The notes beneath the pieces are model-generated. The model made no database searches and was not told the origin of the DNA. It saw only the letters and a program-made list of their open reading frames with translations. A program made the position numbers and the translations under genes. Below are positions 1-64,000 of a stretch of 64,000 nucleotides of DNA, in pieces. Positions within the stretch are counted from its first letter, which is position 1; each line of letters opens with the position of its first letter. This stretch comes from Promethearchaeota archaeon. Its GTDB lineage: Archaea > Asgardarchaeota > Lokiarchaeia > Sigyniarchaeales > SOKP01. The stretch spans positions 518,310 through 582,309 of the forward strand of contig JAHPZA010000009.1 of assembly GCA_019058445.1 (NCBI GenBank), given 5' to 3'.

Positions 1-411
1 CTTATGTTCTATTAGCTTTTCTTTAGAAGCTGTGATATCCTTTAAATCAGTAATTTGAATTTGGGAAATCATTACTGATTTAATTTTTTCTGCATGGAAT
101 CCACCATGTTTTCTTGCAAACTTTGCCGCATTGGATGCAGCCGCAACAACTGAGGGTTCCTCTATGACCATAGGAATTAAGTAATCTTTATTATTAATTT
201 TAAAATTACATGCTATACCTAGAGGTAATTGATAACTTCCTATAACATTCTCAATTAATGTATCCAGTTGAGAAGGTTTGAAATAACCAAAATTTTGCAA
301 TAGGGCAAGATCTTCTTCACTTAAATCAACGGCCCCAGCAACAACTTTTAGACGTTCTTCTATAGGAAGCTTATAAAAGCCAGATATGGCTGAATTGATT
401 TCTTTTTTCAT
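1..411 (-). CDS. hmgA: Hydroxymethylglutaryl-CoA reductase (class II-like), N-terminal part; runs off the window edge
   Basis: Manual translation from ATG at 411: MKKEINSAISGFYKLPIEERL...IENVIG...LPLGIA.NF.IN.KDY.IPMVIEEPSVVAAASNAAK. ENVIG and EEPSVVAA are HMGR signatures. Adjacent to HMG-CoA synthase. Confidence 0.93.
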   Translation of the reverse strand, partial: MKKEINSAISGFYKLPIEERLKVVAGAVDLSEEDLALLQNFGYFKPSQLDTLIENVIGSYQLPLGIACNFKINNKDYLIPMVIEEPSVVAAASNAAKFARKHGGFHAEKIKSVMISQIQITDLKDITASKEKLIEHK

Positions 412-546
412 AATATTTCATTTAAATTAGTATCTTAATTAAATTGAATAATAAATCTATTGGAAATCTTTTAAAATGATGAATAAACCATTGAAACTTT
501 TAAAAAAAAGGATTTGATCCAAACACATTCCTCGTATAAGTGAAAT

Positions 547-2175
547 CTAATATATATTTTGAATAGGGATATAGATTGGAACCCAATTTAACAATCCCAT
601 TGCATTGAAATCTTTTTCTTCCTTATTCTCAACTCTTCTTACTTCATATTCCAGGGAATTTCCCTTTCTTACGTTCCAGGCAACTCTTACTAAGCCTTTA
701 TTTAGATAGCTCAAATCATTTGTATTAGGATATACAATTGGGTTTGATTCAAGAGTTGCAAAAAGAGGAAAAAACCTCTCATGAAAGCCAGAATGTCCTT
801 TAGGACAATAGTTTAATCCTTTTTTATTTGGGATAATACATCCTTCATCACAAAAATGGAGTGTAAAACCTCGCTCTTCATTTAATTTATGTTCGCTAAT
901 ACGCCCTAATAAGGATCTCATTTCCACAGTTCCGCTTTTTATTTGTTCATATTCTTGAACGCTTTTCCTTTCTTTAAATTTGATGTAATCATTGATCTTG
1001 GGCCCATATCTTAGAACACTTTTGAATTGAGGTCTCACTTTTAATAGTCCAGAAATACATGTCGCACCAGAGCCATAAGAACCAAAATAAATCGTATCAT
1101 GAGGATTAGCATGGTTTTCGAGAATGAATTGGATTTGAGACCATACAGCAGCATTATACATGTTTCCAAAATGCATTGGAACTCTCAACTGGGGCAAAAC
1201 TCGTTCTTTTACATTTGTGTTTATCCAGTGTGCCCAGTTTTCTAATCTATCAGAAGAAAATCCTTTTTCTTTTAATTTTAAATAAATAAATTCTGGTAGG
1301 AGGGTTACATCATGAAGAAAGTAGTCTATTTTTTTTAATAAAGACGATTTCAAATCGTTTCTATTGATTTTAGGCAGATCATTTATGTTTTTTATCCAGC
1401 GTTTTTGGATTATGTATTGCATGGCTTTAAGTGGAAGTTTTGAAAAAGGGGCATGAAATGTGTAATAGTCAGCATAAAAATCTCCAATATGTCTAATTAA
1501 ATCGTCATATGCTCCCAATTGAAAGTTGATGTATGCATCAACCGAATAATGTCCAAAAACCTTCGCATTTTTTTCATTTGCAGGTCGATAAAAGTCATTA
1601 ATATCTCCTGAAATCATCCCAAACTTTTTACTAAAGGTCGCAATGCGTGGATTCTTAGAAATAATAAAAGCTATCGCCCCAGAACCCTGTGTAGGCTCAG
1701 AAGGAGTTCCCAAATGATAGGAAGATATGTCTGCACTTATTACGAGCGCCTTATTTATGATATCTCTCTCAATTAAACCAATTGCATTAAGTATTGCTAA
1801 AGTTCCTCCGGCACATGCATTATAAATATCTTGAGTTAAGATATTTTTTTGCAATCCTAACATTTCGGCAAAAATATTAGACACCGATTTAACGGCATAA
1901 GTGATCGTTTCTGTACCTACAAAAACAGCGTCAATTTCTTTGGGATTAATGTGTCCTCTATTCAGAGCATTATACGCCGCTTTTAATCCAATCGAGATGA
2001 TATCTTCATCGACTTCAGGTAATCTCATTTCTTTTAATAGTAAGCCTTTCCTATACTTGTTTGGATCAACATCTCTTTCTTTGGCAAGTTCTGTAATATC
2101 GACGAAATGTCTGGGCGCATGAAAACTTATTGAGTCAATTCCAATGTTTGTGAAAAGATAATCGTCAGAAATCAT
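547..2175 (-). CDS. mvaS: Hydroxymethylglutaryl-CoA synthase with C-terminal Zn-ribbon/OB-fold (DUF35-like) extension
   Basis: Thiolase-fold HMGS motifs: GTE, YNACAGGT (catalytic Cys), EPTQGSGA, FHAPFSK, GNMYNA, SYGSG. About 130 extra C-terminal residues contain FCDEGC...CPKGH. Confidence 0.9.
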   Translation of the reverse strand: MISDDYLFTNIGIDSISFHAPRHFVDITELAKERDVDPNKYRKGLLLKEMRLPEVDEDIISIGLKAAYNALNRGHINPKEIDAVFVGTETITYAVKSVSNIFAEMLGLQKNILTQDIYNACAGGTLAILNAIGLIERDIINKALVISADISSYHLGTPSEPTQGSGAIAFIISKNPRIATFSKKFGMISGDINDFYRPANEKNAKVFGHYSVDAYINFQLGAYDDLIRHIGDFYADYYTFHAPFSKLPLKAMQYIIQKRWIKNINDLPKINRNDLKSSLLKKIDYFLHDVTLLPEFIYLKLKEKGFSSDRLENWAHWINTNVKERVLPQLRVPMHFGNMYNAAVWSQIQFILENHANPHDTIYFGSYGSGATCISGLLKVRPQFKSVLRYGPKINDYIKFKERKSVQEYEQIKSGTVEMRSLLGRISEHKLNEERGFTLHFCDEGCIIPNKKGLNYCPKGHSGFHERFFPLFATLESNPIVYPNTNDLSYLNKGLVRVAWNVRKGNSLEYEVRRVENKEEKDFNAMGLLNWVPIYIPIQNIY

Positions 2176-2602
2176 AATTTCTCTCCCATTTTTTATATGA
2201 AAATTTTATTTTAAATAGTTGTTTAATTAATTAGATATGTATTTTAATAGCAATTATTAATTAGTAAACTTTTTGTTTAAGACAGTTTTTCAAATTTTTA
2301 GTTTGAAATTATTAAGTAAAACTGAGTTATAAAGGTTTTCTTCACGATTTCCAACGAAAAATCGATTAAATGTTTTAAAACGATTAATTAATTAAAGTTC
2401 GTAATTCAAAATCATGTAATATCAATGTTTATTCGCTATTCAGAAAATAAACAGCATTGGAAAAAATAAGTTAGATAATTAGAAAAATAATGTTGAGAGC
2501 ATTTTGGTAATAATTAAACATAAATATTATATATATTTTAATCTAATTAAGATTACATACTAATAAACTCTGAAAAATCGTAATTTTTTTTGGTGTTGAA
2601 AA

Positions 2603-3400
2603 ATACAAAAATTAAAAAAACAGAAACATATTGAAACGGATAAAGACAAAAATAGCACAGAAAGAGAAGAAAAGCTCAGAGAATTAAAAGAAAATTATAA
2701 AGATAAGATTCCACGACACATCGGCTTGACTCCAGATGGAAATCGTCGTTGGAGTCGTAGAGAAGGAGTTAGTACAAATGTGGGTCACTATCGCGGTTAT
2801 GAAGTAGTAAAAAAAATCCTTATTGCATGTTTTAATGCTGGTATAAAGTATTTATCATTGTATGCCCTATCTCTTGAAAATGCTCGAAAGCGATCTCCTG
2901 AAGAGTTAAAATACATTTATAAAATCATTAAACTCGCTGTAGATACTGTTAAAAACGAGCCAATTGTTACAAATGAAAAAGTTAAGTTCAACGTAATTGG
3001 AAGATTAGAGTTATTGCCTCAAGATGTGCGTGACAAAATTGACGAGCTACTCGATTATACTAAAGATTTTGATGGAGCTTTTGTAAATGTTTTAATAATG
3101 TATGATGGACAAGCTGAGATTGTCGATGCCATGAAAAAAATAATTAATGATAAGGTTGATCCTGACAAAATTGACCGAAAATTAATAAAGAAATATCTAT
3201 ATACAAAAGATTTTCCAGAGCTTGATTTTCTCATAAGAACTGGCATGTCTGATGGAGCACGTATCTCAGGATTTCTTTTATGGGATGCTTCTTATGCTGA
3301 ATTCAAATTTAGAAATGAATTTTGGCCTGAATATAGTGAAGATTTGTTAATTGAAGATATCCACGATTTCATTAATAGGAATCGAAGGAAAGGGAAATAA
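2603..3400 (+). CDS. uppS: cis-prenyltransferase (undecaprenyl/polyprenyl diphosphate synthase)
   Basis: IPRHIG(L)TPDGNRRW, YALSLEN, IRTG..DGARISGFLLWD..YAE, C-terminal RRKGK. The ORF-track start (TTG 2726) lies inside the conserved HIG..DGNRRW motif. The frame is open upstream to ATA 2603, which has GGTG 7 nt before it. Confidence 0.9.
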   Translation: MQKLKKQKHIETDKDKNSTEREEKLRELKENYKDKIPRHIGLTPDGNRRWSRREGVSTNVGHYRGYEVVKKILIACFNAGIKYLSLYALSLENARKRSPEELKYIYKIIKLAVDTVKNEPIVTNEKVKFNVIGRLELLPQDVRDKIDELLDYTKDFDGAFVNVLIMYDGQAEIVDAMKKIINDKVDPDKIDRKLIKKYLYTKDFPELDFLIRTGMSDGARISGFLLWDASYAEFKFRNEFWPEYSEDLLIEDIHDFINRNRRKGK

Positions 3401-3468
3401 TTTTACTTTCTAATTTTCGTCTATTTTTCTAAAATTATCATTTATCATCCTTTTTCTATTTAACAAGG

Positions 3469-3512
3469 ATTTAAAAAAAGGGAAACTATTATTTAAAAAA
3501 AGGGAAATTATT
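3469..3512. repeat. 22-bp tandem direct duplication in an intergenic/promoter region
   Basis: ATTTAAAAAAAGGGAAACTATT (3469-3490) followed by ATTTAAAAAAAGGGAAATTATT (3491-3512). Confidence 0.8.
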
Positions 3513-3569
3513 ATTTCCAGAATACTTTTCAAAAATATACAAATATTAGTCAAAACATAATTCGTTATA

Positions 3570-5477
3570 ATGACAATATCAGATCAAAGTAAGGCAATTT
3601 CAATAACATTTACTAGATTCCCGCAGAATTTATTGATCCCTGCTATTGATAATATCATTTCTTTTCAAGCAATTAATTATTTCAATAATAAAGAGAGGTT
3701 TAAATTTGATATTGAAGGGGAAAATCTTACTGCTACAATCCCTAAAGAATTAGAAGAAGAAATCCATTTTGAGCCTGGAGAAACGAAAAACTTTGAAATT
3801 AATTTAATTCCTACTTTAGATGGATATGGCAAGCTTTCCCTAAATGTTAATTGGCTAAAACGTGTAGAATATACAGTAAAAGTGAAAAAAGTTAGGGAGC
3901 AAGTTTCAAAAAGCAAATCGAAAAAAATTTTTGGAAAATTTGCTGTGAAATTTCCTAAGGAAGCAAATGAATTCAATGCAGAGAATTTTATTTTAGAATT
4001 TTCACCTAAAGAGATTAAACAAGCTGAAAAACAATTTGAGTCAAAAAAGAAAAAGTATAATGAGTATCTAAAGCATAAGCAAGCGTGGGAAGAGAAAAAA
4101 TCACAAGGTGCGAAAGAATCCAAACCAATCCCAGAAGTAACAATAGAAGATATCGATAAGGATATGAGCTTGTTAGCAAGAGGATACCTTTCAAATAAAG
4201 ATCCTATGAAAGCGTTAGAGCTAGCATTAGGAATTTCTGATGAAAATTATAAGATCAATCTTTACTTTAATTTAATACGAGCATTTGGATTCATTGATTT
4301 AGACAAGACTATTGAAATCGTTAAAAATTTAACTCAAAATGATAAGAAGACTGAATTAATCAAAGATTTAGCTTTTGATCAAATTAAAATCAATCCAGAA
4401 CAAGCACCTAGAATTGCGTTTTTAATTGAAGATCTTTCCCAAAGAGAACAGCTTATAATTGATGTCATTGGAAAAATAATCGAAATTGAACCAGATGTCG
4501 CATTGAAAGTTTCTCAGCTTATTAATAATGAGTTAACCAGAATTAAAATCCAATTTAATATAATACGGATAATCTATGAGAAAGATAATTTAAAAGCAAT
4601 TGAAATTTTAAAACAAATTATTAATAATCTTGAGAAGTCTTCGAATTTGAATTTAGCTGATAATAATTTTGACAATCCTGGATATGAATTTTATAAAAAT
4701 TCAGTACACTTACTCGCAGAAATAGATTCAACTCAAGCAGCGGATAATCTACTAATTAGTTTTAGCTTAAGAGAAGTAAAAGATAAGATTGCGGAGGACT
4801 TATTTGATATTATTTATGAAATGGTGGATGAAACAAAAATCAGATTCGATCCTTTTCCTGTATTTTCTCAATATTATTTATTCAATACCTATGCTTCAAG
4901 TATTAATGAGGATATCAAAAGTTTTTCGAGTATAGGGGGAAATATTAGTAATAACGTTTTATTAAAAGATTTTAATTTTTCTGTTGTGTTACTTTCCTTA
5001 TTTGGTTATGATTTTAGTATTTTTCCTCTGGTTGACAGAGTTTATGCCGATTTAAAGTTTAATAATAATAAGTCCATTGCGTATTACATTTTTCCCTCAA
5101 AAGAAAACCATAATCAAAGTGAATTGAAATCTATTAACACATCTTTAAATCAATTTGGAATGGTATCTCATCTTAATAATGCTAAAAATGAAATTTTGAT
5201 ATTAAATTTAGATTTCATCCCCTATCTTGGAAAACCAACAATAATATTAGCCGCAGATTCAGAATTAACTAAATCACTCCAAAGCAAAGTTATCAATTCA
5301 TTAGAAAATAATGTTAATCTCAAGATTGACGAAGCACTATTTAAGGGAGGGAAAACGGAAGAATTTTTAAAACAAATTTTCTCAGGAAGTAATTTTAAAT
5401 TTGTCAATTTACTTATGTCTTATGAATTCATTAACAATTATGAGCTGTTTAAAAACTTTATATTATCATTATTTTAA
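3570..5477 (+). CDS. Hypothetical protein: Ig-like beta N-terminus, coiled segment and alpha-helical (TPR/HEAT-like) repeats
   Basis: 635-aa ORF with 'FEPGETKNFEINLIPT' (CARDB/Ig-like) and repeated 'PEQAPRIAFLIED / PDVALKVSQLINN' helical hairpins. Confidence 0.6.
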   Translation: MTISDQSKAISITFTRFPQNLLIPAIDNIISFQAINYFNNKERFKFDIEGENLTATIPKELEEEIHFEPGETKNFEINLIPTLDGYGKLSLNVNWLKRVEYTVKVKKVREQVSKSKSKKIFGKFAVKFPKEANEFNAENFILEFSPKEIKQAEKQFESKKKKYNEYLKHKQAWEEKKSQGAKESKPIPEVTIEDIDKDMSLLARGYLSNKDPMKALELALGISDENYKINLYFNLIRAFGFIDLDKTIEIVKNLTQNDKKTELIKDLAFDQIKINPEQAPRIAFLIEDLSQREQLIIDVIGKIIEIEPDVALKVSQLINNELTRIKIQFNIIRIIYEKDNLKAIEILKQIINNLEKSSNLNLADNNFDNPGYEFYKNSVHLLAEIDSTQAADNLLISFSLREVKDKIAEDLFDIIYEMVDETKIRFDPFPVFSQYYLFNTYASSINEDIKSFSSIGGNISNNVLLKDFNFSVVLLSLFGYDFSIFPLVDRVYADLKFNNNKSIAYYIFPSKENHNQSELKSINTSLNQFGMVSHLNNAKNEILILNLDFIPYLGKPTIILAADSELTKSLQSKVINSLENNVNLKIDEALFKGGKTEEFLKQIFSGSNFKFVNLLMSYEFINNYELFKNFILSLF

Positions 5478-5558
5478 GATTCACTAAAACAAAAAGTATT
5501 ATTAAATTATAATTTATGAAAAAATATATAGGATTTTTAAAAAAAAGAGATCATTTAA

Positions 5559-7235
5559 ATGGCAAAAGACAAGAAAAAGAAGAAGAAGGGGAAAAAGAAA
5601 AAGAAAGGGAATATTGAATATAGTACTAGTAGCTCTACACTGGACTATGCAACTACTGAAGTTTCAGGAATTTCAGCGGGGAATGCAATAGATCGGTCTA
5701 ATGATAATTTATTCATTGGCACAGATTATAGAGAGGTTTTCAGTTGGCAATATGAAAGAACTTGGCCAGAAATTCTCGGAGATCTATCACGATGGCATTA
5801 TATGCCCTTTTCATTAGGACTTGAATTGGAATTAATATTGGCGTATAATGATGGTTCTTATCCTGACGGGGCAGAAATGGTGCATATCATGAAAGAAAGT
5901 ATCCGAGACGCCATAAAAATAATGGATCAAATTCTTTACGAGGGTAGGAGCGATTTTCCTCCAGTTCCTCAGTATATTGTTCAGAAAGTTTTAGCTAGAC
6001 CATACTTTCGTGAGGATAAAGAAAAAGGAGGAGTAATGGTAATTCGATATAAATTACCTGATGGGCAAACCCAGGACTATGTAGATGTAGACAGTTTTGC
6101 GAGAGATGGGAATGCGACTGCTGTCACTTATATCTTAGAGCTCGTAAGTCCTCCCTGTGAATATGTTGAAGAATTAGCCTTTTGGGCCTCAACGCTCTTC
6201 CAATTGGCAAAAATTATACTACCTAAAGATGTTCATATAATTGCAAGTGGGATAAATCCAGCAGCTAAAGAATATATGCGAGGTTTAACTCAAGCTACGC
6301 ATGTACATATAGGAGGTTTTAGCAGTGACACTGAAAAAGCACAAGTCTATAGCATGATACGGAATTTCATCCCGCACTTAATAGCTTTATCCGTGAATTC
6401 ACCAATATTTAATAATAATCCCACAGACGTAATTAAAATAATAAATAATCGGATCACCGCCCCAAATTGTATTAGATCATTGCGTTTACACTATAATTCA
6501 AGTATGTTATCGAGCAACGAACCTCAAACGTTCTTACCTTATTTAACCAATACTGATCAGGACTCAGCAAATTATTTTCTTCAAACAATACAAAAAGCAA
6601 GTTTAGAGGATGGTAGAATGCAAGATCTAACTCCTTTTTCAAGACATGTAACCGTTGAATTTAGACCAATGGATGCTCAACTATCTATATGCCGAAATAT
6701 TGGATTGGCATTATTAGTTCAAACATTAGCTTATAAGGCAAGAAAGTTATTGCAACGAGGCACATGGGTACCAGATGCCGGATCGGCTACAATTTCTGGG
6801 AATAGAAAAGGCGCATATGAAAGAGGGTTGATTTCGTTATTTAGACCCTCTAACATAGATCGTGCCACTTTAGCTCAATATGATCCAGATTTTGCTGAAC
6901 AATATTTAGGCCCCGAAAATCAACCAAATCGGTATATGACCCATGCTGTACAAAGAATGTTTTTTTATTTGAAACCAGAGTTAATTGAACTTGATTATCT
7001 TTATACTCCATTTTTAAAACCACTTTTAATGAGTGTTTTTGGTGAGATTTCATATGCTTTAGCACCAATGACAGAAGCAGATTATCAATTATCCTTATAT
7101 GATTATAAGATTAAAGAGGGATTAATTCCAGATGTCTTACATGATTTAATTTATTTCACATTAGAATATAGTAAGGATCCTATAAGCCATCCTTTAACTG
7201 GAAATCTAACACTTCCAAAAGAAATGAGAGAATAA
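5559..7235 (+). CDS. Glutamate-cysteine ligase family 2 (GCS2/YbdK-like) carboxylate-amine ligase with a Lys-rich N-terminus
   Basis: SLGLELELIL, ELVSPPC, ASGINP, HVHIG, LIALSVNSP and TVEFRPMDAQ are GCS2 motifs. Confidence 0.8.
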   Translation: MAKDKKKKKKGKKKKKGNIEYSTSSSTLDYATTEVSGISAGNAIDRSNDNLFIGTDYREVFSWQYERTWPEILGDLSRWHYMPFSLGLELELILAYNDGSYPDGAEMVHIMKESIRDAIKIMDQILYEGRSDFPPVPQYIVQKVLARPYFREDKEKGGVMVIRYKLPDGQTQDYVDVDSFARDGNATAVTYILELVSPPCEYVEELAFWASTLFQLAKIILPKDVHIIASGINPAAKEYMRGLTQATHVHIGGFSSDTEKAQVYSMIRNFIPHLIALSVNSPIFNNNPTDVIKIINNRITAPNCIRSLRLHYNSSMLSSNEPQTFLPYLTNTDQDSANYFLQTIQKASLEDGRMQDLTPFSRHVTVEFRPMDAQLSICRNIGLALLVQTLAYKARKLLQRGTWVPDAGSATISGNRKGAYERGLISLFRPSNIDRATLAQYDPDFAEQYLGPENQPNRYMTHAVQRMFFYLKPELIELDYLYTPFLKPLLMSVFGEISYALAPMTEADYQLSLYDYKIKEGLIPDVLHDLIYFTLEYSKDPISHPLTGNLTLPKEMRE

Positions 7236-7237
7236 TT

Positions 7238-8782
7238 ATGCTTACTGCAACAATAGAACAAAATGGAAAGAAATGGGTTGAGAATCTACTTGTAATTGAT
7301 GCCCATTCTCATTTAGGTCAAGATGTAGATGGTGCGACTATGATGAATCCCCTTGCCCCCGGATCTGGCACCTTTGATTTCTGGGGAAATGTGCAAGGAA
7401 AAATAAAAACAGATTGGGAAAAAACTGGAGAACAATCCTTTATGACTATAATAAATGGAATCAATACGAAAATCTCATGGTCGTTCACACCTTTTCCTTT
7501 TACAGATAAATTATACAGCGCTTTAGAAAAACTAAAGCAAAGACACTCTGATTTAAAAGAAAAATCTAAATTTTACAGCTTCATTGATCAAGGTGTTTGC
7601 TTCCCCTTTCAAGATGTATTTCGCGATAAACAGCCAGAAGCTTTATATAGAGCAAGCAATATAAATGTCTCACGTTTTACAACTCGTTTCCCTTTTTCTA
7701 TGAAATTAGTGGGTTATGGGCGCTGTGATCCTATGGAGGGTCAGAAAGCAGTGAATGAAGTAAAATGTATGAGAGAATTAGGGTTGCGAGGTTTAAAATT
7801 GCACCCTCGTTCAGAAGGATGGATTGATAATATTTATTCTGAACCCGCAATTAATGTACTACTTGAAGCAGCTAAATATTCCATGCCTGTCATTTTTGAT
7901 ACGAGGGGTAAAGGTTCTATATTAAGTATTGGTAAATTAATCAATCAAACTCGAAATATTTTGAGAACGAAATCCCCTGATTTACTGCCCCACTTTAAGG
8001 TTATTATTGCACATTTTGCTCAAGGAAATATCGGAGATCATGAAGTGTATAATACGATTGTTCAACCAAATACATATGGAGATCTTTCTATGCTTCATGG
8101 TGAAGGAGCAGGTAATTTTTTCAAGGATTTTCGACAATGGTTTAAAAACAATAATAAAATAACTGTCGATGGTCGAGATTGGTCAGAATATGTTCTTTTT
8201 GCATCTGATTATCCATATTTTGGAGATGTGCATGCTGAGAAATTGATGATCTATATTATAAACAAACAATTTTTTGATAATGGTGGTACGATTCAAGATA
8301 CTAAAAACATTCTTGGATTAAACCAGATCAAGATATTACCTGAATATAATCTTCCTCAAATAAAAAAGGATGCCAAGAGATTACCAAGTATACTGATATC
8401 TAATCCTAACTTTCAGCAAGATAACAGCACTGCATATAATACCGCAGTGGAAGCAATAGCTAAACTAATTACTGATGCGAAAATTGATATAAAGAGATTT
8501 TGCATTCAATTTAAAGAAAATTGGAGGCAATTTAGTGATGACTTGTTCATAACTACGATAAAAAATAGCACTAAGGAAGAAATTCCACTCTATTTTACGA
8601 ACATTGTTGAAGATCAATCTATATCACTTATAGCACCCCTACATCCGAATACAGAATGGAAAAAATTTGGCTATAAATATTTCGATCCAGAGGATCGAGC
8701 ATTCTTTGCTTCTTTATTTAAACAAACATATTTAGCTACTGATGTGAATAAGGCAATTGAAGTATTATCTCATGTTTTTTAA
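7238..8782 (+). CDS. Amidohydrolase_2 family metal-dependent hydrolase
   Basis: IDAHSH, GLRGLKLHP, IIAHF, LFASDYPY. Starts 2 nt after the GCS2 gene, so probably an operon. Confidence 0.8.
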   Translation: MLTATIEQNGKKWVENLLVIDAHSHLGQDVDGATMMNPLAPGSGTFDFWGNVQGKIKTDWEKTGEQSFMTIINGINTKISWSFTPFPFTDKLYSALEKLKQRHSDLKEKSKFYSFIDQGVCFPFQDVFRDKQPEALYRASNINVSRFTTRFPFSMKLVGYGRCDPMEGQKAVNEVKCMRELGLRGLKLHPRSEGWIDNIYSEPAINVLLEAAKYSMPVIFDTRGKGSILSIGKLINQTRNILRTKSPDLLPHFKVIIAHFAQGNIGDHEVYNTIVQPNTYGDLSMLHGEGAGNFFKDFRQWFKNNNKITVDGRDWSEYVLFASDYPYFGDVHAEKLMIYIINKQFFDNGGTIQDTKNILGLNQIKILPEYNLPQIKKDAKRLPSILISNPNFQQDNSTAYNTAVEAIAKLITDAKIDIKRFCIQFKENWRQFSDDLFITTIKNSTKEEIPLYFTNIVEDQSISLIAPLHPNTEWKKFGYKYFDPEDRAFFASLFKQTYLATDVNKAIEVLSHVF

Positions 8783-8957
8783 TGTTAATTTATATTAATT
8801 TTAGTTTTTTACTACTCATTATATCATTCAATTGAAGTAGCCCTTGAGATTCTCCATTATTTTAAGGAAATAATTAAAAAAGATAAAACACTTAAATATG
8901 GATGTAATTATTATAATCAAAACAGTAAGTCAATAGATTAATCCATGTGATAGACAA

Positions 8958-10166
8958 TTGAAAGGAATAATGGTATTAGGTTTTAATGAGAATTTTGAAG
9001 CCTTCATTGAGGCGCAGTTTCCAAATGATCTTTCTGAAAGTTACAATTTGAAAGCATCTGATCTTATGAATATATACACACTTCATAGAATGGAGAAAAA
9101 TGGACCAAATTTTTTTCAAATGGAGATTAGAGAGTTTACAGTTGCTAGTTTTTTTACAGGTTTTTCTCTTAAGCATTATGTGGGACGTCCTGATTATGCC
9201 ATTACCATATTTTTTTCTAATGAGGAGATGACACAAGATTCATCTCTAATAGATTATGACTTTGAGGGTAAACTAAGGAAAATTGCTTATGATATATTAC
9301 CTAAAAGAGGAGAAACAAATTTTACTGGATTGCTCGAGGATTATTATGGAAAATTAGAAAATCAACAAATAGAACCTTATTGGGATGAATATAATGAAGA
9401 TGAAATTTCTAAATTCGTACCACTCCCAACTGAAGGAAGTAGTGATGAAATTACTACTGAAGTAAACCCGATTAACTTAGCGCATATGAATAATCCTCAA
9501 ACGAATGAAAATGATAAGGAACAGAATTATTATAAACTTGAAAATGAAGTATTAAAAACGGAAATTGAAAGTTTAGAAATGCTATTAAAAGAGAAAACTG
9601 AAAAAATCACGGAACTCTCCCAAAGTCAAAATATGTCTGAAGGTCCAGACACAGCAGATTGGAAATCTAAATATGAAAAACTCGAAGAATATAATCAAAT
9701 TTTAACTGAAAATGTTGATAAATTAACCGAACTGAACTCTAAATATGATGAAGAAATTAAGAGATTCACTAACAATAAAACTGAATTGCAAAAAAAAATG
9801 GATTCAAAGGAGACACTTATCAATGAATTAACAAGGAAGCTAGAAAAAACGACTAAAGAATTAGAGGGATGCAAAGAAAGCAAAGATGATGCTATTGAGT
9901 ACTATCAGGTCATGGAACTGTTAAAAAAAGAAAATAAGGAATTAATCCAAGAAAATCAAACGCTTAAAAAAGATAATGAAATTCACTTGGATAGTATTGC
10001 TGATTTAAAGCTTAAACTTAGAGATTTCAAAGAAAAAGCCTCTTCTGAAGGAAATGCTCAAGATAACCTCACAGAAGAGCTTATCGATTTGAAAAAAGAA
10101 ATAAAAGTGTTAAGGCGTGAAAGAGATCATTATAGAGCAATCATTAAGGAAAAAAATCTCCTCTAA
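8958..10166 (+). CDS. Longin/uDENN-like N-terminal domain plus long coiled coil
   Basis: N-terminal 'GIMVLGFNENFEAFIEAQFP' beta-beta-P pattern typical of uDENN/longin domains. About 200 aa of heptad-rich E/K/L C-terminus. Confidence 0.5.
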   Translation: MKGIMVLGFNENFEAFIEAQFPNDLSESYNLKASDLMNIYTLHRMEKNGPNFFQMEIREFTVASFFTGFSLKHYVGRPDYAITIFFSNEEMTQDSSLIDYDFEGKLRKIAYDILPKRGETNFTGLLEDYYGKLENQQIEPYWDEYNEDEISKFVPLPTEGSSDEITTEVNPINLAHMNNPQTNENDKEQNYYKLENEVLKTEIESLEMLLKEKTEKITELSQSQNMSEGPDTADWKSKYEKLEEYNQILTENVDKLTELNSKYDEEIKRFTNNKTELQKKMDSKETLINELTRKLEKTTKELEGCKESKDDAIEYYQVMELLKKENKELIQENQTLKKDNEIHLDSIADLKLKLRDFKEKASSEGNAQDNLTEELIDLKKEIKVLRRERDHYRAIIKEKNLL

Positions 10167-10392
10167 AGAAGTTATTATAATACTAGGTTTTTTACTTTAT
10201 TTTAAGCTTGAAGAATAATCATATTTCCCTTTTTTCCCTTGAAATTAGAACACAAGTTTCATATATACTAAAAACATAATTTTTTATAACTTAGTTTTCT
10301 ATTATTATTTAGTTTTACACAATAGTTTTAAAAGTAAAATTTTATATAATTATTATAAAAGATTATAAAATATTAAAAAAAGGTGTGTAAAA

Positions 10393-10848
10393 ACGTCAAT
10401 TGATACAAAATCATTCGATAACATACTCAGTAAGATTATTAAGTCAGAGAGCGGTATTAAAAAAGTGATTTTGGTTGATCGCACGGGATTAACCATCGCA
10501 AGTGTTTCAAAATTTTCCTATTTTCCAGCTGATGTAGACGGAATTGGTGCTATAGCCAGTGCTGTTTTCTGCGCATCTGAAGAACAAGGAAAAAACCTCG
10601 AGCTCGGTGATTTGGACATTGTGACAAGTGAATTCAGCGGAGGTAAGATTTTTGCTGCTGCGTGCGGATTTAAAGGTGTCCTATGCCTTATTAGTGATCC
10701 CGATATAAATATTGGGTTGATTAGACTTATATTAAAAAGATCTGGAGATGAACTTAAAGAAATATTAGATGAGTTCTTATCAGAAATTCCAGAAGCAATG
10801 GACAGCGGTCTTGATTTATCAGATCTTGATGAGTTGACCCCTGATTAA
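10393..10848 (+). CDS. Roadblock/LAMTOR2 (MglB-like) domain protein
   Basis: ILVDRTGLTIAS...GAIASAVF...LELGDL...NIGLIRL. The first roadblock helix (SIDTKSFDNILSKII) lies upstream of the ORF-track GTG at 10465. Probable start is ACG 10393 after AGGTG. Confidence 0.85.
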   Translation, partial: TSIDTKSFDNILSKIIKSESGIKKVILVDRTGLTIASVSKFSYFPADVDGIGAIASAVFCASEEQGKNLELGDLDIVTSEFSGGKIFAAACGFKGVLCLISDPDINIGLIRLILKRSGDELKEILDEFLSEIPEAMDSGLDLSDLDELTPD

Positions 10849-10984
10849 CTTCTAAATAGCATAATCTTTAATTTTCATACTTATTTTTGCCTAATTAGTA
10901 AATTTCATCATAATCAATTATATTACGTTAATTTTATAGATTTATTTTAGTAATTCTTTAACAATTGCCTATGGAAAAGAACTT

Positions 10985-11152
10985 ATGAGAGATGATATCG
11001 AAAAGAGATTACATAGGGTTGCAATAACTTTAGATAAAGATAATCTCAAGTGTCCGTATTCAAAAAAATGTGATAAGGCAAAATACTGCAAAAGATGTAA
11101 TGTTTTTTTTGAGAAATGTACCCTTTTCAAAGATCTAAATCTTTCATTATGA
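10985..11152 (+). CDS. Small Cys-rich protein (55 aa), putative metal-binding; not in the ORF track
   Basis: MRDDIEKRLHRVAITLDKDNLKCPYSKKCDKAKYCKRCNVFFEKCTLFKDLNLSL*, with 5 Cys including CxxC. Confidence 0.5.
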   Translation: MRDDIEKRLHRVAITLDKDNLKCPYSKKCDKAKYCKRCNVFFEKCTLFKDLNLSL

Positions 11153-11253
11153 TTTGCCTAATAAAAGAAAAAAAGGAAAATTGATTTAATTTTAAAAAAT
11201 TCTAAATTTTGTTATTTTAAAGCTTGTTCTTTCTAATTATAAGTTGAATTATT

Positions 11254-11790
11254 TTACCATGCTACTTCATATTTACATTGTCTAGCGCCTTCCATTCTAC
11301 ATTCACCGGGAATGTGTTTAACTCTTGGAATTTGACCATCAGCTCTGAGCTTATACATAAATCCTTCAATAATCCCAATATCGTATGAACATGGATAGGG
11401 GCTACTACAAGTCATAATTCCTTTGTTTTTACCAGTTTTTTCATATGCATAATGCCCAATCTCTCCATTTTGATAATTCATATGGTAAGCCTGGTCCATC
11501 ATTGCTAGGGCTTTTTCAATGGTATCAAGTTGAGGTGGAAGAACGGCTGTTTCCGGGATTTTCATTCCAATGACTTTTAGTGTCGCATTTCCTAATTTCT
11601 CTGCGATAACCTTGAATGCGTTTAAATAGTTCTGAAGTTTAAACCATTTTCGAGGTTGAGGTTCTTTAATGCCATTTTCTTCGAGAATTTGGTAAGCTGT
11701 CTTTTTAAAAGCGCCCATTCCTTCCACAACTGCCAGAATAGATTCTCCATTGACATCTACATTTGGAGAATATGATTTATAAACTGCCAC
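11254..11790 (-). CDS. V4R/H-NOX-like ligand-binding domain protein
   Basis: GTG start after AAAGGTGA. 'PYPC..D.GIIEG' and C-terminal 'CR..GA..C.YEV.W' are typical of V4R-related proteins. Confidence 0.65.
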   Translation of the reverse strand: MAVYKSYSPNVDVNGESILAVVEGMGAFKKTAYQILEENGIKEPQPRKWFKLQNYLNAFKVIAEKLGNATLKVIGMKIPETAVLPPQLDTIEKALAMMDQAYHMNYQNGEIGHYAYEKTGKNKGIMTCSSPYPCSYDIGIIEGFMYKLRADGQIPRVKHIPGECRMEGARQCKYEVAW

Positions 11791-11999
11791 TTAAAGTTTC
11801 ACCTTTTTGTATATTTATATTTGATTTACTTAGGAACTATAAATCTAAAATATAAACCTAGCTTTTGAATAATTATTCTTAACAGTGCTACGAAATAGAT
11901 TTAAAAAATGAATTATTAAAAAAATCTAAAAGCACTCGTATAACTTAGAACCACTTTTTAAATGAAAGTGTATATAAGCTAAATTATTGTGTGATTTTT

Positions 12000-12803
12000 A
12001 TGAAGTTAGGATTAGAAAATAAGGTTGCATTAGTTTTGGCCTCGAGCAAAGGATTAGGGTTTGCTTGCGCTAAAGGATTATATGAAGAAGGTGCGAATAT
12101 TGTAATAAGCAGCCGTTCTGAGGAAAATTTGAGGGTTGCGAAGCAAAAGATTGAAAATCTTAAATCCATAAGTGAAAATAATAAATTATTCACGGTTGCT
12201 GTAGATTTATTGTATGAAGACCAAATTAAAACATTAGTCGAAAAAACTTTTAACGAATTTGGACGCATTGATATCTTAGTGCATAATGCTGGAGGACCTC
12301 CATCAGCACCTATTAATAAAATTACTCAAGAGGAGTGGTCAGATTCAATTGAGTTAAACCTTCGCTCTTTCATTAGAATTTCAGATTTAATTGTACCAAT
12401 TATGCAAAAACAGAAATATGGAAAAATCATCGCAATTACCTCTATTTCGGTAAAACAACCATTGGAAAATTTAGTGCTCTCAAATACTACTCGTCTTGGA
12501 GTCGTGGGCTACGCGAAAACCCTCGCAAATGAATTTGCAAAAGACAATATATTAGTTAATGTGGTTTGCCCCGGTCCTAACCTTACGGATAGAATGAAAG
12601 AAATAATAAGCAAAATGGCTCAAGATATGGGAAAATCTGAGAAAGAGGTCGAAAAAAATTGGACACATCAAATACCATTAGGTAGAATGGGCAAACCAGA
12701 TGATTTAGCGAATTTAGTTGTCTTTCTGGCTTCTGAACGAGCAAGCTATATTACTGGGACAGTAATACAAGTAGATGGGGGATTTGTAAAAAGTCCATTT
12801 TAA
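12000..12803 (+). CDS. Short-chain dehydrogenase/reductase (FabG-like)
   Basis: ASSKGLG, DILVHNAGGP, SNTTR, VNVVCPG, ASYITG..IQVDGG. ATG 12000 preferred over GTG 11991. Confidence 0.9.
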   Translation: MKLGLENKVALVLASSKGLGFACAKGLYEEGANIVISSRSEENLRVAKQKIENLKSISENNKLFTVAVDLLYEDQIKTLVEKTFNEFGRIDILVHNAGGPPSAPINKITQEEWSDSIELNLRSFIRISDLIVPIMQKQKYGKIIAITSISVKQPLENLVLSNTTRLGVVGYAKTLANEFAKDNILVNVVCPGPNLTDRMKEIISKMAQDMGKSEKEVEKNWTHQIPLGRMGKPDDLANLVVFLASERASYITGTVIQVDGGFVKSPF

Positions 12804-12992
12804 CAAGAAATCTAATTTTCTAAAAGACCATAAATATATATTTCAAAATTGTTTTGTCAGTAATGTAAATTCAGAAAATATTTTGAGATAATCAAAATTA
12901 GTGGAACCATCGATATTTCCTCTGAATTAATAAAAATTTATATAGATATTTAATGTAGTTAATATCAATAGAACTCTTATAGGATAAAAAAA

Positions 12993-14675
12993 ATGAAATT
13001 TCTGAATAAAAGAAATAAAACTTGTGGATTTATAGCTATATGTTTTGTTTTGATGCTATCCTACCAGATTGTATCAGTTACATCTCCAAATGATTCCAAA
13101 ACTATAAATACTCAGGAGAATCCCAAGATTTCTGCTCAAATAAGTGATACGGAATACGATTGGCTTAATAATTCTGGCTTTGACACTTCGGAATACTGGT
13201 ATAGTCAAAATAATACTGATACTTTAAATCCAGATGTTAATGCTTCTATTAGTAATGGTTTTGCAGATTTCGAGATATTAGGAAATGTAGACACTAAAAT
13301 AATTGATGATCCCCTTAATGATGGTACTTGGCATGCATTTACTTATAGCAATTTTCGACTACCAGAGGATTATGGTATTGATTCAAGAGGTTGTTGGGTT
13401 ACACACGAATGGGATGAAGATGAAGATCAGACTCATAATTATCCTATTATCCATTGGAAAAAAAACGTTAGCATGGGATTTGATATGTCAGATTATAATA
13501 TTACTTCTGCATCTCTTGAGGTAATGTTTAATGCATCTGTTGGTACTAATGTAGATACTGAGAATGATGATGATTCAGGGGGCAGTGGGAATTGGCAATA
13601 TTCTATTGGTGATTTTGTAGAATTTTATGTAGAACTTTCAGATATATATGGTACTAATCCATATAGAGTGCGATATAATAAAACTTATAATCTAGGGCAA
13701 GATGGTATTTCACCACAAATAACTACTATCGAAGAAAAGCCAATTGAACCACAAGGTGATGAGGATGACTTAATTAGTGCCTTGAATTCAGCTTTTGAGG
13801 GCAGTCCTGGTCATTCTAACTTTAATATCACTTTAGGAATAACTATTTATTGTGAAGATAATGATCCGAATATAGATGTGGACACATATGATCCATTAAT
13901 CATTAGATCATGTAATTTATCATTTACTTACGAGAAATTAATTGATGAATTCAATTCTATATCTTGGAATCAAGATGCCAATAAACTTAGTGATCTTAGC
14001 CCTGGAAATGATACTAGTGTTGTAGCAACGGAAGCAAATCTTAAATTTAAATATACTATTGATAAAAATTGGACAACAAATACAGGTTCTCAGAATTCTG
14101 AAATCAATATATATTTAAATAGAAATCCTTACCCAATACCAATAAAATTAATTCATGTTAATGTGTCTGATTTTGAACAAGAAGCGGATTTAAATCTTAT
14201 TCCTCCAGTGGATAGTGTAAATCTTTCAATTGAAATTTTAATTAAAGATGATTTTGGGCTTGATGATATTATTACAATATCAATTGATAATGTTACCCTT
14301 GACATTTCTTATATAATCTATTTTGACATTCCTCACTCAGGAGGAGATGGTGGCGGAGGTGGAACTAAAATTATACGTGGTGAAGATTATACACCGATTG
14401 TTATCGGATTAGTTGCAGGGATTATTGGTCTTATCGCGGTATTCGGAGCATATCAGGCACACTTTAAACATCCGTTAATGGTAAGAAAAATTAGAAAACT
14501 CAAGAAAAAAATCAAGAAGGGAAAAACTCTGAAATCGTTAGCAGTAAATCCGAGAGAAGAAATTATTCGAGATAATTTTAAAGCAAAAACACGGCAAGCA
14601 TTAGATGAAGAATTTTTGCAGCCTGAAGTTTTAGGAAAAATGAATAAAATAAAAGAACAAGGAGGAGGGAAATAA
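12993..14675 (+). CDS. Secreted/membrane-anchored surface protein (signal peptide, acidic Asn-rich ectodomain, Gly linker, TM, basic cytoplasmic tail)
   Basis: N-terminal hydrophobic segment, many N-x-S/T sequons, GGDGGGGG linker, TM 'IVIGLVAGIIGLIAVFGAY' followed by a K/R-rich tail. Confidence 0.7.
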   Translation: MKFLNKRNKTCGFIAICFVLMLSYQIVSVTSPNDSKTINTQENPKISAQISDTEYDWLNNSGFDTSEYWYSQNNTDTLNPDVNASISNGFADFEILGNVDTKIIDDPLNDGTWHAFTYSNFRLPEDYGIDSRGCWVTHEWDEDEDQTHNYPIIHWKKNVSMGFDMSDYNITSASLEVMFNASVGTNVDTENDDDSGGSGNWQYSIGDFVEFYVELSDIYGTNPYRVRYNKTYNLGQDGISPQITTIEEKPIEPQGDEDDLISALNSAFEGSPGHSNFNITLGITIYCEDNDPNIDVDTYDPLIIRSCNLSFTYEKLIDEFNSISWNQDANKLSDLSPGNDTSVVATEANLKFKYTIDKNWTTNTGSQNSEINIYLNRNPYPIPIKLIHVNVSDFEQEADLNLIPPVDSVNLSIEILIKDDFGLDDIITISIDNVTLDISYIIYFDIPHSGGDGGGGGTKIIRGEDYTPIVIGLVAGIIGLIAVFGAYQAHFKHPLMVRKIRKLKKKIKKGKTLKSLAVNPREEIIRDNFKAKTRQALDEEFLQPEVLGKMNKIKEQGGGK

Positions 14676-15794
14676 ATGCCTCAAGGGATCGTAATAACCA
14701 AATGGACACATGATAAGGGGATGATTGTTGATACGAAATACCCTGAAACTATTGAAGTTGATTTGGATGATATGATGCGGGTATTCTATGCGCATGTTGT
14801 AGGTGCTGGAGCAGGGGGAGATGTGTTAGTGAGGCTTGAAAAGGCGCGATCTAATGTGTCAAGTCATTTTACCGGAATGGATGCTAAAGTACCTTACTTA
14901 GTTAATTTGATGCTAGAGATAGGAGAAGATCCCGATATGTACGGTGAAGCGGTTATTAAAGAAATTAATGAAAATATTATAAAATATCTTGATCAAATGA
15001 CGGGAACAGATGTTAATAAAGACTATAGCACTAAGAAGACCTTAAAAGAATACCTAAAAAATGCCTTATTTCTTTTGGATCGTTTAAAAAATATGACAAG
15101 AGAGCAGCGGTTAGCTCAAATTTATAGTAGCAAAAAATCGCGGTCAATTTTAGAGATATTACATCAACAAGCGTATTCTAGAAGAGAGTTGCAAAACATC
15201 TTAGAAGAAAAATTAGGAGCATTTGTATCCAATATTGAATATACACTGGATCCATTCATTAAAACTAATCTCGTGAAACAGGATTGGATTGAGGGATTTT
15301 CGGATATCTTCTTATTTCTAATTTCAGATTTTACTCTTTTTAGAAAACCGGCAGATAATACACTTAAGAATGCGAGAAAAAATGTACCAAGTCCAGATTT
15401 AGCTAAAACATATCGTGAAGAAGTGGGTAAATTCTTCTCAACTTATCAACCAACAATTATAGATAGTGTAAATATTGCGCTTAATTTGCTAAATCCCGAT
15501 AAATACGATTTCATCGTACTATTACGAGAACGAGCATATCCTTTGAATAAATTGCCAAAAAGTCCTGCTGATAGTTTCTTAGATACTAGAGCACTTTTAG
15601 AATCATTAGCAAAGGATCAAATTATAAAGATTATAAAAGATAAAAGAGATATTGAGTGGGTTTTTTTATTCACTGATGTTTCAGCTGAAACCTTTTATCC
15701 GGAATACATGCTTGAGAATATTCGAGCAGCGCCCTTAAAAAAAGAGATAGCAATTAAGCATTTAGAATTACTTGAAGTAGCATACCAGAAATAA
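14676..15794 (+). CDS. Longin/uDENN-like domain plus winged-helix-like domains
   Basis: 'GIVITKWTHDKGMIVDTKYP' N-terminus. 'SRSILEILHQQAYSRRELQNILE..' is wHTH-like. Abuts the upstream surface-protein gene. Confidence 0.5.
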   Translation: MPQGIVITKWTHDKGMIVDTKYPETIEVDLDDMMRVFYAHVVGAGAGGDVLVRLEKARSNVSSHFTGMDAKVPYLVNLMLEIGEDPDMYGEAVIKEINENIIKYLDQMTGTDVNKDYSTKKTLKEYLKNALFLLDRLKNMTREQRLAQIYSSKKSRSILEILHQQAYSRRELQNILEEKLGAFVSNIEYTLDPFIKTNLVKQDWIEGFSDIFLFLISDFTLFRKPADNTLKNARKNVPSPDLAKTYREEVGKFFSTYQPTIIDSVNIALNLLNPDKYDFIVLLRERAYPLNKLPKSPADSFLDTRALLESLAKDQIIKIIKDKRDIEWVFLFTDVSAETFYPEYMLENIRAAPLKKEIAIKHLELLEVAYQK

Positions 15795-15852
15795 GAATTA
15801 ATACATTTTTTTATAATTCTACTTTTTAACCTTTTTTGTTCTAACTAGTTTA

Positions 15853-17007
15853 TTAAAATAATACAGGATTGGTAATTCCAAGATATTTATCAATTACTTC
15901 TAAAATATCTTCTTTTGTTCCCATATAAGCAAATAATTGATGTGTTGCTTTTCCATGAGACAACGTCCCTTGAGTTTCAAATTGATTTAGTTGGAGCTCT
16001 ATTTCTCCAAAATTTAAAAATAATTTATCTGGAGTTTCTGAGTTGTAAGATTGAATCACACCAATTTCAGAGTCCGGATGATCTCGTGAAACGTCAAAAC
16101 AATTCTCTTGCGATTTTGGGACATCATCAGATAATTTAACTAATAATCCCCAATCTTCAGTTTCGGGAATATCCAACACATACCCTATTTTTGCTTGCAT
16201 AGTATAATCAATGTCTTCAGGACGGATGGCTAATTTGTATATGTCATAGACATCAATTTTAAAGGCCACATAATCTTCTCCAATTATCAATCGATCGTGA
16301 GGTATTGTTCGAAAATATGACAGTGGTTTAGGATTTGGATTTGTTGGTATTAACACCGTTCCAGGATTATAGGGACCTCCACTGATGATTTGAGTTAATG
16401 TCCAACCATTAACATTTAGATTTGTACTCTTTAACTTGCATTCTTCAATGTATTCAATTCCACAATAAGGAATACCAATAGAATATCGTTCTTTTATGAG
16501 AGAAATTTTTCTTATTATTTCCCCATCATACTGCTCTTTAGTTCTTTGATTTGTTAAAGAAATTTTACTAGACACTGAACAAAAAGCATTTGATTTGTTT
16601 TCTAAAATATAATCAGCTGGATCAAGACCCTCTGGACAAAACCATTCTTCCCAAGTTTCAGGTTTTTTGTAAAAAAAATATCTTTCAGGACTTATCCAAA
16701 ATCTATCTCCTCCAATGTTCCACTCATTTTTCTCAATCACATCTTTTATATTTGGCGCAGTCCATAATAAATTATAACAATCTCTTTTAGGAAACACCCC
16801 TAGAACTCGACCACCATATATTGAAATAATTATTGAAGCTTCACCAAACTCCATTTCAACGATATTCGTACTCTTCCCTATTTTATTTAATAAATCACTT
16901 TTGGTATTATAACTCATGGCTAATACTTTTCCTTTAGTTATTTTATTATAATATTCATTAGAAGTTTTGATTTTATTAAATTTAATAATTAACTCTGAAA
17001 ATTTCAA
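15853..17007 (-). CDS. Hypothetical protein, galactose-mutarotase-like beta-sandwich (true start probably ATG 16917)
   Basis: 'YGGRVLG...NLLW...WNIGGDRFWISPE...GEIELQ' pattern. Confidence 0.55.
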   Translation of the reverse strand: MKFSELIIKFNKIKTSNEYYNKITKGKVLAMSYNTKSDLLNKIGKSTNIVEMEFGEASIIISIYGGRVLGVFPKRDCYNLLWTAPNIKDVIEKNEWNIGGDRFWISPERYFFYKKPETWEEWFCPEGLDPADYILENKSNAFCSVSSKISLTNQRTKEQYDGEIIRKISLIKERYSIGIPYCGIEYIEECKLKSTNLNVNGWTLTQIISGGPYNPGTVLIPTNPNPKPLSYFRTIPHDRLIIGEDYVAFKIDVYDIYKLAIRPEDIDYTMQAKIGYVLDIPETEDWGLLVKLSDDVPKSQENCFDVSRDHPDSEIGVIQSYNSETPDKLFLNFGEIELQLNQFETQGTLSHGKATHQLFAYMGTKEDILEVIDKYLGITNPVLF

Positions 17008-17111
17008 ACTTATTATTTACCAAGAAAACTAATAATTTTTATATTTTATTGACATTTAAAATATAGATTAAGATTTTTACTCTATTATCATAAGAACTAA
17101 ATAAAAAAGAA

Positions 17112-17489
17112 GTGAAAAATCTGCCTAAAGTTGTACATTTTGAAATTAATGTTGATGATCCAAAAAGAGCAATTAAATTCTATGAAAAAACATTCGGATG
17201 GGAATTCACCAAATGGGAAGGCCCTATGAACTATTGGTTAATTAAAACAGGAGAAGATTCCGAACAAGGGATAAATGGAGGTTTAATGAAAAGACAGGAA
17301 CCTGAAGCTTCAGTCCAAAATGCTATTGATGTATCGTCTGTTGATGAATATATTAATAAAATTGAAGCATATGGTGGAAAGATTTATGCTCCTAAAATGC
17401 CTATCCCTGGAGTAGGTTGGGTTGCTGGATTTATGGATACAGAGGGAAATAAATTTACGATCATTCAAAGCGATGAGACTGTAAAATAA
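17112..17489 (+). CDS. VOC/glyoxalase family protein
   Basis: VVHFEI.VDDP.RA..FY...FGW, GINGGL, GG.I..PKMPIPGVGW.A.F.DTEGN. Confidence 0.9.
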   Translation: MKNLPKVVHFEINVDDPKRAIKFYEKTFGWEFTKWEGPMNYWLIKTGEDSEQGINGGLMKRQEPEASVQNAIDVSSVDEYINKIEAYGGKIYAPKMPIPGVGWVAGFMDTEGNKFTIIQSDETVK

Positions 17490-17524
17490 TGACTAAAGAT
17501 TCACGAAAAAATAAAAAGAAAAAT

Positions 17525-18235
17525 TTAGGTTGGTTTTAAACCTAAATAAAATAACGCTGCGCTTCCGATCATAGCAGACCTTATGACAATTAAAATTATC
17601 CCCGGAGAAAATAAACCATCTAAAATACCACCTGTCGTGTATACAAACGCTCCAATTGATAAGAACAAAAATTTTTTTCTTATTGCTCCCTTAGTCTGGA
17701 TTGCTCTAATTAGAAAGCCAAATCCGAGAAAGATAATTATGGAAAGTAAAAATATCAATGCTAAAAAGTAAACTACGGAATCTTCAACCAAGTTATCATT
17801 TATTAAATCAGTGCCTGGTATAGTTGGATTCGCATAAGTCACTGAACCTGTTGGATCTAAGAAGAGGAACAGGTCAAAAATGATACCTAAAATGATATAT
17901 ACCCCAACTATATACCATTTCTTCTGTGGAGTTAAAATTTCAGCAGCAATATACATGGCAAATATAACTACGCCTGGAAACCACATCCAATTAACAATCC
18001 CGATAAAACCACTGCTATTATCTACATTTCTTCCTGTTAAGAGAATATGGGCAAAGTCAAGAAAATCTCCAAAATAGATAAGCCCAGCAAAGAAATAGGT
18101 TAAACCTAGATATAAAAGCAGATCCGCATCTATTTTTTTTCCACGATAGATAAAAAAAAGTCCTATTAAACATGTTAAAACAAAAACTCCCGTCGCTGTA
18201 ATCCCATTTAACCATCCTACATACGATAGAGCTAT
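17525..18235 (-). CDS. Multi-pass (about 6-7 TM) membrane protein of Lokiarchaeal type
   Basis: The frame of the 153-aa ORF stays open 83 codons upstream (ALSYVGWLNGITATGVFVLTCLIGLFFIYRG...), adding further TM helices. It is bounded by TGA, with ATA 18235 lying 5 nt after GGTGAG. Confidence 0.7.
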   Translation of the reverse strand: MALSYVGWLNGITATGVFVLTCLIGLFFIYRGKKIDADLLLYLGLTYFFAGLIYFGDFLDFAHILLTGRNVDNSSGFIGIVNWMWFPGVVIFAMYIAAEILTPQKKWYIVGVYIILGIIFDLFLFLDPTGSVTYANPTIPGTDLINDNLVEDSVVYFLALIFLLSIIIFLGFGFLIRAIQTKGAIRKKFLFLSIGAFVYTTGGILDGLFSPGIILIVIRSAMIGSAALFYLGLKPT

Positions 18236-18439
18236 ATCATCTCACCTTTTTAAGTTAATTCCATAAATTTTTACAATTATATGTAAGGTTACCTTTTTAT
18301 AAATTTAAATCTTTTTCACATGAGCAATTAATTAGTCTATTTGAAAAAAAATTGTTTGAGAAATTATAAATTCTTAGCAGATTATTTCTATGTAATTTTT
18401 TTAAGAGTTCTAGAAAACAGATAAAATCTCATACCATTA

Positions 18440-19237
18440 TTAATTCTTTTCACTTATTATATTTTTATTGTGTAATTTCTTAATAGTCAAGGATAATGTC
18501 TCATCGAATTCTTCACCCTCAACCACACATTTAAAAGAAAGATCCTCAGAATGAAATAATTCTGTAAAATATCCAAACCAATAATTGCTATAACGTTTAT
18601 TTTGATGGTGTTTGAATATCATATGGTATTGATCCTCACTTTCTTTTTTCACATCAATAAAATAGAAATAATTAGCAACAATCCAAAATTTTTGGATCGC
18701 ATTAACTATCTCCTCTAATGATAGATTTCGTATCGGTTTTCCTGTACACCATAAGATTACATCGAGAGCAATATTACGCTTCTGGGGTTTGGCCAAACTT
18801 TCTTTAGGAGTTTCTGCTGCTGTAAGAAGTTGGTTAAATGTAGTTTTCCCAATAAGCATCATTTTCATTTCACCTCGGGCTCTACACCATAAGTCCAATT
18901 CTTCTGATTTAAGATGATTTCTTTCGGAATATAAAATATTTATGGTTTCTTCCATATTTCTTATCATCGATCTGGATTCGGTTTTATAATTCTCAAGAAT
19001 TGCTTGCACATCCGGAGATATTGAATATAGATCGTTATAGATTTGAATTGCTTCCTCAATTATGCTTGAGATAGTTTTACCCTCATCCTTATAAACATCA
19101 ATGATTTCTCTCGTTTCATCAGAGACTTTTACATATATACTTTTTTCCTTACTTTCTCTTTCTCTAATCTCGGTAGTATCAGATTCCTGATCTCCTTCAG
19201 CAACTTTTTCTTCTTTTCTTGACATAAAAATCAGCAT
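18440..19237 (-). CDS. Putative transcriptional regulator: ribbon-helix-helix N-terminus plus V4R-like C-terminal domain
   Basis: 'KSIYVKVSDETREIIDVYK..GKTISSIIEEAI' is RHH-like. Divergent from the NfeD/flotillin cluster. Confidence 0.55.
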   Translation of the reverse strand: MLIFMSRKEEKVAEGDQESDTTEIRERESKEKSIYVKVSDETREIIDVYKDEGKTISSIIEEAIQIYNDLYSISPDVQAILENYKTESRSMIRNMEETINILYSERNHLKSEELDLWCRARGEMKMMLIGKTTFNQLLTAAETPKESLAKPQKRNIALDVILWCTGKPIRNLSLEEIVNAIQKFWIVANYFYFIDVKKESEDQYHMIFKHHQNKRYSNYWFGYFTELFHSEDLSFKCVVEGEEFDETLSLTIKKLHNKNIISEKN

Positions 19238-19368
19238 TATGGTCTAAAATATCCCTTCTTAAAAGATTATTGATAAATAAATTTTATATAATCTTATATA
19301 ATTGCATTATGATATCTTCATTTTAATATTAAATTGAATTTTTTTGATTTTTTCTTCTATATTATATA

Positions 19369-19523
19369 AGAATATATACATATATATAAATATATATTCT
19401 GCTAAAAAGCGTTAATCTGGATTAAATTGATTCCGTCTAACTAATCGCAACCTTTAAATATATAATTATATATAATTTTAATAAGGTTAAATATAAAAAG
19501 ATATATGGATATATTAAATATCC
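19369..19523. promoter_or_regulatory. Cluster of AT-rich inverted repeats in the divergent promoter region
   Basis: AGAATATATA-12nt-TATATATTCT (19369-19400); AACCTT...TATATAATTATATA...AAGGTT (19449-19488); GGATAT-ATTAA-ATATCC (19507-19523). Confidence 0.4.
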
Positions 19524-19565
19524 TTAAAAAATATAAAAAAAAATAACAAATAAAAAGCCAAAAAA

Positions 19566-20414
19566 ATGAGAGTTTATGGTTTTTATTACTGGTCGTTCAC
19601 AATCAGCACCAGCATAGTGATGACAATTCTCTCATTTTTTTATGAAGAAGCCATTTTTAATGTATTTTTTAATATTTGTTTAGGTTTATTCATTGGCGGT
19701 ATATTGATGGCCGTGGCTTCTATAATTCTAGCAGAAATGTCTGCTGAAAGTCAAGATACTAGTCAGATTGGCCATATAGATCATATAGATCATTTCGACC
19801 ATATAGACCACGTAGATCATTTCGACCATATAGACCACATAGATCATATAGATCATTTCGACCACGTAGATAATGTAGATCATCTTGACCATGTAGATCA
19901 TCTTGACCATGTGGATAATATAGATCACGTAGATCAAATGGAAGATAGTGATCACACTATTGATTCAAATGACTTAAGTGATACAACTCCTGCTCCTTTT
20001 ATGTTATTATTCTCGACATTTTTATTAGTTTTTGGAATTTCGGGTATAATTTTATATTCTCTTACTTTCAGTTGGTTGAGATTTTTGATTTTTTTTATAA
20101 CACCTCTCATAGCTTACTTTATTACACATTATCTCTCTGAAGGTTGGAAAAAAATTGCTAAATCAAGATACTACACTATTTCTTCAACCCAAAACCTTAT
20201 AGGAATGCAGGGCGAAGTCATTTTAATGGTAGATTACAGGGGGGGGATTATTAAAATCCCCTCCACTACACCTTTGAAGTTTGAAAGAATGCATGTAAAA
20301 CCAATAAAACCTGATTCTCAATTTGAAAAAGGAGAAATGGTTTATATTTGCGATGTAAAAAATGGCTTTTTATTGGTTGATAATAATAAAAGTTTAATTA
20401 AAAGGAGGGGATAA
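19566..20414 (+). CDS. NfeD-like (YuaF-type) membrane protein with His/Asp tripeptide repeat and C-terminal OB fold
   Basis: TM helices, 'FLLVFGISG', 'LIGMQGEV...GGII...FEKGEMVYICDV..GFLLV' NfeD OB fold. Lies upstream of flotillin. Confidence 0.8.
   Translation: MRVYGFYYWSFTISTSIVMTILSFFYEEAIFNVFFNICLGLFIGGILMAVASIILAEMSAESQDTSQIGHIDHIDHFDHIDHVDHFDHIDHIDHIDHFDHVDNVDHLDHVDHLDHVDNIDHVDQMEDSDHTIDSNDLSDTTPAPFMLLFSTFLLVFGISGIILYSLTFSWLRFLIFFITPLIAYFITHYLSEGWKKIAKSRYYTISSTQNLIGMQGEVILMVDYRGGIIKIPSTTPLKFERMHVKPIKPDSQFEKGEMVYICDVKNGFLLVDNNKSLIKRRG
19773..19934 (+). repeat. 9-bp-period coding tandem repeat encoding about 18 (H/N)-(I/F/V/L)-D units
   Basis: HIDHIDHFDHIDHVDHFDHIDHIDHIDHFDHVDNVDHLDHVDHLDHVDNIDHVD; codons vary (CATATAGAT/CATTTCGAC/CACGTAGAT). 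Confidence 0.9.
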
Positions 20415-20421
20415 TGAAAGG

Positions 20422-20637
20422 ATGAGTGTAAGTGAAGTTGTATTAGAAAGAGAGGAAAAGAATAATAATGAGTCAAAGGATAATAATGATTACGTAAAAT
20501 TTAAAGAAAAAAATATTAAAACGGCGAAAATAGAAAAAAAAGTCATAGATGACTCTAAACTGATTGGTTTTATCCTCATTTATCTTCTAATGATACTCAC
20601 CATTATGACCTTTGCTTTACTGAGTTTATATTTCTAA
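20422..20637 (+). CDS. Small tail-anchored membrane protein
   Basis: 71 aa with a charged N-terminus and a single C-terminal TM. GGAGG SD upstream. Confidence 0.6.
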   Translation: MSVSEVVLEREEKNNNESKDNNDYVKFKEKNIKTAKIEKKVIDDSKLIGFILIYLLMILTIMTFALLSLYF

Positions 20638-20729
20638 TAAATTCAAATTAAATTTTTTTTCAGATAAAAAAAAAAAAAAATAAAAATAAAAATAAAAAAA
20701 ACCAAATAAGGAGGTTATGAAAAAAGAAA

Positions 20730-21896
20730 ATGTTGTTCCAAGAAATTAATGGTTGGATAGTAGGTGGAGTTATCTCGGGGATCATTATATTATTCTTAAT
20801 CATAGTTTTCATGGCTACGCGCTACCGAAAATTCAAAACTAACCAATTCGTTATACATTTAAGGAATGGTAAAGTAAAACACGCAGGACTAGGAGGTTCC
20901 TTATGGTTATTACCTTTAATTGATGAATTTATTGTAATACCTACAACTAGTATTCAGACAAATCTAGATGCTCATGAACAAGTTGTTTCAAAAGAATATC
21001 AGAATATCTCTATCTTTGGCATGTTAATCTGGAAAGTTGTTGATCCTGAGAAAGCCTTTAGTGCAATATCTTGGTACCCTCGGGATGAAAATTACATTGA
21101 AAAAATCTTAAAGAATGCTGCTGAAGCAATAATTAGAACTACAGCTGCTAATATGGAAATTGAGAAAATCATCAGGGAACGACGAGAGATCATCAAAGAA
21201 ATAAGTAAGGAACTACATGAATTAACTGCAGATTGGGGGATCGTGATAGAATCAATTGAAATACGGGAGGTAAATATACTGGAACACGAGTTAAAAGAAA
21301 ATATGGAACAAGTAAAAAAATCTATTGAGGCTAGAAAAGCTCGGATAGCTAGGGCTGACGCAGAAAGGGAATCCCGCCTAAGAGAATTAGAAGTAAGGAA
21401 CGAAATTGGTATTCAAGAACAACTAGTGGAAAAAGAGGTAGCAATGCAAGAAAAAGACAGAGAAATTGCTATAGCGGAAAAAGAACGAGACCGAAAGACA
21501 ATTGAAGCGGATGGTGATCGACAGAAAAAAGTTATCGAAGCCGAAGCTGATGCTCAACAAATCAAGAAAAAACTCATTGCTCAGGCTGAAGGTGAAGCAG
21601 AAAATATCAAGCAACAAATGCTTGCTCAAGCTGAAGGTTTCAAAAAACAAGTGGAAGCTATGACCAGTGCTGATGAGAGGTTTTTAGCAGTGCAATTAAC
21701 AAATATTCTACCGGAGATATTCAAGAATTTAAATCCTGATAAGATGTTTATCATGGGAGACGGTAATGAATCCTTTACTGCGCTTTCAAAAGCAATCATG
21801 CCATTCTTACAGCTATTACCCGAATATTCCGATCAAATTAAGAAATTTTTTGGAAATGGTGAAATGAAAGAAGTATTGGCAAAAATTAAGAAATAA
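20730..21896 (+). CDS. Flotillin-like SPFH/band-7 protein
   Basis: N-terminal TM, SPFH core (WKVVDPEKAF, IIRERREI, WGIVIESIEIREV), EAEADA/AQAEG coiled-coil repeats. Confidence 0.9.
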   Translation: MLFQEINGWIVGGVISGIIILFLIIVFMATRYRKFKTNQFVIHLRNGKVKHAGLGGSLWLLPLIDEFIVIPTTSIQTNLDAHEQVVSKEYQNISIFGMLIWKVVDPEKAFSAISWYPRDENYIEKILKNAAEAIIRTTAANMEIEKIIRERREIIKEISKELHELTADWGIVIESIEIREVNILEHELKENMEQVKKSIEARKARIARADAERESRLRELEVRNEIGIQEQLVEKEVAMQEKDREIAIAEKERDRKTIEADGDRQKKVIEAEADAQQIKKKLIAQAEGEAENIKQQMLAQAEGFKKQVEAMTSADERFLAVQLTNILPEIFKNLNPDKMFIMGDGNESFTALSKAIMPFLQLLPEYSDQIKKFFGNGEMKEVLAKIKK

Positions 21897-21979
21897 CTAC
21901 TTTTTTTTTATTAATTCAAGGGTTTTTTTTTAAATTTAAAATAAAATTAAAAAAATAAAAGGGTGAAATAAGAAAAAAA

Positions 21980-22969
21980 ATGTCTAATCTAATTCAAAAT
22001 AGGAAAAACCTAGAAAAAGAAGAATTTATTAGACAATATATAGAAATTTATGATAAAAGAGTATATTTAATAGCAAAACATGTTGTCTTATCTCAAATCT
22101 CCCTCTTAATTTTAACGGGAATAATAACTATATTAATATCTTTGATAGGCTTTACAGCAGCTAGGCTACTTTCATTATTAGTTTTTTGGATGATCTTCGA
22201 GTTTATAATTCCAGTTTTTAGTATAATATATATTTACTTTAAACGGAATACATTTTATTACAATTTTAGTTGGCGTCAAATATTATTGTATTACTTAATT
22301 ATTTGGCTTTCAATAACAACTTATATTGGAATTTTTGTGGATTTTTATTTAGGATTTGGTAAAACTTTGTTAACAGGTCTATGTTTATCACTTTATTATA
22401 TTATTGGATATTTAATTGCTAAAAAATGTTGGAGTATCCGCTTCTATTTTAATAAAAAACAAATAAAATATTTATTTCGTATAATATCGATTGTTTTAAT
22501 TATAGGATTTCTAATCCTGGGTTGGTATATTTTAAATTTATCTATAAAAGGGAATAACATCAAAGGAATACCTGAAAATGTAGACGAGAGTTTTTTAAGT
22601 GAATTTATTTTTACTATAGGATTATTTACTATGCTAAATGGTTTTGGGATAGTACTATCTGCCTATTTAAACTTTCGAATGTTATATTTACTTTATGCAG
22701 AACCTTTTTGGAATGTGAAAAGCGATTCTCCAAATAAACTTTATATGAAATGCTTAAGTAGGACGATGATTTGTATGTTCTTTTTTTGGTTATTTATGGA
22801 AATATTCTTTCCTCCGATATCAATAAATCTCGATAAATTGAAGTGGGAACGTACTAAGAAAATTACACCCAAATTTAGCCCAAAAGAACGAAGTCTAGTA
22901 TATAATGAATGGAAAGAGGAAGGTCTTGCTATAAATGTAGAAAAAATTAAGAGAGGTTATAAATATTAG
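21980..22969 (+). CDS. Multi-pass membrane protein
   Basis: About 7 hydrophobic segments; GGGTGA SD. Confidence 0.65.
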   Translation: MSNLIQNRKNLEKEEFIRQYIEIYDKRVYLIAKHVVLSQISLLILTGIITILISLIGFTAARLLSLLVFWMIFEFIIPVFSIIYIYFKRNTFYYNFSWRQILLYYLIIWLSITTYIGIFVDFYLGFGKTLLTGLCLSLYYIIGYLIAKKCWSIRFYFNKKQIKYLFRIISIVLIIGFLILGWYILNLSIKGNNIKGIPENVDESFLSEFIFTIGLFTMLNGFGIVLSAYLNFRMLYLLYAEPFWNVKSDSPNKLYMKCLSRTMICMFFFWLFMEIFFPPISINLDKLKWERTKKITPKFSPKERSLVYNEWKEEGLAINVEKIKRGYKY

Positions 22970-23003
22970 TGAAAATGAATTACATGATATTATTTTAAAA
23001 AAA

Positions 23004-23918
23004 ATGTTGGATGGAAATTTGGAATTTCAGTGGAAATTACGTAATAAATCTAAGACAGTAAATATAAATGGCACACTTCCAAAATATCCGGTCCTAATTC
23101 TTACATGTATGGATTCGAGAATAAATATCTATGAAATTTTCCAATTAAATCTTGGTGATGTATTAATTTTGAGAAATGCTGGAAATGTATATTCTAAAGA
23201 TATTATGAGATCAATTTTATTAGCGATTTTCGAGTTTAAGATAAATCACATCATCATTTTAGGACATCTGGACTGCCAAATGACAAAAGTTAATATAAGT
23301 AATTTAAAACATGAATTGGCTCCTTCATTAGTGAGGCAATTATATGATCGAGATGAGACTCCTGAAGAGGGAATTAAGAGGTTTTTTAAAATATTTGATG
23401 ATGAAATAAGAATGGTTAATAACCAAATAAAATTATTGAGAAAATTTCCAGATTTTCCCAAAGGAATAGAAATCATGGGAATGTTATATGATGTAAATAG
23501 CGGCTGGATTTTTGATTCAAAAGATTTTGAACATTTAGAAAGTAAAGAAGAATTCTTGATAAATTTTAAAAAGTTATTAAGAAAAAAGTACAAGAAATTA
23601 ACGAAATTTGTAAAATGTCTAAAAACTGAAAAACAAGAATTAAAATTGTTAAAAAATACTGCTCCTTTAGAAAAAAAAGTTAAACAGAATCATTTCGCTA
23701 ATCATTTAGAAAACGAATCCAAATCTTTTAAAATACTCCCAAAATCATTTACTGCTAAAAATTACGTCATAAACGGGATAAATCCAATTAAATTATTTAG
23801 TAATAAAAAAAGCTCTTGTGCTCCAAGAAATTTAAGAATTAAAATAATTGTTCCAAAATATTCGATCCCCAAATTAAATTTTCTTAATCCAAATATCAAT
23901 TTAAAAAATGAAGGTTAG
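23004..23918 (+). CDS. Beta-class carbonic anhydrase with basic C-terminal extension
   Basis: LTCMDSR, LRNAGN, GHLDC, GMLYDV.SG (Zn ligands C, H, C present). Confidence 0.85.
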   Translation: MLDGNLEFQWKLRNKSKTVNINGTLPKYPVLILTCMDSRINIYEIFQLNLGDVLILRNAGNVYSKDIMRSILLAIFEFKINHIIILGHLDCQMTKVNISNLKHELAPSLVRQLYDRDETPEEGIKRFFKIFDDEIRMVNNQIKLLRKFPDFPKGIEIMGMLYDVNSGWIFDSKDFEHLESKEEFLINFKKLLRKKYKKLTKFVKCLKTEKQELKLLKNTAPLEKKVKQNHFANHLENESKSFKILPKSFTAKNYVINGINPIKLFSNKKSSCAPRNLRIKIIVPKYSIPKLNFLNPNINLKNEG

Positions 23919-23968
23919 AATATAGAATGATATCTGTAATTTTAATTAAAAAAAGAGTGAATTATTAA

Positions 23969-24973
23969 TTGTTAAAATATAAAAGAGTTATAATTTTGAA
24001 GGTATTCATAATCGTCTTTATTTTATTTCCAGTTTTTTTCTCAAAATCTTATGCTGAATCAGATTATGACTTGAATTTTAGAAAAGATATTGAAATCACT
24101 TGGGAATATGCGAAAGTAGATGATATTTTAATTAATAGAATAAAATTTTTCTTCAATTCTAGTCTCTATTGTTTAAATCATTCCGATAATGAAGAAGATT
24201 CTAGGTTCATGAATTATATTGAAGATATCGAAAAATCTTCAGATAAATGGAAAGTAAAAATATCTTATAAGCATAATGACAATTCTCATCAAAATTTAAA
24301 GGAATTAAAAATTTATGAAGATCCAGGTAAAATTCCCATTGAGTGGTTTTATGAGATTAATGATCTTAAACTTCGCTATATCCCTTATCGTGTAAATGAT
24401 TATTTAGACGAACTTATTGAAGGGGCTCCAGTTATTTTTAATACAAGTATATTAAAGGGTTCGTTTTCACAATTATTAATACATCGCCATAGTGGCAATA
24501 AAACTATTATAGCGGAACTCAGTTATGATAATGCAGGAATAATCGATAAATTTAAAGTGAAAATTGATGATAAGACGGCTTATTATTATAAAAAGATAGG
24601 CATAAAAACTAATGGTCCTCATCAAGATCCTTTATTGATGATTATACTGATTATTTTTGCGATATGTATATCATCATGGCCTTTATGCTTAGCATTATTA
24701 AGCTACAGAAAAAAATCTAGATTAAAAAATCTAACTATAACCGATAAGAATAATAAACACTTGATAGATCCCCGAATTAGAAATTTAGAATTCATTGATA
24801 ACAAAACCTCAAAAAAAGAACCAATATTGATTCCTGGAACAGAGAATCCAAATATTTTAGGTAGCAAAGAAAATTCTAAAACACTCTACGAGAAATATGA
24901 ATTATTTGAGAAGGATATTCTATTTGTTGAAAATTATAATGAAAGTAAGAGAAAGAAGTCAAATTTAGTTTGA
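23969..24973 (+). CDS. Single-pass membrane/exported protein
   Basis: Signal peptide ending ...SKSYA, ectodomain, TM 'LLMIILIIFAICISSWPLCLALL', basic tail. Confidence 0.6.
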   Translation: MLKYKRVIILKVFIIVFILFPVFFSKSYAESDYDLNFRKDIEITWEYAKVDDILINRIKFFFNSSLYCLNHSDNEEDSRFMNYIEDIEKSSDKWKVKISYKHNDNSHQNLKELKIYEDPGKIPIEWFYEINDLKLRYIPYRVNDYLDELIEGAPVIFNTSILKGSFSQLLIHRHSGNKTIIAELSYDNAGIIDKFKVKIDDKTAYYYKKIGIKTNGPHQDPLLMIILIIFAICISSWPLCLALLSYRKKSRLKNLTITDKNNKHLIDPRIRNLEFIDNKTSKKEPILIPGTENPNILGSKENSKTLYEKYELFEKDILFVENYNESKRKKSNLV

Positions 24974-24999
24974 TAAAAGATAGAAAAGGTGAAAAATAA

Positions 25000-25908
25000 A
25001 TGGGTGAAGATATAGAAAGAAATTTTTTGAATAACAATATCAAATTTCGATGGAATGTTATCCAAGATTTAGAAAAAATTGATTCAGTAGAAGATTATCC
25101 AAAATATCCCGTTCTATTTCTTACGTGTATGGATCCGAGAATTGATATTAATAGAATTTTTCAACTCAATCCTGGAGATGTATTTGTATTAAGAAACGCA
25201 GGAAATATTTTAACTATTGATATGTTAAGATCGATTTTAATTACCATTCATGAATATAACATAAAATACATAATTATCCTCGGGCACTTAGACTGTGGAA
25301 TGACGAAAATTGACTTACTAAAATTGAGAGAAAAGTTATATATAAAATCTCGAGAATTAATAATTCGAAAGGGTAATAATCCATATTCAGAACTTCGAAA
25401 TTTTTTTAAACCATTTAAAGACGTTTTGCAGAATATTAATGAACAGATTGATAGTCTGAGAGATTTTAAAGGTTTTCCGTCGAATGTGAAAATTAGAGGA
25501 TGGTTATATGATGTTCATACGGGTTGGGTGTTTGAAACTGATAATTTGAGAAATTTTGAGTCCACTGAGGATCTCATGATAAATTACAAAGATCTTATTA
25601 GTAAGAAAGACCTGGAGTTGGTTGATTCTTTAATATCTCTGGAAAAAGATTCTTTGGATCCTAAGAGCTTGATTCGAAAATATGAAGAAGATATACCACC
25701 TAAAAGCATAGATTTAATGAATAAAAATAAAAGTCTTAATGATGTTGAAACACAATCGACTTGTTCTCCTAAAAGATTTCATAATACCAATTTAAGTACT
25801 GATCTCTTAATGAAAGGGTCTCGAATAACGATTCCTAAAATTATTGTTCCAAAAATAAGTGTAAATATTCCAGAAATTTACAAAAGAAAAAAAATGAGTA
25901 AAATTTAA
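25000..25908 (+). CDS. Beta-class carbonic anhydrase (paralog of 23004-23918)
   Basis: LTCMDPR, LRNAGN, GHLDCG, GWLYDVHTG. Shares PKYPVL and a C-terminal 'KIIVPK' motif with the upstream paralog. Confidence 0.87.
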   Translation: MGEDIERNFLNNNIKFRWNVIQDLEKIDSVEDYPKYPVLFLTCMDPRIDINRIFQLNPGDVFVLRNAGNILTIDMLRSILITIHEYNIKYIIILGHLDCGMTKIDLLKLREKLYIKSRELIIRKGNNPYSELRNFFKPFKDVLQNINEQIDSLRDFKGFPSNVKIRGWLYDVHTGWVFETDNLRNFESTEDLMINYKDLISKKDLELVDSLISLEKDSLDPKSLIRKYEEDIPPKSIDLMNKNKSLNDVETQSTCSPKRFHNTNLSTDLLMKGSRITIPKIIVPKISVNIPEIYKRKKMSKI

Positions 25909-26030
25909 TTTTTCTATATTTTAAACTCGATTTTTTACTTTCATTTTATTTAATGAAATTATAATAAAAAACTTCATTTAAAATATAACATGAAACACAA
26001 GATCTTTGTAGAGACCTTTGAATTGTTATA

Positions 26031-26654
26031 TTATTTAGAAATATCTGGAAATACCTTTAATTTAGTATAAATATTATTTATACGAAGGGCTAATTCATCA
26101 AGCAGTATATCTTTTTCTTCCTGTTCATTTTGGCTGGACTTATACATACTTGCTAACTTCTTGGATTCTTGGGCAATTAAAAAAGAAATAAACTTATCAA
26201 TATCTTCAAAAATCCGAATATAAGAGGTCAGCACTGTTTTTTTTAACTGTTTTGAAGTGATATTCCCAAGAGTAAATTTATTAATTTCAGTTTTCAGGAT
26301 TTTTAGCTCGTGCTCATTAAAGATAATACGCTCCAGAACATCGTGAATAACAACTTCACGAGCTCTCACTTCTGATGCTTCCAAGGAGTTTTTTTGTGGT
26401 GGATTCTCAATGATTGTCTCCGGAGTAGACTGCTCCTCACGCACCTCATTTTTTGCGCCATAAGGCTTTGAAACATACTTTTTTTCTTCTAAAGCTTGAA
26501 TCGCATCATATTGTTCAAAATCTCCTTTATCAAATCCTAGCACCTCTTCAAGATCATCATCTTGAGATTCAATGACTTTCAATCGTTTATCAGTGTTAGA
26601 ACAAGGGCTCACCCAATCAGTAAGATCTTTTTTATTCGACATATAAATGCTCAA
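26031..26654 (-). CDS. Hypothetical protein (acidic N-terminus, helical C-terminus)
   Basis: 207-aa ORF preceded by the island promoter motif. Confidence 0.55.
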   Translation of the reverse strand: MSIYMSNKKDLTDWVSPCSNTDKRLKVIESQDDDLEEVLGFDKGDFEQYDAIQALEEKKYVSKPYGAKNEVREEQSTPETIIENPPQKNSLEASEVRAREVVIHDVLERIIFNEHELKILKTEINKFTLGNITSKQLKKTVLTSYIRIFEDIDKFISFLIAQESKKLASMYKSSQNEQEEKDILLDELALRINNIYTKLKVFPDISK

Positions 26655-26698
26655 TCTCTATGTATTAATGATTGGTCTAAAAGAACTACTGACAATTA

Positions 26699-26714
26699 TA
26701 TATAAAGAAAAAAA
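26699..26714 (-). promoter_or_regulatory. T-rich element plus TATA (island motif) TTTTTTTCTTTATATA
   Basis: 45 nt upstream of the 26654 start, in a divergent intergenic region. Confidence 0.65.
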
Positions 26715-26794
26715 TTGATATCATAGATTAAATTTTCATTGAAAAGGAAGCCTAAGTTCATGAGCAGAATCTATTCTGGGAAAACTTCCCCAAA

Positions 26795-26809
26795 TTTTTT
26801 CTTTATATA
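26795..26809 (+). promoter_or_regulatory. Island promoter motif TTTTTTCTTTATATA
   Basis: 45 nt upstream of ATG 26855. Confidence 0.65.
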
Positions 26810-26854
26810 AATTTAGGGTAATGATAAGCTAATAGCTTTCCCTCGGCAAGAGAA

Positions 26855-27271
26855 ATGAGCATAAGTAAATATAAACAATCCAGTGATAAATCAGCAAAAA
26901 TCACCTTTCACCCAGATAATAAACGTACTCTTGCCAGCAATGAGTTTCAAAAAAGGAAATTTCGGTTCATAAATGAATTATCGTGTCTGCTATTTGCACA
27001 TAAAAAAGATAGGGATATTTCAGTCATTATATCGAAATTGATTATATTTACGCTTTCTATTCATGAACACCACTTTTTAGATAAGGCATATACATCAGCG
27101 ATGGAACAAATGTCTAGCGTCTATGAGCCCCACGAATATCTTCGCATCCTTAAGAAAATTCATATACTTCTTTTTCAAACTAGATGTTTATCTGAAGAGG
27201 AGCGGCTCCGGTTTTATCGTTTAGAGCGGTTTTGCATAAAATGCTATTTAAAAAAGTCTCAATTGACATAA
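26855..27271 (+). CDS. Hypothetical helical protein
   Basis: 138-aa ORF with the island promoter motif. Confidence 0.55.
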   Translation: MSISKYKQSSDKSAKITFHPDNKRTLASNEFQKRKFRFINELSCLLFAHKKDRDISVIISKLIIFTLSIHEHHFLDKAYTSAMEQMSSVYEPHEYLRILKKIHILLFQTRCLSEEERLRFYRLERFCIKCYLKKSQLT

Positions 27272-27819
27272 TCACCGTTTTTCCTCTTTAAAAGTAGCGT
27301 AAAATAATCATTTGGCAAGGCAATAAGCATGCCATTATGAATGAATCTGCTCAGTAATAAAGGAATCTCGCTGTCAGGAATATGATATTCCGAACTCATT
27401 ATATGAATCATATATTGTGGAAACTCCTTGAACTTGGAAAAAAGATCTAGTAGTAATGTTTTAAACTCCTTAACATACGCACTATCACCGTGATCAACTC
27501 CTAAAAGCGTTTTAGAAAAATTGCTTGGTTTAGCAGGATGTGTCCTAACTCGAAATTCATTATTGCTCCTTAAATCGGGAGTATGACCCGTTTCTTTTAT
27601 TGCTAAGGTATGTTGCTTATCCTTTACCGCATTAATTGTATTATTCAATCCATATATAACTTCAGTGGTGTCCGGTAATTTAGCTAAGTGATGAATCCGC
27701 ATACAATTGAGGCATTTTTTAGTTTTTTGAGTAGTTTTTACGTAGAGCGTTCTACCGCACTTCACACATGCAAAAATATAATAGGGAGTTTTATCCTTTT
27801 TCCACTTATTAGTTTCCAA
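27259..27819 (-). CDS. DUF1922-like Zn-ribbon protein with C-terminal winged-helix-like domain
   Basis: YYIFACVKCGRTLYVKTTQKTKKCLNC; C-terminal 'EIPLLLSRFIHNGMLI..PND' wHTH wing; GAGGT SD. Confidence 0.6.
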   Translation of the reverse strand: METNKWKKDKTPYYIFACVKCGRTLYVKTTQKTKKCLNCMRIHHLAKLPDTTEVIYGLNNTINAVKDKQHTLAIKETGHTPDLRSNNEFRVRTHPAKPSNFSKTLLGVDHGDSAYVKEFKTLLLDLFSKFKEFPQYMIHIMSSEYHIPDSEIPLLLSRFIHNGMLIALPNDYFTLLLKRKNGDYVN

Positions 27820-27873
27820 ATATATTACCTCTAATAGTCATTAAAAAATTAGAATAAAATGAAAAATATTAAT

Positions 27874-30567
27874 TTATTTAAGAGAATACTCTTTTGCCTT
27901 TCTCTTTGATTTACCCGAAATGAGAATCACTATCGATGGGAGGGCAATTAAAGTGATCATAACTGGTAAGGCTGTATGAACAGAAGGCTCAATAAGTTGC
28001 TCATTCTCTGACGTATTTTGAGACTCAGTTGCTTTTTCAGAATTTTCATTACTCCCATATTTGCTTGATGTGGTTTGGATGGTAATAGGGAGGGTAAGTA
28101 TACCTTGTATTGGTCCTCCTGATACGTCAATTTCCCCTGTTACAACAGGATAGTGTTCTGCTACATCGGAAACATATATTTCACCATAATAGCTCATATC
28201 TGATTCTCTGCTAAGGGTTATATGCTCAAAAGATGAGTCAAATTTTACACTTATATCAGGCCCAAAATAATCCAGTATAATATTATTCAAGTATACAGAT
28301 ATATTAAATGTACTTCCCAATTCAACAGATTGGGGATAAATTGCGGTAATGTTTATCGGATCATTGTGAGCCATATCACAAACCCACAAAAATACTTCAT
28401 CGCTTAAGTTTTCTCTGTCAGAAGTTAAATAAAATGATTTAAATTCATCATCATAAATGTCTCGTACTAGTTGATTAGTAAGTTGGGTATCAAAGGGAAT
28501 TGCGAGGTCTAGTATTTCCGAGATTTTATAGGAATAATAGATGTTTTTGATGTCTGAATAATTGAGGTTTTGCACAACATAATTGCGTATTTTTTGGGCA
28601 TCCACTCTTTCGGGTGCTGTCGCATTGAGAATATAAACCATATAATAGGTATTGCGCAAAAGCGTATTCATCTCATTAGTATACCACGCATCATAGTGAA
28701 TTGCAGAGTCCCCGGCTGTATTATCTACAAAAGTTATAAGAGCGTCTTCATTAAGCCCGATATCTGCCAGAGATAGCCCCAATTGTTTGGCCAGGATCTC
28801 TAAAGTTCGAAACGCATAATAGGTATATTCTAAGAACACAAAGTCATTTTTTTGCTCATTGTTCAAATTTTCACATAAGACTGGATTGGCTACGAAACCA
28901 CCATAATTGTCATAGGAGGGCGCTATAAACTGAGTGTTGATAATATTGGCAATTATATCATTGAAATCCACTTGACTTCCAAATTCGCCCAACATGCTTA
29001 TGTAATATAACGTTTCAAGCGCATTATAGGTGGTCTGGTGCGAAAAGCAAAGTCCAAGTTCGTTATATTTATCGCTATATCCAAGGTTATAATATTCAAT
29101 CGGGCGCGAACGAAAATTTTTTACAATCTCACTACTATAGGGAGAATGTTGAAACATAGATGCTGCCCCTGCAAAAAGATGTTTCCCATTGAGATTCTCA
29201 TAATTCGAGAGAATGATATCATAGATATATTGCTTGAAAGTAACATCATATTGACTGTTCCTATAGATCCCTACTGCACTTTTCACCATTGTATGTACAA
29301 ATCTTAATGAGGAATAGTCATTAGAAAGAAGGGAATACCCGTTGTCTGATTGCTGATAGTAGCTTACTATGGAAGTAGCGATTTGGTCTTTTTCATTTGA
29401 AGATAGGCGCGAGAGCTCGCCTGATTCCTCCAACGCTCTTATAACTTGGAAAGTATCTATGAGCTCATGATACTGAAACACGGTAGATGAATTCCATAGC
29501 CCCCAAGCATTGCGATTCTTAAGAATGAAATTAAGTACCCCATTTCTATCAATGGCTACATATCCAGAGAGATCCGATAGCTGCAACCCGAGAGCGGTGC
29601 CTATCACATTACTTTCATTAATGGGAAACATGGCAATTCTCATTGTGAAAAAAGTTCCTTGATTATCGTAGTGCTTCTCTAAAAATTGGTGAAATGTCCC
29701 GTATTGCATATATGCCCCGATTTTCTCCAAGCTTCGCAAACAATAATAGGAACTTAACAGAGTATAATCCAGATCATCTAAGGTTGCTAAGCTCTGATCC
29801 TCATCATTATAAAATGCTCCATAGAAATAACTCATAGCATCACTATTTTGCAGATCTTTTATAAATTGTTCAATATGTAACCATTCATCAGGGTGACTGC
29901 TCGGATCATCTCCGAGTGCTTCTAATGCTAAAATTGCAAAGTATGTATTATCTGCGGTAGATACTTTAAAGTAGGGCTCTAAATCAGATGAGTATGGCTG
30001 GCCTATGAACCCTCTCTCAGTAGGCTGATTAAGACAACTCCAAATGAAATCAATAGTTTGCTGTTTATCAATTTCATCTAACTCTCCTAGGATGTCAAGG
30101 GAAAGTATTGCAAAACAATTGACTTCCAACAGAGAGGGAAACTGGAAATACCCCAAATAATTAGTAATAGAGAAATTGGTCTGTAAATATCGTTGTGCAT
30201 AACTGTCCGCAAAGTGTTCAAAAGCCTCATTATAGCATGAGATAATGTAGTTCAAGATTGTGGTGTGGTTAATTATATTTAACTTATTCAACGCATTAAG
30301 AACATATAGGGCATAATATAAGGCTTGAAGTGAGGATTCATAGGACTGAGAAAAATATTTTTGAGCTATAAACTCATTATATTTTTCATCAAACATCTCA
30401 TTAATGACATCATAACCTTCTCCTGTGGATAACTGCAGTTCATTTAATGGATGAGGCACAGACTCATGAAACGGGAATTTAGTTGGGGTATTATTTAATG
30501 GCGTTATCTGACTTACTAAAATTATCGCCAAGACCCCTGCTATGAGACCAGTTTTAAGTAGTTTCAT
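27874..30567 (-). CDS. Membrane-anchored exported protein with prenyltransferase/squalene-cyclase-type alpha/alpha-toroid repeats
   Basis: Signal peptide; repeated 'T/LYYA/F..L..L' and 'GF/GG' motifs (SLQALYYALYVL, DNTYFAILALEAL, YTYYAFRTLEIL); Ig-like segment; C-terminal TM with basic tail. Confidence 0.7.
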   Translation of the reverse strand: MKLLKTGLIAGVLAIILVSQITPLNNTPTKFPFHESVPHPLNELQLSTGEGYDVINEMFDEKYNEFIAQKYFSQSYESSLQALYYALYVLNALNKLNIINHTTILNYIISCYNEAFEHFADSYAQRYLQTNFSITNYLGYFQFPSLLEVNCFAILSLDILGELDEIDKQQTIDFIWSCLNQPTERGFIGQPYSSDLEPYFKVSTADNTYFAILALEALGDDPSSHPDEWLHIEQFIKDLQNSDAMSYFYGAFYNDEDQSLATLDDLDYTLLSSYYCLRSLEKIGAYMQYGTFHQFLEKHYDNQGTFFTMRIAMFPINESNVIGTALGLQLSDLSGYVAIDRNGVLNFILKNRNAWGLWNSSTVFQYHELIDTFQVIRALEESGELSRLSSNEKDQIATSIVSYYQQSDNGYSLLSNDYSSLRFVHTMVKSAVGIYRNSQYDVTFKQYIYDIILSNYENLNGKHLFAGAASMFQHSPYSSEIVKNFRSRPIEYYNLGYSDKYNELGLCFSHQTTYNALETLYYISMLGEFGSQVDFNDIIANIINTQFIAPSYDNYGGFVANPVLCENLNNEQKNDFVFLEYTYYAFRTLEILAKQLGLSLADIGLNEDALITFVDNTAGDSAIHYDAWYTNEMNTLLRNTYYMVYILNATAPERVDAQKIRNYVVQNLNYSDIKNIYYSYKISEILDLAIPFDTQLTNQLVRDIYDDEFKSFYLTSDRENLSDEVFLWVCDMAHNDPINITAIYPQSVELGSTFNISVYLNNIILDYFGPDISVKFDSSFEHITLSRESDMSYYGEIYVSDVAEHYPVVTGEIDVSGGPIQGILTLPITIQTTSSKYGSNENSEKATESQNTSENEQLIEPSVHTALPVMITLIALPSIVILISGKSKRKAKEYSLK

Positions 30568-30619
30568 TTTTAATACTAATAATTTATTATTGTAAATTGA
30601 TCTTCCATTCTATTCAATT

Positions 30620-30634
30620 TATATAAAGAAAAAA
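30620..30634 (-). promoter_or_regulatory. Island promoter motif TTTTTTCTTTATATA
   Basis: About 52 nt upstream of ATG 30567. Confidence 0.65.
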
Positions 30635-30846
30635 TATCATTTTATCACATTTAGTCGATTATGAATAAAAAAAAGAGGGTTCTTATGGCTTGCTTTTAGA
30701 CTTAAATCTCAAAAAAAGTTAAGAAGATCCTTTTTCACAGATTTAATTAATATTTCTAAGTCACAATGAATAATAAAATGAAGAGCCAGATAAAATGAAA
30801 TAATATAAATCTAGAAGAAAGAGTTAACTCCTACTCATTAGCAAGA

Positions 30847-32178
30847 TTAAGGCTCATTGATATGAGGTGGTCCTTTACCCATTTTAAATTTTAGTAGTTC
30901 TAACTCAAACATCAAATCTCCCTTGTGGAATTTGATTCTCCGAGCAAAGTCCCATTTGGAAAGCTCATTATTAATGATAGAAGGCTTTAAAGATATCAAG
31001 ACCGCTCCTCGATTCCCTTGACAAATGGCATATAAAAAACATTGAGAATCATTTATATTACATCGTATATTTGCTCCCCCTTTAAGCTTTACATCTATAA
31101 TTTCGGGGGGAAGGCCATCTTCTGAAGATTTAGATGTACTGTATCGTAACAATCCCATTTTGTCTATAACCTTTTTTAATAAATCGGTAGAATTAATAAG
31201 GGTCGTAAATCCAGGGATCTTAAACTGTTCAAATATTCTTTTTTTCACTTGTGATTGAATGGTACTCATTTTAATTCCTAGTCTGGTACATATTGAATTC
31301 ACGGTTACCTTTGAAGAATTAAAGGCGCATAATAATGAAATTGAACAGACTAATCCAGCGATTACGTCATCTTTTGTATTTTTAATAGCGTCCCATAATT
31401 TATAAAGAATAAATTTTGAATGGTAATAAAAATCCATTCCTAAGTTAAAGTGCTCTGAAATTTCTAAGATTTTTTGTACAATATATTGCTTTCTATTCCT
31501 TTCCTTATATTGAGGGATATAATTTTGAAATTGCAGCTTAAACCAATTAAATTCTTTTTTAGTAATCTTAGATACTTCCAATAGCTCAGCCTCATGAATA
31601 GAAATATTCTCAAATTTACATACAAAATAAATGGTTATCGGGATTAATTTATCAGGAGCTCGGTACTTAGTTCCTGGATGGAGACATGCGCGTAATTTTC
31701 TAAATTTATTTAGTACAATATACTTGAGAGAGCTGGGAAGATTTAGCATTTCGAAAATTCTTGTTACTTCGAGTTTGGCATTTAATAACACAGTGTCTTC
31801 GTTATCTCTCATAGTATGAAGTTTATTTAGCTTATCTAACTGCTTCGAATTGCTATTTCGAAATCTCTCGTACGCACTCCCGATTTGGGTAGTTCCAAGT
31901 GTGGCATGTTGCACCACATCGCTATTATAAGGTCTATGATATTCTAGCTTTTGGATCTCTAAGACCACGCCGCACGAACGACATACATAGCCTTCTGTGG
32001 TTTCTTTAATATCAACACTATTACAAATATCACACTTTAAACCCTCATAGGGTGCACTAACTTTTTTTAACATATTTTTAGATGCCTCTCTTTGAAAAGT
32101 CCTGTGGCTCATATCCGATAATTCTTTTTTTGCAGCCATTTTCTTATCACTTTTTAAGTCTTTTTTTTTAATAATCAT
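30847..32178 (-). CDS. tfb: Divergent transcription initiation factor IIB (TFB) paralog with C-terminal extension
   Basis: Zn ribbon CDIC-x14-CRSCGVVLE, shortened B-reader, linker 'L.KL..', two cyclin repeats (ITIYFVCK; VIAGLVC), terminal HTH 'VTVNSICTRLGIKMSTIQSQVK'. Confidence 0.8.
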   Translation of the reverse strand: MIIKKKDLKSDKKMAAKKELSDMSHRTFQREASKNMLKKVSAPYEGLKCDICNSVDIKETTEGYVCRSCGVVLEIQKLEYHRPYNSDVVQHATLGTTQIGSAYERFRNSNSKQLDKLNKLHTMRDNEDTVLLNAKLEVTRIFEMLNLPSSLKYIVLNKFRKLRACLHPGTKYRAPDKLIPITIYFVCKFENISIHEAELLEVSKITKKEFNWFKLQFQNYIPQYKERNRKQYIVQKILEISEHFNLGMDFYYHSKFILYKLWDAIKNTKDDVIAGLVCSISLLCAFNSSKVTVNSICTRLGIKMSTIQSQVKKRIFEQFKIPGFTTLINSTDLLKKVIDKMGLLRYSTSKSSEDGLPPEIIDVKLKGGANIRCNINDSQCFLYAICQGNRGAVLISLKPSIINNELSKWDFARRIKFHKGDLMFELELLKFKMGKGPPHINEP

Positions 32179-32203
32179 CCTATCTTAATTAATAATAGGA
32201 GGG

Positions 32204-32225
32204 AGTGTGATTTTTAAATCTCACT
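32204..32225. promoter_or_regulatory. Imperfect palindrome overlapping the putative TATA of the tfb paralog
   Basis: AGTGTGATTT-TT-AAATCTCACT (9/10 match), 26-47 nt upstream of the tfb start. Confidence 0.45.
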
Positions 32226-32642
32226 ATTGTTAAGACTATCATAGTGGAAAATTGGAATTATAACTAAATTTATGAAATTTGGCCCCAAAATCAGAATTTG
32301 TACTATTAAATCCAAGATTCATAATAAATCTAATTAATATAGGAGAGCTAGATGTGTAGTTTTTTGTGAGAAAATAGCAACTTACAACAAATAATATGCA
32401 ATACCCAAAATTATCTTTAATAAAAGAAGCCATCAACTTCATTTAAGAAAAAATCCATTCGGCTCTTGCTTAGGGTTTGAATTAAGGTAATATCTTTGAG
32501 TTTGCAAAACAGAGGACATCAATATATCCAAAATAAATAAGAAATATTAGTGAAAAATACAATCTTTCGACAAAAACCAGATTAAATTAATCGCTCTTTT
32601 TCATCACTATATAAAGCATAAATTTAGGAAAGAGTATAATTA

Positions 32643-32656
32643 TTTTTCTTTAAATA
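32643..32656 (+). promoter_or_regulatory. Island promoter motif TTTTTCTTTAAATA
   Basis: About 21 nt upstream of ATG 32678, consistent with a leaderless transcript. Confidence 0.55.
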
Positions 32657-32677
32657 TATTTGTAGGATCTGTTTATT

Positions 32678-33088
32678 ATGATGACATGTCAAAAAATTTC
32701 AATTCAAGCATTAAATACTACGTTGAAATGTACGATTTGTAGAACCGACATTAAAGATAACTCATCAGTATACCAATCTAAAAACAATTATGGGATCATA
32801 TGCGGAAGGTGTTATCAAAAATTTACGGAAGAAGATATTGAACTTATGTTGATCCTTTTTCTGACATATGGAGGATACTTCGGACAGCTACCTAAAGATC
32901 AATTCTCTTTTTTTAAGACTCTTAAGGAAATTCATAATAAGACGAGTATAAATGATAATTCCTCCCAAATAGTAGAGATAAATATGCGATTATTACATAA
33001 GTCATTACTTCATGGCCTATATCCTGAGCAATATCAAGCAAAACTCAGGAAACTCATTAATTCACCAGGGTGTAGCTACGTTTTATAA
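32678..33088 (+). CDS. Zn-finger (CxxC...CxxC) protein
   Basis: CTIC...ICGRC treble-clef-like motif followed by a helical domain. Confidence 0.6.
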   Translation: MMTCQKISIQALNTTLKCTICRTDIKDNSSVYQSKNNYGIICGRCYQKFTEEDIELMLILFLTYGGYFGQLPKDQFSFFKTLKEIHNKTSINDNSSQIVEINMRLLHKSLLHGLYPEQYQAKLRKLINSPGCSYVL

Positions 33089-33183
33089 TTTATTTTTTCT
33101 TACCTGAAGAGATTTTGTGTTCATTTTTACTCAATTTCTCTTCTTTTTCTTTATTTTTCATTTTTATAAGATGTTTAAAAGGA

Positions 33184-33199
33184 TTTTTTTATTTATATA
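33184..33199 (+). promoter_or_regulatory. Island promoter motif TTTTTTTATTTATATA
   Basis: About 21 nt upstream of ATG 33221. Confidence 0.55.
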
Positions 33200-33220
33200 T
33201 AACGATATAAGAGAAACAAT

Positions 33221-33442
33221 ATGGTATTATTAAGTAGTTTTAGCGATATTTCTGAGGGAATAGAATTTCTCATCGCAGTTGGATCTATTGTAGGATTGCT
33301 TGGATTCATATTAGGGTTAATCTTTTTCTTACTTGGTGGTTCAAGATTGCGAATGAAAATGTTAGCAGTGATATTGACCTCATTAATCCTTATGAATATA
33401 TGTGGAGTGTACACGGGTACCAAATATTTTCGCTTATATTAG
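33221..33442 (+). CDS. Small two-TM protein, VirB2/TrbC/CedA1-like pilin candidate
   Basis: 73 aa: amphipathic N-terminal helix, TM1 (FLIAVGSIVGLLGFILGLIFFLLGG), short basic loop (SRLRMK), TM2. Confidence 0.55.
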   Translation: MVLLSSFSDISEGIEFLIAVGSIVGLLGFILGLIFFLLGGSRLRMKMLAVILTSLILMNICGVYTGTKYFRLY

Positions 33443-33493
33443 TTTCTTTTTTTCAAAGCTTCTATAGATGATATTGATTTCTTAAAAAGTGTG

Positions 33494-33859
33494 TTAATGA
33501 TATCCTTTTGGAGCAGGATCTGTCGTTCCTACACTGCCTGGCATAAGGAATATTCCTCCAAATGAAAGCAAAACACCTCCCAAGATCATAAAAATCAAAG
33601 CTTTTCCAGGATTCAGGTTAAAAAATGAGAGAACTCCAAGGAGTATAAAGATGAGCCCAACAAAGACTAAGATATTTCCAATCGAATTAAAAATGAATCT
33701 TAATATGGTTCCAATTTCATATCGGAGATTACTCCCAAAAATAGGAAAATAGATTGCCAAGAAAAATATAATCCCAAAAAACACCCAATATACATACTTT
33801 ATCTGATCTTGTTTTTTTCCAAAAAATATGGTATTATCTATAAAAGGTATTGTTATCAC
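33494..33859 (-). CDS. Small three-TM membrane protein
   Basis: 121 aa with three hydrophobic helices. The last two resemble a pilin-like hairpin. Island motif at 33886-33901. Confidence 0.6.
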   Translation of the reverse strand: MITIPFIDNTIFFGKKQDQIKYVYWVFFGIIFFLAIYFPIFGSNLRYEIGTILRFIFNSIGNILVFVGLIFILLGVLSFFNLNPGKALIFMILGGVLLSFGGIFLMPGSVGTTDPAPKGYH

Positions 33860-33885
33860 CTTTTACTCCGAAACTAGTACGAATC

Positions 33886-33901
33886 TTTATAAATAAAAAA
33901 A
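33886..33901 (-). promoter_or_regulatory. Island promoter motif TTTTTTTATTTATAAA
   Basis: About 26 nt upstream of GTG 33859. Confidence 0.5.
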
Positions 33902-34011
33902 GAAAGAAAATTTTTTCGCTACCATTTTTTACAGCTAATCCCTTTATTATTAACCACATGTTTAATTAATTTGAAAAATTATGTACACAAAAACCGATCT
34001 AATCTTTAGTA

Positions 34012-34293
34012 ATGAGTGAAGAATATCGCTGCCCAGATCCAGAGTGCAACAGTACTAATGTAAAAATCGAAAAAGAGACTTTTCGCTGCTTAGAGTGCGG
34101 TATCATAGGCTCAAAAACCCACCACTGTCCCCGATGTAAGAGAAAATATTTAATGGATTTTGATACCATAGTGGAATGCCCGATATGCAGATTGGAATTT
34201 GAAAAAGCAGATTTTGAAATATTTAGCGACGATGATGATATTTTATCGCTCCAAAAAAAACAAGAGATTAACAAGGTATTGCGAGAACCCTAG
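34012..34293 (+). CDS. Small multi-Zn-ribbon protein
   Basis: CPDPEC, CLEC, CPRC, CPIC: four Cys pairs in 93 aa. Confidence 0.7.
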   Translation: MSEEYRCPDPECNSTNVKIEKETFRCLECGIIGSKTHHCPRCKRKYLMDFDTIVECPICRLEFEKADFEIFSDDDDILSLQKKQEINKVLREP

Positions 34294-34430
34294 GTTTATG
34301 CTTTCGAGTTTCTTTTTCATAATCAAGTTTCTTTATTTTAACGATAATCATTAAAACGTTTTCCTATAACTATTGAAGTGATCCCCTGCGATTATAATAT
34401 AAGAATAAAAATATAAACCTAAAAAAGTAT

Positions 34431-37400
34431 TTACTCCAGTGTTAGAGAGGATTTAATTTTTACACCACACCCCGGACAATATAAGGAGTCCGATTCAATC
34501 TTAACCCCGCAATATTCACATGTTTTTGTAGCATTAATTTCTAAGTGTTTTTTTAGTTTATGATAAAAGTCAGAGTATAGTTCATACGCACTAACTACTT
34601 TTGCTTCTAGATCTAAATCGTGTTCTTGAACATTATCACAATAATTTAGGTAATAATACAGTTGCTTTTGAGAAAAGGGAAGTTTCTGATATGAAATAAG
34701 TAGATTATAAAATAAATTAAAATCATTTTGAGTAATTCCTTTTTTTGGACCAGAGTTTATCTGATGATAAACTCTCATAAAAAGTGATTTAATGCAGACT
34801 TTTTCAATTTTGAGTGCAGCCCGTAAATCTTTTTCGGTGATATGTTTGTAAATTTGAAATATCTCATAATAAAAAGTCTTTAGTTCTTTGACTAATATTT
34901 TATGAACAAGATCATTTTCAAAAATGCGAATAGATGTAATATCCTTAGTTCGGTTCTTATTTTGGAAGGGTTGTTCAGAATTTTGCTCAATAACTTCCAC
35001 TGAGATGTCAGTTGTCTGTTCCTTTTTTGTTTGGAAATAATCATCAAGCGCAATTTCATAATGTTCTCCTACTTGATAAGAAGTTCGCATGGTTTCTTGC
35101 CCCGATGCACTTTTAGGATGGGCCTCTACTAAATATCTTTGTGTAATGAGGATATTATAGAGTTCTTGTTTCAACTTTTTCAATTCTCGTCTATCATCAG
35201 TAGTCATTTTTGCCTTTTCATGAATCACTTTTTTTAGGGCATCCTTGATCTTTCTCTCAGAAATGGGAAGTTTATGCACAACTTTTAATCCATCTAAAAA
35301 AGTAATGATCTCAGGGATAAATTGCGAAAATTTTCCGAAATCTTTTTCGAATATAGTCTTCCTGGTGCGTTCTATAATGCGCCTTTCAGTCAATTGGAGA
35401 TCATATCCTTGTTCTCTCATGAACGCTGCAATCTCGTCCATAGACAATGGTAGCACTCTTAATATATCAGCTACTTCAAATTTTACTGGAAATGTTTGAT
35501 TTACATCATCCCTCTTTACTAAAATTTCAGTTGATTTCATATTCTTAAGGTATTCTACTTGATAGGTATCCTTGCGAGATTTACTATAATACCCGGTTCC
35601 ATGCAGTTCTTGAAGACCCATGATGTTTTTTAACACATTAATATCACGATAATCAGTGGCTCGAAACGTCATGATGTTTTTAAATAGTTTTAAGAAATGA
35701 GGATGCATATAATGCATTTGATTAGCCATTATCACCGTTCCAAATCCCTCACGTCGTAGCGGTTCGAAAAATTTATCGATGCTCCCTAAATCTAGATATT
35801 TATCTAATGACCTTTCATCAAACACCAAATCAAGGTGCGGCAAAAACAGCACTTTTTCGCAAAATTCATCATATTTGGAGATATAATGGATGATTTTGGA
35901 TACAATGACTAAGGTTAAGAAATTCTTTTTTTTCAAGTCGTTTGAATTAGACAAGTCAATAATGACAGTTTTGTTATCTGAGATAAAAGATTTAAAGGTG
36001 ATCGTTTGCTTTTCTCCCTCTAGGTTACTATGAAAAAAGATTACTTCATCTTCTGTGAAATCCTCGAACATAGAGATGAGCTCCTCGACATGAGGATATT
36101 TCTTCCATGACACTTGATTCTTGAGCTCTAAAGCTAATGAAGCCAAAGTTAAATCACTATGTTCTTGGATAAATTTCTTCAGCCTGTCAACGGAAGATCT
36201 ATCTTTTTTAAAAGTGAGCCTATATGCGTCATATATATACTCTAAATAATCGGTATTGTTCTTTCCATATAATAAATCTGAGCTTAAGGGATCTATACTA
36301 AAAGCATTACCCATTTTAAAATGAACAATATCAAATTTGTAATTAGCATCTTTAAAAAAGGGAATTAACCTGGACCATTGCCCGCTATAATCAAATATAA
36401 GAGAAGGAACTCCTTGCTTGATTAACTGAATTACTATTTTCATAGCCAATAAATCCCTTTCCTGAGCAGTGCCATTGACAAGCAATACATTATCTATTTG
36501 ATCTCTGGTAAGTCCCGCAGGAATCTCTTTCTGCCAGAACTCGGTATTAATAGTGTGACCAAATGCTATAAAATTTTCAAGGTTTAACGGTGTATTAAAT
36601 TCGGCGGCTAGTTTAGTTATGATTCCTTTTTTAAACTCATCTTCAATCCCGGTAAGCCGCATTAACACCTTACCTTGAAGTAAGAGATATTGCAAATAAG
36701 TGCCTGAAAGGTTGTACAATTTATTCTTTAAAATTTCGCAGAGACATCCTGAAATAAGTTTCTGTGAGCTCAGAGGAGTAGTGTAAAACTCATCCAGCCG
36801 GGCGGTAAGCCTATCTTCTAAAAATGTGATATTTTTCTGAGCAATACTTGCCAAGCTAATATAATCATGTTCTGTAATAAAATCTATTTCTTCAAATGAT
36901 TTGTAGGCATATGTGGAAGCAGTTAAGATTACTTGCCACACCCCCGAACGAATTTTAAGCCAACGTTCCCCTTCTTCATTACTGGTAAGATAAAATTTAA
37001 GCATGTCTTGTGTATGGGTGTTTAATTTATGATATGCGATTTTATCAAAGCGATAAAAACTAAGGGGGCTGGCCATTGCAGTGTAGACAAAAGGAATTTT
37101 TCTCTCAATTAATTCTAAATAAAATTTATTGGGGTAAAAATCGACAATCCTAACCATATCTTCATTATATCGAAATCTTACTGCTGCATGATGAATATTA
37201 ACCATTTTTTCGCATACCAGCAACTTATTATGGATGAGAAAAAAGAGCGCATCTAAGATTCCCTTATGTTGAAATACTTGTATACCTTGAAAGGGATTAA
37301 GGATAGAGACACCTTCTCTTTTTAATAGATGATATGCTGATAAATAATAAAGCGGCTCTCTCCACCACACCCAAAAGATAAGAAATAACAAGCACAAGTC

Positions 37401-38375
37401 TAGTAGCGCAATAATCCAAAAGGTAATGTTTAATAACCATAAGAATGTTGAGATTGTGATAAGTACAAAAATGCAAAAAGCCACTTTCATAATATAGGAA
37501 CTTATACTAATGCTTGGTTTTAAGACTTCCATCTGTTTTGGAACGGAATAGGGAATGTCGCGTATAACAAATGACCTGAGCGCATGAATTAATTGATTTC
37601 TAGATAATAATTGCATGTGATAATGATGAAAGTCACCTACAAAATCAGCGCGCATTGAATCAAGAAACCGCTCAAATAATTCTTGGAGGATTGTAAATTT
37701 TCGAGAGGTAAGTATTCCCGAGATATCATAATAGGTTGCAAAATAAATGGCCGTTTGAAAAGATTTCATTGTTCCATTATGCTCTTGAGACAAATATTCT
37801 TTAAAATTTCCAGAGGAATTACTTGAAATAAGAGGCTGTTGATGGATCTGAAATGTATAGGGCATAGCATGTTTATTGAGCACTTTTATGTATTGATTTA
37901 AAGTAGCTTTTGTTGTTTCAGGGAGAGCACCAACTTTAAAAATGCTGAGAGCCACTGTCTTTAACTGCTCTTTATTAGTAATATATAGCACATTAGCAGC
38001 AGCATCTGCAAAAAAAAAAGTAAAATCCGTAAACAAATTCACTTTTCGATTTTTATTAAACAGTGAAGAAACTCCCATTCTCAAGCCGAATATGGTGTCT
38101 GAAAAAACAATCACAAATAAAATTACGGTAATAATTCCCACTAACAGCCCTATTAAAAGATGAGAGCCAGTAAGATATAAAGCGACAATAAAAAATACAG
38201 CAATGATGATAACTGAAAGTCCTTTTATGCTCGCATAGATTGTATTTATATCTGTAAATGATGGATTACTGTCCCATATATCTAAATAATTGCGTTTACG
38301 AGGCTGTTGTTCAGCCGTCCCTTGTGGCTTGTTGGCAAGAAAATGATCCGAATTGAGGGATTTACTTTTACTCAC
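34431..38375 (-). CDS. Membrane-anchored HerA/VirB4/FtsK-superfamily protein with degenerate Walker A/B and C-terminal Zn ribbon
   Basis: Two N-terminal modules, each with 2 TM plus an alpha/beta domain. HerA-like core 'NVLLVNGTAQERDLL...GVPSLIFDYSGQW', 'TVIIDLS', 'LRREGFGTVIMANQ'. C-terminal CEYC..CPGC. Confidence 0.7.
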   Translation of the reverse strand: MSKSKSLNSDHFLANKPQGTAEQQPRKRNYLDIWDSNPSFTDINTIYASIKGLSVIIIAVFFIVALYLTGSHLLIGLLVGIITVILFVIVFSDTIFGLRMGVSSLFNKNRKVNLFTDFTFFFADAAANVLYITNKEQLKTVALSIFKVGALPETTKATLNQYIKVLNKHAMPYTFQIHQQPLISSNSSGNFKEYLSQEHNGTMKSFQTAIYFATYYDISGILTSRKFTILQELFERFLDSMRADFVGDFHHYHMQLLSRNQLIHALRSFVIRDIPYSVPKQMEVLKPSISISSYIMKVAFCIFVLITISTFLWLLNITFWIIALLDLCLLFLIFWVWWREPLYYLSAYHLLKREGVSILNPFQGIQVFQHKGILDALFFLIHNKLLVCEKMVNIHHAAVRFRYNEDMVRIVDFYPNKFYLELIERKIPFVYTAMASPLSFYRFDKIAYHKLNTHTQDMLKFYLTSNEEGERWLKIRSGVWQVILTASTYAYKSFEEIDFITEHDYISLASIAQKNITFLEDRLTARLDEFYTTPLSSQKLISGCLCEILKNKLYNLSGTYLQYLLLQGKVLMRLTGIEDEFKKGIITKLAAEFNTPLNLENFIAFGHTINTEFWQKEIPAGLTRDQIDNVLLVNGTAQERDLLAMKIVIQLIKQGVPSLIFDYSGQWSRLIPFFKDANYKFDIVHFKMGNAFSIDPLSSDLLYGKNNTDYLEYIYDAYRLTFKKDRSSVDRLKKFIQEHSDLTLASLALELKNQVSWKKYPHVEELISMFEDFTEDEVIFFHSNLEGEKQTITFKSFISDNKTVIIDLSNSNDLKKKNFLTLVIVSKIIHYISKYDEFCEKVLFLPHLDLVFDERSLDKYLDLGSIDKFFEPLRREGFGTVIMANQMHYMHPHFLKLFKNIMTFRATDYRDINVLKNIMGLQELHGTGYYSKSRKDTYQVEYLKNMKSTEILVKRDDVNQTFPVKFEVADILRVLPLSMDEIAAFMREQGYDLQLTERRIIERTRKTIFEKDFGKFSQFIPEIITFLDGLKVVHKLPISERKIKDALKKVIHEKAKMTTDDRRELKKLKQELYNILITQRYLVEAHPKSASGQETMRTSYQVGEHYEIALDDYFQTKKEQTTDISVEVIEQNSEQPFQNKNRTKDITSIRIFENDLVHKILVKELKTFYYEIFQIYKHITEKDLRAALKIEKVCIKSLFMRVYHQINSGPKKGITQNDFNLFYNLLISYQKLPFSQKQLYYYLNYCDNVQEHDLDLEAKVVSAYELYSDFYHKLKKHLEINATKTCEYCGVKIESDSLYCPGCGVKIKSSLTLE

Positions 38376-39247
38376 TGAGACACCACTACCGCTTTTTTCG
38401 AGTATTGTCTATAGAGCAGAAAAAAGAAAGATCCTGTTCCAAAAAATAATAAAGTAAAGAGGCTCATTTGTGCGGTGAGTTGGGGATGATAGATAGTTTG
38501 AATTGCCACTATAACTCCAAGCATTAAAAACAGTAGAAGTAGTCCAAAAATTAAATATCCAAAAATATTGGGTATGGAACACTGATATATAAGATTATCT
38601 TTAAGCTTTCCTCGAAGCATAATTTTTCCGCCATCATACTGCTGCATGGCATGCTTCGCATTTTTAAATGCAATCATTTTTTCGAACTTCTCTCTGTCGT
38701 ACTCCTCATTAAGCTCTTTTTGCAGCTGCCCTTCTTGCTCTTGAAATCCATGCATTATTACCTCTTTTAATTTCTGATGGTTAAGTTTTCTTTTAGAGTG
38801 AACAGTATTCCCCGAAAAAAATGAAAATGCTCTCATTTCGCTATTTTGAGCAATCACTTCCAGATCTAACTTTTCAAATAAATTTGGAATTTCTAATGTT
38901 CTAAATTCATAAAAAAACTCATATATTTGAGAAATTAATTCTAAAGGAATATTTCCTCTGTTTTTACTAAATAAAAGTTCAGTTGTTTTAATTGATTGAA
39001 TGGCATCTTCTTGAAATAAATAGATTTTAAAATTATGATGTAAAATCGAATTGACTAAATGCATATACTGAAAAATCGTCTCGTTTCCTTCTTTATTTCT
39101 TGGACGAATCCCTAATTTCACTCCAATTTCATCTAATACATTTCCAACCAAAAGCAACCCAACAGTTGCTAATTTTCGGTAGTTATGTGTCTGCTTGCAC
39201 ACTCTAATAAGGCTTTTTAATTTGATATCAATCAGTTCATAGTTCAT
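38372..39247 (-). CDS. Soluble helical domain plus two C-terminal TM helices
   Basis: 291 aa; 4-nt overlaps with both neighbours (translational coupling). Confidence 0.65.
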   Translation of the reverse strand: MNYELIDIKLKSLIRVCKQTHNYRKLATVGLLLVGNVLDEIGVKLGIRPRNKEGNETIFQYMHLVNSILHHNFKIYLFQEDAIQSIKTTELLFSKNRGNIPLELISQIYEFFYEFRTLEIPNLFEKLDLEVIAQNSEMRAFSFFSGNTVHSKRKLNHQKLKEVIMHGFQEQEGQLQKELNEEYDREKFEKMIAFKNAKHAMQQYDGGKIMLRGKLKDNLIYQCSIPNIFGYLIFGLLLLFLMLGVIVAIQTIYHPQLTAQMSLFTLLFFGTGSFFFLLYRQYSKKAVVVSQ

Positions 39248-39990
39248 ATTCTTTGCCTCCTTTTTGTTAATTGTTGAGGATATTCCTCCAGCTCTTCAAG
39301 GTAATCCAAAGACTCATCATTAAATTTCAATTTTAATTGCTCTCTGGCAATTAATGTATCCATATCAATTGGTTCTTGGACATCGTTAATATATTGCGAA
39401 ACCTTCTTTTTAGCGGAATATTCTTGAGAACGGAATCCTGTGACAGTATAATAATAAAATATCGCGTAAGGAAATACGAAAATAAAGCTTAATAATTGAG
39501 CGAAATATCCAGGACCTATTGAATAGTGATATATCAGTTCTGTATCTTTATCTTTCACAAGTAAAAAAGGGAAATAGAGATCATTAGGAAGTAAATAGAA
39601 GACGGGAAATGCGAAAATATAAAACAGCATAAGTATAAGCAGAAACATATTTGCATACGCATGGAATGTTAATTTTTCAAGCGGATCGTATTGTTCCACA
39701 TCTCGAAAGATGACGGTATAAGCTGATACAACCAGTATTATAATATATAGTATTGTTAATGCGATAGGAATCTGAAATGTTTTCGGTTTAAGAGTATAAT
39801 TGAACGTTGAATTCTCAGAAAATAATGTCGTCCATCCTGTAACAGGATTATAGCTCCAATACGATTTTAAGCTGTTGTGAGAGTCATATACTTGATATAT
39901 ATACCACTCTAAAAAAAATGACACAAATGCAAAAAGTAGCCCCAATACATACATTATCCGAAAATACTGACGAGTTTTAGCTGTTATCAT
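39244..39990 (-). CDS. Four-TM membrane protein
   Basis: TM1 'LGLLFAFVSFFLEWY', beta-rich loops, 'SIGPGYF' before TM4 (claudin-like topology). In an operon with the ATPase-like gene. Confidence 0.65.
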   Translation of the reverse strand: MITAKTRQYFRIMYVLGLLFAFVSFFLEWYIYQVYDSHNSLKSYWSYNPVTGWTTLFSENSTFNYTLKPKTFQIPIALTILYIIILVVSAYTVIFRDVEQYDPLEKLTFHAYANMFLLILMLFYIFAFPVFYLLPNDLYFPFLLVKDKDTELIYHYSIGPGYFAQLLSFIFVFPYAIFYYYTVTGFRSQEYSAKKKVSQYINDVQEPIDMDTLIAREQLKLKFNDESLDYLEELEEYPQQLTKRRQRI

Positions 39991-39997
39991 TTCCCAA

Positions 39998-41815
39998 TCA
40001 ATCCTCCAAAAAAGTACTATATTTTGAAATCATTTGACCTCTCACTGAATTTTCTTTTAGTCCACTAGAAGTATTATTCTCTCTAATGCTAATCTTTTCT
40101 TCATTTTGGTATGAGACAGAGCTAATATTTTCATTTTGTAATGGAAAATCATACCCCTCAATATCCTTTTGAGTTTCAAGGGCTTTAATGCTTTCGATTT
40201 CCTTAATAAAAGAGAATTCACAAGATTTCCCGAACCATTCATACAAGATTTGGTCAAGTTCATGGGAACTCATGGTATCTTGGATACTCAATAAGTCAGT
40301 CTCATCCAATTCAACGGGTTTAAGGAAGTAAGGTGTTTTATAATCATTTTTGAGATTTTTTCGTGTTTTTGCAAACGTTCTATAAACAAATCCCATAATA
40401 ATCCCATAAATAATGAGAGCAGCGACACCTAAATTGGTAAAGGTAGCTAAAATGTAAAAATTTTGCAAGAACATTATTCCTAAAAAAATAACGCCAAACA
40501 TTAAAACGGGTATCGAGTATTTTTGAAGATTGTTCTTTAAGTTGATAAGCGATTGATTATATTTTACTAGAGCATTCTCTAGTAAAAATGATTCTCTAAT
40601 TGAGATTTTTTTTTCTAAAAATTGCACCAATGATATTATTTCTCTACTCTCTACAACGTGTATATTGAACTTGCGCTGGTATGGAAACAGAGCAGTTTTT
40701 TCTAAAAACGCAGGTTCACTTATACTCACTAATATTGGATGGATAACTGGTTTATATTCTTTCGAATGAGTACTAATAAATAAAGGAGTTCCGTTTTTTG
40801 TTTTTCTTATCACTAAACTCCGTTTTGCTAATTTTTTGCGAATTAATTGAAATAAAGACCCTTCATTGGTAATATTTTCAAATACCTCTTTTTGAGCAGA
40901 TACCAAGCACTTTTGAGATATTTCAACTTTCGCATGGGTAGGTTTATAAGTAATATGATTCTCAGAAACCAATAGATTACCTCGCAATTGGCTTATCTTC
41001 ACTGGAAAAACTACCAAGGTTCCTATAGACTTATTTACTTCCAATATTTTATAAGCTAGTATATCAATATCTTTTAAGATATTCCTAAGCAAATTCGATT
41101 GTTTGTCAAGAATGGCATAACCTAAATGCTTAAATCTATTTACAACTGTTTTTTTCACTTGCATAAGATCTTTTTTACTCACTATTTCCTCATGAACTTT
41201 TTCAGAACCCTTTACTTCATTTGGTTTAAGGGCTTCTGAAGCCAGTTCCTCGTTCTGTTTTTGAAGCAGTAGCTCATTTTCAATAAAAGCCTCCAATTCC
41301 TCTACAGCACGATCTGATTTAGGAATAAATGCAGAGTTATATGTATTTTCTTTAGCACTTGAACTTCCAAAAATAGGGTAATCATCATTTTCAACAGGCA
41401 AGAATTTCTCATCTTTAAAATCCTGAACTTGAGACTCAACTAACTCTTGAAAGGATCCTTCCAAAGGTTCTTCTTCTCTTAAGAATGATAGATGGTCAGA
41501 GGTGACTTGTTCACCTTTAATTTCTGATATATTCTCAAGAATGGGCGTGCCTTGAGATTTATCAGGGTTCTCCTCTAAAATCGCTTCATTAATACTAACA
41601 TCATTATGTTTACTAAACTCTTGTGCATTTTCAATAATTTTTTTTGAGGTTGCGAGCCCGAATCCATTAACTTTCGATAATTGTTCAGGAGTAAGGGCTA
41701 CCAATTGTTTAATACTAGTAATTCCAGCACTCACTAATTTATCTTTGATATACTCTCCAATACCTTGAATATTTGTAAAATCATATTCTATTTCCATTTT
41801 TTCCACCAAGTCCAA
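39998..41815 (-). CDS. Membrane-anchored protein with N-terminal tandem HhH DNA-binding domain and degenerate PD-(D/E)xK-like domain
   Basis: 'IQGIGEYIKDKLVSAGI...LSKVNGFGLATSKKII' (RadA-N/HhH), acidic linker, 'FKHLGY...DIDILAYK...FPVK', two TM near residues 435-480. Confidence 0.65.
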   Translation of the reverse strand: MDLVEKMEIEYDFTNIQGIGEYIKDKLVSAGITSIKQLVALTPEQLSKVNGFGLATSKKIIENAQEFSKHNDVSINEAILEENPDKSQGTPILENISEIKGEQVTSDHLSFLREEEPLEGSFQELVESQVQDFKDEKFLPVENDDYPIFGSSSAKENTYNSAFIPKSDRAVEELEAFIENELLLQKQNEELASEALKPNEVKGSEKVHEEIVSKKDLMQVKKTVVNRFKHLGYAILDKQSNLLRNILKDIDILAYKILEVNKSIGTLVVFPVKISQLRGNLLVSENHITYKPTHAKVEISQKCLVSAQKEVFENITNEGSLFQLIRKKLAKRSLVIRKTKNGTPLFISTHSKEYKPVIHPILVSISEPAFLEKTALFPYQRKFNIHVVESREIISLVQFLEKKISIRESFLLENALVKYNQSLINLKNNLQKYSIPVLMFGVIFLGIMFLQNFYILATFTNLGVAALIIYGIIMGFVYRTFAKTRKNLKNDYKTPYFLKPVELDETDLLSIQDTMSSHELDQILYEWFGKSCEFSFIKEIESIKALETQKDIEGYDFPLQNENISSVSYQNEEKISIRENNTSSGLKENSVRGQMISKYSTFLED

Positions 41816-41854
41816 AATATCTCATTTTAGTATACTTGTAAAATCTATTCTTAG

Positions 41855-41869
41855 TATATAAAGAAAAAA
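41855..41869 (-). promoter_or_regulatory. Island promoter motif TTTTTTCTTTATATA
   Basis: 40 nt upstream of the four-gene membrane operon, in a divergent intergenic region. Confidence 0.65.
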
Positions 41870-42219
41870 TGGATGCATGAAATGACTTTCTGCCTTAAAA
41901 AGGGACCAAAAAACCATTATAAAAAAATACCATAAGATTAGTGGTTTTCACTAAATTAACAGATAGAAGCATTATAATTGTAAGGTAAAGGGGCTTAAAA
42001 AAGCCCCCTGACTATGTCAAAAACAGACTAAAAACCGACCAAAAATAGAGATCATTAGGAAAACAACTAAAATCCTTTTTTTTATGAGAAAAAGCATGAA
42101 ATTTTGTTGATAAATTAAAACAGTTCCTAAATTTACTGATTTTTCCTCCATTTGAGGATTAATTAGTATGATTTTAGAATAACGATCAATAAAAAAATCA
42201 AATAAGTTACAAATCCCTC

Positions 42220-42234
42220 TTTTTTGTTTAAATA
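42220..42234 (+). promoter_or_regulatory. Island promoter motif TTTTTTGTTTAAATA
   Basis: 21 nt upstream of ATG 42256. Confidence 0.5.
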
Positions 42235-42255
42235 AACACAGCCTAACTTATTTTT

Positions 42256-43035
42256 ATGTATGATATGTTTATCATTTTGATGTTTTTTCCAATCATTTTA
42301 GTGATTTCATATGTAATTACCCGTTTTATGATGAGGATAGATTACGGTCCATTTAATGTAGTTCTTTTAATTTTACGTTTTGTCGGAGTCGCCATTCACG
42401 AACTAAGTCATTTAATCATGTGCCTAATTGTAGGGATCCGACCAAAAGGAATCAGCATTCGTCTGCGATCCGAATTCACTGGAAGAGTAGATCCGAATGG
42501 TGAGGTACGACCAGATTTGCATAACGGCACATTCTTACAGGCATTGTTAATTTGTTTTGCACCAACAATTATTCCGACTTGGTTATTTTTCTGGTCGCTG
42601 GCAATTGTTTTTGCTACCGATCCTATTCATCCATTTATCCGGATTATTGCCGGATTTCTTTGTATCTCTAATTTCTTTGGCGCTACTCCTTCCAAGCCGG
42701 ACTTTTTAATTGTTGGCCAATGGTTTAAAAAAAATCCAAAGTATTCACTATATCAGCTTGGACTCTTATTTCTTTCAGGATTGGGAGTATGGGTCATAGT
42801 GAATTATTATTACATTATGTTGCCTTATGACATTGTCTATTACATCTTAGTTGGGATAGGATACTATGTTCTGAAATATAGTTTTCGAGTGATTACGTGG
42901 GTATTAAATAAACTCCTCTTGTTACACAATCCTCATCGAGCCACCTTTCCACGTATTAAATATGGGAGATTTATTAGACGACGGTTTAAACCTTCTAAAC
43001 CCTCAAAAACTGGAAAAAGAGAAGCTCCATGGTAA
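42256..43035 (+). CDS. Membrane zinc metalloprotease (M50/M50B-like)
   Basis: GVAIHELSH (HExxH) within a TM context, 'FAP', 'PSKPD' third-ligand motif, multiple TMs. Confidence 0.75.
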   Translation: MYDMFIILMFFPIILVISYVITRFMMRIDYGPFNVVLLILRFVGVAIHELSHLIMCLIVGIRPKGISIRLRSEFTGRVDPNGEVRPDLHNGTFLQALLICFAPTIIPTWLFFWSLAIVFATDPIHPFIRIIAGFLCISNFFGATPSKPDFLIVGQWFKKNPKYSLYQLGLLFLSGLGVWVIVNYYYIMLPYDIVYYILVGIGYYVLKYSFRVITWVLNKLLLLHNPHRATFPRIKYGRFIRRRFKPSKPSKTGKREAPW

Positions 43036-43066
43036 ATAGATGGTTAAAAAACCGGATCACATCATA

Positions 43067-43081
43067 TTTTTTATTTATAAA
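43067..43081 (+). promoter_or_regulatory. Island promoter motif TTTTTTATTTATAAA
   Basis: About 32 nt upstream of ATG 43114. Confidence 0.5.
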
Positions 43082-43113
43082 TACCCAAGGGAAATAATTC
43101 TTAAAAAAAAAAA

Positions 43114-43725
43114 ATGCATACTATGTCCAATATTTCAAAAGTTATTAATTATAGAATTACGACTGATTCATCTATCTCCGATGATAAGGAGACCAGAAAA
43201 ATCGTATTAAATTCGTATGTAAGAGAGTTTCCGATTGTGCAAGTCAATAATTCTTTAATTTCCATGTCTCGGAAAGATTTAGGTATATTATGTGCTATTA
43301 TTAATAATCCCCCTAAATTAGTTTTACGGGAAGCAATCCTTGAGGGAATTATAATTGGGTTTGTGAAAAAGCTTGCATATTTCAAAAAGTTTGTTAGGAG
43401 GTGTACTATTAAAAAGAGTTCAGGAAATATGGAAAGAAAAGCCAGAGTATATTTACATAAAATCCATCGCCTTGCACCTGTGTTTAATTATAGGCGAGCA
43501 GTGGCAAATTTAAACTCTTTATACCGTTTATTTTCTCAAAAAAATTTCTTTCCATCAATTAGTACTCAGCTTGCCATAGTAATTTATATTACTGATAAGT
43601 TGGATAAATCTTTTTCCAAAAAAATTATGCAAAAGAACATACGGTATCTCTGTAGCTGCTCTGCTTATGCTTTCCACAACGCTAAAAATCACTTAGACCT
43701 TGATGAGTTAATTAATGAAAAATAG
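43114..43725 (+). CDS. Basic protein with C-terminal TFB/cyclin-like repeat and HTH
   Basis: 'ISTQLAIVIYITD...IMQKNIRYLCSCSAYAFHNAKNHL' resembles the TFB second-repeat pattern (A.a.Y....tQ.ei.....s..t....k.l). No Zn ribbon. Confidence 0.45.
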   Translation: MHTMSNISKVINYRITTDSSISDDKETRKIVLNSYVREFPIVQVNNSLISMSRKDLGILCAIINNPPKLVLREAILEGIIIGFVKKLAYFKKFVRRCTIKKSSGNMERKARVYLHKIHRLAPVFNYRRAVANLNSLYRLFSQKNFFPSISTQLAIVIYITDKLDKSFSKKIMQKNIRYLCSCSAYAFHNAKNHLDLDELINEK

Positions 43726-43743
43726 CCTATATAAGGGTTAATT

Positions 43744-45897
43744 CTATTTCTTATTGTGTTTGTAAATATTATATATAAAATAATACAACTCATCAATCCT
43801 ATCAATAGTAATGAGTTTTACTTTTTCATTGCTCAAATCGTTCCATTCATGTAATTTTCGTTTCAGTAGTCGCTCTTCACCTTCATAATTCTCTTTGAAA
43901 TTTATAAAATTCACCATTATAAAGAGGATTTGACATGACTTTTTAGTGGATGCAATTAATTTAGTTAATACTTTGTCAGAATCGTGCAATAATTCCTTAG
44001 CATTATAGATTTGGATAGCTATTATATTAAAAAGTATCATATGGGCAAAGCTATGGCCTGTGTTAAACGAGATTCCTTTTTTAATTAACATATTTCTTAT
44101 CCCCAGATCCATAGATAAAGAGACATCTAGCAAAATATCCTTGGGAGGCGGTTTTTTAGAACTAAGAAATGGTTGGAGGGTATTATGTGCTTTTTTTTGT
44201 TGAGTTCGAAACGATTCGGATAATTGAATGATATCGGCTTGTGGTGATTTATTCATATGATTATTTTTCTGGATTTTTTTATATGAGCGCAATGAATTCG
44301 GATTTTTAAGGTTTGCATTCATTTTTTTTAATTTAGCTAAGGCAATTTTTAAGTATCTCTCATCATTCGTATTTTTGCAGTAAAGAATGATTACCTTTCC
44401 TTCCCTATGTCGGGCTGTCCTTCCTTTTCTTTGGATTAATCGAATTTCAGATGCAACTATATCATATAAGATTACTAAATCGCACTCAGCGATATCTAAT
44501 CCCTCCTCGCCAACGTTTGTGCTGACTAACACATTATATGCTCCCTGTTTAAATAAATCTAAGATCTCAATTTGTTTTTTTTGGGAGAGCCCTTTATCAT
44601 TCTCAGATTTTTTGGACTGTCCTACAAATCTCACGGGCCGTATAACCTCTTTAGTACTCAATTTATCTACGATATTTTTTACGGAATCTCGTAATTTGAC
44701 AAAAACTAAAATTTTTGCCTTAGGAATTTTAGAGATTTCTTGAATTATGAGCTGTTCTAATACCTTATATTTTGGATGGATTAATGAGTGCGGAGATATA
44801 CTTGCATTTCTTTTAAGCTCCATGTACATTTCATATAAATGCCCCTCTTTGGTCAATACTTTTACAGCTTTTGAACTGCTCTGCTTACGAGCTTTTTTAT
44901 AGATTTTTTCTAAATAAATGAGAAGAATATCTAAACCTTGTTGCTCGATAAGTTCAATCATGTGATACAAAATTAAAGCTTGAGCATTTATAGAGATTGC
45001 GCTATAGAGTCGAATTTTATCTCCTGTTAGCTCTTTAATTATTTCAACTAATCTTTTGTTTAATTTCAACAAATCTTTGCGCATTATGTGAGAAAAATCC
45101 GGACTCTTTTGTAAGAATCCTGACTGGGATAAATACAGGAGCCTTTTGACAATTAATCGTTTGACTACTAAATAACAATATTCCATAAGTTCCGTGAGAT
45201 TTACTCCGATTTTGCTTACTTCCATGGGTTTTAAATAGGTCTTAACATCGATGTCTTTTCTGGTCCTAATGTGAATATTCTCCAAAGGAATATGTAAATT
45301 AGCACAGAGTTCACTAATCTTTTTCTTTGACGCACCCGGTGAAGCTGTTAGTGCCAAAATGTTTCCATCAGGGTTTTGATCTATATACTCATCTGCGATT
45401 AGCGTATATGGATAATCTCCGCTTGCATGATGAGCTTCGTCAAATATAATGAGACATGTACTATGTAAGCTATATCTCCTGTTGACGAGATCGTTACGTA
45501 GTGTTTGTGGGGTAAAAAATATGATTTGGTGTGTCTTAAATAACTTCGCTCTATCTTCTGGTGAGACTTTTCCAGTTAAAATCCTAAATTTGTATTCAGG
45601 TATTTTTAAAAATTTCAGAAAAGATTTGCAGTGCTGGTCTATTAACGGTCTAGTAGGAGCTAGCATAATTATTTTGCTTCGGTCAGGATGTATTTCTAAT
45701 GTTTTAGCCGCCACAATTGCTCCAATAATCGTTTTTCCAAGACCAGTGGGCAGTACGACCAATGAATTTTTGTTTACACATGCTTCAGAGATATCTTGCT
45801 GAAACTTTCGAGCCTCAATTCGGGGCGATGTAAGAAGAGGGTGCTTCCCGTTATGATTTCTAACTTCCTTAAGTTCAGACGTTTTACTCACCCTCAA
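43744..45897 (-). CDS. hef: Hef/FANCM-like DEAH helicase with degenerate ERCC4-like C-terminal domain
   Basis: LPTGLGKT, APTRPL, TPQ, FDEAHH, LTASPG, RFVGQ, GLSQKKQ, VGEEGLDI, IQRKGRTAR. The C-terminal domain lacks the GD-x-ERK nuclease motif. Confidence 0.88.
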   Translation of the reverse strand: MRVSKTSELKEVRNHNGKHPLLTSPRIEARKFQQDISEACVNKNSLVVLPTGLGKTIIGAIVAAKTLEIHPDRSKIIMLAPTRPLIDQHCKSFLKFLKIPEYKFRILTGKVSPEDRAKLFKTHQIIFFTPQTLRNDLVNRRYSLHSTCLIIFDEAHHASGDYPYTLIADEYIDQNPDGNILALTASPGASKKKISELCANLHIPLENIHIRTRKDIDVKTYLKPMEVSKIGVNLTELMEYCYLVVKRLIVKRLLYLSQSGFLQKSPDFSHIMRKDLLKLNKRLVEIIKELTGDKIRLYSAISINAQALILYHMIELIEQQGLDILLIYLEKIYKKARKQSSSKAVKVLTKEGHLYEMYMELKRNASISPHSLIHPKYKVLEQLIIQEISKIPKAKILVFVKLRDSVKNIVDKLSTKEVIRPVRFVGQSKKSENDKGLSQKKQIEILDLFKQGAYNVLVSTNVGEEGLDIAECDLVILYDIVASEIRLIQRKGRTARHREGKVIILYCKNTNDERYLKIALAKLKKMNANLKNPNSLRSYKKIQKNNHMNKSPQADIIQLSESFRTQQKKAHNTLQPFLSSKKPPPKDILLDVSLSMDLGIRNMLIKKGISFNTGHSFAHMILFNIIAIQIYNAKELLHDSDKVLTKLIASTKKSCQILFIMVNFINFKENYEGEERLLKRKLHEWNDLSNEKVKLITIDRIDELYYFIYNIYKHNKK

Positions 45898-46504
45898 TGA
45901 TAATTCTTGTTTGATGCAATTGGATGTCAGAGAGTGTTTTATGGGTCTTACGATATGAGAGAATCTTCTCTCCGAGTAATAAGCCGATCTCGGAAGGGTA
46001 AGTTAAATTATTGCCATTCTCTATAAACAAATAAGGAAATGTCATTTTTAGTATCTTAATATTTCTAAGCAACTCGGTATTGGCCAATTTCAAATTAAAT
46101 CCCTTACCCCTTGTTACATGCTTAAAGGTGTAGGTGATATCACTGAATAGTTTTGCATTGGTATGAGTCATATTGATTTGATGAGGAATTAGAGTACGTG
46201 TGTCATCTTTATGAGCAGTTAGATACAGAGCACCATTGACAAATTTCTTTTCTAAGTGATGCCCGAGAAATATCTGTTTAAAAAGCTTCTGAAATTTTAA
46301 AATTAACGAAATGATATCATTAGCATCTTGTGTAGAGAGCTCAAGATATTTTGCAAGCTTTTCATAGTTGAGTTTTTTATGATAATTTCCTTCGAACGCT
46401 TCTAATGCCTTTAATATGCTGTATACCTTGGTAAATGATTCTTTTCGTTGTCCTTCATGTCTTTTTCCATGATCGCTCTCATGCACGTTCTGATCCGATA
46501 CCAT
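45884..46504 (-). CDS. Winged-helix-like protein, co-transcribed with hef
   Basis: 'LNYEKLAKYLELSTQDANDII' HTH; second wHTH-like 'LTYPSEIG'. Overlaps the hef start. Confidence 0.5.
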   Translation of the reverse strand: MVSDQNVHESDHGKRHEGQRKESFTKVYSILKALEAFEGNYHKKLNYEKLAKYLELSTQDANDIISLILKFQKLFKQIFLGHHLEKKFVNGALYLTAHKDDTRTLIPHQINMTHTNAKLFSDITYTFKHVTRGKGFNLKLANTELLRNIKILKMTFPYLFIENGNNLTYPSEIGLLLGEKILSYRKTHKTLSDIQLHQTRIIIEGE

Positions 46505-46525
46505 AGAATTAGAATCTAATAAAAT

Positions 46526-46540
46526 TATTTAAAGGAAAAA
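46526..46540 (-). promoter_or_regulatory. Island promoter motif TTTTTCCTTTAAATA
   Basis: 21 nt upstream of ATG 46504; divergent intergenic region. Confidence 0.6.
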
Positions 46541-46573
46541 CGATTAAATACCCATTCTACCATAAAAAATCTA

Positions 46574-46588
46574 TTTTTTCTTTATATA
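46574..46588 (+). promoter_or_regulatory. Island promoter motif TTTTTTCTTTATATA
   Basis: Upstream of the 46669/46998 operon; divergent intergenic region. Confidence 0.65.
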
Positions 46589-46668
46589 TTCCTATGAGAT
46601 ATATCATAATAATAAAAAGGAGTTTACGAAAAGGTGAATAGCACATTAAGATAATTATTTATTTTATA

Positions 46669-46989
46669 TTGATTATCGCATTCTTAATGTTTTACCAGAA
46701 AAATCCGATATTTGCAATAATTCTAATCGGATTAATGTTAGGAATTTATCTGTTTGTTAAGGCGCGAAAGGCAAGAGGAAATAATACCTCCAATTCGTTC
46801 TTGAGCGGTTCCAAAAACCCTCAGACTAGTAATACAGATGAGTTATTAAGATTTTTGTTGCTCCAACAAATAATCGGTTCTGGAAAATCTTCCTTTATCA
46901 AATATTCACCACATCCTAAAAAATTAACCAAGCGCCAAGAAAAGATTGAAAGGACTAAAAAGGAAGTACTTGAATTATTAGAGCCTTAG
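46669..46989 (+). CDS. Small N-terminally membrane-anchored protein (start possibly ATT 46645)
   Basis: Hydrophobic hairpin followed by a basic/helical tail. GGTGA SD lies 7 nt before the in-frame ATT 46645. Confidence 0.55.
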   Translation: MIIAFLMFYQKNPIFAIILIGLMLGIYLFVKARKARGNNTSNSFLSGSKNPQTSNTDELLRFLLLQQIIGSGKSSFIKYSPHPKKLTKRQEKIERTKKEVLELLEP

Positions 46990-46997
46990 GGATCAAA

Positions 46998-47705
46998 ATG
47001 CAAGGTGTTTCATTCGACCTATTAGAGCTTAAACTCCCTCATAAGCATGTCATTTCAATTTCTGGTCCTTCAGGCATGGGAAAAACTACATTAGCTTTAT
47101 CTTTAGTTGGAAATTTGTTGGAAGCGTCCTTTTCTCTTAATGAAAACGGTATATGGATTCAAGCCAGTGAAATATTCTCCAAGAAACGGTTGAAATCTAT
47201 GTTTTCAGAAGAGTCTATGAAATTTAAATACTTCAATGAGCAGATCTTCATTATTCCTTCTAGAAAGCCATGTTCTAACTATTGTGAACTCCTGTCTATT
47301 TTAAAAAAAATAACGGCTGAAGAGATTCTCCTCCCTCCCGACCTAAGATGTATCGTAATAGACAACATCTCTCATCACTTGCGCTACGAAATCTCTTTAT
47401 TCGAGGAAATTAAAGATATAGTAAGATGTCTAAATGATTTCTTTGACAATTATTTATTACCACTTATCCTATTTTGCATTCGACAGAATGTGTATCTTGT
47501 CTTAATTCATGAAGCGACATTTGACGTTACTCAAGGAGAAACACGACCATTTTTCTATAAATTATATGAGAGAATAGATGCACTTCATATCAACTTACAT
47601 AAGAAGAATAGGAATAATATAATAGAGTTGAGAGTCGGCAAGGAGTATATGAAATATAAGTACTATCTTGCGAATTGTGGAATCGTGTTGATGGAAAGTA
47701 TGTAA
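46998..47705 (+). CDS. RadB-like / Rad51-paralog RecA-fold ATPase
   Basis: GPSGMGKTT Walker A, 'WIQASE.FS.KRL', CIVIDNIS Walker B; no N-terminal HhH domain. Confidence 0.75.
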   Translation: MQGVSFDLLELKLPHKHVISISGPSGMGKTTLALSLVGNLLEASFSLNENGIWIQASEIFSKKRLKSMFSEESMKFKYFNEQIFIIPSRKPCSNYCELLSILKKITAEEILLPPDLRCIVIDNISHHLRYEISLFEEIKDIVRCLNDFFDNYLLPLILFCIRQNVYLVLIHEATFDVTQGETRPFFYKLYERIDALHINLHKKNRNNIIELRVGKEYMKYKYYLANCGIVLMESM

Positions 47706-47723
47706 GATATGCCTTTAATCTAA

Positions 47724-47739
47724 TTTTTTCTTTTTATAA
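47724..47739 (+). promoter_or_regulatory. Island promoter motif variant TTTTTTCTTTTTATAA
   Basis: About 22 nt upstream of ATG 47762. Confidence 0.45.
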
Positions 47740-47761
47740 TCATAAATTAAATATGAATAAT

Positions 47762-48856
47762 ATGGGAGTAAAATTACAGAATCTTATACAGCGAAAGCCA
47801 ATTCATGTATCAGATTTAAAAGGTAAGATAGTAGCTGTAGATGCTCCTAACATCATTTTCTCCCTGCTTAACTTTTCCTATAAAAATAAGCAGTATAGTG
47901 CTTCTAATTTAATGACTGATAGAACCCAGAGAGCAATATCGCATCTTTATGGGTTGTTGTTTAGGATAAATTTTTTCTACACGAAAAAAATATTTCCAAT
48001 CTTTTGCTTTGATGGGCGCGATTCGGAGTTGAAACACGTAATAAGCAAGGACCAACTTGCCGATTTTCAAGTTATAAATAGATGGTATCAAGAAGCGATT
48101 GAAAGCAATAATTTTAAGATAGCACGCAAAATTGCCTTAGGAAAAGAATTTTTATGGCCCAATATTATAACCGAATCAAAACAATTGCTTAATGCATTAG
48201 GTGTTCCATATATTGATTCTCCCGCCTCAGCAGAATCACAATGTGCACATTTGGTAAAAGGAGGGATTGCTCACTATGCAGTTTCCCAAGACTTCGATAC
48301 ACTATTATTTGGTTGCCCAGCACTGATCCAAAACCTTTCCAAATCTCTGAGAAGAAAAAAAAAAGGCAAATGGATATATAATAAAGTGTCCACCTTTCAA
48401 ATTGATCTAGAGTCAAATTTGAAACAATTAAAATTAGATAGGTTTCAATTAGTAGATTTATCCATGCTATTGGGTACCGATTATAATCCAGGGGTAAAAC
48501 AAATCGGTCCCAAAACCGCATTAGAACTGATCAAAACATATCATAATCTTGAAGGGATTATTGCATCTCAGAAAAATAAGTACAATTTTGCCCAGCTCAC
48601 TTCCGAAAAGATTCAAGCCATTCGCAAGATTTTTTTAATGGCAGATGTTCTGGAAAAACTACCTGACTTGTATTGGGATCCTCCTGATAATACTAGAATC
48701 TTGAAGCTCATGTGTAAAGACCACACGCTCAATCAAGAACGAGTAAAAAATAACATCCAAAAACTTATAGAGAATTATATCTCCTGTAAGGATCATTTTT
48801 ATAAGTTAAAATATGGGCCAAAGCTCATTCAAAAAACGCTTGATATGAGTTTTTAA
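47762..48856 (+). CDS. fen: Flap endonuclease 1 paralog
   Basis: MGVK start, VAVDAPN, SHLYG, FCFDG, SQDFDTLLFG, LGTDYNPGVKQIGPKTAL, C-terminal PIP-like QKTLDMSF. ATG 47762 preferred over the ORF-track start 47675. Confidence 0.9.
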   Translation: MGVKLQNLIQRKPIHVSDLKGKIVAVDAPNIIFSLLNFSYKNKQYSASNLMTDRTQRAISHLYGLLFRINFFYTKKIFPIFCFDGRDSELKHVISKDQLADFQVINRWYQEAIESNNFKIARKIALGKEFLWPNIITESKQLLNALGVPYIDSPASAESQCAHLVKGGIAHYAVSQDFDTLLFGCPALIQNLSKSLRRKKKGKWIYNKVSTFQIDLESNLKQLKLDRFQLVDLSMLLGTDYNPGVKQIGPKTALELIKTYHNLEGIIASQKNKYNFAQLTSEKIQAIRKIFLMADVLEKLPDLYWDPPDNTRILKLMCKDHTLNQERVKNNIQKLIENYISCKDHFYKLKYGPKLIQKTLDMSF

Positions 48857-48923
48857 ACCAAAACGGATATAATTAGATTTAATCAGTGATCACAGGAAAA
48901 AAATTATCGAATTAAAAAGAAGG

Positions 48924-48938
48924 TTTTTCCTTTATATA
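48924..48938 (+). promoter_or_regulatory. Island promoter motif TTTTTCCTTTATATA
   Basis: 50 nt upstream of ATG 48989. Confidence 0.6.
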
Positions 48939-48988
48939 TGCTCATTTTAAGGATCTCTTAATAGAAAATAAATGGAGATATAAACATT

Positions 48989-49540
48989 ATGTCAATAAAT
49001 ACCATTCCTAAAGTATTATATCGAAATAAAATAGCAGCGATCTTAGATGAGGTAAGAGATAATTATGGAAAGCTCACCCGTAAAGGATATGTTTATGGGC
49101 TTATTGCCGTCGATCAAGATGCTAAAATTATTGCTATTGATTCCCGATTTGATCGTAGCTTAAATTATTGGGATTTAAGCTCTATAGGTGCCGCTTTATA
49201 TGGGGTTTCCCGACAAGGACAGGACTTTTTTGATGCAAATTACTTGGATCGAGCTTCCATTATTTATAATAACCTACAATTATTTGTAAGGTCCATTGGG
49301 CAAGTGAATATCCATAAAAAGGGGAAAAGAGAGATTCTTATTATACTTTTAGCAGATATAAATGTAAATATTGGAGTAATCATATTACAAATGAGCCACT
49401 TTGGTATGAAAATTAAGAATGAAATAGAAAAAAGTGGGAGCATAAAAGATACATTGAAAATGAGTGAAAGGGAACTGAAGGAACACATCAAGAAGCTGAA
49501 GAAGGAGATTTTTTCTCAAAAGATTAGCAATACATCCTAA
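48989..49540 (+). CDS. Roadblock/MglB-like protein with C-terminal helical extension
   Basis: LIAVDQDAKIIA, LSSIGAALYG, VNIGVI; directly upstream of an MglA-like GTPase. Confidence 0.75.
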   Translation: MSINTIPKVLYRNKIAAILDEVRDNYGKLTRKGYVYGLIAVDQDAKIIAIDSRFDRSLNYWDLSSIGAALYGVSRQGQDFFDANYLDRASIIYNNLQLFVRSIGQVNIHKKGKREILIILLADINVNIGVIILQMSHFGMKIKNEIEKSGSIKDTLKMSERELKEHIKKLKKEIFSQKISNTS

Positions 49541-57464: not shown

Positions 57465-57591
57465 GCCGGTGTGGCTTAGCTGGTTATATGGCATAAAACC
57501 AGACCACAGCGCCAGACTCATAATCCTTCTGAAAAAATGGGTCAGACTGGATGTATTCTGGAGGTCGCGAGCTCGAATCTCGCCACCGGCA
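57465..57591 (+). tRNA. tRNA-Met(CAT), elongator type, with two introns (57488-57507 at 22/23; about 57524-57556 at 37/38 or 38/39)
   Basis: Acceptor GCCGGTG/CACCGGC-A, anticodon arm CCAGA-CTCATAA-TCTGG after splicing, T arm GCGAG-CTCGAAT-CTCGC. D-arm intron has a GGTT/GACC helix with ATA and ACA bulges. Confidence 0.85.
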
Positions 57592-57637
57592 CTCTTTTTA
57601 TCTTAGCTTAAGAATATCTTAATAACTATCTTACATT

Positions 57638-58282
57638 TTGAATCTTATGAAATTTAAAGAGATGATAAAACAATATAAATCTTGGCCGTTAAGTGCTCAT
57701 ACAATTACGATTATCATTCCAGTATTTACTATTCTAACATTAATATCCATAATTCTTTTCGGCCCTACTTTTTCTTTTATTGAACATCATATGAGTACAT
57801 TAGGAACCCAACGTTGGAATCCGAATGGATTTTTCTTTTTTGATATCGCCTGTATTATAACTGGAATTCTATTATTTCCCTTTTTCTATGGAACTAAAGA
57901 CTGGACTACTGAAAATAGAATATCGAACATTTTCCTCTACATATTTATCGTTATTGGATTTGTGGCTTCTTTTGGAATTATCATGCAAGCAATTTTTCGC
58001 GGAGATTTTCAGCCATGGCATTGGATATATAGTGCCGTTCATTGGATTGCTAACTTTTTCTTCTTGGCAATTGCTCCTATTCCTTTATGGAGACATAAAA
58101 AATATTATAGATCCATTACAATAATTTGCGTTATCGCCACAATCTTTAACTTTATATATGTAATCACAGCTGGTGTATATCCTTGGATTGAGTGGATAAC
58201 CGCAGCGACATCCTTCGCCTTTGGTGCTTTACTAGCCAGAAACATGGTAAAGGAAGATTTTCCCTCCACTTTTAAAAGTTAA
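57638..58282 (+). CDS. DUF998-like membrane protein
   Basis: 'FSF..H.MSTLGT...NP.G.FFFD...I.TG', conserved His, 'W.EW' in the last TM. Confidence 0.65.
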   Translation: MNLMKFKEMIKQYKSWPLSAHTITIIIPVFTILTLISIILFGPTFSFIEHHMSTLGTQRWNPNGFFFFDIACIITGILLFPFFYGTKDWTTENRISNIFLYIFIVIGFVASFGIIMQAIFRGDFQPWHWIYSAVHWIANFFFLAIAPIPLWRHKKYYRSITIICVIATIFNFIYVITAGVYPWIEWITAATSFAFGALLARNMVKEDFPSTFKS

Positions 58283-58335
58283 TTGGCAGTTAAGGTAAAA
58301 TTAATATTCGATTAATTTATTTTTTCTATATTAAA

Positions 58336-58962
58336 ATGCCAATCAAATGGATTATTTTTGACGCAATGGGCGTAATATATAAAGTAGCAGATGATGTCAG
58401 CGACTTATTAGTTCCCTTTATTCGTTCAAAAAATAATACCCAGCCTCTTAAGGAAATATTCAAATTATACATTAAAGCAAGCTTAGGACAAATACCCCCT
58501 CAAGAGTTTTGGGCCGTATTGGGTTACGGTAAGGAATACCCTGATATAGAAACAGAATTCTTAGATAATTGGTATAGTTTTGATACTGATTTTTTAGAGG
58601 TCGCAAAAGACCTTAAAAGAAAATATAACATAGCAATGCTCTCCAATGATTTAAAAAATTGGTCTAGCTTCTTACGTAATAAGTTTAATATCAACCATTT
58701 ATTCGATGTTGTTGTTATAAGCGGAGATGTTGGTTATCGTAAACCTGATAAACGAATCTATGAAATTTTATTAAATAAAACTCAAAGTTTCGCCGAAGAA
58801 TGTTTATTTATTGATGATAAATTAGAAAATCTACAAGCAGCCTCAGAATTAGGAATAAAAACCATTAAATTTGTAAGAAACACTGATAAAGTTCCCTTTT
58901 GTTCTGAATTTGAAATTAGTAGCTTTAAAGAATTAATTCCAATACTGGAGAATTTTTATTAA
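58336..58962 (+). CDS. HAD-superfamily hydrolase
   Basis: IIFDAMGV, LSND, KPD..IY, FIDDK..N...A..LG. Confidence 0.9.
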   Translation: MPIKWIIFDAMGVIYKVADDVSDLLVPFIRSKNNTQPLKEIFKLYIKASLGQIPPQEFWAVLGYGKEYPDIETEFLDNWYSFDTDFLEVAKDLKRKYNIAMLSNDLKNWSSFLRNKFNINHLFDVVVISGDVGYRKPDKRIYEILLNKTQSFAEECLFIDDKLENLQAASELGIKTIKFVRNTDKVPFCSEFEISSFKELIPILENFY

Positions 58963-58974
58963 CAGCCGAGAAAT

Positions 58975-60141
58975 TTATTGATTGTTTTGCTCTTTTAATT
59001 GTTTTCGAAAGTTTCTTTTAAACTCCCGAAACCTTCCCTCACCCCCTTCTCCTCCTATGAATTTGGGTAAGAAGAATCTTGCTCGGGCGTAATCCATAAA
59101 TATGGTAGTCGTTATTAGCCCCTTAGGATCTAATGTTTTATAGAAATGAGTTAGTTGTTCGGGCAGAGCAAAAAAATCAATTATTAAATTCTTTTTAGCA
59201 GCTTGAATTTTTTTATAGATGGGCATCCAATGATCATCACTATTGAGTTCTCTCCCAGCTCCCGGGACCCACTGAACTCCATTAATCGCAGGAATTGAAA
59301 GAACATCATCTAAATGTTTAAGAGCATCAGGACCATCTAAATGATATAAACAATAATCCAGATTCTCAGCTTGAGAAACAATATCTGGCAATGCAAAACG
59401 TTTAAACCATTTAGGAGAAAGAAAAGCACTGAAATCGCATTGAAGTGGATACCATGGTTTATGACACCATAAATTCATCCAACTATTTATCCCATCTGAA
59501 TATTGTTGTATAATCTTTTGAAGATCATTAATTACTTTCATTAATTTTTCAAGAATTATAGCTCTACAAGTATCAATTAATTCTGGATTTCTTTTCATTG
59601 TTAAAATGAGTTTTGTAGGACCTAAAAATGAAGAAAGAATATCCAAAACTCCCCCTATATCGGTTGTACCTACATTATAGTCCTTTCCCGCTCGTTTTGC
59701 TGCAATTTCAGTGGTTTTCATAAGTCTGGCATACCAGGGATTATTCATATTAAGTTTTGCTTCCTCCAATATCGTTACGATCTCATTAACAGGGGTATCT
59801 TTATGAAACCATACAGTTCTAGACTGAGGTTTAGGCTCAATTCCAAAAACAGCAGCCATTATTCCAGGTCCATAGTAAGGTCGAAAGTTAGGGATATTTT
59901 CTCCACCAAAATAAAAAATTCGTGAAGTTGCTTCATACATATCTATAGCAATATCTACGTCATCCCAAAATTGAGTTAAGTAAATAGGATCAAAGAATTC
60001 GAGCACTGTTTCGGTATCCGGGATCTTCTCTCCTAATCTCGGATTCCAGTATGATATACAAGGGCGATCAATGATTTCATGGTCCCACCATGCTTTCAAA
60101 CGTTCTTTTGCTTCATTGATATCTTCTTTAAACCTACTCAT
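58975..60141 (-). CDS. Uroporphyrinogen decarboxylase/MtaA-like (corrinoid methyltransferase-related) protein
   Basis: AWW..E..DRP, GPG.MA, LQCDFS..LSP..F..F.LP, YHLDG, VQWVPGAG. Confidence 0.7.
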   Translation of the reverse strand: MSRFKEDINEAKERLKAWWDHEIIDRPCISYWNPRLGEKIPDTETVLEFFDPIYLTQFWDDVDIAIDMYEATSRIFYFGGENIPNFRPYYGPGIMAAVFGIEPKPQSRTVWFHKDTPVNEIVTILEEAKLNMNNPWYARLMKTTEIAAKRAGKDYNVGTTDIGGVLDILSSFLGPTKLILTMKRNPELIDTCRAIILEKLMKVINDLQKIIQQYSDGINSWMNLWCHKPWYPLQCDFSAFLSPKWFKRFALPDIVSQAENLDYCLYHLDGPDALKHLDDVLSIPAINGVQWVPGAGRELNSDDHWMPIYKKIQAAKKNLIIDFFALPEQLTHFYKTLDPKGLITTTIFMDYARARFFLPKFIGGEGGEGRFREFKRNFRKQLKEQNNQ

Positions 60142-60277
60142 ATTTTTAAAATAAAATGACTATTCTGTTATTAGTTAGGTTTTGAATACAAATGAATTAA
60201 GATTTTCTGTTTATTTTAATCGACTCTTTCATGGTGAATTAAATAATATTTTTTAATTCAGTTTCTTAAAATTAGTT

Positions 60278-61843
60278 ATGGAACGATTTAATTCAGATAA
60301 GATTTCAGCTGAAGATGTGGCAATTGCAGATAATAATGCCCAGTGGTTAGGAATTCCCTTGGGGCATTTAATGGAGTGTGCGGGTTATTCAATAGCAGTT
60401 GAAATTGTCGAAAGGTATAAATTAAAAAAGGGCGATAAAGTTGCCATATTTTGCGGGACAGGAAATAACGGAGGAGATGGTTTCGTTGTTGCTCGACATC
60501 TTTCAGCATTTCATGTGAATTCTATTGTATTTCTTTTAGGATTACCTGAAAAAATTCGAACTAAAGAATCGAAATTCAATTGGGATATTATAGTACGCTA
60601 TTTAGGCGTTTCTGTTGAAACTTTTGTTATTCGTGATTCTACAGAAATTAAAGATTATCTCATTTCAGAAAAAAAATGTAAGGATGTAAAACTGCTTGTA
60701 GATGGGCTATTAGGCACAGGAGTAAAAGGAAAAATCAGAGAACCCATATCAACTGCAATTGATTTAATTAATGGACTACATGAACAAATGAAGATTCCCG
60801 TAATCGCAATAGATTTACCGTCTGGATTAAATCCAAATACGGGGGAAGTGCTTGATAAAGCTATTAAATCTGACTTAGTTATTGGGTTACACCGAATTAA
60901 GAAAGGTCTTAGCCAAGATAGTGATTATATTGGTAAAATAATAATTAAATCAATAGGAATTCCTCAAGAAGCGGATATATTTGTTGGAAAAGGAGATCTC
61001 ATTCCCACTTTAAAAACTAGAAAAATCGATAATCATAAAGGACAGTTTGGAAGACTTTTAGTGATTGGCGGTTCAAAGAATTACTCGGGAGCTCCAGCAT
61101 ATAGTTCTCTAACAGGGATTAATTTTGGATGTGATTTAGTAATTACTTATGTTCCGCAAGTTATTAGTGATGTGCTAAGAAATTATTCACCTAATATGAT
61201 TGTGAGATCTAGTCCCGGAGACTGGTTAAGTATCAATGCTCTAGATGAAATCAAATGGTTAATTGACTGGTCAAACTCTATAGTTATCGGTCCCGGTTTA
61301 GGAGAGCAAAAAGAAACTGAGGAACTTCTTGTTAAATTAATAAAATACATAAGTAAAGAAAATAAATCTTTAGTTCTTGATGCTGATGGTTTAAAGTTAA
61401 TGAAGAATCATCTTGATTTAATTAAAGGACGATCAGTGATATTAACACCTCATGAAGGAGAATTGAAAATCCTCACTGGAATAGAATTACCTCCATATGA
61501 TAAAATCGAAGAGCGAGGAAACATTATATTTAATTTAGCAAAGGAACTAGACCTCACCCTTTTGATAAAAGGCCCTTACGATTATATCTGTAATGGAAAA
61601 AAATTGAAGATTAATAGAACTGGGTGCCCAGAAATGTCTATTGGCGGAACCGGTGACGTATTAGCGGGATTATGTGGTTGTTTTCTCACCACCGAAAATG
61701 AACCTTTTCAATCTGCATGTTCTGCTGCTTTTTTCAATGGATTTTTAGGGGAATACGTTCGCAAAAATCTCGGATCACGATTTACCGCTATGGATATGAT
61801 TGCTAACATCAACAAGGCGATCTTAGATTTATTAAGTCAATAG
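60278..61843 (+). CDS. nnr: Bifunctional NAD(P)H-hydrate epimerase/dehydratase
   Basis: LMECAG, GNNGGDG, DGLLGTG, DLPSG (YjeF-N); HKG.FG, IGPGLG, LDADGL, TPHEGE, GGTGDVLAG (NnrD). Confidence 0.93.
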   Translation: MERFNSDKISAEDVAIADNNAQWLGIPLGHLMECAGYSIAVEIVERYKLKKGDKVAIFCGTGNNGGDGFVVARHLSAFHVNSIVFLLGLPEKIRTKESKFNWDIIVRYLGVSVETFVIRDSTEIKDYLISEKKCKDVKLLVDGLLGTGVKGKIREPISTAIDLINGLHEQMKIPVIAIDLPSGLNPNTGEVLDKAIKSDLVIGLHRIKKGLSQDSDYIGKIIIKSIGIPQEADIFVGKGDLIPTLKTRKIDNHKGQFGRLLVIGGSKNYSGAPAYSSLTGINFGCDLVITYVPQVISDVLRNYSPNMIVRSSPGDWLSINALDEIKWLIDWSNSIVIGPGLGEQKETEELLVKLIKYISKENKSLVLDADGLKLMKNHLDLIKGRSVILTPHEGELKILTGIELPPYDKIEERGNIIFNLAKELDLTLLIKGPYDYICNGKKLKINRTGCPEMSIGGTGDVLAGLCGCFLTTENEPFQSACSAAFFNGFLGEYVRKNLGSRFTAMDMIANINKAILDLLSQ

Positions 61844-62009
61844 AAAGATCAATTTTTAGGTTTGAACTTTTTTGTTCACAAAAATAAAAATTTTAAGAAA
61901 TCAGTTGCTTTTCGAAATTAAAAAAAATATATAAAGACGTTATATATTATAATTATAAGAAAAAAATTTTTGTTGTCAAAAATTGTTAAGGTATCTCGAG
62001 GTATTATAA

Positions 62010-62870
62010 ATGGGATTACAAGTATTTCTTATCAATCCGGATGGAACCACTACAGAACTCCAAACTGGTGGTCCAATTAAAGATATGCTTAAAACGGATG
62101 AAAGTTATGTTATTGTTGCGGATGATGTGCGAAAGGTGTTTCTATGGAAAGGCATAACTAGTTCTGTAAGGTCTAAATTTATCGGCGCAAAAAGGAGTCA
62201 GGAAATTAGGGGGCAAGTTGGAATGCATTATGGTGTTGTTCCCCTGGATGAGGGTGAAGAAACTCCCGAATTTATAAATATAATAGGGGGAAAAACTGAA
62301 GCAGGAATTGCTAAGGAAATCAAAGAGGAGAAAGCCGCACATCCTATTCCTAGTGCAAGTAGTGGAGGTGGTGGTGGAGGTCACCCGTTAAGAGAAAAAC
62401 CGATATTTGGGGCGCCAGAACCCGCGGAAGGTATGAACATTGCGGGGAGTCAAACAAGGTCTGCTCAAAATGTAGGGCCCCTCTATACGGGTCAAGAAGC
62501 CCAATATTTTCAAGAAGACTTACAGGTAAATTTCGATCAAATTATGGCTAAATTGGAAGAAATAAAAATTCCGGATGGATATGAAAGAGAAATGATTATA
62601 ATTGGTAATCATGCTTATTCGGTTGTTGAAAAAGTAAAAACATTCTTGGGAGAAAAGCAAGTCGAGAAAGCAATTGAAGAAATTGGAACAATCCCAGAAG
62701 GAATTTTCTTTGCTCAAAATTACTCTCCAAGGATACTCTCAGAAAGCGGAAAAATTTTAGCTATAGAATTTTTAAAGCGCATCGGACCAGGAAAAGCTCA
62801 GCCAGTTGAATTTAAGGATAAAAAACAAATTCTTAAAAACCAAATTAAAATGCAACTTCAAGGGAAATAA
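62010..62870 (+). CDS. Gelsolin-domain protein (single gelsolin domain, Gly/Pro linker, C-terminal domain)
   Basis: 'ESYVIV...KVFLWKG..SSVRSKF.GA...VVPLDEGEETPEF' gelsolin-repeat signature. Confidence 0.8.
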   Translation: MGLQVFLINPDGTTTELQTGGPIKDMLKTDESYVIVADDVRKVFLWKGITSSVRSKFIGAKRSQEIRGQVGMHYGVVPLDEGEETPEFINIIGGKTEAGIAKEIKEEKAAHPIPSASSGGGGGGHPLREKPIFGAPEPAEGMNIAGSQTRSAQNVGPLYTGQEAQYFQEDLQVNFDQIMAKLEEIKIPDGYEREMIIIGNHAYSVVEKVKTFLGEKQVEKAIEEIGTIPEGIFFAQNYSPRILSESGKILAIEFLKRIGPGKAQPVEFKDKKQILKNQIKMQLQGK

Positions 62871-63029
62871 TAAACTTCTTTTATTTTTTGTCCCTATAAC
62901 ACACCATTTTAATAGATTAGTTTCAATTCAATTTTTAAATACCATCTCCGAAATATAGATTTTTAAAGATAAAACCCTTTATAATATTAAAAAATAATAA
63001 AATTAAAACTCGAATAAGTTTCCGTAAAC

Positions 63030-63419
63030 ATGTCAAATTTAACACCTGAAGAGGCTAAAAGTTTATCAAATTTTTTAGCGAATATAACAGAGCATACTGA
63101 ACTAGAAGCACTTGCCCTTGTTACAAACGAGGGTCTCCGACTCGCATTTTCATGTATCCCTGGATATGAAATCGATCCCGATTTATTTTCGAGTTTAAGT
63201 GCTGTAGTAATGAAAAGCGGAACTGACGCAATAACTACACTTGGATACCATAATATGTTAGAAGTGGTGTTAAGAGGAGAAGATGCTTTCATCATATTGA
63301 GTGCGGCAGGACGTTTTTTCCTTATGGGAGGATCTAGACAAATAGCAGATTTAGGGAAAGTCGTGAGTGTATTTAGATATTATTCTGGAGAGATTGCAAA
63401 AAGGTATCCGCAAATCTGA
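63030..63419 (+). CDS. Roadblock/LAMTOR2 domain protein
   Basis: ALALVTNEGL, FSSLSA, EVVLRGE, DLG.V. Confidence 0.8.
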   Translation: MSNLTPEEAKSLSNFLANITEHTELEALALVTNEGLRLAFSCIPGYEIDPDLFSSLSAVVMKSGTDAITTLGYHNMLEVVLRGEDAFIILSAAGRFFLMGGSRQIADLGKVVSVFRYYSGEIAKRYPQI

Positions 63420-63629
63420 GCCATAGATCCCCAATTTGTTTAAATGAGGAAACTTTTCCAGTTATAGTTAAATCCACCAAAAATTAAACATATTATTAAA
63501 GATATAAATCAAAATTAATCCATATTTTATATATTCAAATAAACTCAAAATTTAAATAAAGTAAGTTTCTTAAAACATTCAGACAAGTTTGACAAGTTCT
63601 TTTTAAAGAAATAATTTGTGATTTTAATC

Positions 63630-64000
63630 ATGCCAGAAATTAAGATTTTTGTTGATGTAAAAGATGATACTACTAATAAAATTATAATAAGCACTAACAA
63701 TGCTGAAAAATTAGGAGTATCAGCAGGTGTTACCATAGAAATATTCAATCCTGATAATAATTTAAATACCACTGGAATAGTAGATATTTCCGAGATGGCT
63801 CTTGATTTTGCAGGTCAAATTTCAAAAGATATTATTGATAAATTGCAATTCACAGGAATAGAATTAGTCTTAAGGACTACAACTGCAGCGGCACCCCAAC
63901 CCTCTCCAGCACCAAAATTAGAAGCTCCTACCCCCCATATGCCAGGTACGTCACCAAAGCCTTCTGTAACCCAATTCACTCCAATGCCTCAACCCACTCC
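63630..64000 (+). CDS. Partial ORF: double-psi-barrel (CDC48-N-like) domain followed by a Pro/Thr-rich linker
   Basis: MPEIKIFVDV...IIISTNNAEKLGVSAGVTIEI...GQISKDIIDKL...AAAPQPSPAPKLEAPTP; runs off the window edge. Confidence 0.55.
   Translation, partial: MPEIKIFVDVKDDTTNKIIISTNNAEKLGVSAGVTIEIFNPDNNLNTTGIVDISEMALDFAGQISKDIIDKLQFTGIELVLRTTTAAAPQPSPAPKLEAPTPHMPGTSPKPSVTQFTPMPQPT

What the first reader, a model, noticed from the sequence alone, without database searches (positions are those of the whole stretch)
30847..32178. Divergent TFB with a rewired BRE-recognition helix and a ~130-aa C-terminal extension
The Zn ribbon and both cyclin repeats are kept, but the terminal HTH reads VTVNSICTRLGIKMSTIQSQVK versus the canonical archaeal TQREVA..AGVTEVT(I/V)RNRYK that contacts the BRE. 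The B-reader is shortened and an extra C-terminal domain follows. Unlike the truncated Sulfolobus TFB3, it could bind DNA itself. Inference: it is the factor that reads the T-rich element. Its own proximal promoter lacks the motif, as expected for a master switch.
Basis: partly seen in the sequence, partly recalled or inferred. Interest (0 to 1): 0.8.

Follow-up and report, generated by a model that had tools for sequence, protein, structure and literature searches.

The report
Divergent TFB inside T-rich-promoter gene island
An Asgard (Lokiarchaeia-type) archaeon encodes a very divergent copy of the general transcription factor TFB, with an altered DNA-reading helix and an extra tail. The gene always sits among DNA-repair and membrane genes whose promoters carry an unusual T-rich box, so it is probably their dedicated switch, but no binding has been shown.

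Summary
The ORF at 30847-32178 (-) is a real, conserved gene, although its true start is probably M14 (ATG at 32139), giving 430 aa. It encodes a full-length but very divergent TFB. It has a four-Cys Zn ribbon, a reader/linker about 20 aa shorter than usual, two cyclin repeats (Z 17.6 to P. woesei TFBc, 1D3U_B) and a terminal HTH. A family-specific tail of about 125 aa follows and has no confident fold.

The recognition helix reads GIKMSTIQSQVK where this genome's 13 canonical TFBs read GVTEVTIRNRYK; both Arg are replaced by Gln. It is the most conserved stretch of the family.

The T6-C-TATA motif clusters beside all three full-length paralogues in this genome. In 29 other genomes, 31 of 119 exact copies lie within 30 kb of the gene, against 3 expected. 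The TFB's own promoter is a conserved purine-rich BRE/TATA without the motif.

The link remains circumstantial. Assemblies with no detectable TFB keep the motif, but their contigs break before the expected site. Sister families show T-runs alongside very different TFB helices. There are no binding data.

The scan found this family before on other DNA (e1-5425577, e1-5425579). I class it as a new variant of a known kind.

The parts
30847..32178 (-). ORF of the divergent TFB as given (443 codons plus stop). The probable real CDS is 30847-32139 (430 aa, start at M14).
   Evidence: start inferred from the homologue alignment and the conserved SD/start context
31972..32034 (-). Zn ribbon, residues 49-69 (CDIC...CRSC)
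   Evidence: four Cys invariant in 60 sequences; Pfam PF08271 E 4e-4
31804..31953 (-). Shortened B-reader/B-linker region, residues 76-125. It reads EYHRPYN...LGTTQIG..ER in place of PEWRAF...R.R.G.P...HDKGLST.I.
   Evidence: low pLDDT over residues 76-99
31519..31803 (-). First cyclin-like repeat, residues 126-220
   Evidence: AF2 helices 126-220; Pfam TFIIB repeat E 2.6e-3; human TFIIB phmmer E 6e-5
31231..31494 (-). Second cyclin-like repeat, residues 229-316, ending in the HTH
   Evidence: AF2; superposes on 1d3u_B with Z 17.6
31231..31311 (-). Terminal helix-turn-helix, residues 290-316 (VTVNSICTRLGIKMSTIQSQVKKRIF). The recognition helix is residues 304-316 (31231-31269).
   Evidence: alignment to canonical TFBs; LGIKMSTIQSQVK is the most conserved 13-residue window of the family (0.89); retained in f1 members that are only 34% identical overall
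31144..31230 (-). Conserved post-HTH segment, residues 317-345 (G323, F324, L327, S330 and L334 invariant; extra helix 331-340)
30850..31143 (-). Variable linker plus beta-rich C-terminal tail, residues 346-443. The near-invariant K435-G-P437-P438 lies at 30865-30876.
   Evidence: a profile of the tail finds only proteins of the same architecture or fragments among 1.84 billion representatives
32211..32228 (-). The gene's own proximal promoter: purine-rich BRE-like AATAGTGAGA (32219-32228) plus TATA box TTTAAAAA (32211-32218)
   Evidence: the same BRE/TATA architecture is conserved upstream of about 25 orthologues and both paralogues
32137..32150 (-). Shine-Dalgarno GTGAT (32146-32150) and probable start codon ATG (32137-32139)
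30620..30634 (-). Exact T-rich promoter 15-mer TTTTTTCTTTATATA, just downstream of the TFB stop codon. It drives the 897-aa alpha/alpha-toroid surface protein, which is a conserved neighbour.
32643..32656 (+). T-rich promoter TTTTTCTTTAAATA of the divergently transcribed 136-aa Zn-finger gene (32678-33088)
   Evidence: both paralogues of that gene elsewhere in the genome also carry the motif

Best explanation
The gene encodes a lineage-specific, full-length but highly divergent paralogue of the archaeal initiation factor TFB.

Shown:
- It has an RNAP-docking-type Zn ribbon, a shortened reader, a two-cyclin core that superposes on DNA/TBP-bound TFBc, and a terminal HTH.
- The recognition helix has both canonical arginines replaced by glutamines (MSTIQSQVK). 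This helix is the most conserved part of the family.
- The gene is embedded in a conserved chromosomal cluster of recombination/repair and membrane genes. The promoters of that cluster carry T5-6-C exactly at the BRE position, abutting the TATA box.
- The gene itself is transcribed from a canonical purine-rich BRE/TATA promoter.

Inferred:
- Housekeeping TFB switches this gene on, possibly under a repressor or activator acting on the upstream dyad seen in orthologues.
- The product then binds TBP-bent promoters through its altered HTH. It prefers the T-run/C element (A-run on the template strand).
- It recruits RNAP through its Zn ribbon, so the dispersed regulon fires as a unit, much as a bacterial alternative sigma factor would.
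- The family-specific C-terminal tail is the likely regulatory or partner-binding part.
For: Identity as a TFB:
-.
- 1d3u_B Z 17.6, rmsd 2.9 A, 198/201 residues.
- invariant Cys.

Rewired and constrained helix:
- alignment against this genome's canonical TFBs (eight were aligned). All 12 full-length ones keep the (T/A)E(V/A)T(I/L)R core and the second Arg is usual.
- this is the top-conserved window of the family.
- it is kept in members only 34% identical overall.

The motif is real and clustered:
- 5 of the 7 exact 15-mers in 4.6 Mb lie in this window.
- 9 of 9 loose matches in the window precede an ORF, against 39 of 104 elsewhere.

Link between motif and gene within this genome:
- PWM hits within +-10 kb of the other copies are 5 (P0027), 2 (C6 paralogue) and 3 (C1 fragment).
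- About 0.37 is expected at each.

Link across genomes:
- 31 of 119 exact 15-mers lie within 30 kb of a family gene in 29 other genomes.
- At most 3.0 are expected, Poisson p 4e-21; kin are not independent.

Conserved synteny with motif-driven genes.

The motif is conserved at 45-50 nt before the ATG in most of 29 orthologous promoters, with variable flanks.

Canonical own promoter in orthologues and paralogues.

Regulon content.

Position: the T-run occupies the 7 bp immediately upstream of the TATA box. That is where CLR/HTH2 of TFB/TFIIB inserts into the major groove (PMC4581349; PDB 1D3U).
Against: - There is no binding, structural or expression evidence.
- At least 11 of the 14 f1 assemblies without a detectable family member keep the motif at the w48989 orthologue. 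In at least 13 of the 14 the gene lies too near a contig end for the expected TFB site to be assembled; the ends were fetched for five and judged from coordinates and locus ends for the rest, with G264 unresolved. This neither refutes nor supports.
- A paralogous module on contig C7 carries the motif (pilin-like genes and a paralogue of the Zn-finger gene). It lies beside a TFB-GTPase fusion with a canonical helix.
- Orthologous promoters in sister families f2-f4 also have T-runs next to the TATA box, while their TFB relatives have very different helices, for example ITASTVYSHIKN.
- About three quarters of exact 15-mer copies are not near the gene.
- A T-tract could act through DNA shape rather than base reading.
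- The shortened reader might impair initiation.
Confidence: 0.5

Rival explanations
1. The protein is a TFB-family paralogue that belongs to the island regulon, or modulates it, but does not read the T-run. It could act as a co-activator alongside a housekeeping TFB, like Sulfolobus TFB3, or be tuned for another promoter set. The T-run would then be read by another factor, for example one of the small Zn-finger proteins of the island. Alternatively it acts as an A-tract DNA-shape element that strengthens TBP/TFB binding in general.
For: The motif persists in assemblies where the gene was not found. T-runs occur at the orthologous promoter in sister families whose TFB relatives have very different helices. 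Motif-bearing paralogous genes on C7 lie beside a TFB with a canonical helix. The island encodes several conserved Zn-ribbon proteins that themselves sit behind the motif.
Against: The recognition helix is the most conserved part of the protein. That is hard to explain if it reads nothing specific. The T-run lies exactly at the BRE position. The motif clusters beside each paralogue.
Confidence: 0.3
2. The protein is not an initiation factor. Instead it is a decoy or scaffold built on the TFIIB/cyclin fold. It might sequester TBP or RNAP, or be an Orc6-like DNA-replication/repair adaptor, which would fit the repair genes around it.
For: All family HMM scores fall below the curated cut-offs, and there is a weak Pfam hit to ORC6_2nd at E 0.019. 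The neighbourhood is rich in DNA-repair genes.
Against: The Zn ribbon has invariant Cys, and the LGTTQIG..ER linker motif is retained. Orc6 has no Zn ribbon. TFIIB/TFB structures score far above Orc6 and cyclins. The HTH is conserved.
Confidence: 0.1
3. It is an archaeal counterpart of the eukaryotic TFIIB-related factors that carry C-terminal extensions (Brf1, Brf2, Rrn7/TAF1B). In that case it would be a true forerunner of polymerase-specific factors.
For: It has the same overall layout: ribbon, two cyclin repeats and an extension. JGI annotates homologues under COG1405 'Brf1/TFIIB'. Brf1 and Brf2 structures are among the fold hits at Z 13-16.
Against: TFIIB/TFB score higher than Brf. No Pfam Brf1 or Rrn7 domain is found in the tail. 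The tail is confined to this family. The clade is restricted to one order, and mainly to one family, of Lokiarchaeia. Archaea have a single RNAP (established knowledge).
Confidence: 0.03

Closest known systems
Archaeal TFB / eukaryotic TFIIB (e.g. Pyrococcus woesei TFBc in PDB 1D3U/1AIS)
   Same: N-terminal Zn ribbon, two five-helix cyclin repeats and a terminal HTH. The core superposes on 1d3u_B with Z 17.6 over 198 of 201 residues.
   Different: Sequence scores are below every curated family cut-off. The recognition helix has R->Q at both Arg positions. A tail of about 125 aa is found only in this family.
Alternative TFB paralogues with their own gene sets: Sulfolobus acidocaldarius TFB2 (cell-division genes; bioRxiv 10.64898/2026.09.06.749720), Sulfolobus TFB3 (UV response, Ups pili and Ced DNA import; from my own knowledge), and haloarchaeal TFB families (cited in that preprint as Turkarslan 2011)
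   Same: It is an extra TFB beside housekeeping copies and appears dedicated to a functional module. As with TFB3, the module concerns DNA exchange and repair genes.
   Different: TFB2-responsive promoters have BREs similar to TFB1 promoters and differ in spacing. Here the BRE position holds a different, pyrimidine-rich element, and the HTH is re-written. TFB3 is truncated and lacks the DNA-binding core, whereas this protein is full length with an added tail. TFB2 occupies its own promoter, whereas this gene's promoter lacks the motif.
Bacterial alternative (ECF-type) sigma factors
   Same: The proposed logic is the same: a paralogous initiation factor with altered promoter-element specificity turns on a regulon. 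TFB CLR/HTH2 on the BRE is the structural counterpart of sigma region 4 on the -35 element (PMC4581349).
   Different: It belongs to a different protein family context, with TBP-dependent recruitment. No anti-factor has been identified, and the function is untested.
Brf1/Brf2/Rrn7 (TFIIB-related factors with C-terminal extensions)
   Same: Ribbon, two cyclin repeats and a C-terminal extension.
   Different: No sequence similarity in the extension. The fold match is lower than to TFIIB/TFB. The organism has a single RNAP.

Membership tests
TFB/TFIIB family (Pfam PF08271 + 2x PF00382; NCBIfam PRK00423) | N-terminal four-Cys Zn ribbon | tested here: met
   C49, C52, C66 and C69 are invariant in 60 homologues. 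PF08271 aligns to residues 48-77 at E 4e-4, although 20.3 bits is below the 29-bit cut-off.
TFB/TFIIB family (Pfam PF08271 + 2x PF00382; NCBIfam PRK00423) | Two cyclin-like five-helix repeats in the TFIIB arrangement | tested here: met
   The AF2 model has pLDDT 80-94 over residues 126-340. 1d3u_B gives Z 17.6, rmsd 2.9 A and 198/201 residues aligned. The Foldseek top 30 are all TFIIB/TFB/Brf.
TFB/TFIIB family (Pfam PF08271 + 2x PF00382; NCBIfam PRK00423) | Scores above the curated family thresholds | tested here: not met
   PF00382 scores 18.2 bits against a 23.6 cut-off, and only for repeat 1. PRK00423 scores 18 against 384. A profile of the family finds no PDB sequence at E 1e-3. The protein is a structural and architectural member but a sequence outlier.
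TFB/TFIIB family (Pfam PF08271 + 2x PF00382; NCBIfam PRK00423) | Canonical B-reader (EWRAF helix plus loop) and B-linker | tested here: not met
   EWRAF is replaced by (Y)HRPY. The loop is about 20 aa shorter. Only an LGTTQIG..ER linker-like motif is kept.
TFB/TFIIB family (Pfam PF08271 + 2x PF00382; NCBIfam PRK00423) | C-terminal HTH with the conserved TQ+E...VTEVT(I/L)R.RYK signature | tested here: not met
   The HTH fold is present (helices 293-300 and 304-316), but the sequence is VTVNSIC..GIKMSTIQSQVK. The 12 full-length canonical TFBs of this genome keep the core of the signature.
TFB/TFIIB family (Pfam PF08271 + 2x PF00382; NCBIfam PRK00423) | Binds TBP-DNA and recruits RNAP | not testable with these tools
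   This needs biochemistry or a protein-DNA complex model.
Alternative TFB with a dedicated regulon (TFB2/TFB3-like, sigma-like) | Coexists with housekeeping TFB copies | tested here: met
   The genome holds 13 canonical TFB genes plus three full-length copies and one fragment of this family.
Alternative TFB with a dedicated regulon (TFB2/TFB3-like, sigma-like) | Associated with a distinct promoter class | tested here: inconclusive
   Co-localisation and synteny are strong. However, the motif persists in assemblies where the gene was not found, in which the gene lies near a contig end. T-runs also occur in sister families with different helices.
Brf1 / Rrn7-type TFIIB-related factors | Brf1 homology blocks or an Rrn7-type C-terminal domain in the extension | tested here: inconclusive
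   No Pfam Brf1 domain is found, and Zn_ribbon_RRN7 matches only at E 0.22. A profile of the tail finds only this family. The tail has no confident model, so its fold could not be compared.
Orc6 (TFIIB-fold replication factor) | Two cyclin-like domains without a Zn ribbon; similarity to ORC6 domains | tested here: inconclusive
   There is a weak ORC6_2nd hit at E 0.019 and human Orc6 matches at Foldseek E 1.3e-2. The protein has a conserved Zn ribbon, and TFIIB matches are far stronger.

The most novel reading that the evidence does not exclude
One Lokiarchaeial lineage has evolved a true sigma-like TFB. Swapping the two base-reading arginines of the BRE-recognition helix for glutamines would re-specify the factor from the purine-rich BRE to a T6-C element. 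The factor is produced from a canonical promoter and carries a private regulatory tail. This would be the clearest case of BRE re-specification by a TFB paralogue, found in the archaeal group closest to eukaryotes.
Probability: 0.4. Interest if true: 0.8.

Novelty: new variant of a known kind. Interest (0 to 1): 0.6.

Why it matters
Archaea often carry many TFB and TBP paralogues, but clear examples where a paralogue reads a different promoter element are scarce. In the best-studied case, Sulfolobus TFB2, the BREs look similar and only the spacing differs. Here the pairing is explicit and testable: a strongly conserved R->Q recognition helix and a sharply defined T6-C box at the BRE position. 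Both are maintained together across about 100 genomes of an Asgard family.

If the pairing holds, it would give three things. First, a simple in vitro system to study how TFB/TFIIB specificity evolves. Second, a regulon map for an uncultured Asgard lineage, apparently covering DNA exchange and repair. Third, a parallel to the way eukaryotes diversified TFIIB-like factors with C-terminal extensions.

If it fails, the finding is still a well-delimited, lineage-specific TFB subfamily with a private C-terminal module.

Tried and rejected
- Complex prediction of this genome's TBP (C4 copy, residues 15-205) with the cyclin core (residues 122-345) returned 'no answer' with score 0.00. This is no evidence either way.
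- The look-up of sequencing runs listed no RNA holder, only sediment and soil metagenome DNA runs. Expression and the TSS could not be examined, and read laying was not used.
- AF2 of the tail alone gave pLDDT 53, so no fold search on it was meaningful.
- The ESM Atlas feature search of residues 318-443 gave no usable hit.
- A profile search of the whole family against PDB sequences found nothing at E 1e-3. The single-sequence search does find TFIIB.
- The phyletic test 'genomes lacking the TFB retain the motif' was tried. Fourteen f1 assemblies have the 183-aa marker gene but no detectable TFB, and at least 11 of the 12 whose upstream I read keep the motif. In at least 13 of the 14 the gene lies too near a contig end for the expected TFB site to be assembled: ends fetched for five, the rest judged from coordinates and locus ends, G264 unresolved. 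I therefore rejected this as a refutation.
- I first read 0 of 266 non-f1 genomes as absence of the clade. A looser search then found very divergent relatives of about 300-490 aa in sister families f2 and f3. 'Restricted to f1' therefore holds only for the MSTIQSQVK-type subfamily.
- I first took G138 (closed genome) as a case where TFB and motif are both absent. That was withdrawn after a search with the G143 protein found two relatives there.
- The sigma-70/terminator scan was uninformative for an archaeon.
Full report
OBSERVATION. The ORF at 30847-32178 on the minus strand is present as described, with 443 codons. Sequence-family searches recognise it only weakly:
- Pfam Zn_Ribbon_TF matches residues 48-77 at E 4e-4.
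- The Pfam TFIIB repeat matches residues 129-210 at E 2.6e-3.
- NCBIfam PRK00423 scores 18 bits against a cut-off of 384.
- Human TFIIB is the best PDB sequence match, at E 6e-5 over residues 103-215.

The gene is nevertheless real and conserved. More than 400 homologues were found, and those that carry a source name are labelled Promethearchaeota, Hermodarchaeota or Lokiarchaeota. The 60-sequence alignment A1 shows four invariant Cys: C49, C52, C66 and C69.

An AlphaFold2 model built on A1 has pLDDT 80-94 across residues 126-340. It shows two sets of five helices plus one extra helix at 331-340. Foldseek returns only TFIIB, TFB and Brf structures at the top. VIA-align puts the DNA- and TBP-bound P. 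woesei TFB core first: 1d3u_B, Z 17.6, rmsd 2.9 A, 198 of 201 residues aligned to model residues 122-334. The Zn ribbon and both cyclin repeats are therefore confirmed.

HTH, READER AND TAIL. The genome (4.6 Mb, 10 contigs; the window is C9:518310-582309) has 13 canonical TFB genes. The 12 full-length ones keep the core of the terminal signature, (T/S/N)Q.(E/K/R)(I/V)...(V/I)(T/A)E(V/A)T(I/L)R...K; the 271-aa thirteenth (C6:28575-29390) is degenerate there.

MAFFT aligns RLGIKMSTIQSQVK of this protein to AAGVTE(V/A)TIRNRYK. The changes are E->M304, V/A->S305, R->Q308, R->Q310 and Y->V311.

LGIKMSTIQSQVK (residues 300-312) is the single most conserved 13-residue window in the family. Its mean column identity is 0.89, against 0.39 for the tail. 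Even f1 members that are only 34% identical overall keep GI.MST(I/V)(Q/N).(Q/R)VK.

Between the ribbon and the first repeat the protein is about 20 residues shorter than canonical TFBs. PEWRAF is replaced by EY.RPY, and the loop ...R.R.G.P...HDKGLST.I is reduced to LGTTQIG..ER.

Residues about 317-443 have no counterpart in canonical TFBs. They comprise:
- a conserved segment (G323, F324, L327, S330 and L334 invariant);
- a variable linker;
- a weakly conserved beta-rich tail ending in K435-G-P437-P438.

Folded alone, this tail gives pLDDT 53. A profile of it finds 126 representatives among 1.84 billion proteins. All have the same architecture or are short fragments. It is therefore a private module of unknown fold.

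TRUE START AND OWN PROMOTER. Homologues begin MA(T/S)..., and many use TTG as the start codon. In this window a GTGAT Shine-Dalgarno sequence (32146-32150) precedes the ATG at 32139-32137 (M14). The protein is therefore probably 430 aa.

Upstream lie TTTAAAAA (32211-32218) and a purine-rich AATAGTGAGA (32219-32228). In about 25 orthologous loci the same architecture is conserved: GAGGAAAAGG-TTTAAAA, about 56 nt, then GTGATC and the start codon. In genus g11 it is preceded by a dyad, GAGAAGAAGCCTTCTTTTC.

Both paralogues in this genome have the same purine BRE/TATA. No T-rich motif lies on the gene's strand within 300 nt in any of about 28 loci. A divergent motif for the neighbouring gene is common. 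The statement 'own proximal promoter lacks the motif' is confirmed and holds family-wide.

THE MOTIF AND ITS LINK TO THE GENE. The exact 15-mer TTTTTTCTTTATATA occurs 7 times in 4.6 Mb, and 5 of these are in this window. The 15 sites listed by the first stage (note e1-5498848) align as T5-6-(C/A/G)-TTTA(T/A)A(T/A)A, immediately upstream of genes.

All 9 loose matches in the window are followed by an ORF within 130 nt, against 39 of 104 elsewhere. In general, TATA boxes in this genome have a slight A preference upstream, so T-run promoters are a minority class.

Within this genome, a matrix trained on the window finds hits within +-10 kb of the other family copies as follows, where about 0.37 is expected at each:
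- 5 near P0027 (C9:389349-390683);
- 2 near the C6:683969-685264 copy;
- 3 near the 117-aa fragment at C1:92370-92741.

Across genomes, the MSTIQSQVK-type subfamily is found in 96 of 134 genomes of one GTDB family (f1). It is found in none of 266 other Asgard genomes at E <= 1e-40. In 29 other f1 genomes, 31 of 119 exact 15-mer copies lie on the TFB contig within 30 kb. At most 3.0 are expected, giving Poisson p 4e-21. Sixteen genomes contribute, but related genomes are not independent.

The neighbourhood is syntenic in about 25 of 30 loci. The 897-aa alpha/alpha-toroid surface protein lies downstream, and an M50B-like membrane protein plus a 106-aa gene lie upstream and divergent. A 183-aa gene with its small-GTPase operon lies 8-24 kb away in at least 38 genomes. 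The promoter of that operon keeps TTTTTTCTTTA(A/T)ATA, mostly 44-51 nt before the ATG, in most of 29 loci, while its flanks vary.

Genes behind the motif include:
- an Arf/MglA-like GTPase operon;
- elsewhere in the genome, a Rad51/RadA-family protein next to paralogue P0027 and a type IA topoisomerase.

This looks like a DNA-exchange/recombination regulon. In function it recalls the TFB3-dependent UV response of Sulfolobus (my own knowledge).

WHAT WEAKENS THE LINK.
1. Fourteen f1 assemblies have the 183-aa gene but no detectable family TFB, even with a family-specific query. At least 11 of the 12 whose upstream I read keep the motif. In at least 13 of the 14, however, the gene lies too near a contig end for the expected TFB site to be assembled. 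I fetched the ends for five and judged the rest from coordinates and locus ends; G264 is unresolved. Four genomes at 97-99% completeness lack both the TFB and the 183-aa gene. The 2x2 counts are 77 (both present), 20 (TFB only), 14 (183-aa gene only) and 24 (neither).
2. On contig C7, paralogues of the pilin-like genes and of the 136-aa Zn-finger gene carry the motif. They lie beside a 512-aa TFB-GTPase fusion whose helix is canonical.
3. In sister families f2-f4 the orthologous promoter also has a T-run next to the TATA box, for example T10-GC-TTTTATAAAC, which occurs twice in 20 kb of G143. Their relatives of this TFB are very divergent. The G143 protein is 411 aa, lies 2.4 kb from the 183-aa gene, and has helix ITASTVYSHIKN. 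This could be co-evolution of helix and element, or it could mean that the T-run is older than the Q-Q helix. More distant families (f19, f21) have no T-run there.
4. There is no expression or binding evidence (see Tried and rejected).

PLACEMENT. A quick ML tree separates all canonical TFBs from a fast-evolving clade (SH-aLRT 99). That clade holds the f1 subfamily, which is monophyletic at 100 on a stem of 1.81, together with the divergent f2/f3 proteins. Long-branch artefacts cannot be excluded, and no eukaryotic sequences were included. Three TBP genes exist in the genome, none of them in the island.

COMPARISON WITH KNOWN SYSTEMS. [quoted passage not shown] It is the counterpart of sigma region 4 on the -35 element (PMC4581349). 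The T-run lies exactly in that position.

Dedicated TFB paralogues are already known. S. acidocaldarius TFB2 drives division genes, occupies its own promoter, and its target BREs look like those of TFB1 but with different spacing (bioRxiv 10.64898/2026.09.06.749720). Asgard viruses and mobile elements also encode TFBs (bioRxiv 10.1101/2021.07.29.453957). This locus, however, is a conserved chromosomal cluster, and I saw no integrase or capsid genes in it.

I found no paper describing this subfamily. The scan itself reported the same kind of gene and promoter class on other genomes (e1-5425577, e1-5425579). Those notes agree with the present reading but are not independent evidence.

VERDICT. 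The protein is a divergent, full-length TFB whose constrained and re-written recognition helix and genomic behaviour fit a dedicated initiation factor for the T6-C promoter class. The reading step itself is inferred. I put about 0.5 on that mechanism, 0.3 on a regulon-associated TFB that does not read the T-run, and 0.1 on a non-initiating role. I class it as a new variant of a known kind, with interest 0.6.

Noticed in passing
own genome, contig C7:45191-46729 (-), outside the window: A 512-aa gene fuses a canonical TFB (helix GVTEATIRKRYK) to a C-terminal Arf/MglA-like small GTPase. The GTPase part is 53% identical to the GTPase at window 49563-50204. The gene is divergent to a paralogue of the 136-aa Zn-finger gene, which sits behind a T-rich promoter (C7:46848+).
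   Followed up: partly
own genome, contig C1:92370-92741 (+): A 117-aa protein consists only of the first cyclin repeat of this TFB family (36% identical to residues 102-214). T-rich motif hits lie about 470 nt upstream.
   Followed up: partly
own genome, C9:392107-393339 (+), beside paralogue P0027 (C9:389349-390683): A Rad51/RadA-family protein with its HhH domain at the C-terminus (411 aa) lies behind two T-rich motif copies. A type IA topoisomerase (C5:63781-65949) also sits behind the motif.
   Followed up: partly
loci L012-L038 (orthologues of the TFB in other genomes), about 20 nt upstream of their BRE: A conserved dyad, GAGAAGAAGCCTTCTTTTC, precedes the canonical BRE/TATA of the TFB gene in genus g11. 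It is a candidate operator for whatever controls the TFB. In this window a different inverted repeat, CACTAT-N13-ATAGTG (about 32223-32247, minus strand), occupies that place.
   Followed up: no
window 32179-42220: In about 25 other genomes the TFB is directly divergent to the M50B-like gene (window 42256-43035). This genome has about 10 kb inserted between the two. All of these transcription units except the 93-aa gene sit behind T-rich promoters.
   Followed up: partly
window 32435-32455 (-) and 32239-32442 (-): A motif-like T7-C-TTAAATGA, with one base missing from the TATA box, lies about 300 nt upstream of the TFB start. It overlaps the ATG of a 67-aa hydrophobic ORF. It is below the matrix threshold and its significance is unknown.
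   Followed up: no
own genome, C4:14.5 kb, C4:298.5 kb and C3:97 kb: The genome has three TBP genes alongside 13 canonical and 3 divergent TFB genes. That is a large combinatorial set of initiation factors for a 4.6-Mb archaeon.
   Followed up: no

What the first reader, a model, noticed from the sequence alone, without database searches (positions are those of the whole stretch)
34431..38375. 1314-aa membrane-tethered HerA/VirB4-like pseudo-ATPase that keeps its arginine finger
The Walker A position reads NGTAQERD (no GKS/T) and Walker B reads LFLPHLD (no DE). The 'IFDYSGQW' strand and the 'LRREG.G.....NQ' arginine-finger/sensor motif of HerA/FtsK ATPases remain. It has a duplicated 2TM plus alpha/beta N-terminal module and a C-terminal Zn ribbon. 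Inference: a catalytically dead subunit that acts as a scaffold or channel, or activates an active partner in trans within a hetero-hexameric DNA translocase.
Basis: partly seen in the sequence, partly recalled or inferred. Interest (0 to 1): 0.75.

Follow-up and report, generated by a model that had tools for sequence, protein, structure and literature searches.

The report
Dead VirB4-like motor, Asgard archaeon
This 1314-residue membrane protein of a Loki-type Asgard archaeon is a full-length relative of VirB4, the motor of DNA-transfer (type IV secretion) machines, but its ATP site has been rebuilt so that it almost certainly cannot burn ATP; it is conserved in a four-gene membrane operon and probably serves as a scaffold.

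Summary
The fold is not just "HerA/VirB4-like". Residues 113-580 match the whole N-terminal domain of TrwK/VirB4 (Z 27.3). Residues 589-979 match the VirB4, DndH and HerA ATPase domains (Z about 24).

The Walker motifs are lost in all 98 full-length orthologues, so this is not local decay. They are replaced by other conserved residues: Walker Lys-Ser/Thr becomes Arg-Glu/Asp, and Walker B Glu-Glu becomes Pro-His/Asn.

- The "arginine finger" (R874/R875) sits at the right position but occurs only in this protein's closest relatives (8 of 97 orthologues).
- The Zn ribbon is unique to this protein.

The duplicated "2TM + alpha/beta" module is real. It corresponds to the two halves of the VirB4 N-domain, as in crenarchaeal CedB/CedD.

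The gene ends a four-gene operon conserved in 9 of 11 loci from other genomes. The operon is driven by the T-run-C-TATA promoter of an accessory recombination-gene island.

I found no active partner in the operon or the island. The scaffold role in a Ced-like DNA-transfer complex is inferred. An earlier agent of this scan reached the same reading on another genome (e1-3941994).

The parts
34431..38375 (-). Whole ORF, 1314 aa (P0001): VirB4-like pseudo-ATPase
   Evidence: Over 150 Asgard homologues of about 1270 aa, none with a Pfam domain on the homologous region.
38091..38243 (-). TM hairpin 1 (residues ~45-95)
   Evidence: Hydropathy scan. AF2 helices 45-69 and 73-90.
37551..38078 (-). First alpha/beta module (residues ~100-275), the first half of the VirB4 N-domain
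   Evidence: VIA alignment of model 113..580 to TrwK 15..400, Z 27.3. Duplicate of the second module.
37356..37514 (-). TM hairpin 2 (residues ~288-340), inserted between the two N-domain halves
   Evidence: Hydropathy scan. AF2 helices 291-314 and 319-337.
36651..37343 (-). Second alpha/beta module (residues ~345-575), the second half of the VirB4 N-domain
   Evidence: hhalign duplication, E 3e-17.
35439..36611 (-). HerA/VirB4-fold (RecA-like) domain, residues 589-979
   Evidence: VIA: Z 24.5 to DndH-C (7es4), 24.4 to VirB4 CTD (4ag6), 23.9 to HerA (4d2i). The family profile hits HerA chains in the PDB, E 5.8e-5.
36453..36476 (-). Rebuilt Walker A (residues 634-641, NGTAQERD). R640 is at the Walker Lys position and D/E641 at the Ser/Thr position.
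   Evidence: Profile alignment to the canonical member P0262 (AGTGSGKTT). Family counts: N634 96/98, G635 96/98, R640 93/98, E/D641 90/98.
35829..35852 (-). Rebuilt Walker B (residues 842-849, VLFLPHLD). P846-H847 replace the acidic pair.
   Evidence: P846 97/98, D849 96/98, no acidic pair in any of 98 sequences.
35751..35756 (-). R874-R875 at the arginine-finger position; specific to this subclade
   Evidence: Aligns to R455/K456 of DUF4297-HerA and to the Arg of P0262. Arg in 9-10 of 98. Arg at 874 in 5/10 nearest and 3/87 other relatives.
35016..35363 (-). Probable winged-helix region (residues ~1005-1120)
   Evidence: hhalign to the C-terminus of the soluble ~530-aa relatives, probability 72.7, E 3.2e-5. 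That C-terminus hits Pfam HTH_24 at E 6e-7.
34455..34529 (-). C-terminal Zn ribbon (residues 1283-1307), a private addition of this protein
   Evidence: Weak Pfam hits. Gapped in 92-94 of 98 orthologues. Resembles a stretch on contig C6 of the same genome.
38372..39247 (-). Operon gene 3 (P0002, 291 aa): cytoplasmic helical part plus two C-terminal TM helices
   Evidence: No family hit above threshold. Syntenic in 8 of 11 loci.
39244..39990 (-). Operon gene 2 (P0003, 248 aa): polytopic membrane protein
   Evidence: Syntenic in 9 of 11 loci. Only unnamed Promethearchaeota clusters in the Atlas.
39998..41815 (-). Operon gene 1 (P0004, 605 aa): RadA-like N-terminal HhH domain, linker, two TM helices
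   Evidence: Pfam HHH_5, E 1.2e-9. NCBIfam RadA N-terminus, E 1.5e-7. Syntenic in 9 of 11 loci.
41855..41869 (-). Island-type promoter (T-run, C, TTTATATA), 40-55 nt upstream of the operon's first start codon
   Evidence: The 15-mer occurs 7 times in the 4.6-Mb genome, 5 of them between window positions 26.7 and 46.6 kb.
26031..26654 (-). P0285, homologue of the helical 'adaptor' gene that directly follows the VirB4-like gene in other genomes. Here it is displaced by 8 kb and has its own island promoter.
   Evidence: Exact promoter match at 26701-26712.

Best explanation
Shown by computation: P0001 is a full-length structural homologue of VirB4, the signature ATPase of type IV secretion and conjugation machines. 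Each half of the VirB4 N-domain is preceded by a two-helix membrane hairpin. The nucleotide site of the C-terminal RecA-like domain has been rebuilt, family-wide, into a form that lacks the P-loop glycines, the Walker Lys and Ser/Thr, and the Walker B acidic pair.

Inferred: the protein no longer hydrolyses ATP and probably no longer binds it. It keeps VirB4's other job, which is to form the cytoplasmic-face platform of an inner-membrane complex. Here that complex would be built with the three co-transcribed membrane proteins P0004 (HhH DNA binder), P0003 (polytopic) and P0002.

More speculative: the complex is a Ced/Ted-like, T4SS-derived DNA-transfer or DNA-docking device. It would be switched on together with the spare recombination genes of the accessory island by the island's own TFB. 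Energy would come from some other protein.
For: Fold:
- N-half model: pLDDT 87.2, pTM 0.87. Among the 14 matches at E <= 0.001, every one the capped list shows is a TrwK/VirB4 chain (E 5e-9 to 1e-7); the next listed hit is at E 0.12.
- VIA: Z 27.3, rmsd 3.8 over 324 residues, model 113-580 against TrwK 15-400.
- C-half model: pLDDT 83.8. Z 24.4 to VirB4 CTD, 24.5 to DndH-C, 23.9 to HerA.
- Sequence profile to HerA chains: E 5.8e-5.

Dead site:
- 0 of 98 orthologues have a P-loop or an acidic Walker B pair.
- R640 and D/E641 sit at the Lys and Ser/Thr positions; P846-H847 sit at the Glu-Glu positions.
- A HerA K154R mutant loses ATPase activity (PMC4351679).
- Only 1 of 106 cluster representatives of the wider family is canonical.

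Under selection: 40-55% identity over the ATPase-like region (residues 560-1000) across genera (24-41% over the N-terminal 580 residues), and the substituting residues are themselves conserved.

Operon: the order P0004-P0003-P0002-P0001 holds in 9 of 11 foreign loci (in one of the nine the P0002-like gene gave no tblastn hit). Start and stop codons overlap. A single island promoter lies upstream.

DNA link:
- HhH domain in P0004 and a winged-helix-like region in P0001.
- A NYN nuclease fused to or following the homologue in other genomes.
- Hef-like helicase and XPG/FEN genes in the same promoter-marked island.
- The island TFB lies 14-15 kb from the homologue in two other genera. It was not found in the two same-genus genomes that lack the family.

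Precedent: CedB and CedD are each 'TM + half a VirB4 N-domain + HerA-like ATPase' (PMC11868833). Ced/Ted are domesticated T4SS, and Ced is under TFB3 control (PMC9905601).
Against: - No biochemistry: loss of nucleotide binding is inferred from sequence and a predicted model.
- No VirB6-, VirB2- or VirB8-like fold was shown for any partner.
- Almost all of the four proteins' mass is predicted to be cytoplasmic, with no evident pilin or surface part. The small hydrophobic ORFs downstream are not conserved by tblastn.
- A translocon without a motor needs another energy source, and none is in the operon.
- Two of 11 loci carry the big gene without its partners.
- Conserved replacement residues at the old site could mean a new ligand-binding function rather than a purely structural role.
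Confidence: 0.6

Rival explanations
1. Membrane DNA-docking or repair platform, not a translocon. The ring-like dead VirB4, the HhH protein and the winged helix hold DNA ends or incoming DNA at the membrane for the island's recombination enzymes. Nothing is moved across the membrane.
For: All soluble domains are predicted to be cytoplasmic, with short outer loops. There is no motor and no recognisable pilin. The DNA-binding modules and recombination genes share the promoter class.
Against: Keeping the complete VirB4 N-domain plus a polytopic partner (P0003) is more than a tether needs. No precedent that I know of.
Confidence: 0.2
2. The old nucleotide pocket has been re-purposed. The protein is a sensor or switch that binds another ligand (a nucleotide-derived signal, a metal, DNA phosphate) through R640, E641, D662, D807, D849, Q886 and H891, and gates the complex.
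For: The replacement residues are as conserved as a working active site. R at the Walker Lys position holds in 79 of 106 representatives of the wider family. Many distant members keep an acidic Walker B while lacking the Lys.
Against: The loop has bulky or Pro residues at the glycine positions, and AF2 models it as an early helix start. No ligand is suggested by any tool.
Confidence: 0.12
3. One reading: a dead subunit that keeps its arginine finger to activate an active HerA/VirB4 paralogue within a hetero-hexameric translocase.
For: R874/R875 lie at the R-finger position in this protein. Crenarchaeal CedB and CedD are paralogues that work together (PMC11868833). An active membrane-tethered HerA/FtsK-like ATPase (P0284) exists in the genome.
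Against: The Arg pair is absent from about 90% of orthologues. P0284 is on another contig, lacks the island promoter, and is present in genomes without this family and missing from some that have it. No canonical member occurs among 98 orthologues. Pfam VirB4 models find nothing in the genome.
Confidence: 0.05
4. Conjugation or defence module of a mobile element.
For: Patchy distribution: 31 of 40 family genomes have it, it was not found in two same-genus genomes of 98-99% completeness, and some genomes carry 2-3 copies. HerA-type proteins are common in defence systems (PDB hits).
Against: No integrase, relaxase or phage hallmark in the flanks examined. No PADLOC or PHROG hit for the ATPase-like domain or for the partner genes, apart from weak short matches to the Zn-ribbon tail, the HhH domain, P0002 and the 121-aa ORF. 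GC content matches the surroundings. A dead motor fits active conjugation poorly.
Confidence: 0.06

Closest known systems
TrwK/VirB4 of plasmid R388 (PDB 7o42, 7o43, 8rtd) and VirB4 CTD of Thermoanaerobacter (4ag5/4ag6)
   Same: Both domains match. The N-domain gives Z 27.3 over TrwK 15-400 and the C-domain Z 24.4. Both are cytoplasmic, membrane-associated platforms.
   Different: No P-loop, no Walker B acids and no conserved R finger. Two TM hairpins are built into the chain. It has an extra winged-helix-like and helical C-terminal third. There is no hit to the Pfam VirB4 models. The host is an Asgard archaeon.
CedB / CedD (Sulfolobales) and TedB (Thermoproteales), the VirB4-like ATPases of archaeal DNA-import systems
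   Same: Same building block: 'TM + half of the VirB4 N-domain', followed by a HerA-clade ATPase domain (PMC11868833). Both are chromosomal and partnered with small and polytopic membrane proteins. Ced is induced with DNA-repair genes through a TFB paralogue (PMC9905601).
   Different: Here the two halves are fused in one chain ahead of a single, catalytically degenerate domain. The partners show no detectable similarity to CedA/CedA1. I made no direct sequence or structure comparison with CedB/CedD.
HerA (S. solfataricus 4d2i; Sir2-HerA 8j4u; DUF4297-HerA 8xau)
   Same: The only family reached at sequence-profile level (E 5.8e-5 to 8e-3). Shared motifs around the FD..G strand, the IIDLS strand, the Walker B strand and the sensor Gln.
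   Different: No HAS-barrel; the N-domain is VirB4-like. DUF87 does not hit. The catalytic residues are replaced.
DndH C-domain (7es4) of the DndFGH phosphorothioate-dependent restriction system
   Same: Top VIA score for the C-domain (Z 24.5, rmsd 3.9 over 326 residues).
   Different: Tied with VirB4 and HerA. No Dnd genes are nearby, and there is no PADLOC hit.
Poorly catalytic FtsK-like domains of the type VII secretion ATPase EccC (4nh0)
   Same: An FtsK/HerA-fold domain in a membrane secretion machine that acts mainly as a regulatory or structural unit. That statement is my recollection of the literature, not tested here. Z 13.4.
   Different: EccC domains still bind ATP and keep P-loops. 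The architecture and host differ.

Membership tests
VirB4 (T4SS/conjugation ATPase) | VirB4-specific N-terminal domain fold | tested here: met
   Z 27.3, rmsd 3.8 over 324 residues, against TrwK 15-400. The next hit that is not VirB4 has Z 13.
VirB4 (T4SS/conjugation ATPase) | RecA-like C-terminal domain of the HerA/FtsK superfamily | tested here: met
   Z 24.4 to 4ag6 and Foldseek E 2e-12 to 8rtd.
VirB4 (T4SS/conjugation ATPase) | Walker A GxxxxGK[ST] | tested here: not met
   NGTAQERD here. 0 of 98 orthologues have a P-loop. One has a chance 'GKS' without the upstream glycines.
VirB4 (T4SS/conjugation ATPase) | Walker B hhhhD/E-E | tested here: not met
   VLFLPHLD here. No acidic pair in any of 98 orthologues.
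VirB4 (T4SS/conjugation ATPase) | Match to curated sequence models (PF03135 CagE_TrbE_VirB, PF12846 AAA_10) | tested here: not met
   No Pfam hit at E <= 1. Neither family was found anywhere in the genome.
VirB4 (T4SS/conjugation ATPase) | Encoded with VirB6-, VirB3- and VirB2-like membrane partners | tested here: inconclusive
   Three conserved membrane partners exist, but no fold or family could be assigned to them.
VirB4 (T4SS/conjugation ATPase) | Hexameric (or hexamer-of-dimers) assembly | not testable with these tools
   Needs a purified complex or a full multimer model.
HerA (DUF87, PF01935) | Match to the DUF87 model | tested here: not met
   No hit for P0001. The genome scan with PF01935 finds three other genes, not this one.
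HerA (DUF87, PF01935) | N-terminal HAS-barrel | tested here: inconclusive
   The N-terminal 580 residues fold as TM hairpins plus two alpha/beta modules. These match only VirB4's N-domain. No barrel is seen in the model, but none was searched for on its own.
HerA (DUF87, PF01935) | Profile-level sequence similarity of the ATPase core | tested here: met
   Family profile against PDB HerA chains: E 5.8e-5, 4.8e-4, 8e-3.
CedB/CedD-type archaeal DNA-import ATPases | TM segment + half VirB4 N-domain + HerA-clade ATPase domain | tested here: inconclusive
   The architecture agrees with the published description (PMC11868833). Medium-length relatives (750-900 aa) have one hairpin plus one module. No CedB/CedD sequence or model was compared directly.
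CedB/CedD-type archaeal DNA-import ATPases | Needed for DNA import; induced by DNA damage | not testable with these tools
   Needs genetics or transcriptomics in a cultured relative.

The most novel reading that the evidence does not exclude
Lokiarchaeia carry a chromosomal, T4SS-derived DNA-exchange apparatus whose VirB4 has become a pure scaffold. It is co-regulated by a private TFB with a spare set of recombination enzymes. This would be an Asgard counterpart of the Sulfolobales Ups/Ced/TFB3 programme, meaning regulated DNA exchange plus recombination in the closest relatives of eukaryotes.
Probability: 0.3. Interest if true: 0.85.

Novelty: new variant of a known kind. Interest (0 to 1): 0.62.

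Why it matters
VirB4 is the one ATPase shared by all type IV secretion and conjugation systems, and it is regarded as their indispensable motor. A whole, well-conserved family in which VirB4's architecture is kept but its ATP site is rebuilt shows that the protein's platform role can be separated from its motor role.

It also gives the first sequence-level handle I could find on a T4SS/Ced-like machine in Asgard archaea. No paper on this appeared in five searches of the literature on this question. Because the operon sits in an island of recombination genes with its own transcription factor, it makes testable the question of whether Asgard archaea exchange DNA in a regulated way.

The wider family has about 1300 cluster representatives, in short, medium and long forms. 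It is unannotated in Pfam, NCBIfam, PADLOC and PHROGs.

Tried and rejected
- Complex prediction with two copies of the C-domain (alignment A2) gave 'no answer', score 0.00. It says nothing either way.
Synteny was done with the genome search and the fetch from genomes instead.
- Single-sequence phmmer against the PDB gave only noise. A full-length profile gave nothing. Only the domain profile reached HerA.
- Pfam, NCBIfam, PADLOC and PHROGs gave nothing for the ATPase-like or N-terminal domains of P0001; its only matches, a sub-cut-off Pfam Zn-ribbon hit and one PHROG of unknown function, fall on the Zn-ribbon tail.
- ESM Atlas for P0003 and P0002 gave only unnamed Promethearchaeota clusters, or nothing.
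- P0284 as the active partner: rejected. It has no island promoter and its distribution is independent.
- Mobile-element reading: no integrase or relaxase found in the ORFs scanned.
- The small hydrophobic ORFs at 33.2-34.3 kb as conserved pilin-like partners: no tblastn match in 11 syntenic loci, which is weak evidence for such short proteins.
- ARAGORN finds no tRNA in the window.
- Both structure-prediction jobs went on P0001, so the partners' folds remain untested.


Full report
**What is there.** The ORF 34431..38375 (-) is open for 1314 codons. It starts with a GTG that overlaps the stop of the upstream gene. Curated libraries see only a weak C-terminal Zn ribbon. A single-sequence search of the PDB finds nothing.

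**Relatives.** More than 150 homologues of about 1270 aa were found. All of them that carry a name come from Asgard MAGs (Prometh-, Hod-, Thor- and Odinarchaeota labels), apart from one partial protein deposited as '[bacterium]' (P0052). They are 40-55% identical over the ATPase-like region. Two of them carry a fused NYN domain (see Partners, below); otherwise none has a precomputed Pfam domain.
- In a sample of 201 genomes of the phylum, strong full-length matches are confined to the window's own GTDB family, in 31 of 40 genomes. Some genomes hold 2-3 copies.
- Two same-genus genomes of 98-99% completeness have no match to the protein or to the domain profile.

**Fold.** I folded two overlapping parts with a 73-sequence alignment.
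- Residues 345-1010 (pLDDT 83.8): Foldseek E 6e-14 to S. solfataricus HerA and 2e-12 to TrwK/VirB4. VIA gives Z 24.5 to DndH-C, 24.4 to VirB4 CTD, 23.9 to HerA and 21 to TrwB, over residues 589-979. The refutation test 'the fold is not RecA-like' therefore fails.
- Residues 1-580 (pLDDT 87.2, pTM 0.87): this was the informative result. The listed significant PDB matches are all TrwK/VirB4 chains (E 5e-9 to 1e-7); the next listed hit has E 0.12.
- VIA aligns residues 113-580 to TrwK 15-400, the whole VirB4 N-domain, with Z 27.3 and rmsd 3.8 Å over 324 residues. The next hit that is not VirB4 has Z 13.

So the protein is a full-length VirB4 homologue, not merely HerA-like.

**The duplication.** Residues 44-274 align to 290-552 with hhalign probability 98.9 and E 3e-17. 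The two '2TM + alpha/beta' units are the two halves of the VirB4 N-domain, each with its own membrane hairpin. This is the building block described for crenarchaeal CedB and CedD, whose N-domains superpose on different halves of VirB4's N-domain (PMC11868833).

**The ATP site.** I examined 98 full-length orthologues.
- None has a P-loop or an acidic Walker B pair. One has a chance 'GKS' without the upstream glycines.
- A domain profile (A2) reaches a canonical member (P0262: AGTGSGKTT, VVEEAH) at E 8e-23, and reaches HerA chains in the PDB at E 5.8e-5.
- Those alignments place R640 at the Walker lysine, D/E641 at the Ser/Thr, P846-H847 at the two Walker B acids, and Q886 at the sensor Gln.
- The replacements are conserved: N634 96/98, G635 96/98, R640 93/98, E/D641 90/98, P846 97/98, D849 96/98.
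- The glycine positions carry Ser, Pro, Gln or Tyr, and AF2 starts the helix three residues after the strand.
- HerA K154R alone abolishes ATPase activity (PMC4351679).

I conclude that this is a rebuilt, non-catalytic site kept under selection, not recent decay. This is inference from sequence and a model. Nucleotide binding was not measured.

**The 'arginine finger'.** R874/R875 align with R455/K456 of DUF4297-HerA, the trans-acting finger (PMC11291478), and with the Arg of P0262. But across the family position 874 is L33 I18 V15 R9, and position 875 is Q34 E26 K11 R10. Arg at 874 occurs in 5 of the 10 nearest relatives and in 3 of the other 87. It is a subclade trait, not a conserved functional residue of the family.

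**C-terminal third.**
- Residues ~1005-1120 align to the winged-helix C-terminus of the soluble relatives (hhalign E 3.2e-5; Pfam HTH_24 on P0126).
- The Zn ribbon is missing from 92-94 of 98 orthologues. It resembles a stretch elsewhere in this genome.

**Wider family.** The profile finds 1334 cluster representatives at E <= 1e-3. Three architectures occur:
- soluble, ~530 aa, with a winged helix;
- 750-900 aa, with one hairpin and one module;
- 1230-1410 aa, with two hairpins and two modules.

Of 106 representatives that cover both motifs, one is canonical and 79 have Arg at the Walker-Lys position. Many distant members keep an acidic Walker B. Named members are Prometh-, Sigyn- and Baldrarchaeota, plus one 'Bathyarchaeota' MAG.

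**Context.** The gene is the last of four co-directional genes with overlapping or abutting ends.
- P0004: RadA-like HhH domain, linker, two TM helices.
- P0003: polytopic membrane protein.
- P0002: helical part plus two TM helices.
- P0001.

The same order is found in 9 of 11 loci taken from other genomes; in one of these (L027) the P0002-like gene gave no tblastn hit. Two loci carry the big gene alone.

The only island-type promoter for the operon lies at 41855-41869. It is a T-run, then C, then TTTATATA.
- The 12-mer core occurs 18 times in the window against 6.1 expected, and 0 of 100 shuffles reach that count.
- The 15-mer occurs 7 times in 4.6 Mb, 5 of them between 26.7 and 46.6 kb of the window.

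The same promoter class precedes other genes here:
- an XPG/FEN-type nuclease and the Hef-like helicase's neighbours;
- a prenyltransferase-like gene;
- small membrane ORFs.

A divergent TFB also lies in the island, at 30847-32178. That TFB lies 14-15 kb from the VirB4-like gene in two other genera. It was not found in the two same-genus genomes that lack the family. This agrees with earlier notes of this scan on an accessory island with a private promoter and TFB. I re-tested only the promoter and the TFB linkage.

**Partners and energy.**
- In 7 of 11 loci the gene directly downstream encodes a helical 'adaptor'. In this window its homologue (P0285) sits 8 kb away with its own island promoter.
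- In one locus that adaptor carries a Zc3h12a-type NYN nuclease domain (E 2e-10). In P0050 the nuclease is fused to the VirB4-like protein itself (E 2e-15).
- No ATPase is encoded in the operon.
- The genome has three DUF87 genes. One is a standard HerA, one is a soluble 648-aa protein, and one is P0284.
- P0284 is a 788-aa protein with 3-4 N-terminal TM helices and intact Walker motifs. It has no island promoter. It is present in five or six of the seven P0001-negative genomes common to both samples and missing from three P0001-positive ones. It is not an obligate partner.

**Mechanism.**
- Shown by computation: VirB4 architecture, a rebuilt site, a conserved operon and a shared promoter.
- Inferred: no ATP turnover, and a platform role like that of VirB4 in the T4SS inner-membrane complex.
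- Speculative: a Ced/Ted-like DNA-transfer or DNA-docking machine run by the island's TFB. This would parallel TFB3 control of Ups/Ced in Sulfolobales (PMC9905601).

The main rivals are a non-translocating DNA tether and a re-purposed ligand pocket.

**Novelty.** I found no paper describing a VirB4-like protein or a T4SS/Ced-like system in Asgard archaea, or a VirB4 pseudo-ATPase. The held library is incomplete. An earlier agent of this scan described the same kind of protein in another Asgard genome (e1-3941994). My analysis reaches the same reading independently. It adds the residue-level mapping, the non-conservation of the R finger and the Zn ribbon, and the negative test of an active partner.

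Noticed in passing
L021:12065-12937 (+); P0050 residues 1325-1449: In other genomes the gene just after the VirB4-like gene encodes a helical adaptor plus a Zc3h12a-type NYN nuclease (Pfam E 2e-10). In P0050 and P0068 the nuclease is fused to the VirB4-like protein. This window's copy (P0285) has the adaptor only.
   Followed up: partly
G000:C6:1269812-1272175 (L032; protein P0284): A 788-aa protein with 3-4 N-terminal TM helices and intact Walker A/B (DUF87, FtsK and weak TrwB hits). It is an active membrane-tethered HerA/VirD4-like ATPase, found in 47 of 61 family genomes and distributed independently of the dead VirB4 family.
   Followed up: partly
L017:5507-7045, L018:4686-6287, L019:4892-6337 (proteins P0125-P0127): Soluble ~530-aa relatives in other Asgard families: the same degenerate Walker A (G-T/S-x-x-E-R), an acidic Walker B kept, and a C-terminal winged helix. 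Their neighbours differ (NifH-like, PLD-like nuclease, M28 peptidase). Their function is open.
   Followed up: partly
L010:3175-4452 / L024:10377-11654 (G171:C23) and other rows: Several homologues show one in-frame TAA or TGA inside the match, including inside the ATPase-like domain of the solitary copy in G171. These could be pseudogenes, assembly errors or something else.
   Followed up: no
G000:C1:197735-197749 and G000:C7:35143-35157: The only two exact copies of the 15-mer island promoter outside this window's island. I did not look at what they precede.
   Followed up: no
window 34455-34529 and G000:C6:650721-650813 (L002): The private Zn-ribbon tail of P0001 resembles (45% identity, E 6e-5) a stretch inside a 249-aa open frame elsewhere in the genome. 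This may be the source of the added tail.
   Followed up: no
P0001 residues 926-963 (window ~35487-35600): G928, Y930, R934, Q939, R955 and D957 are invariant in the 98 orthologues. R934 and R955 are invariant, and Q939 and D957 nearly so, in the 20-sequence domain alignment that includes the distant soluble family (G928 and Y930 are not kept there). The canonical member P0262 does not align there. This is a family signature of unknown role.
   Followed up: no
model m19ed1c3a97dc residues 49-567: The second-best structural match of the N-half is an ESX-3 (type VII secretion) membrane subunit, 6umm_A (Z 13.1, rmsd 7.2). It may only reflect the 'TM hairpin + alpha/beta domain' layout.
   Followed up: no
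window 41795-41815: The TTG start listed for P0004 is followed 6 codons later by an in-frame ATG (MEIEYDF...), which may be the real start.
   Followed up: no
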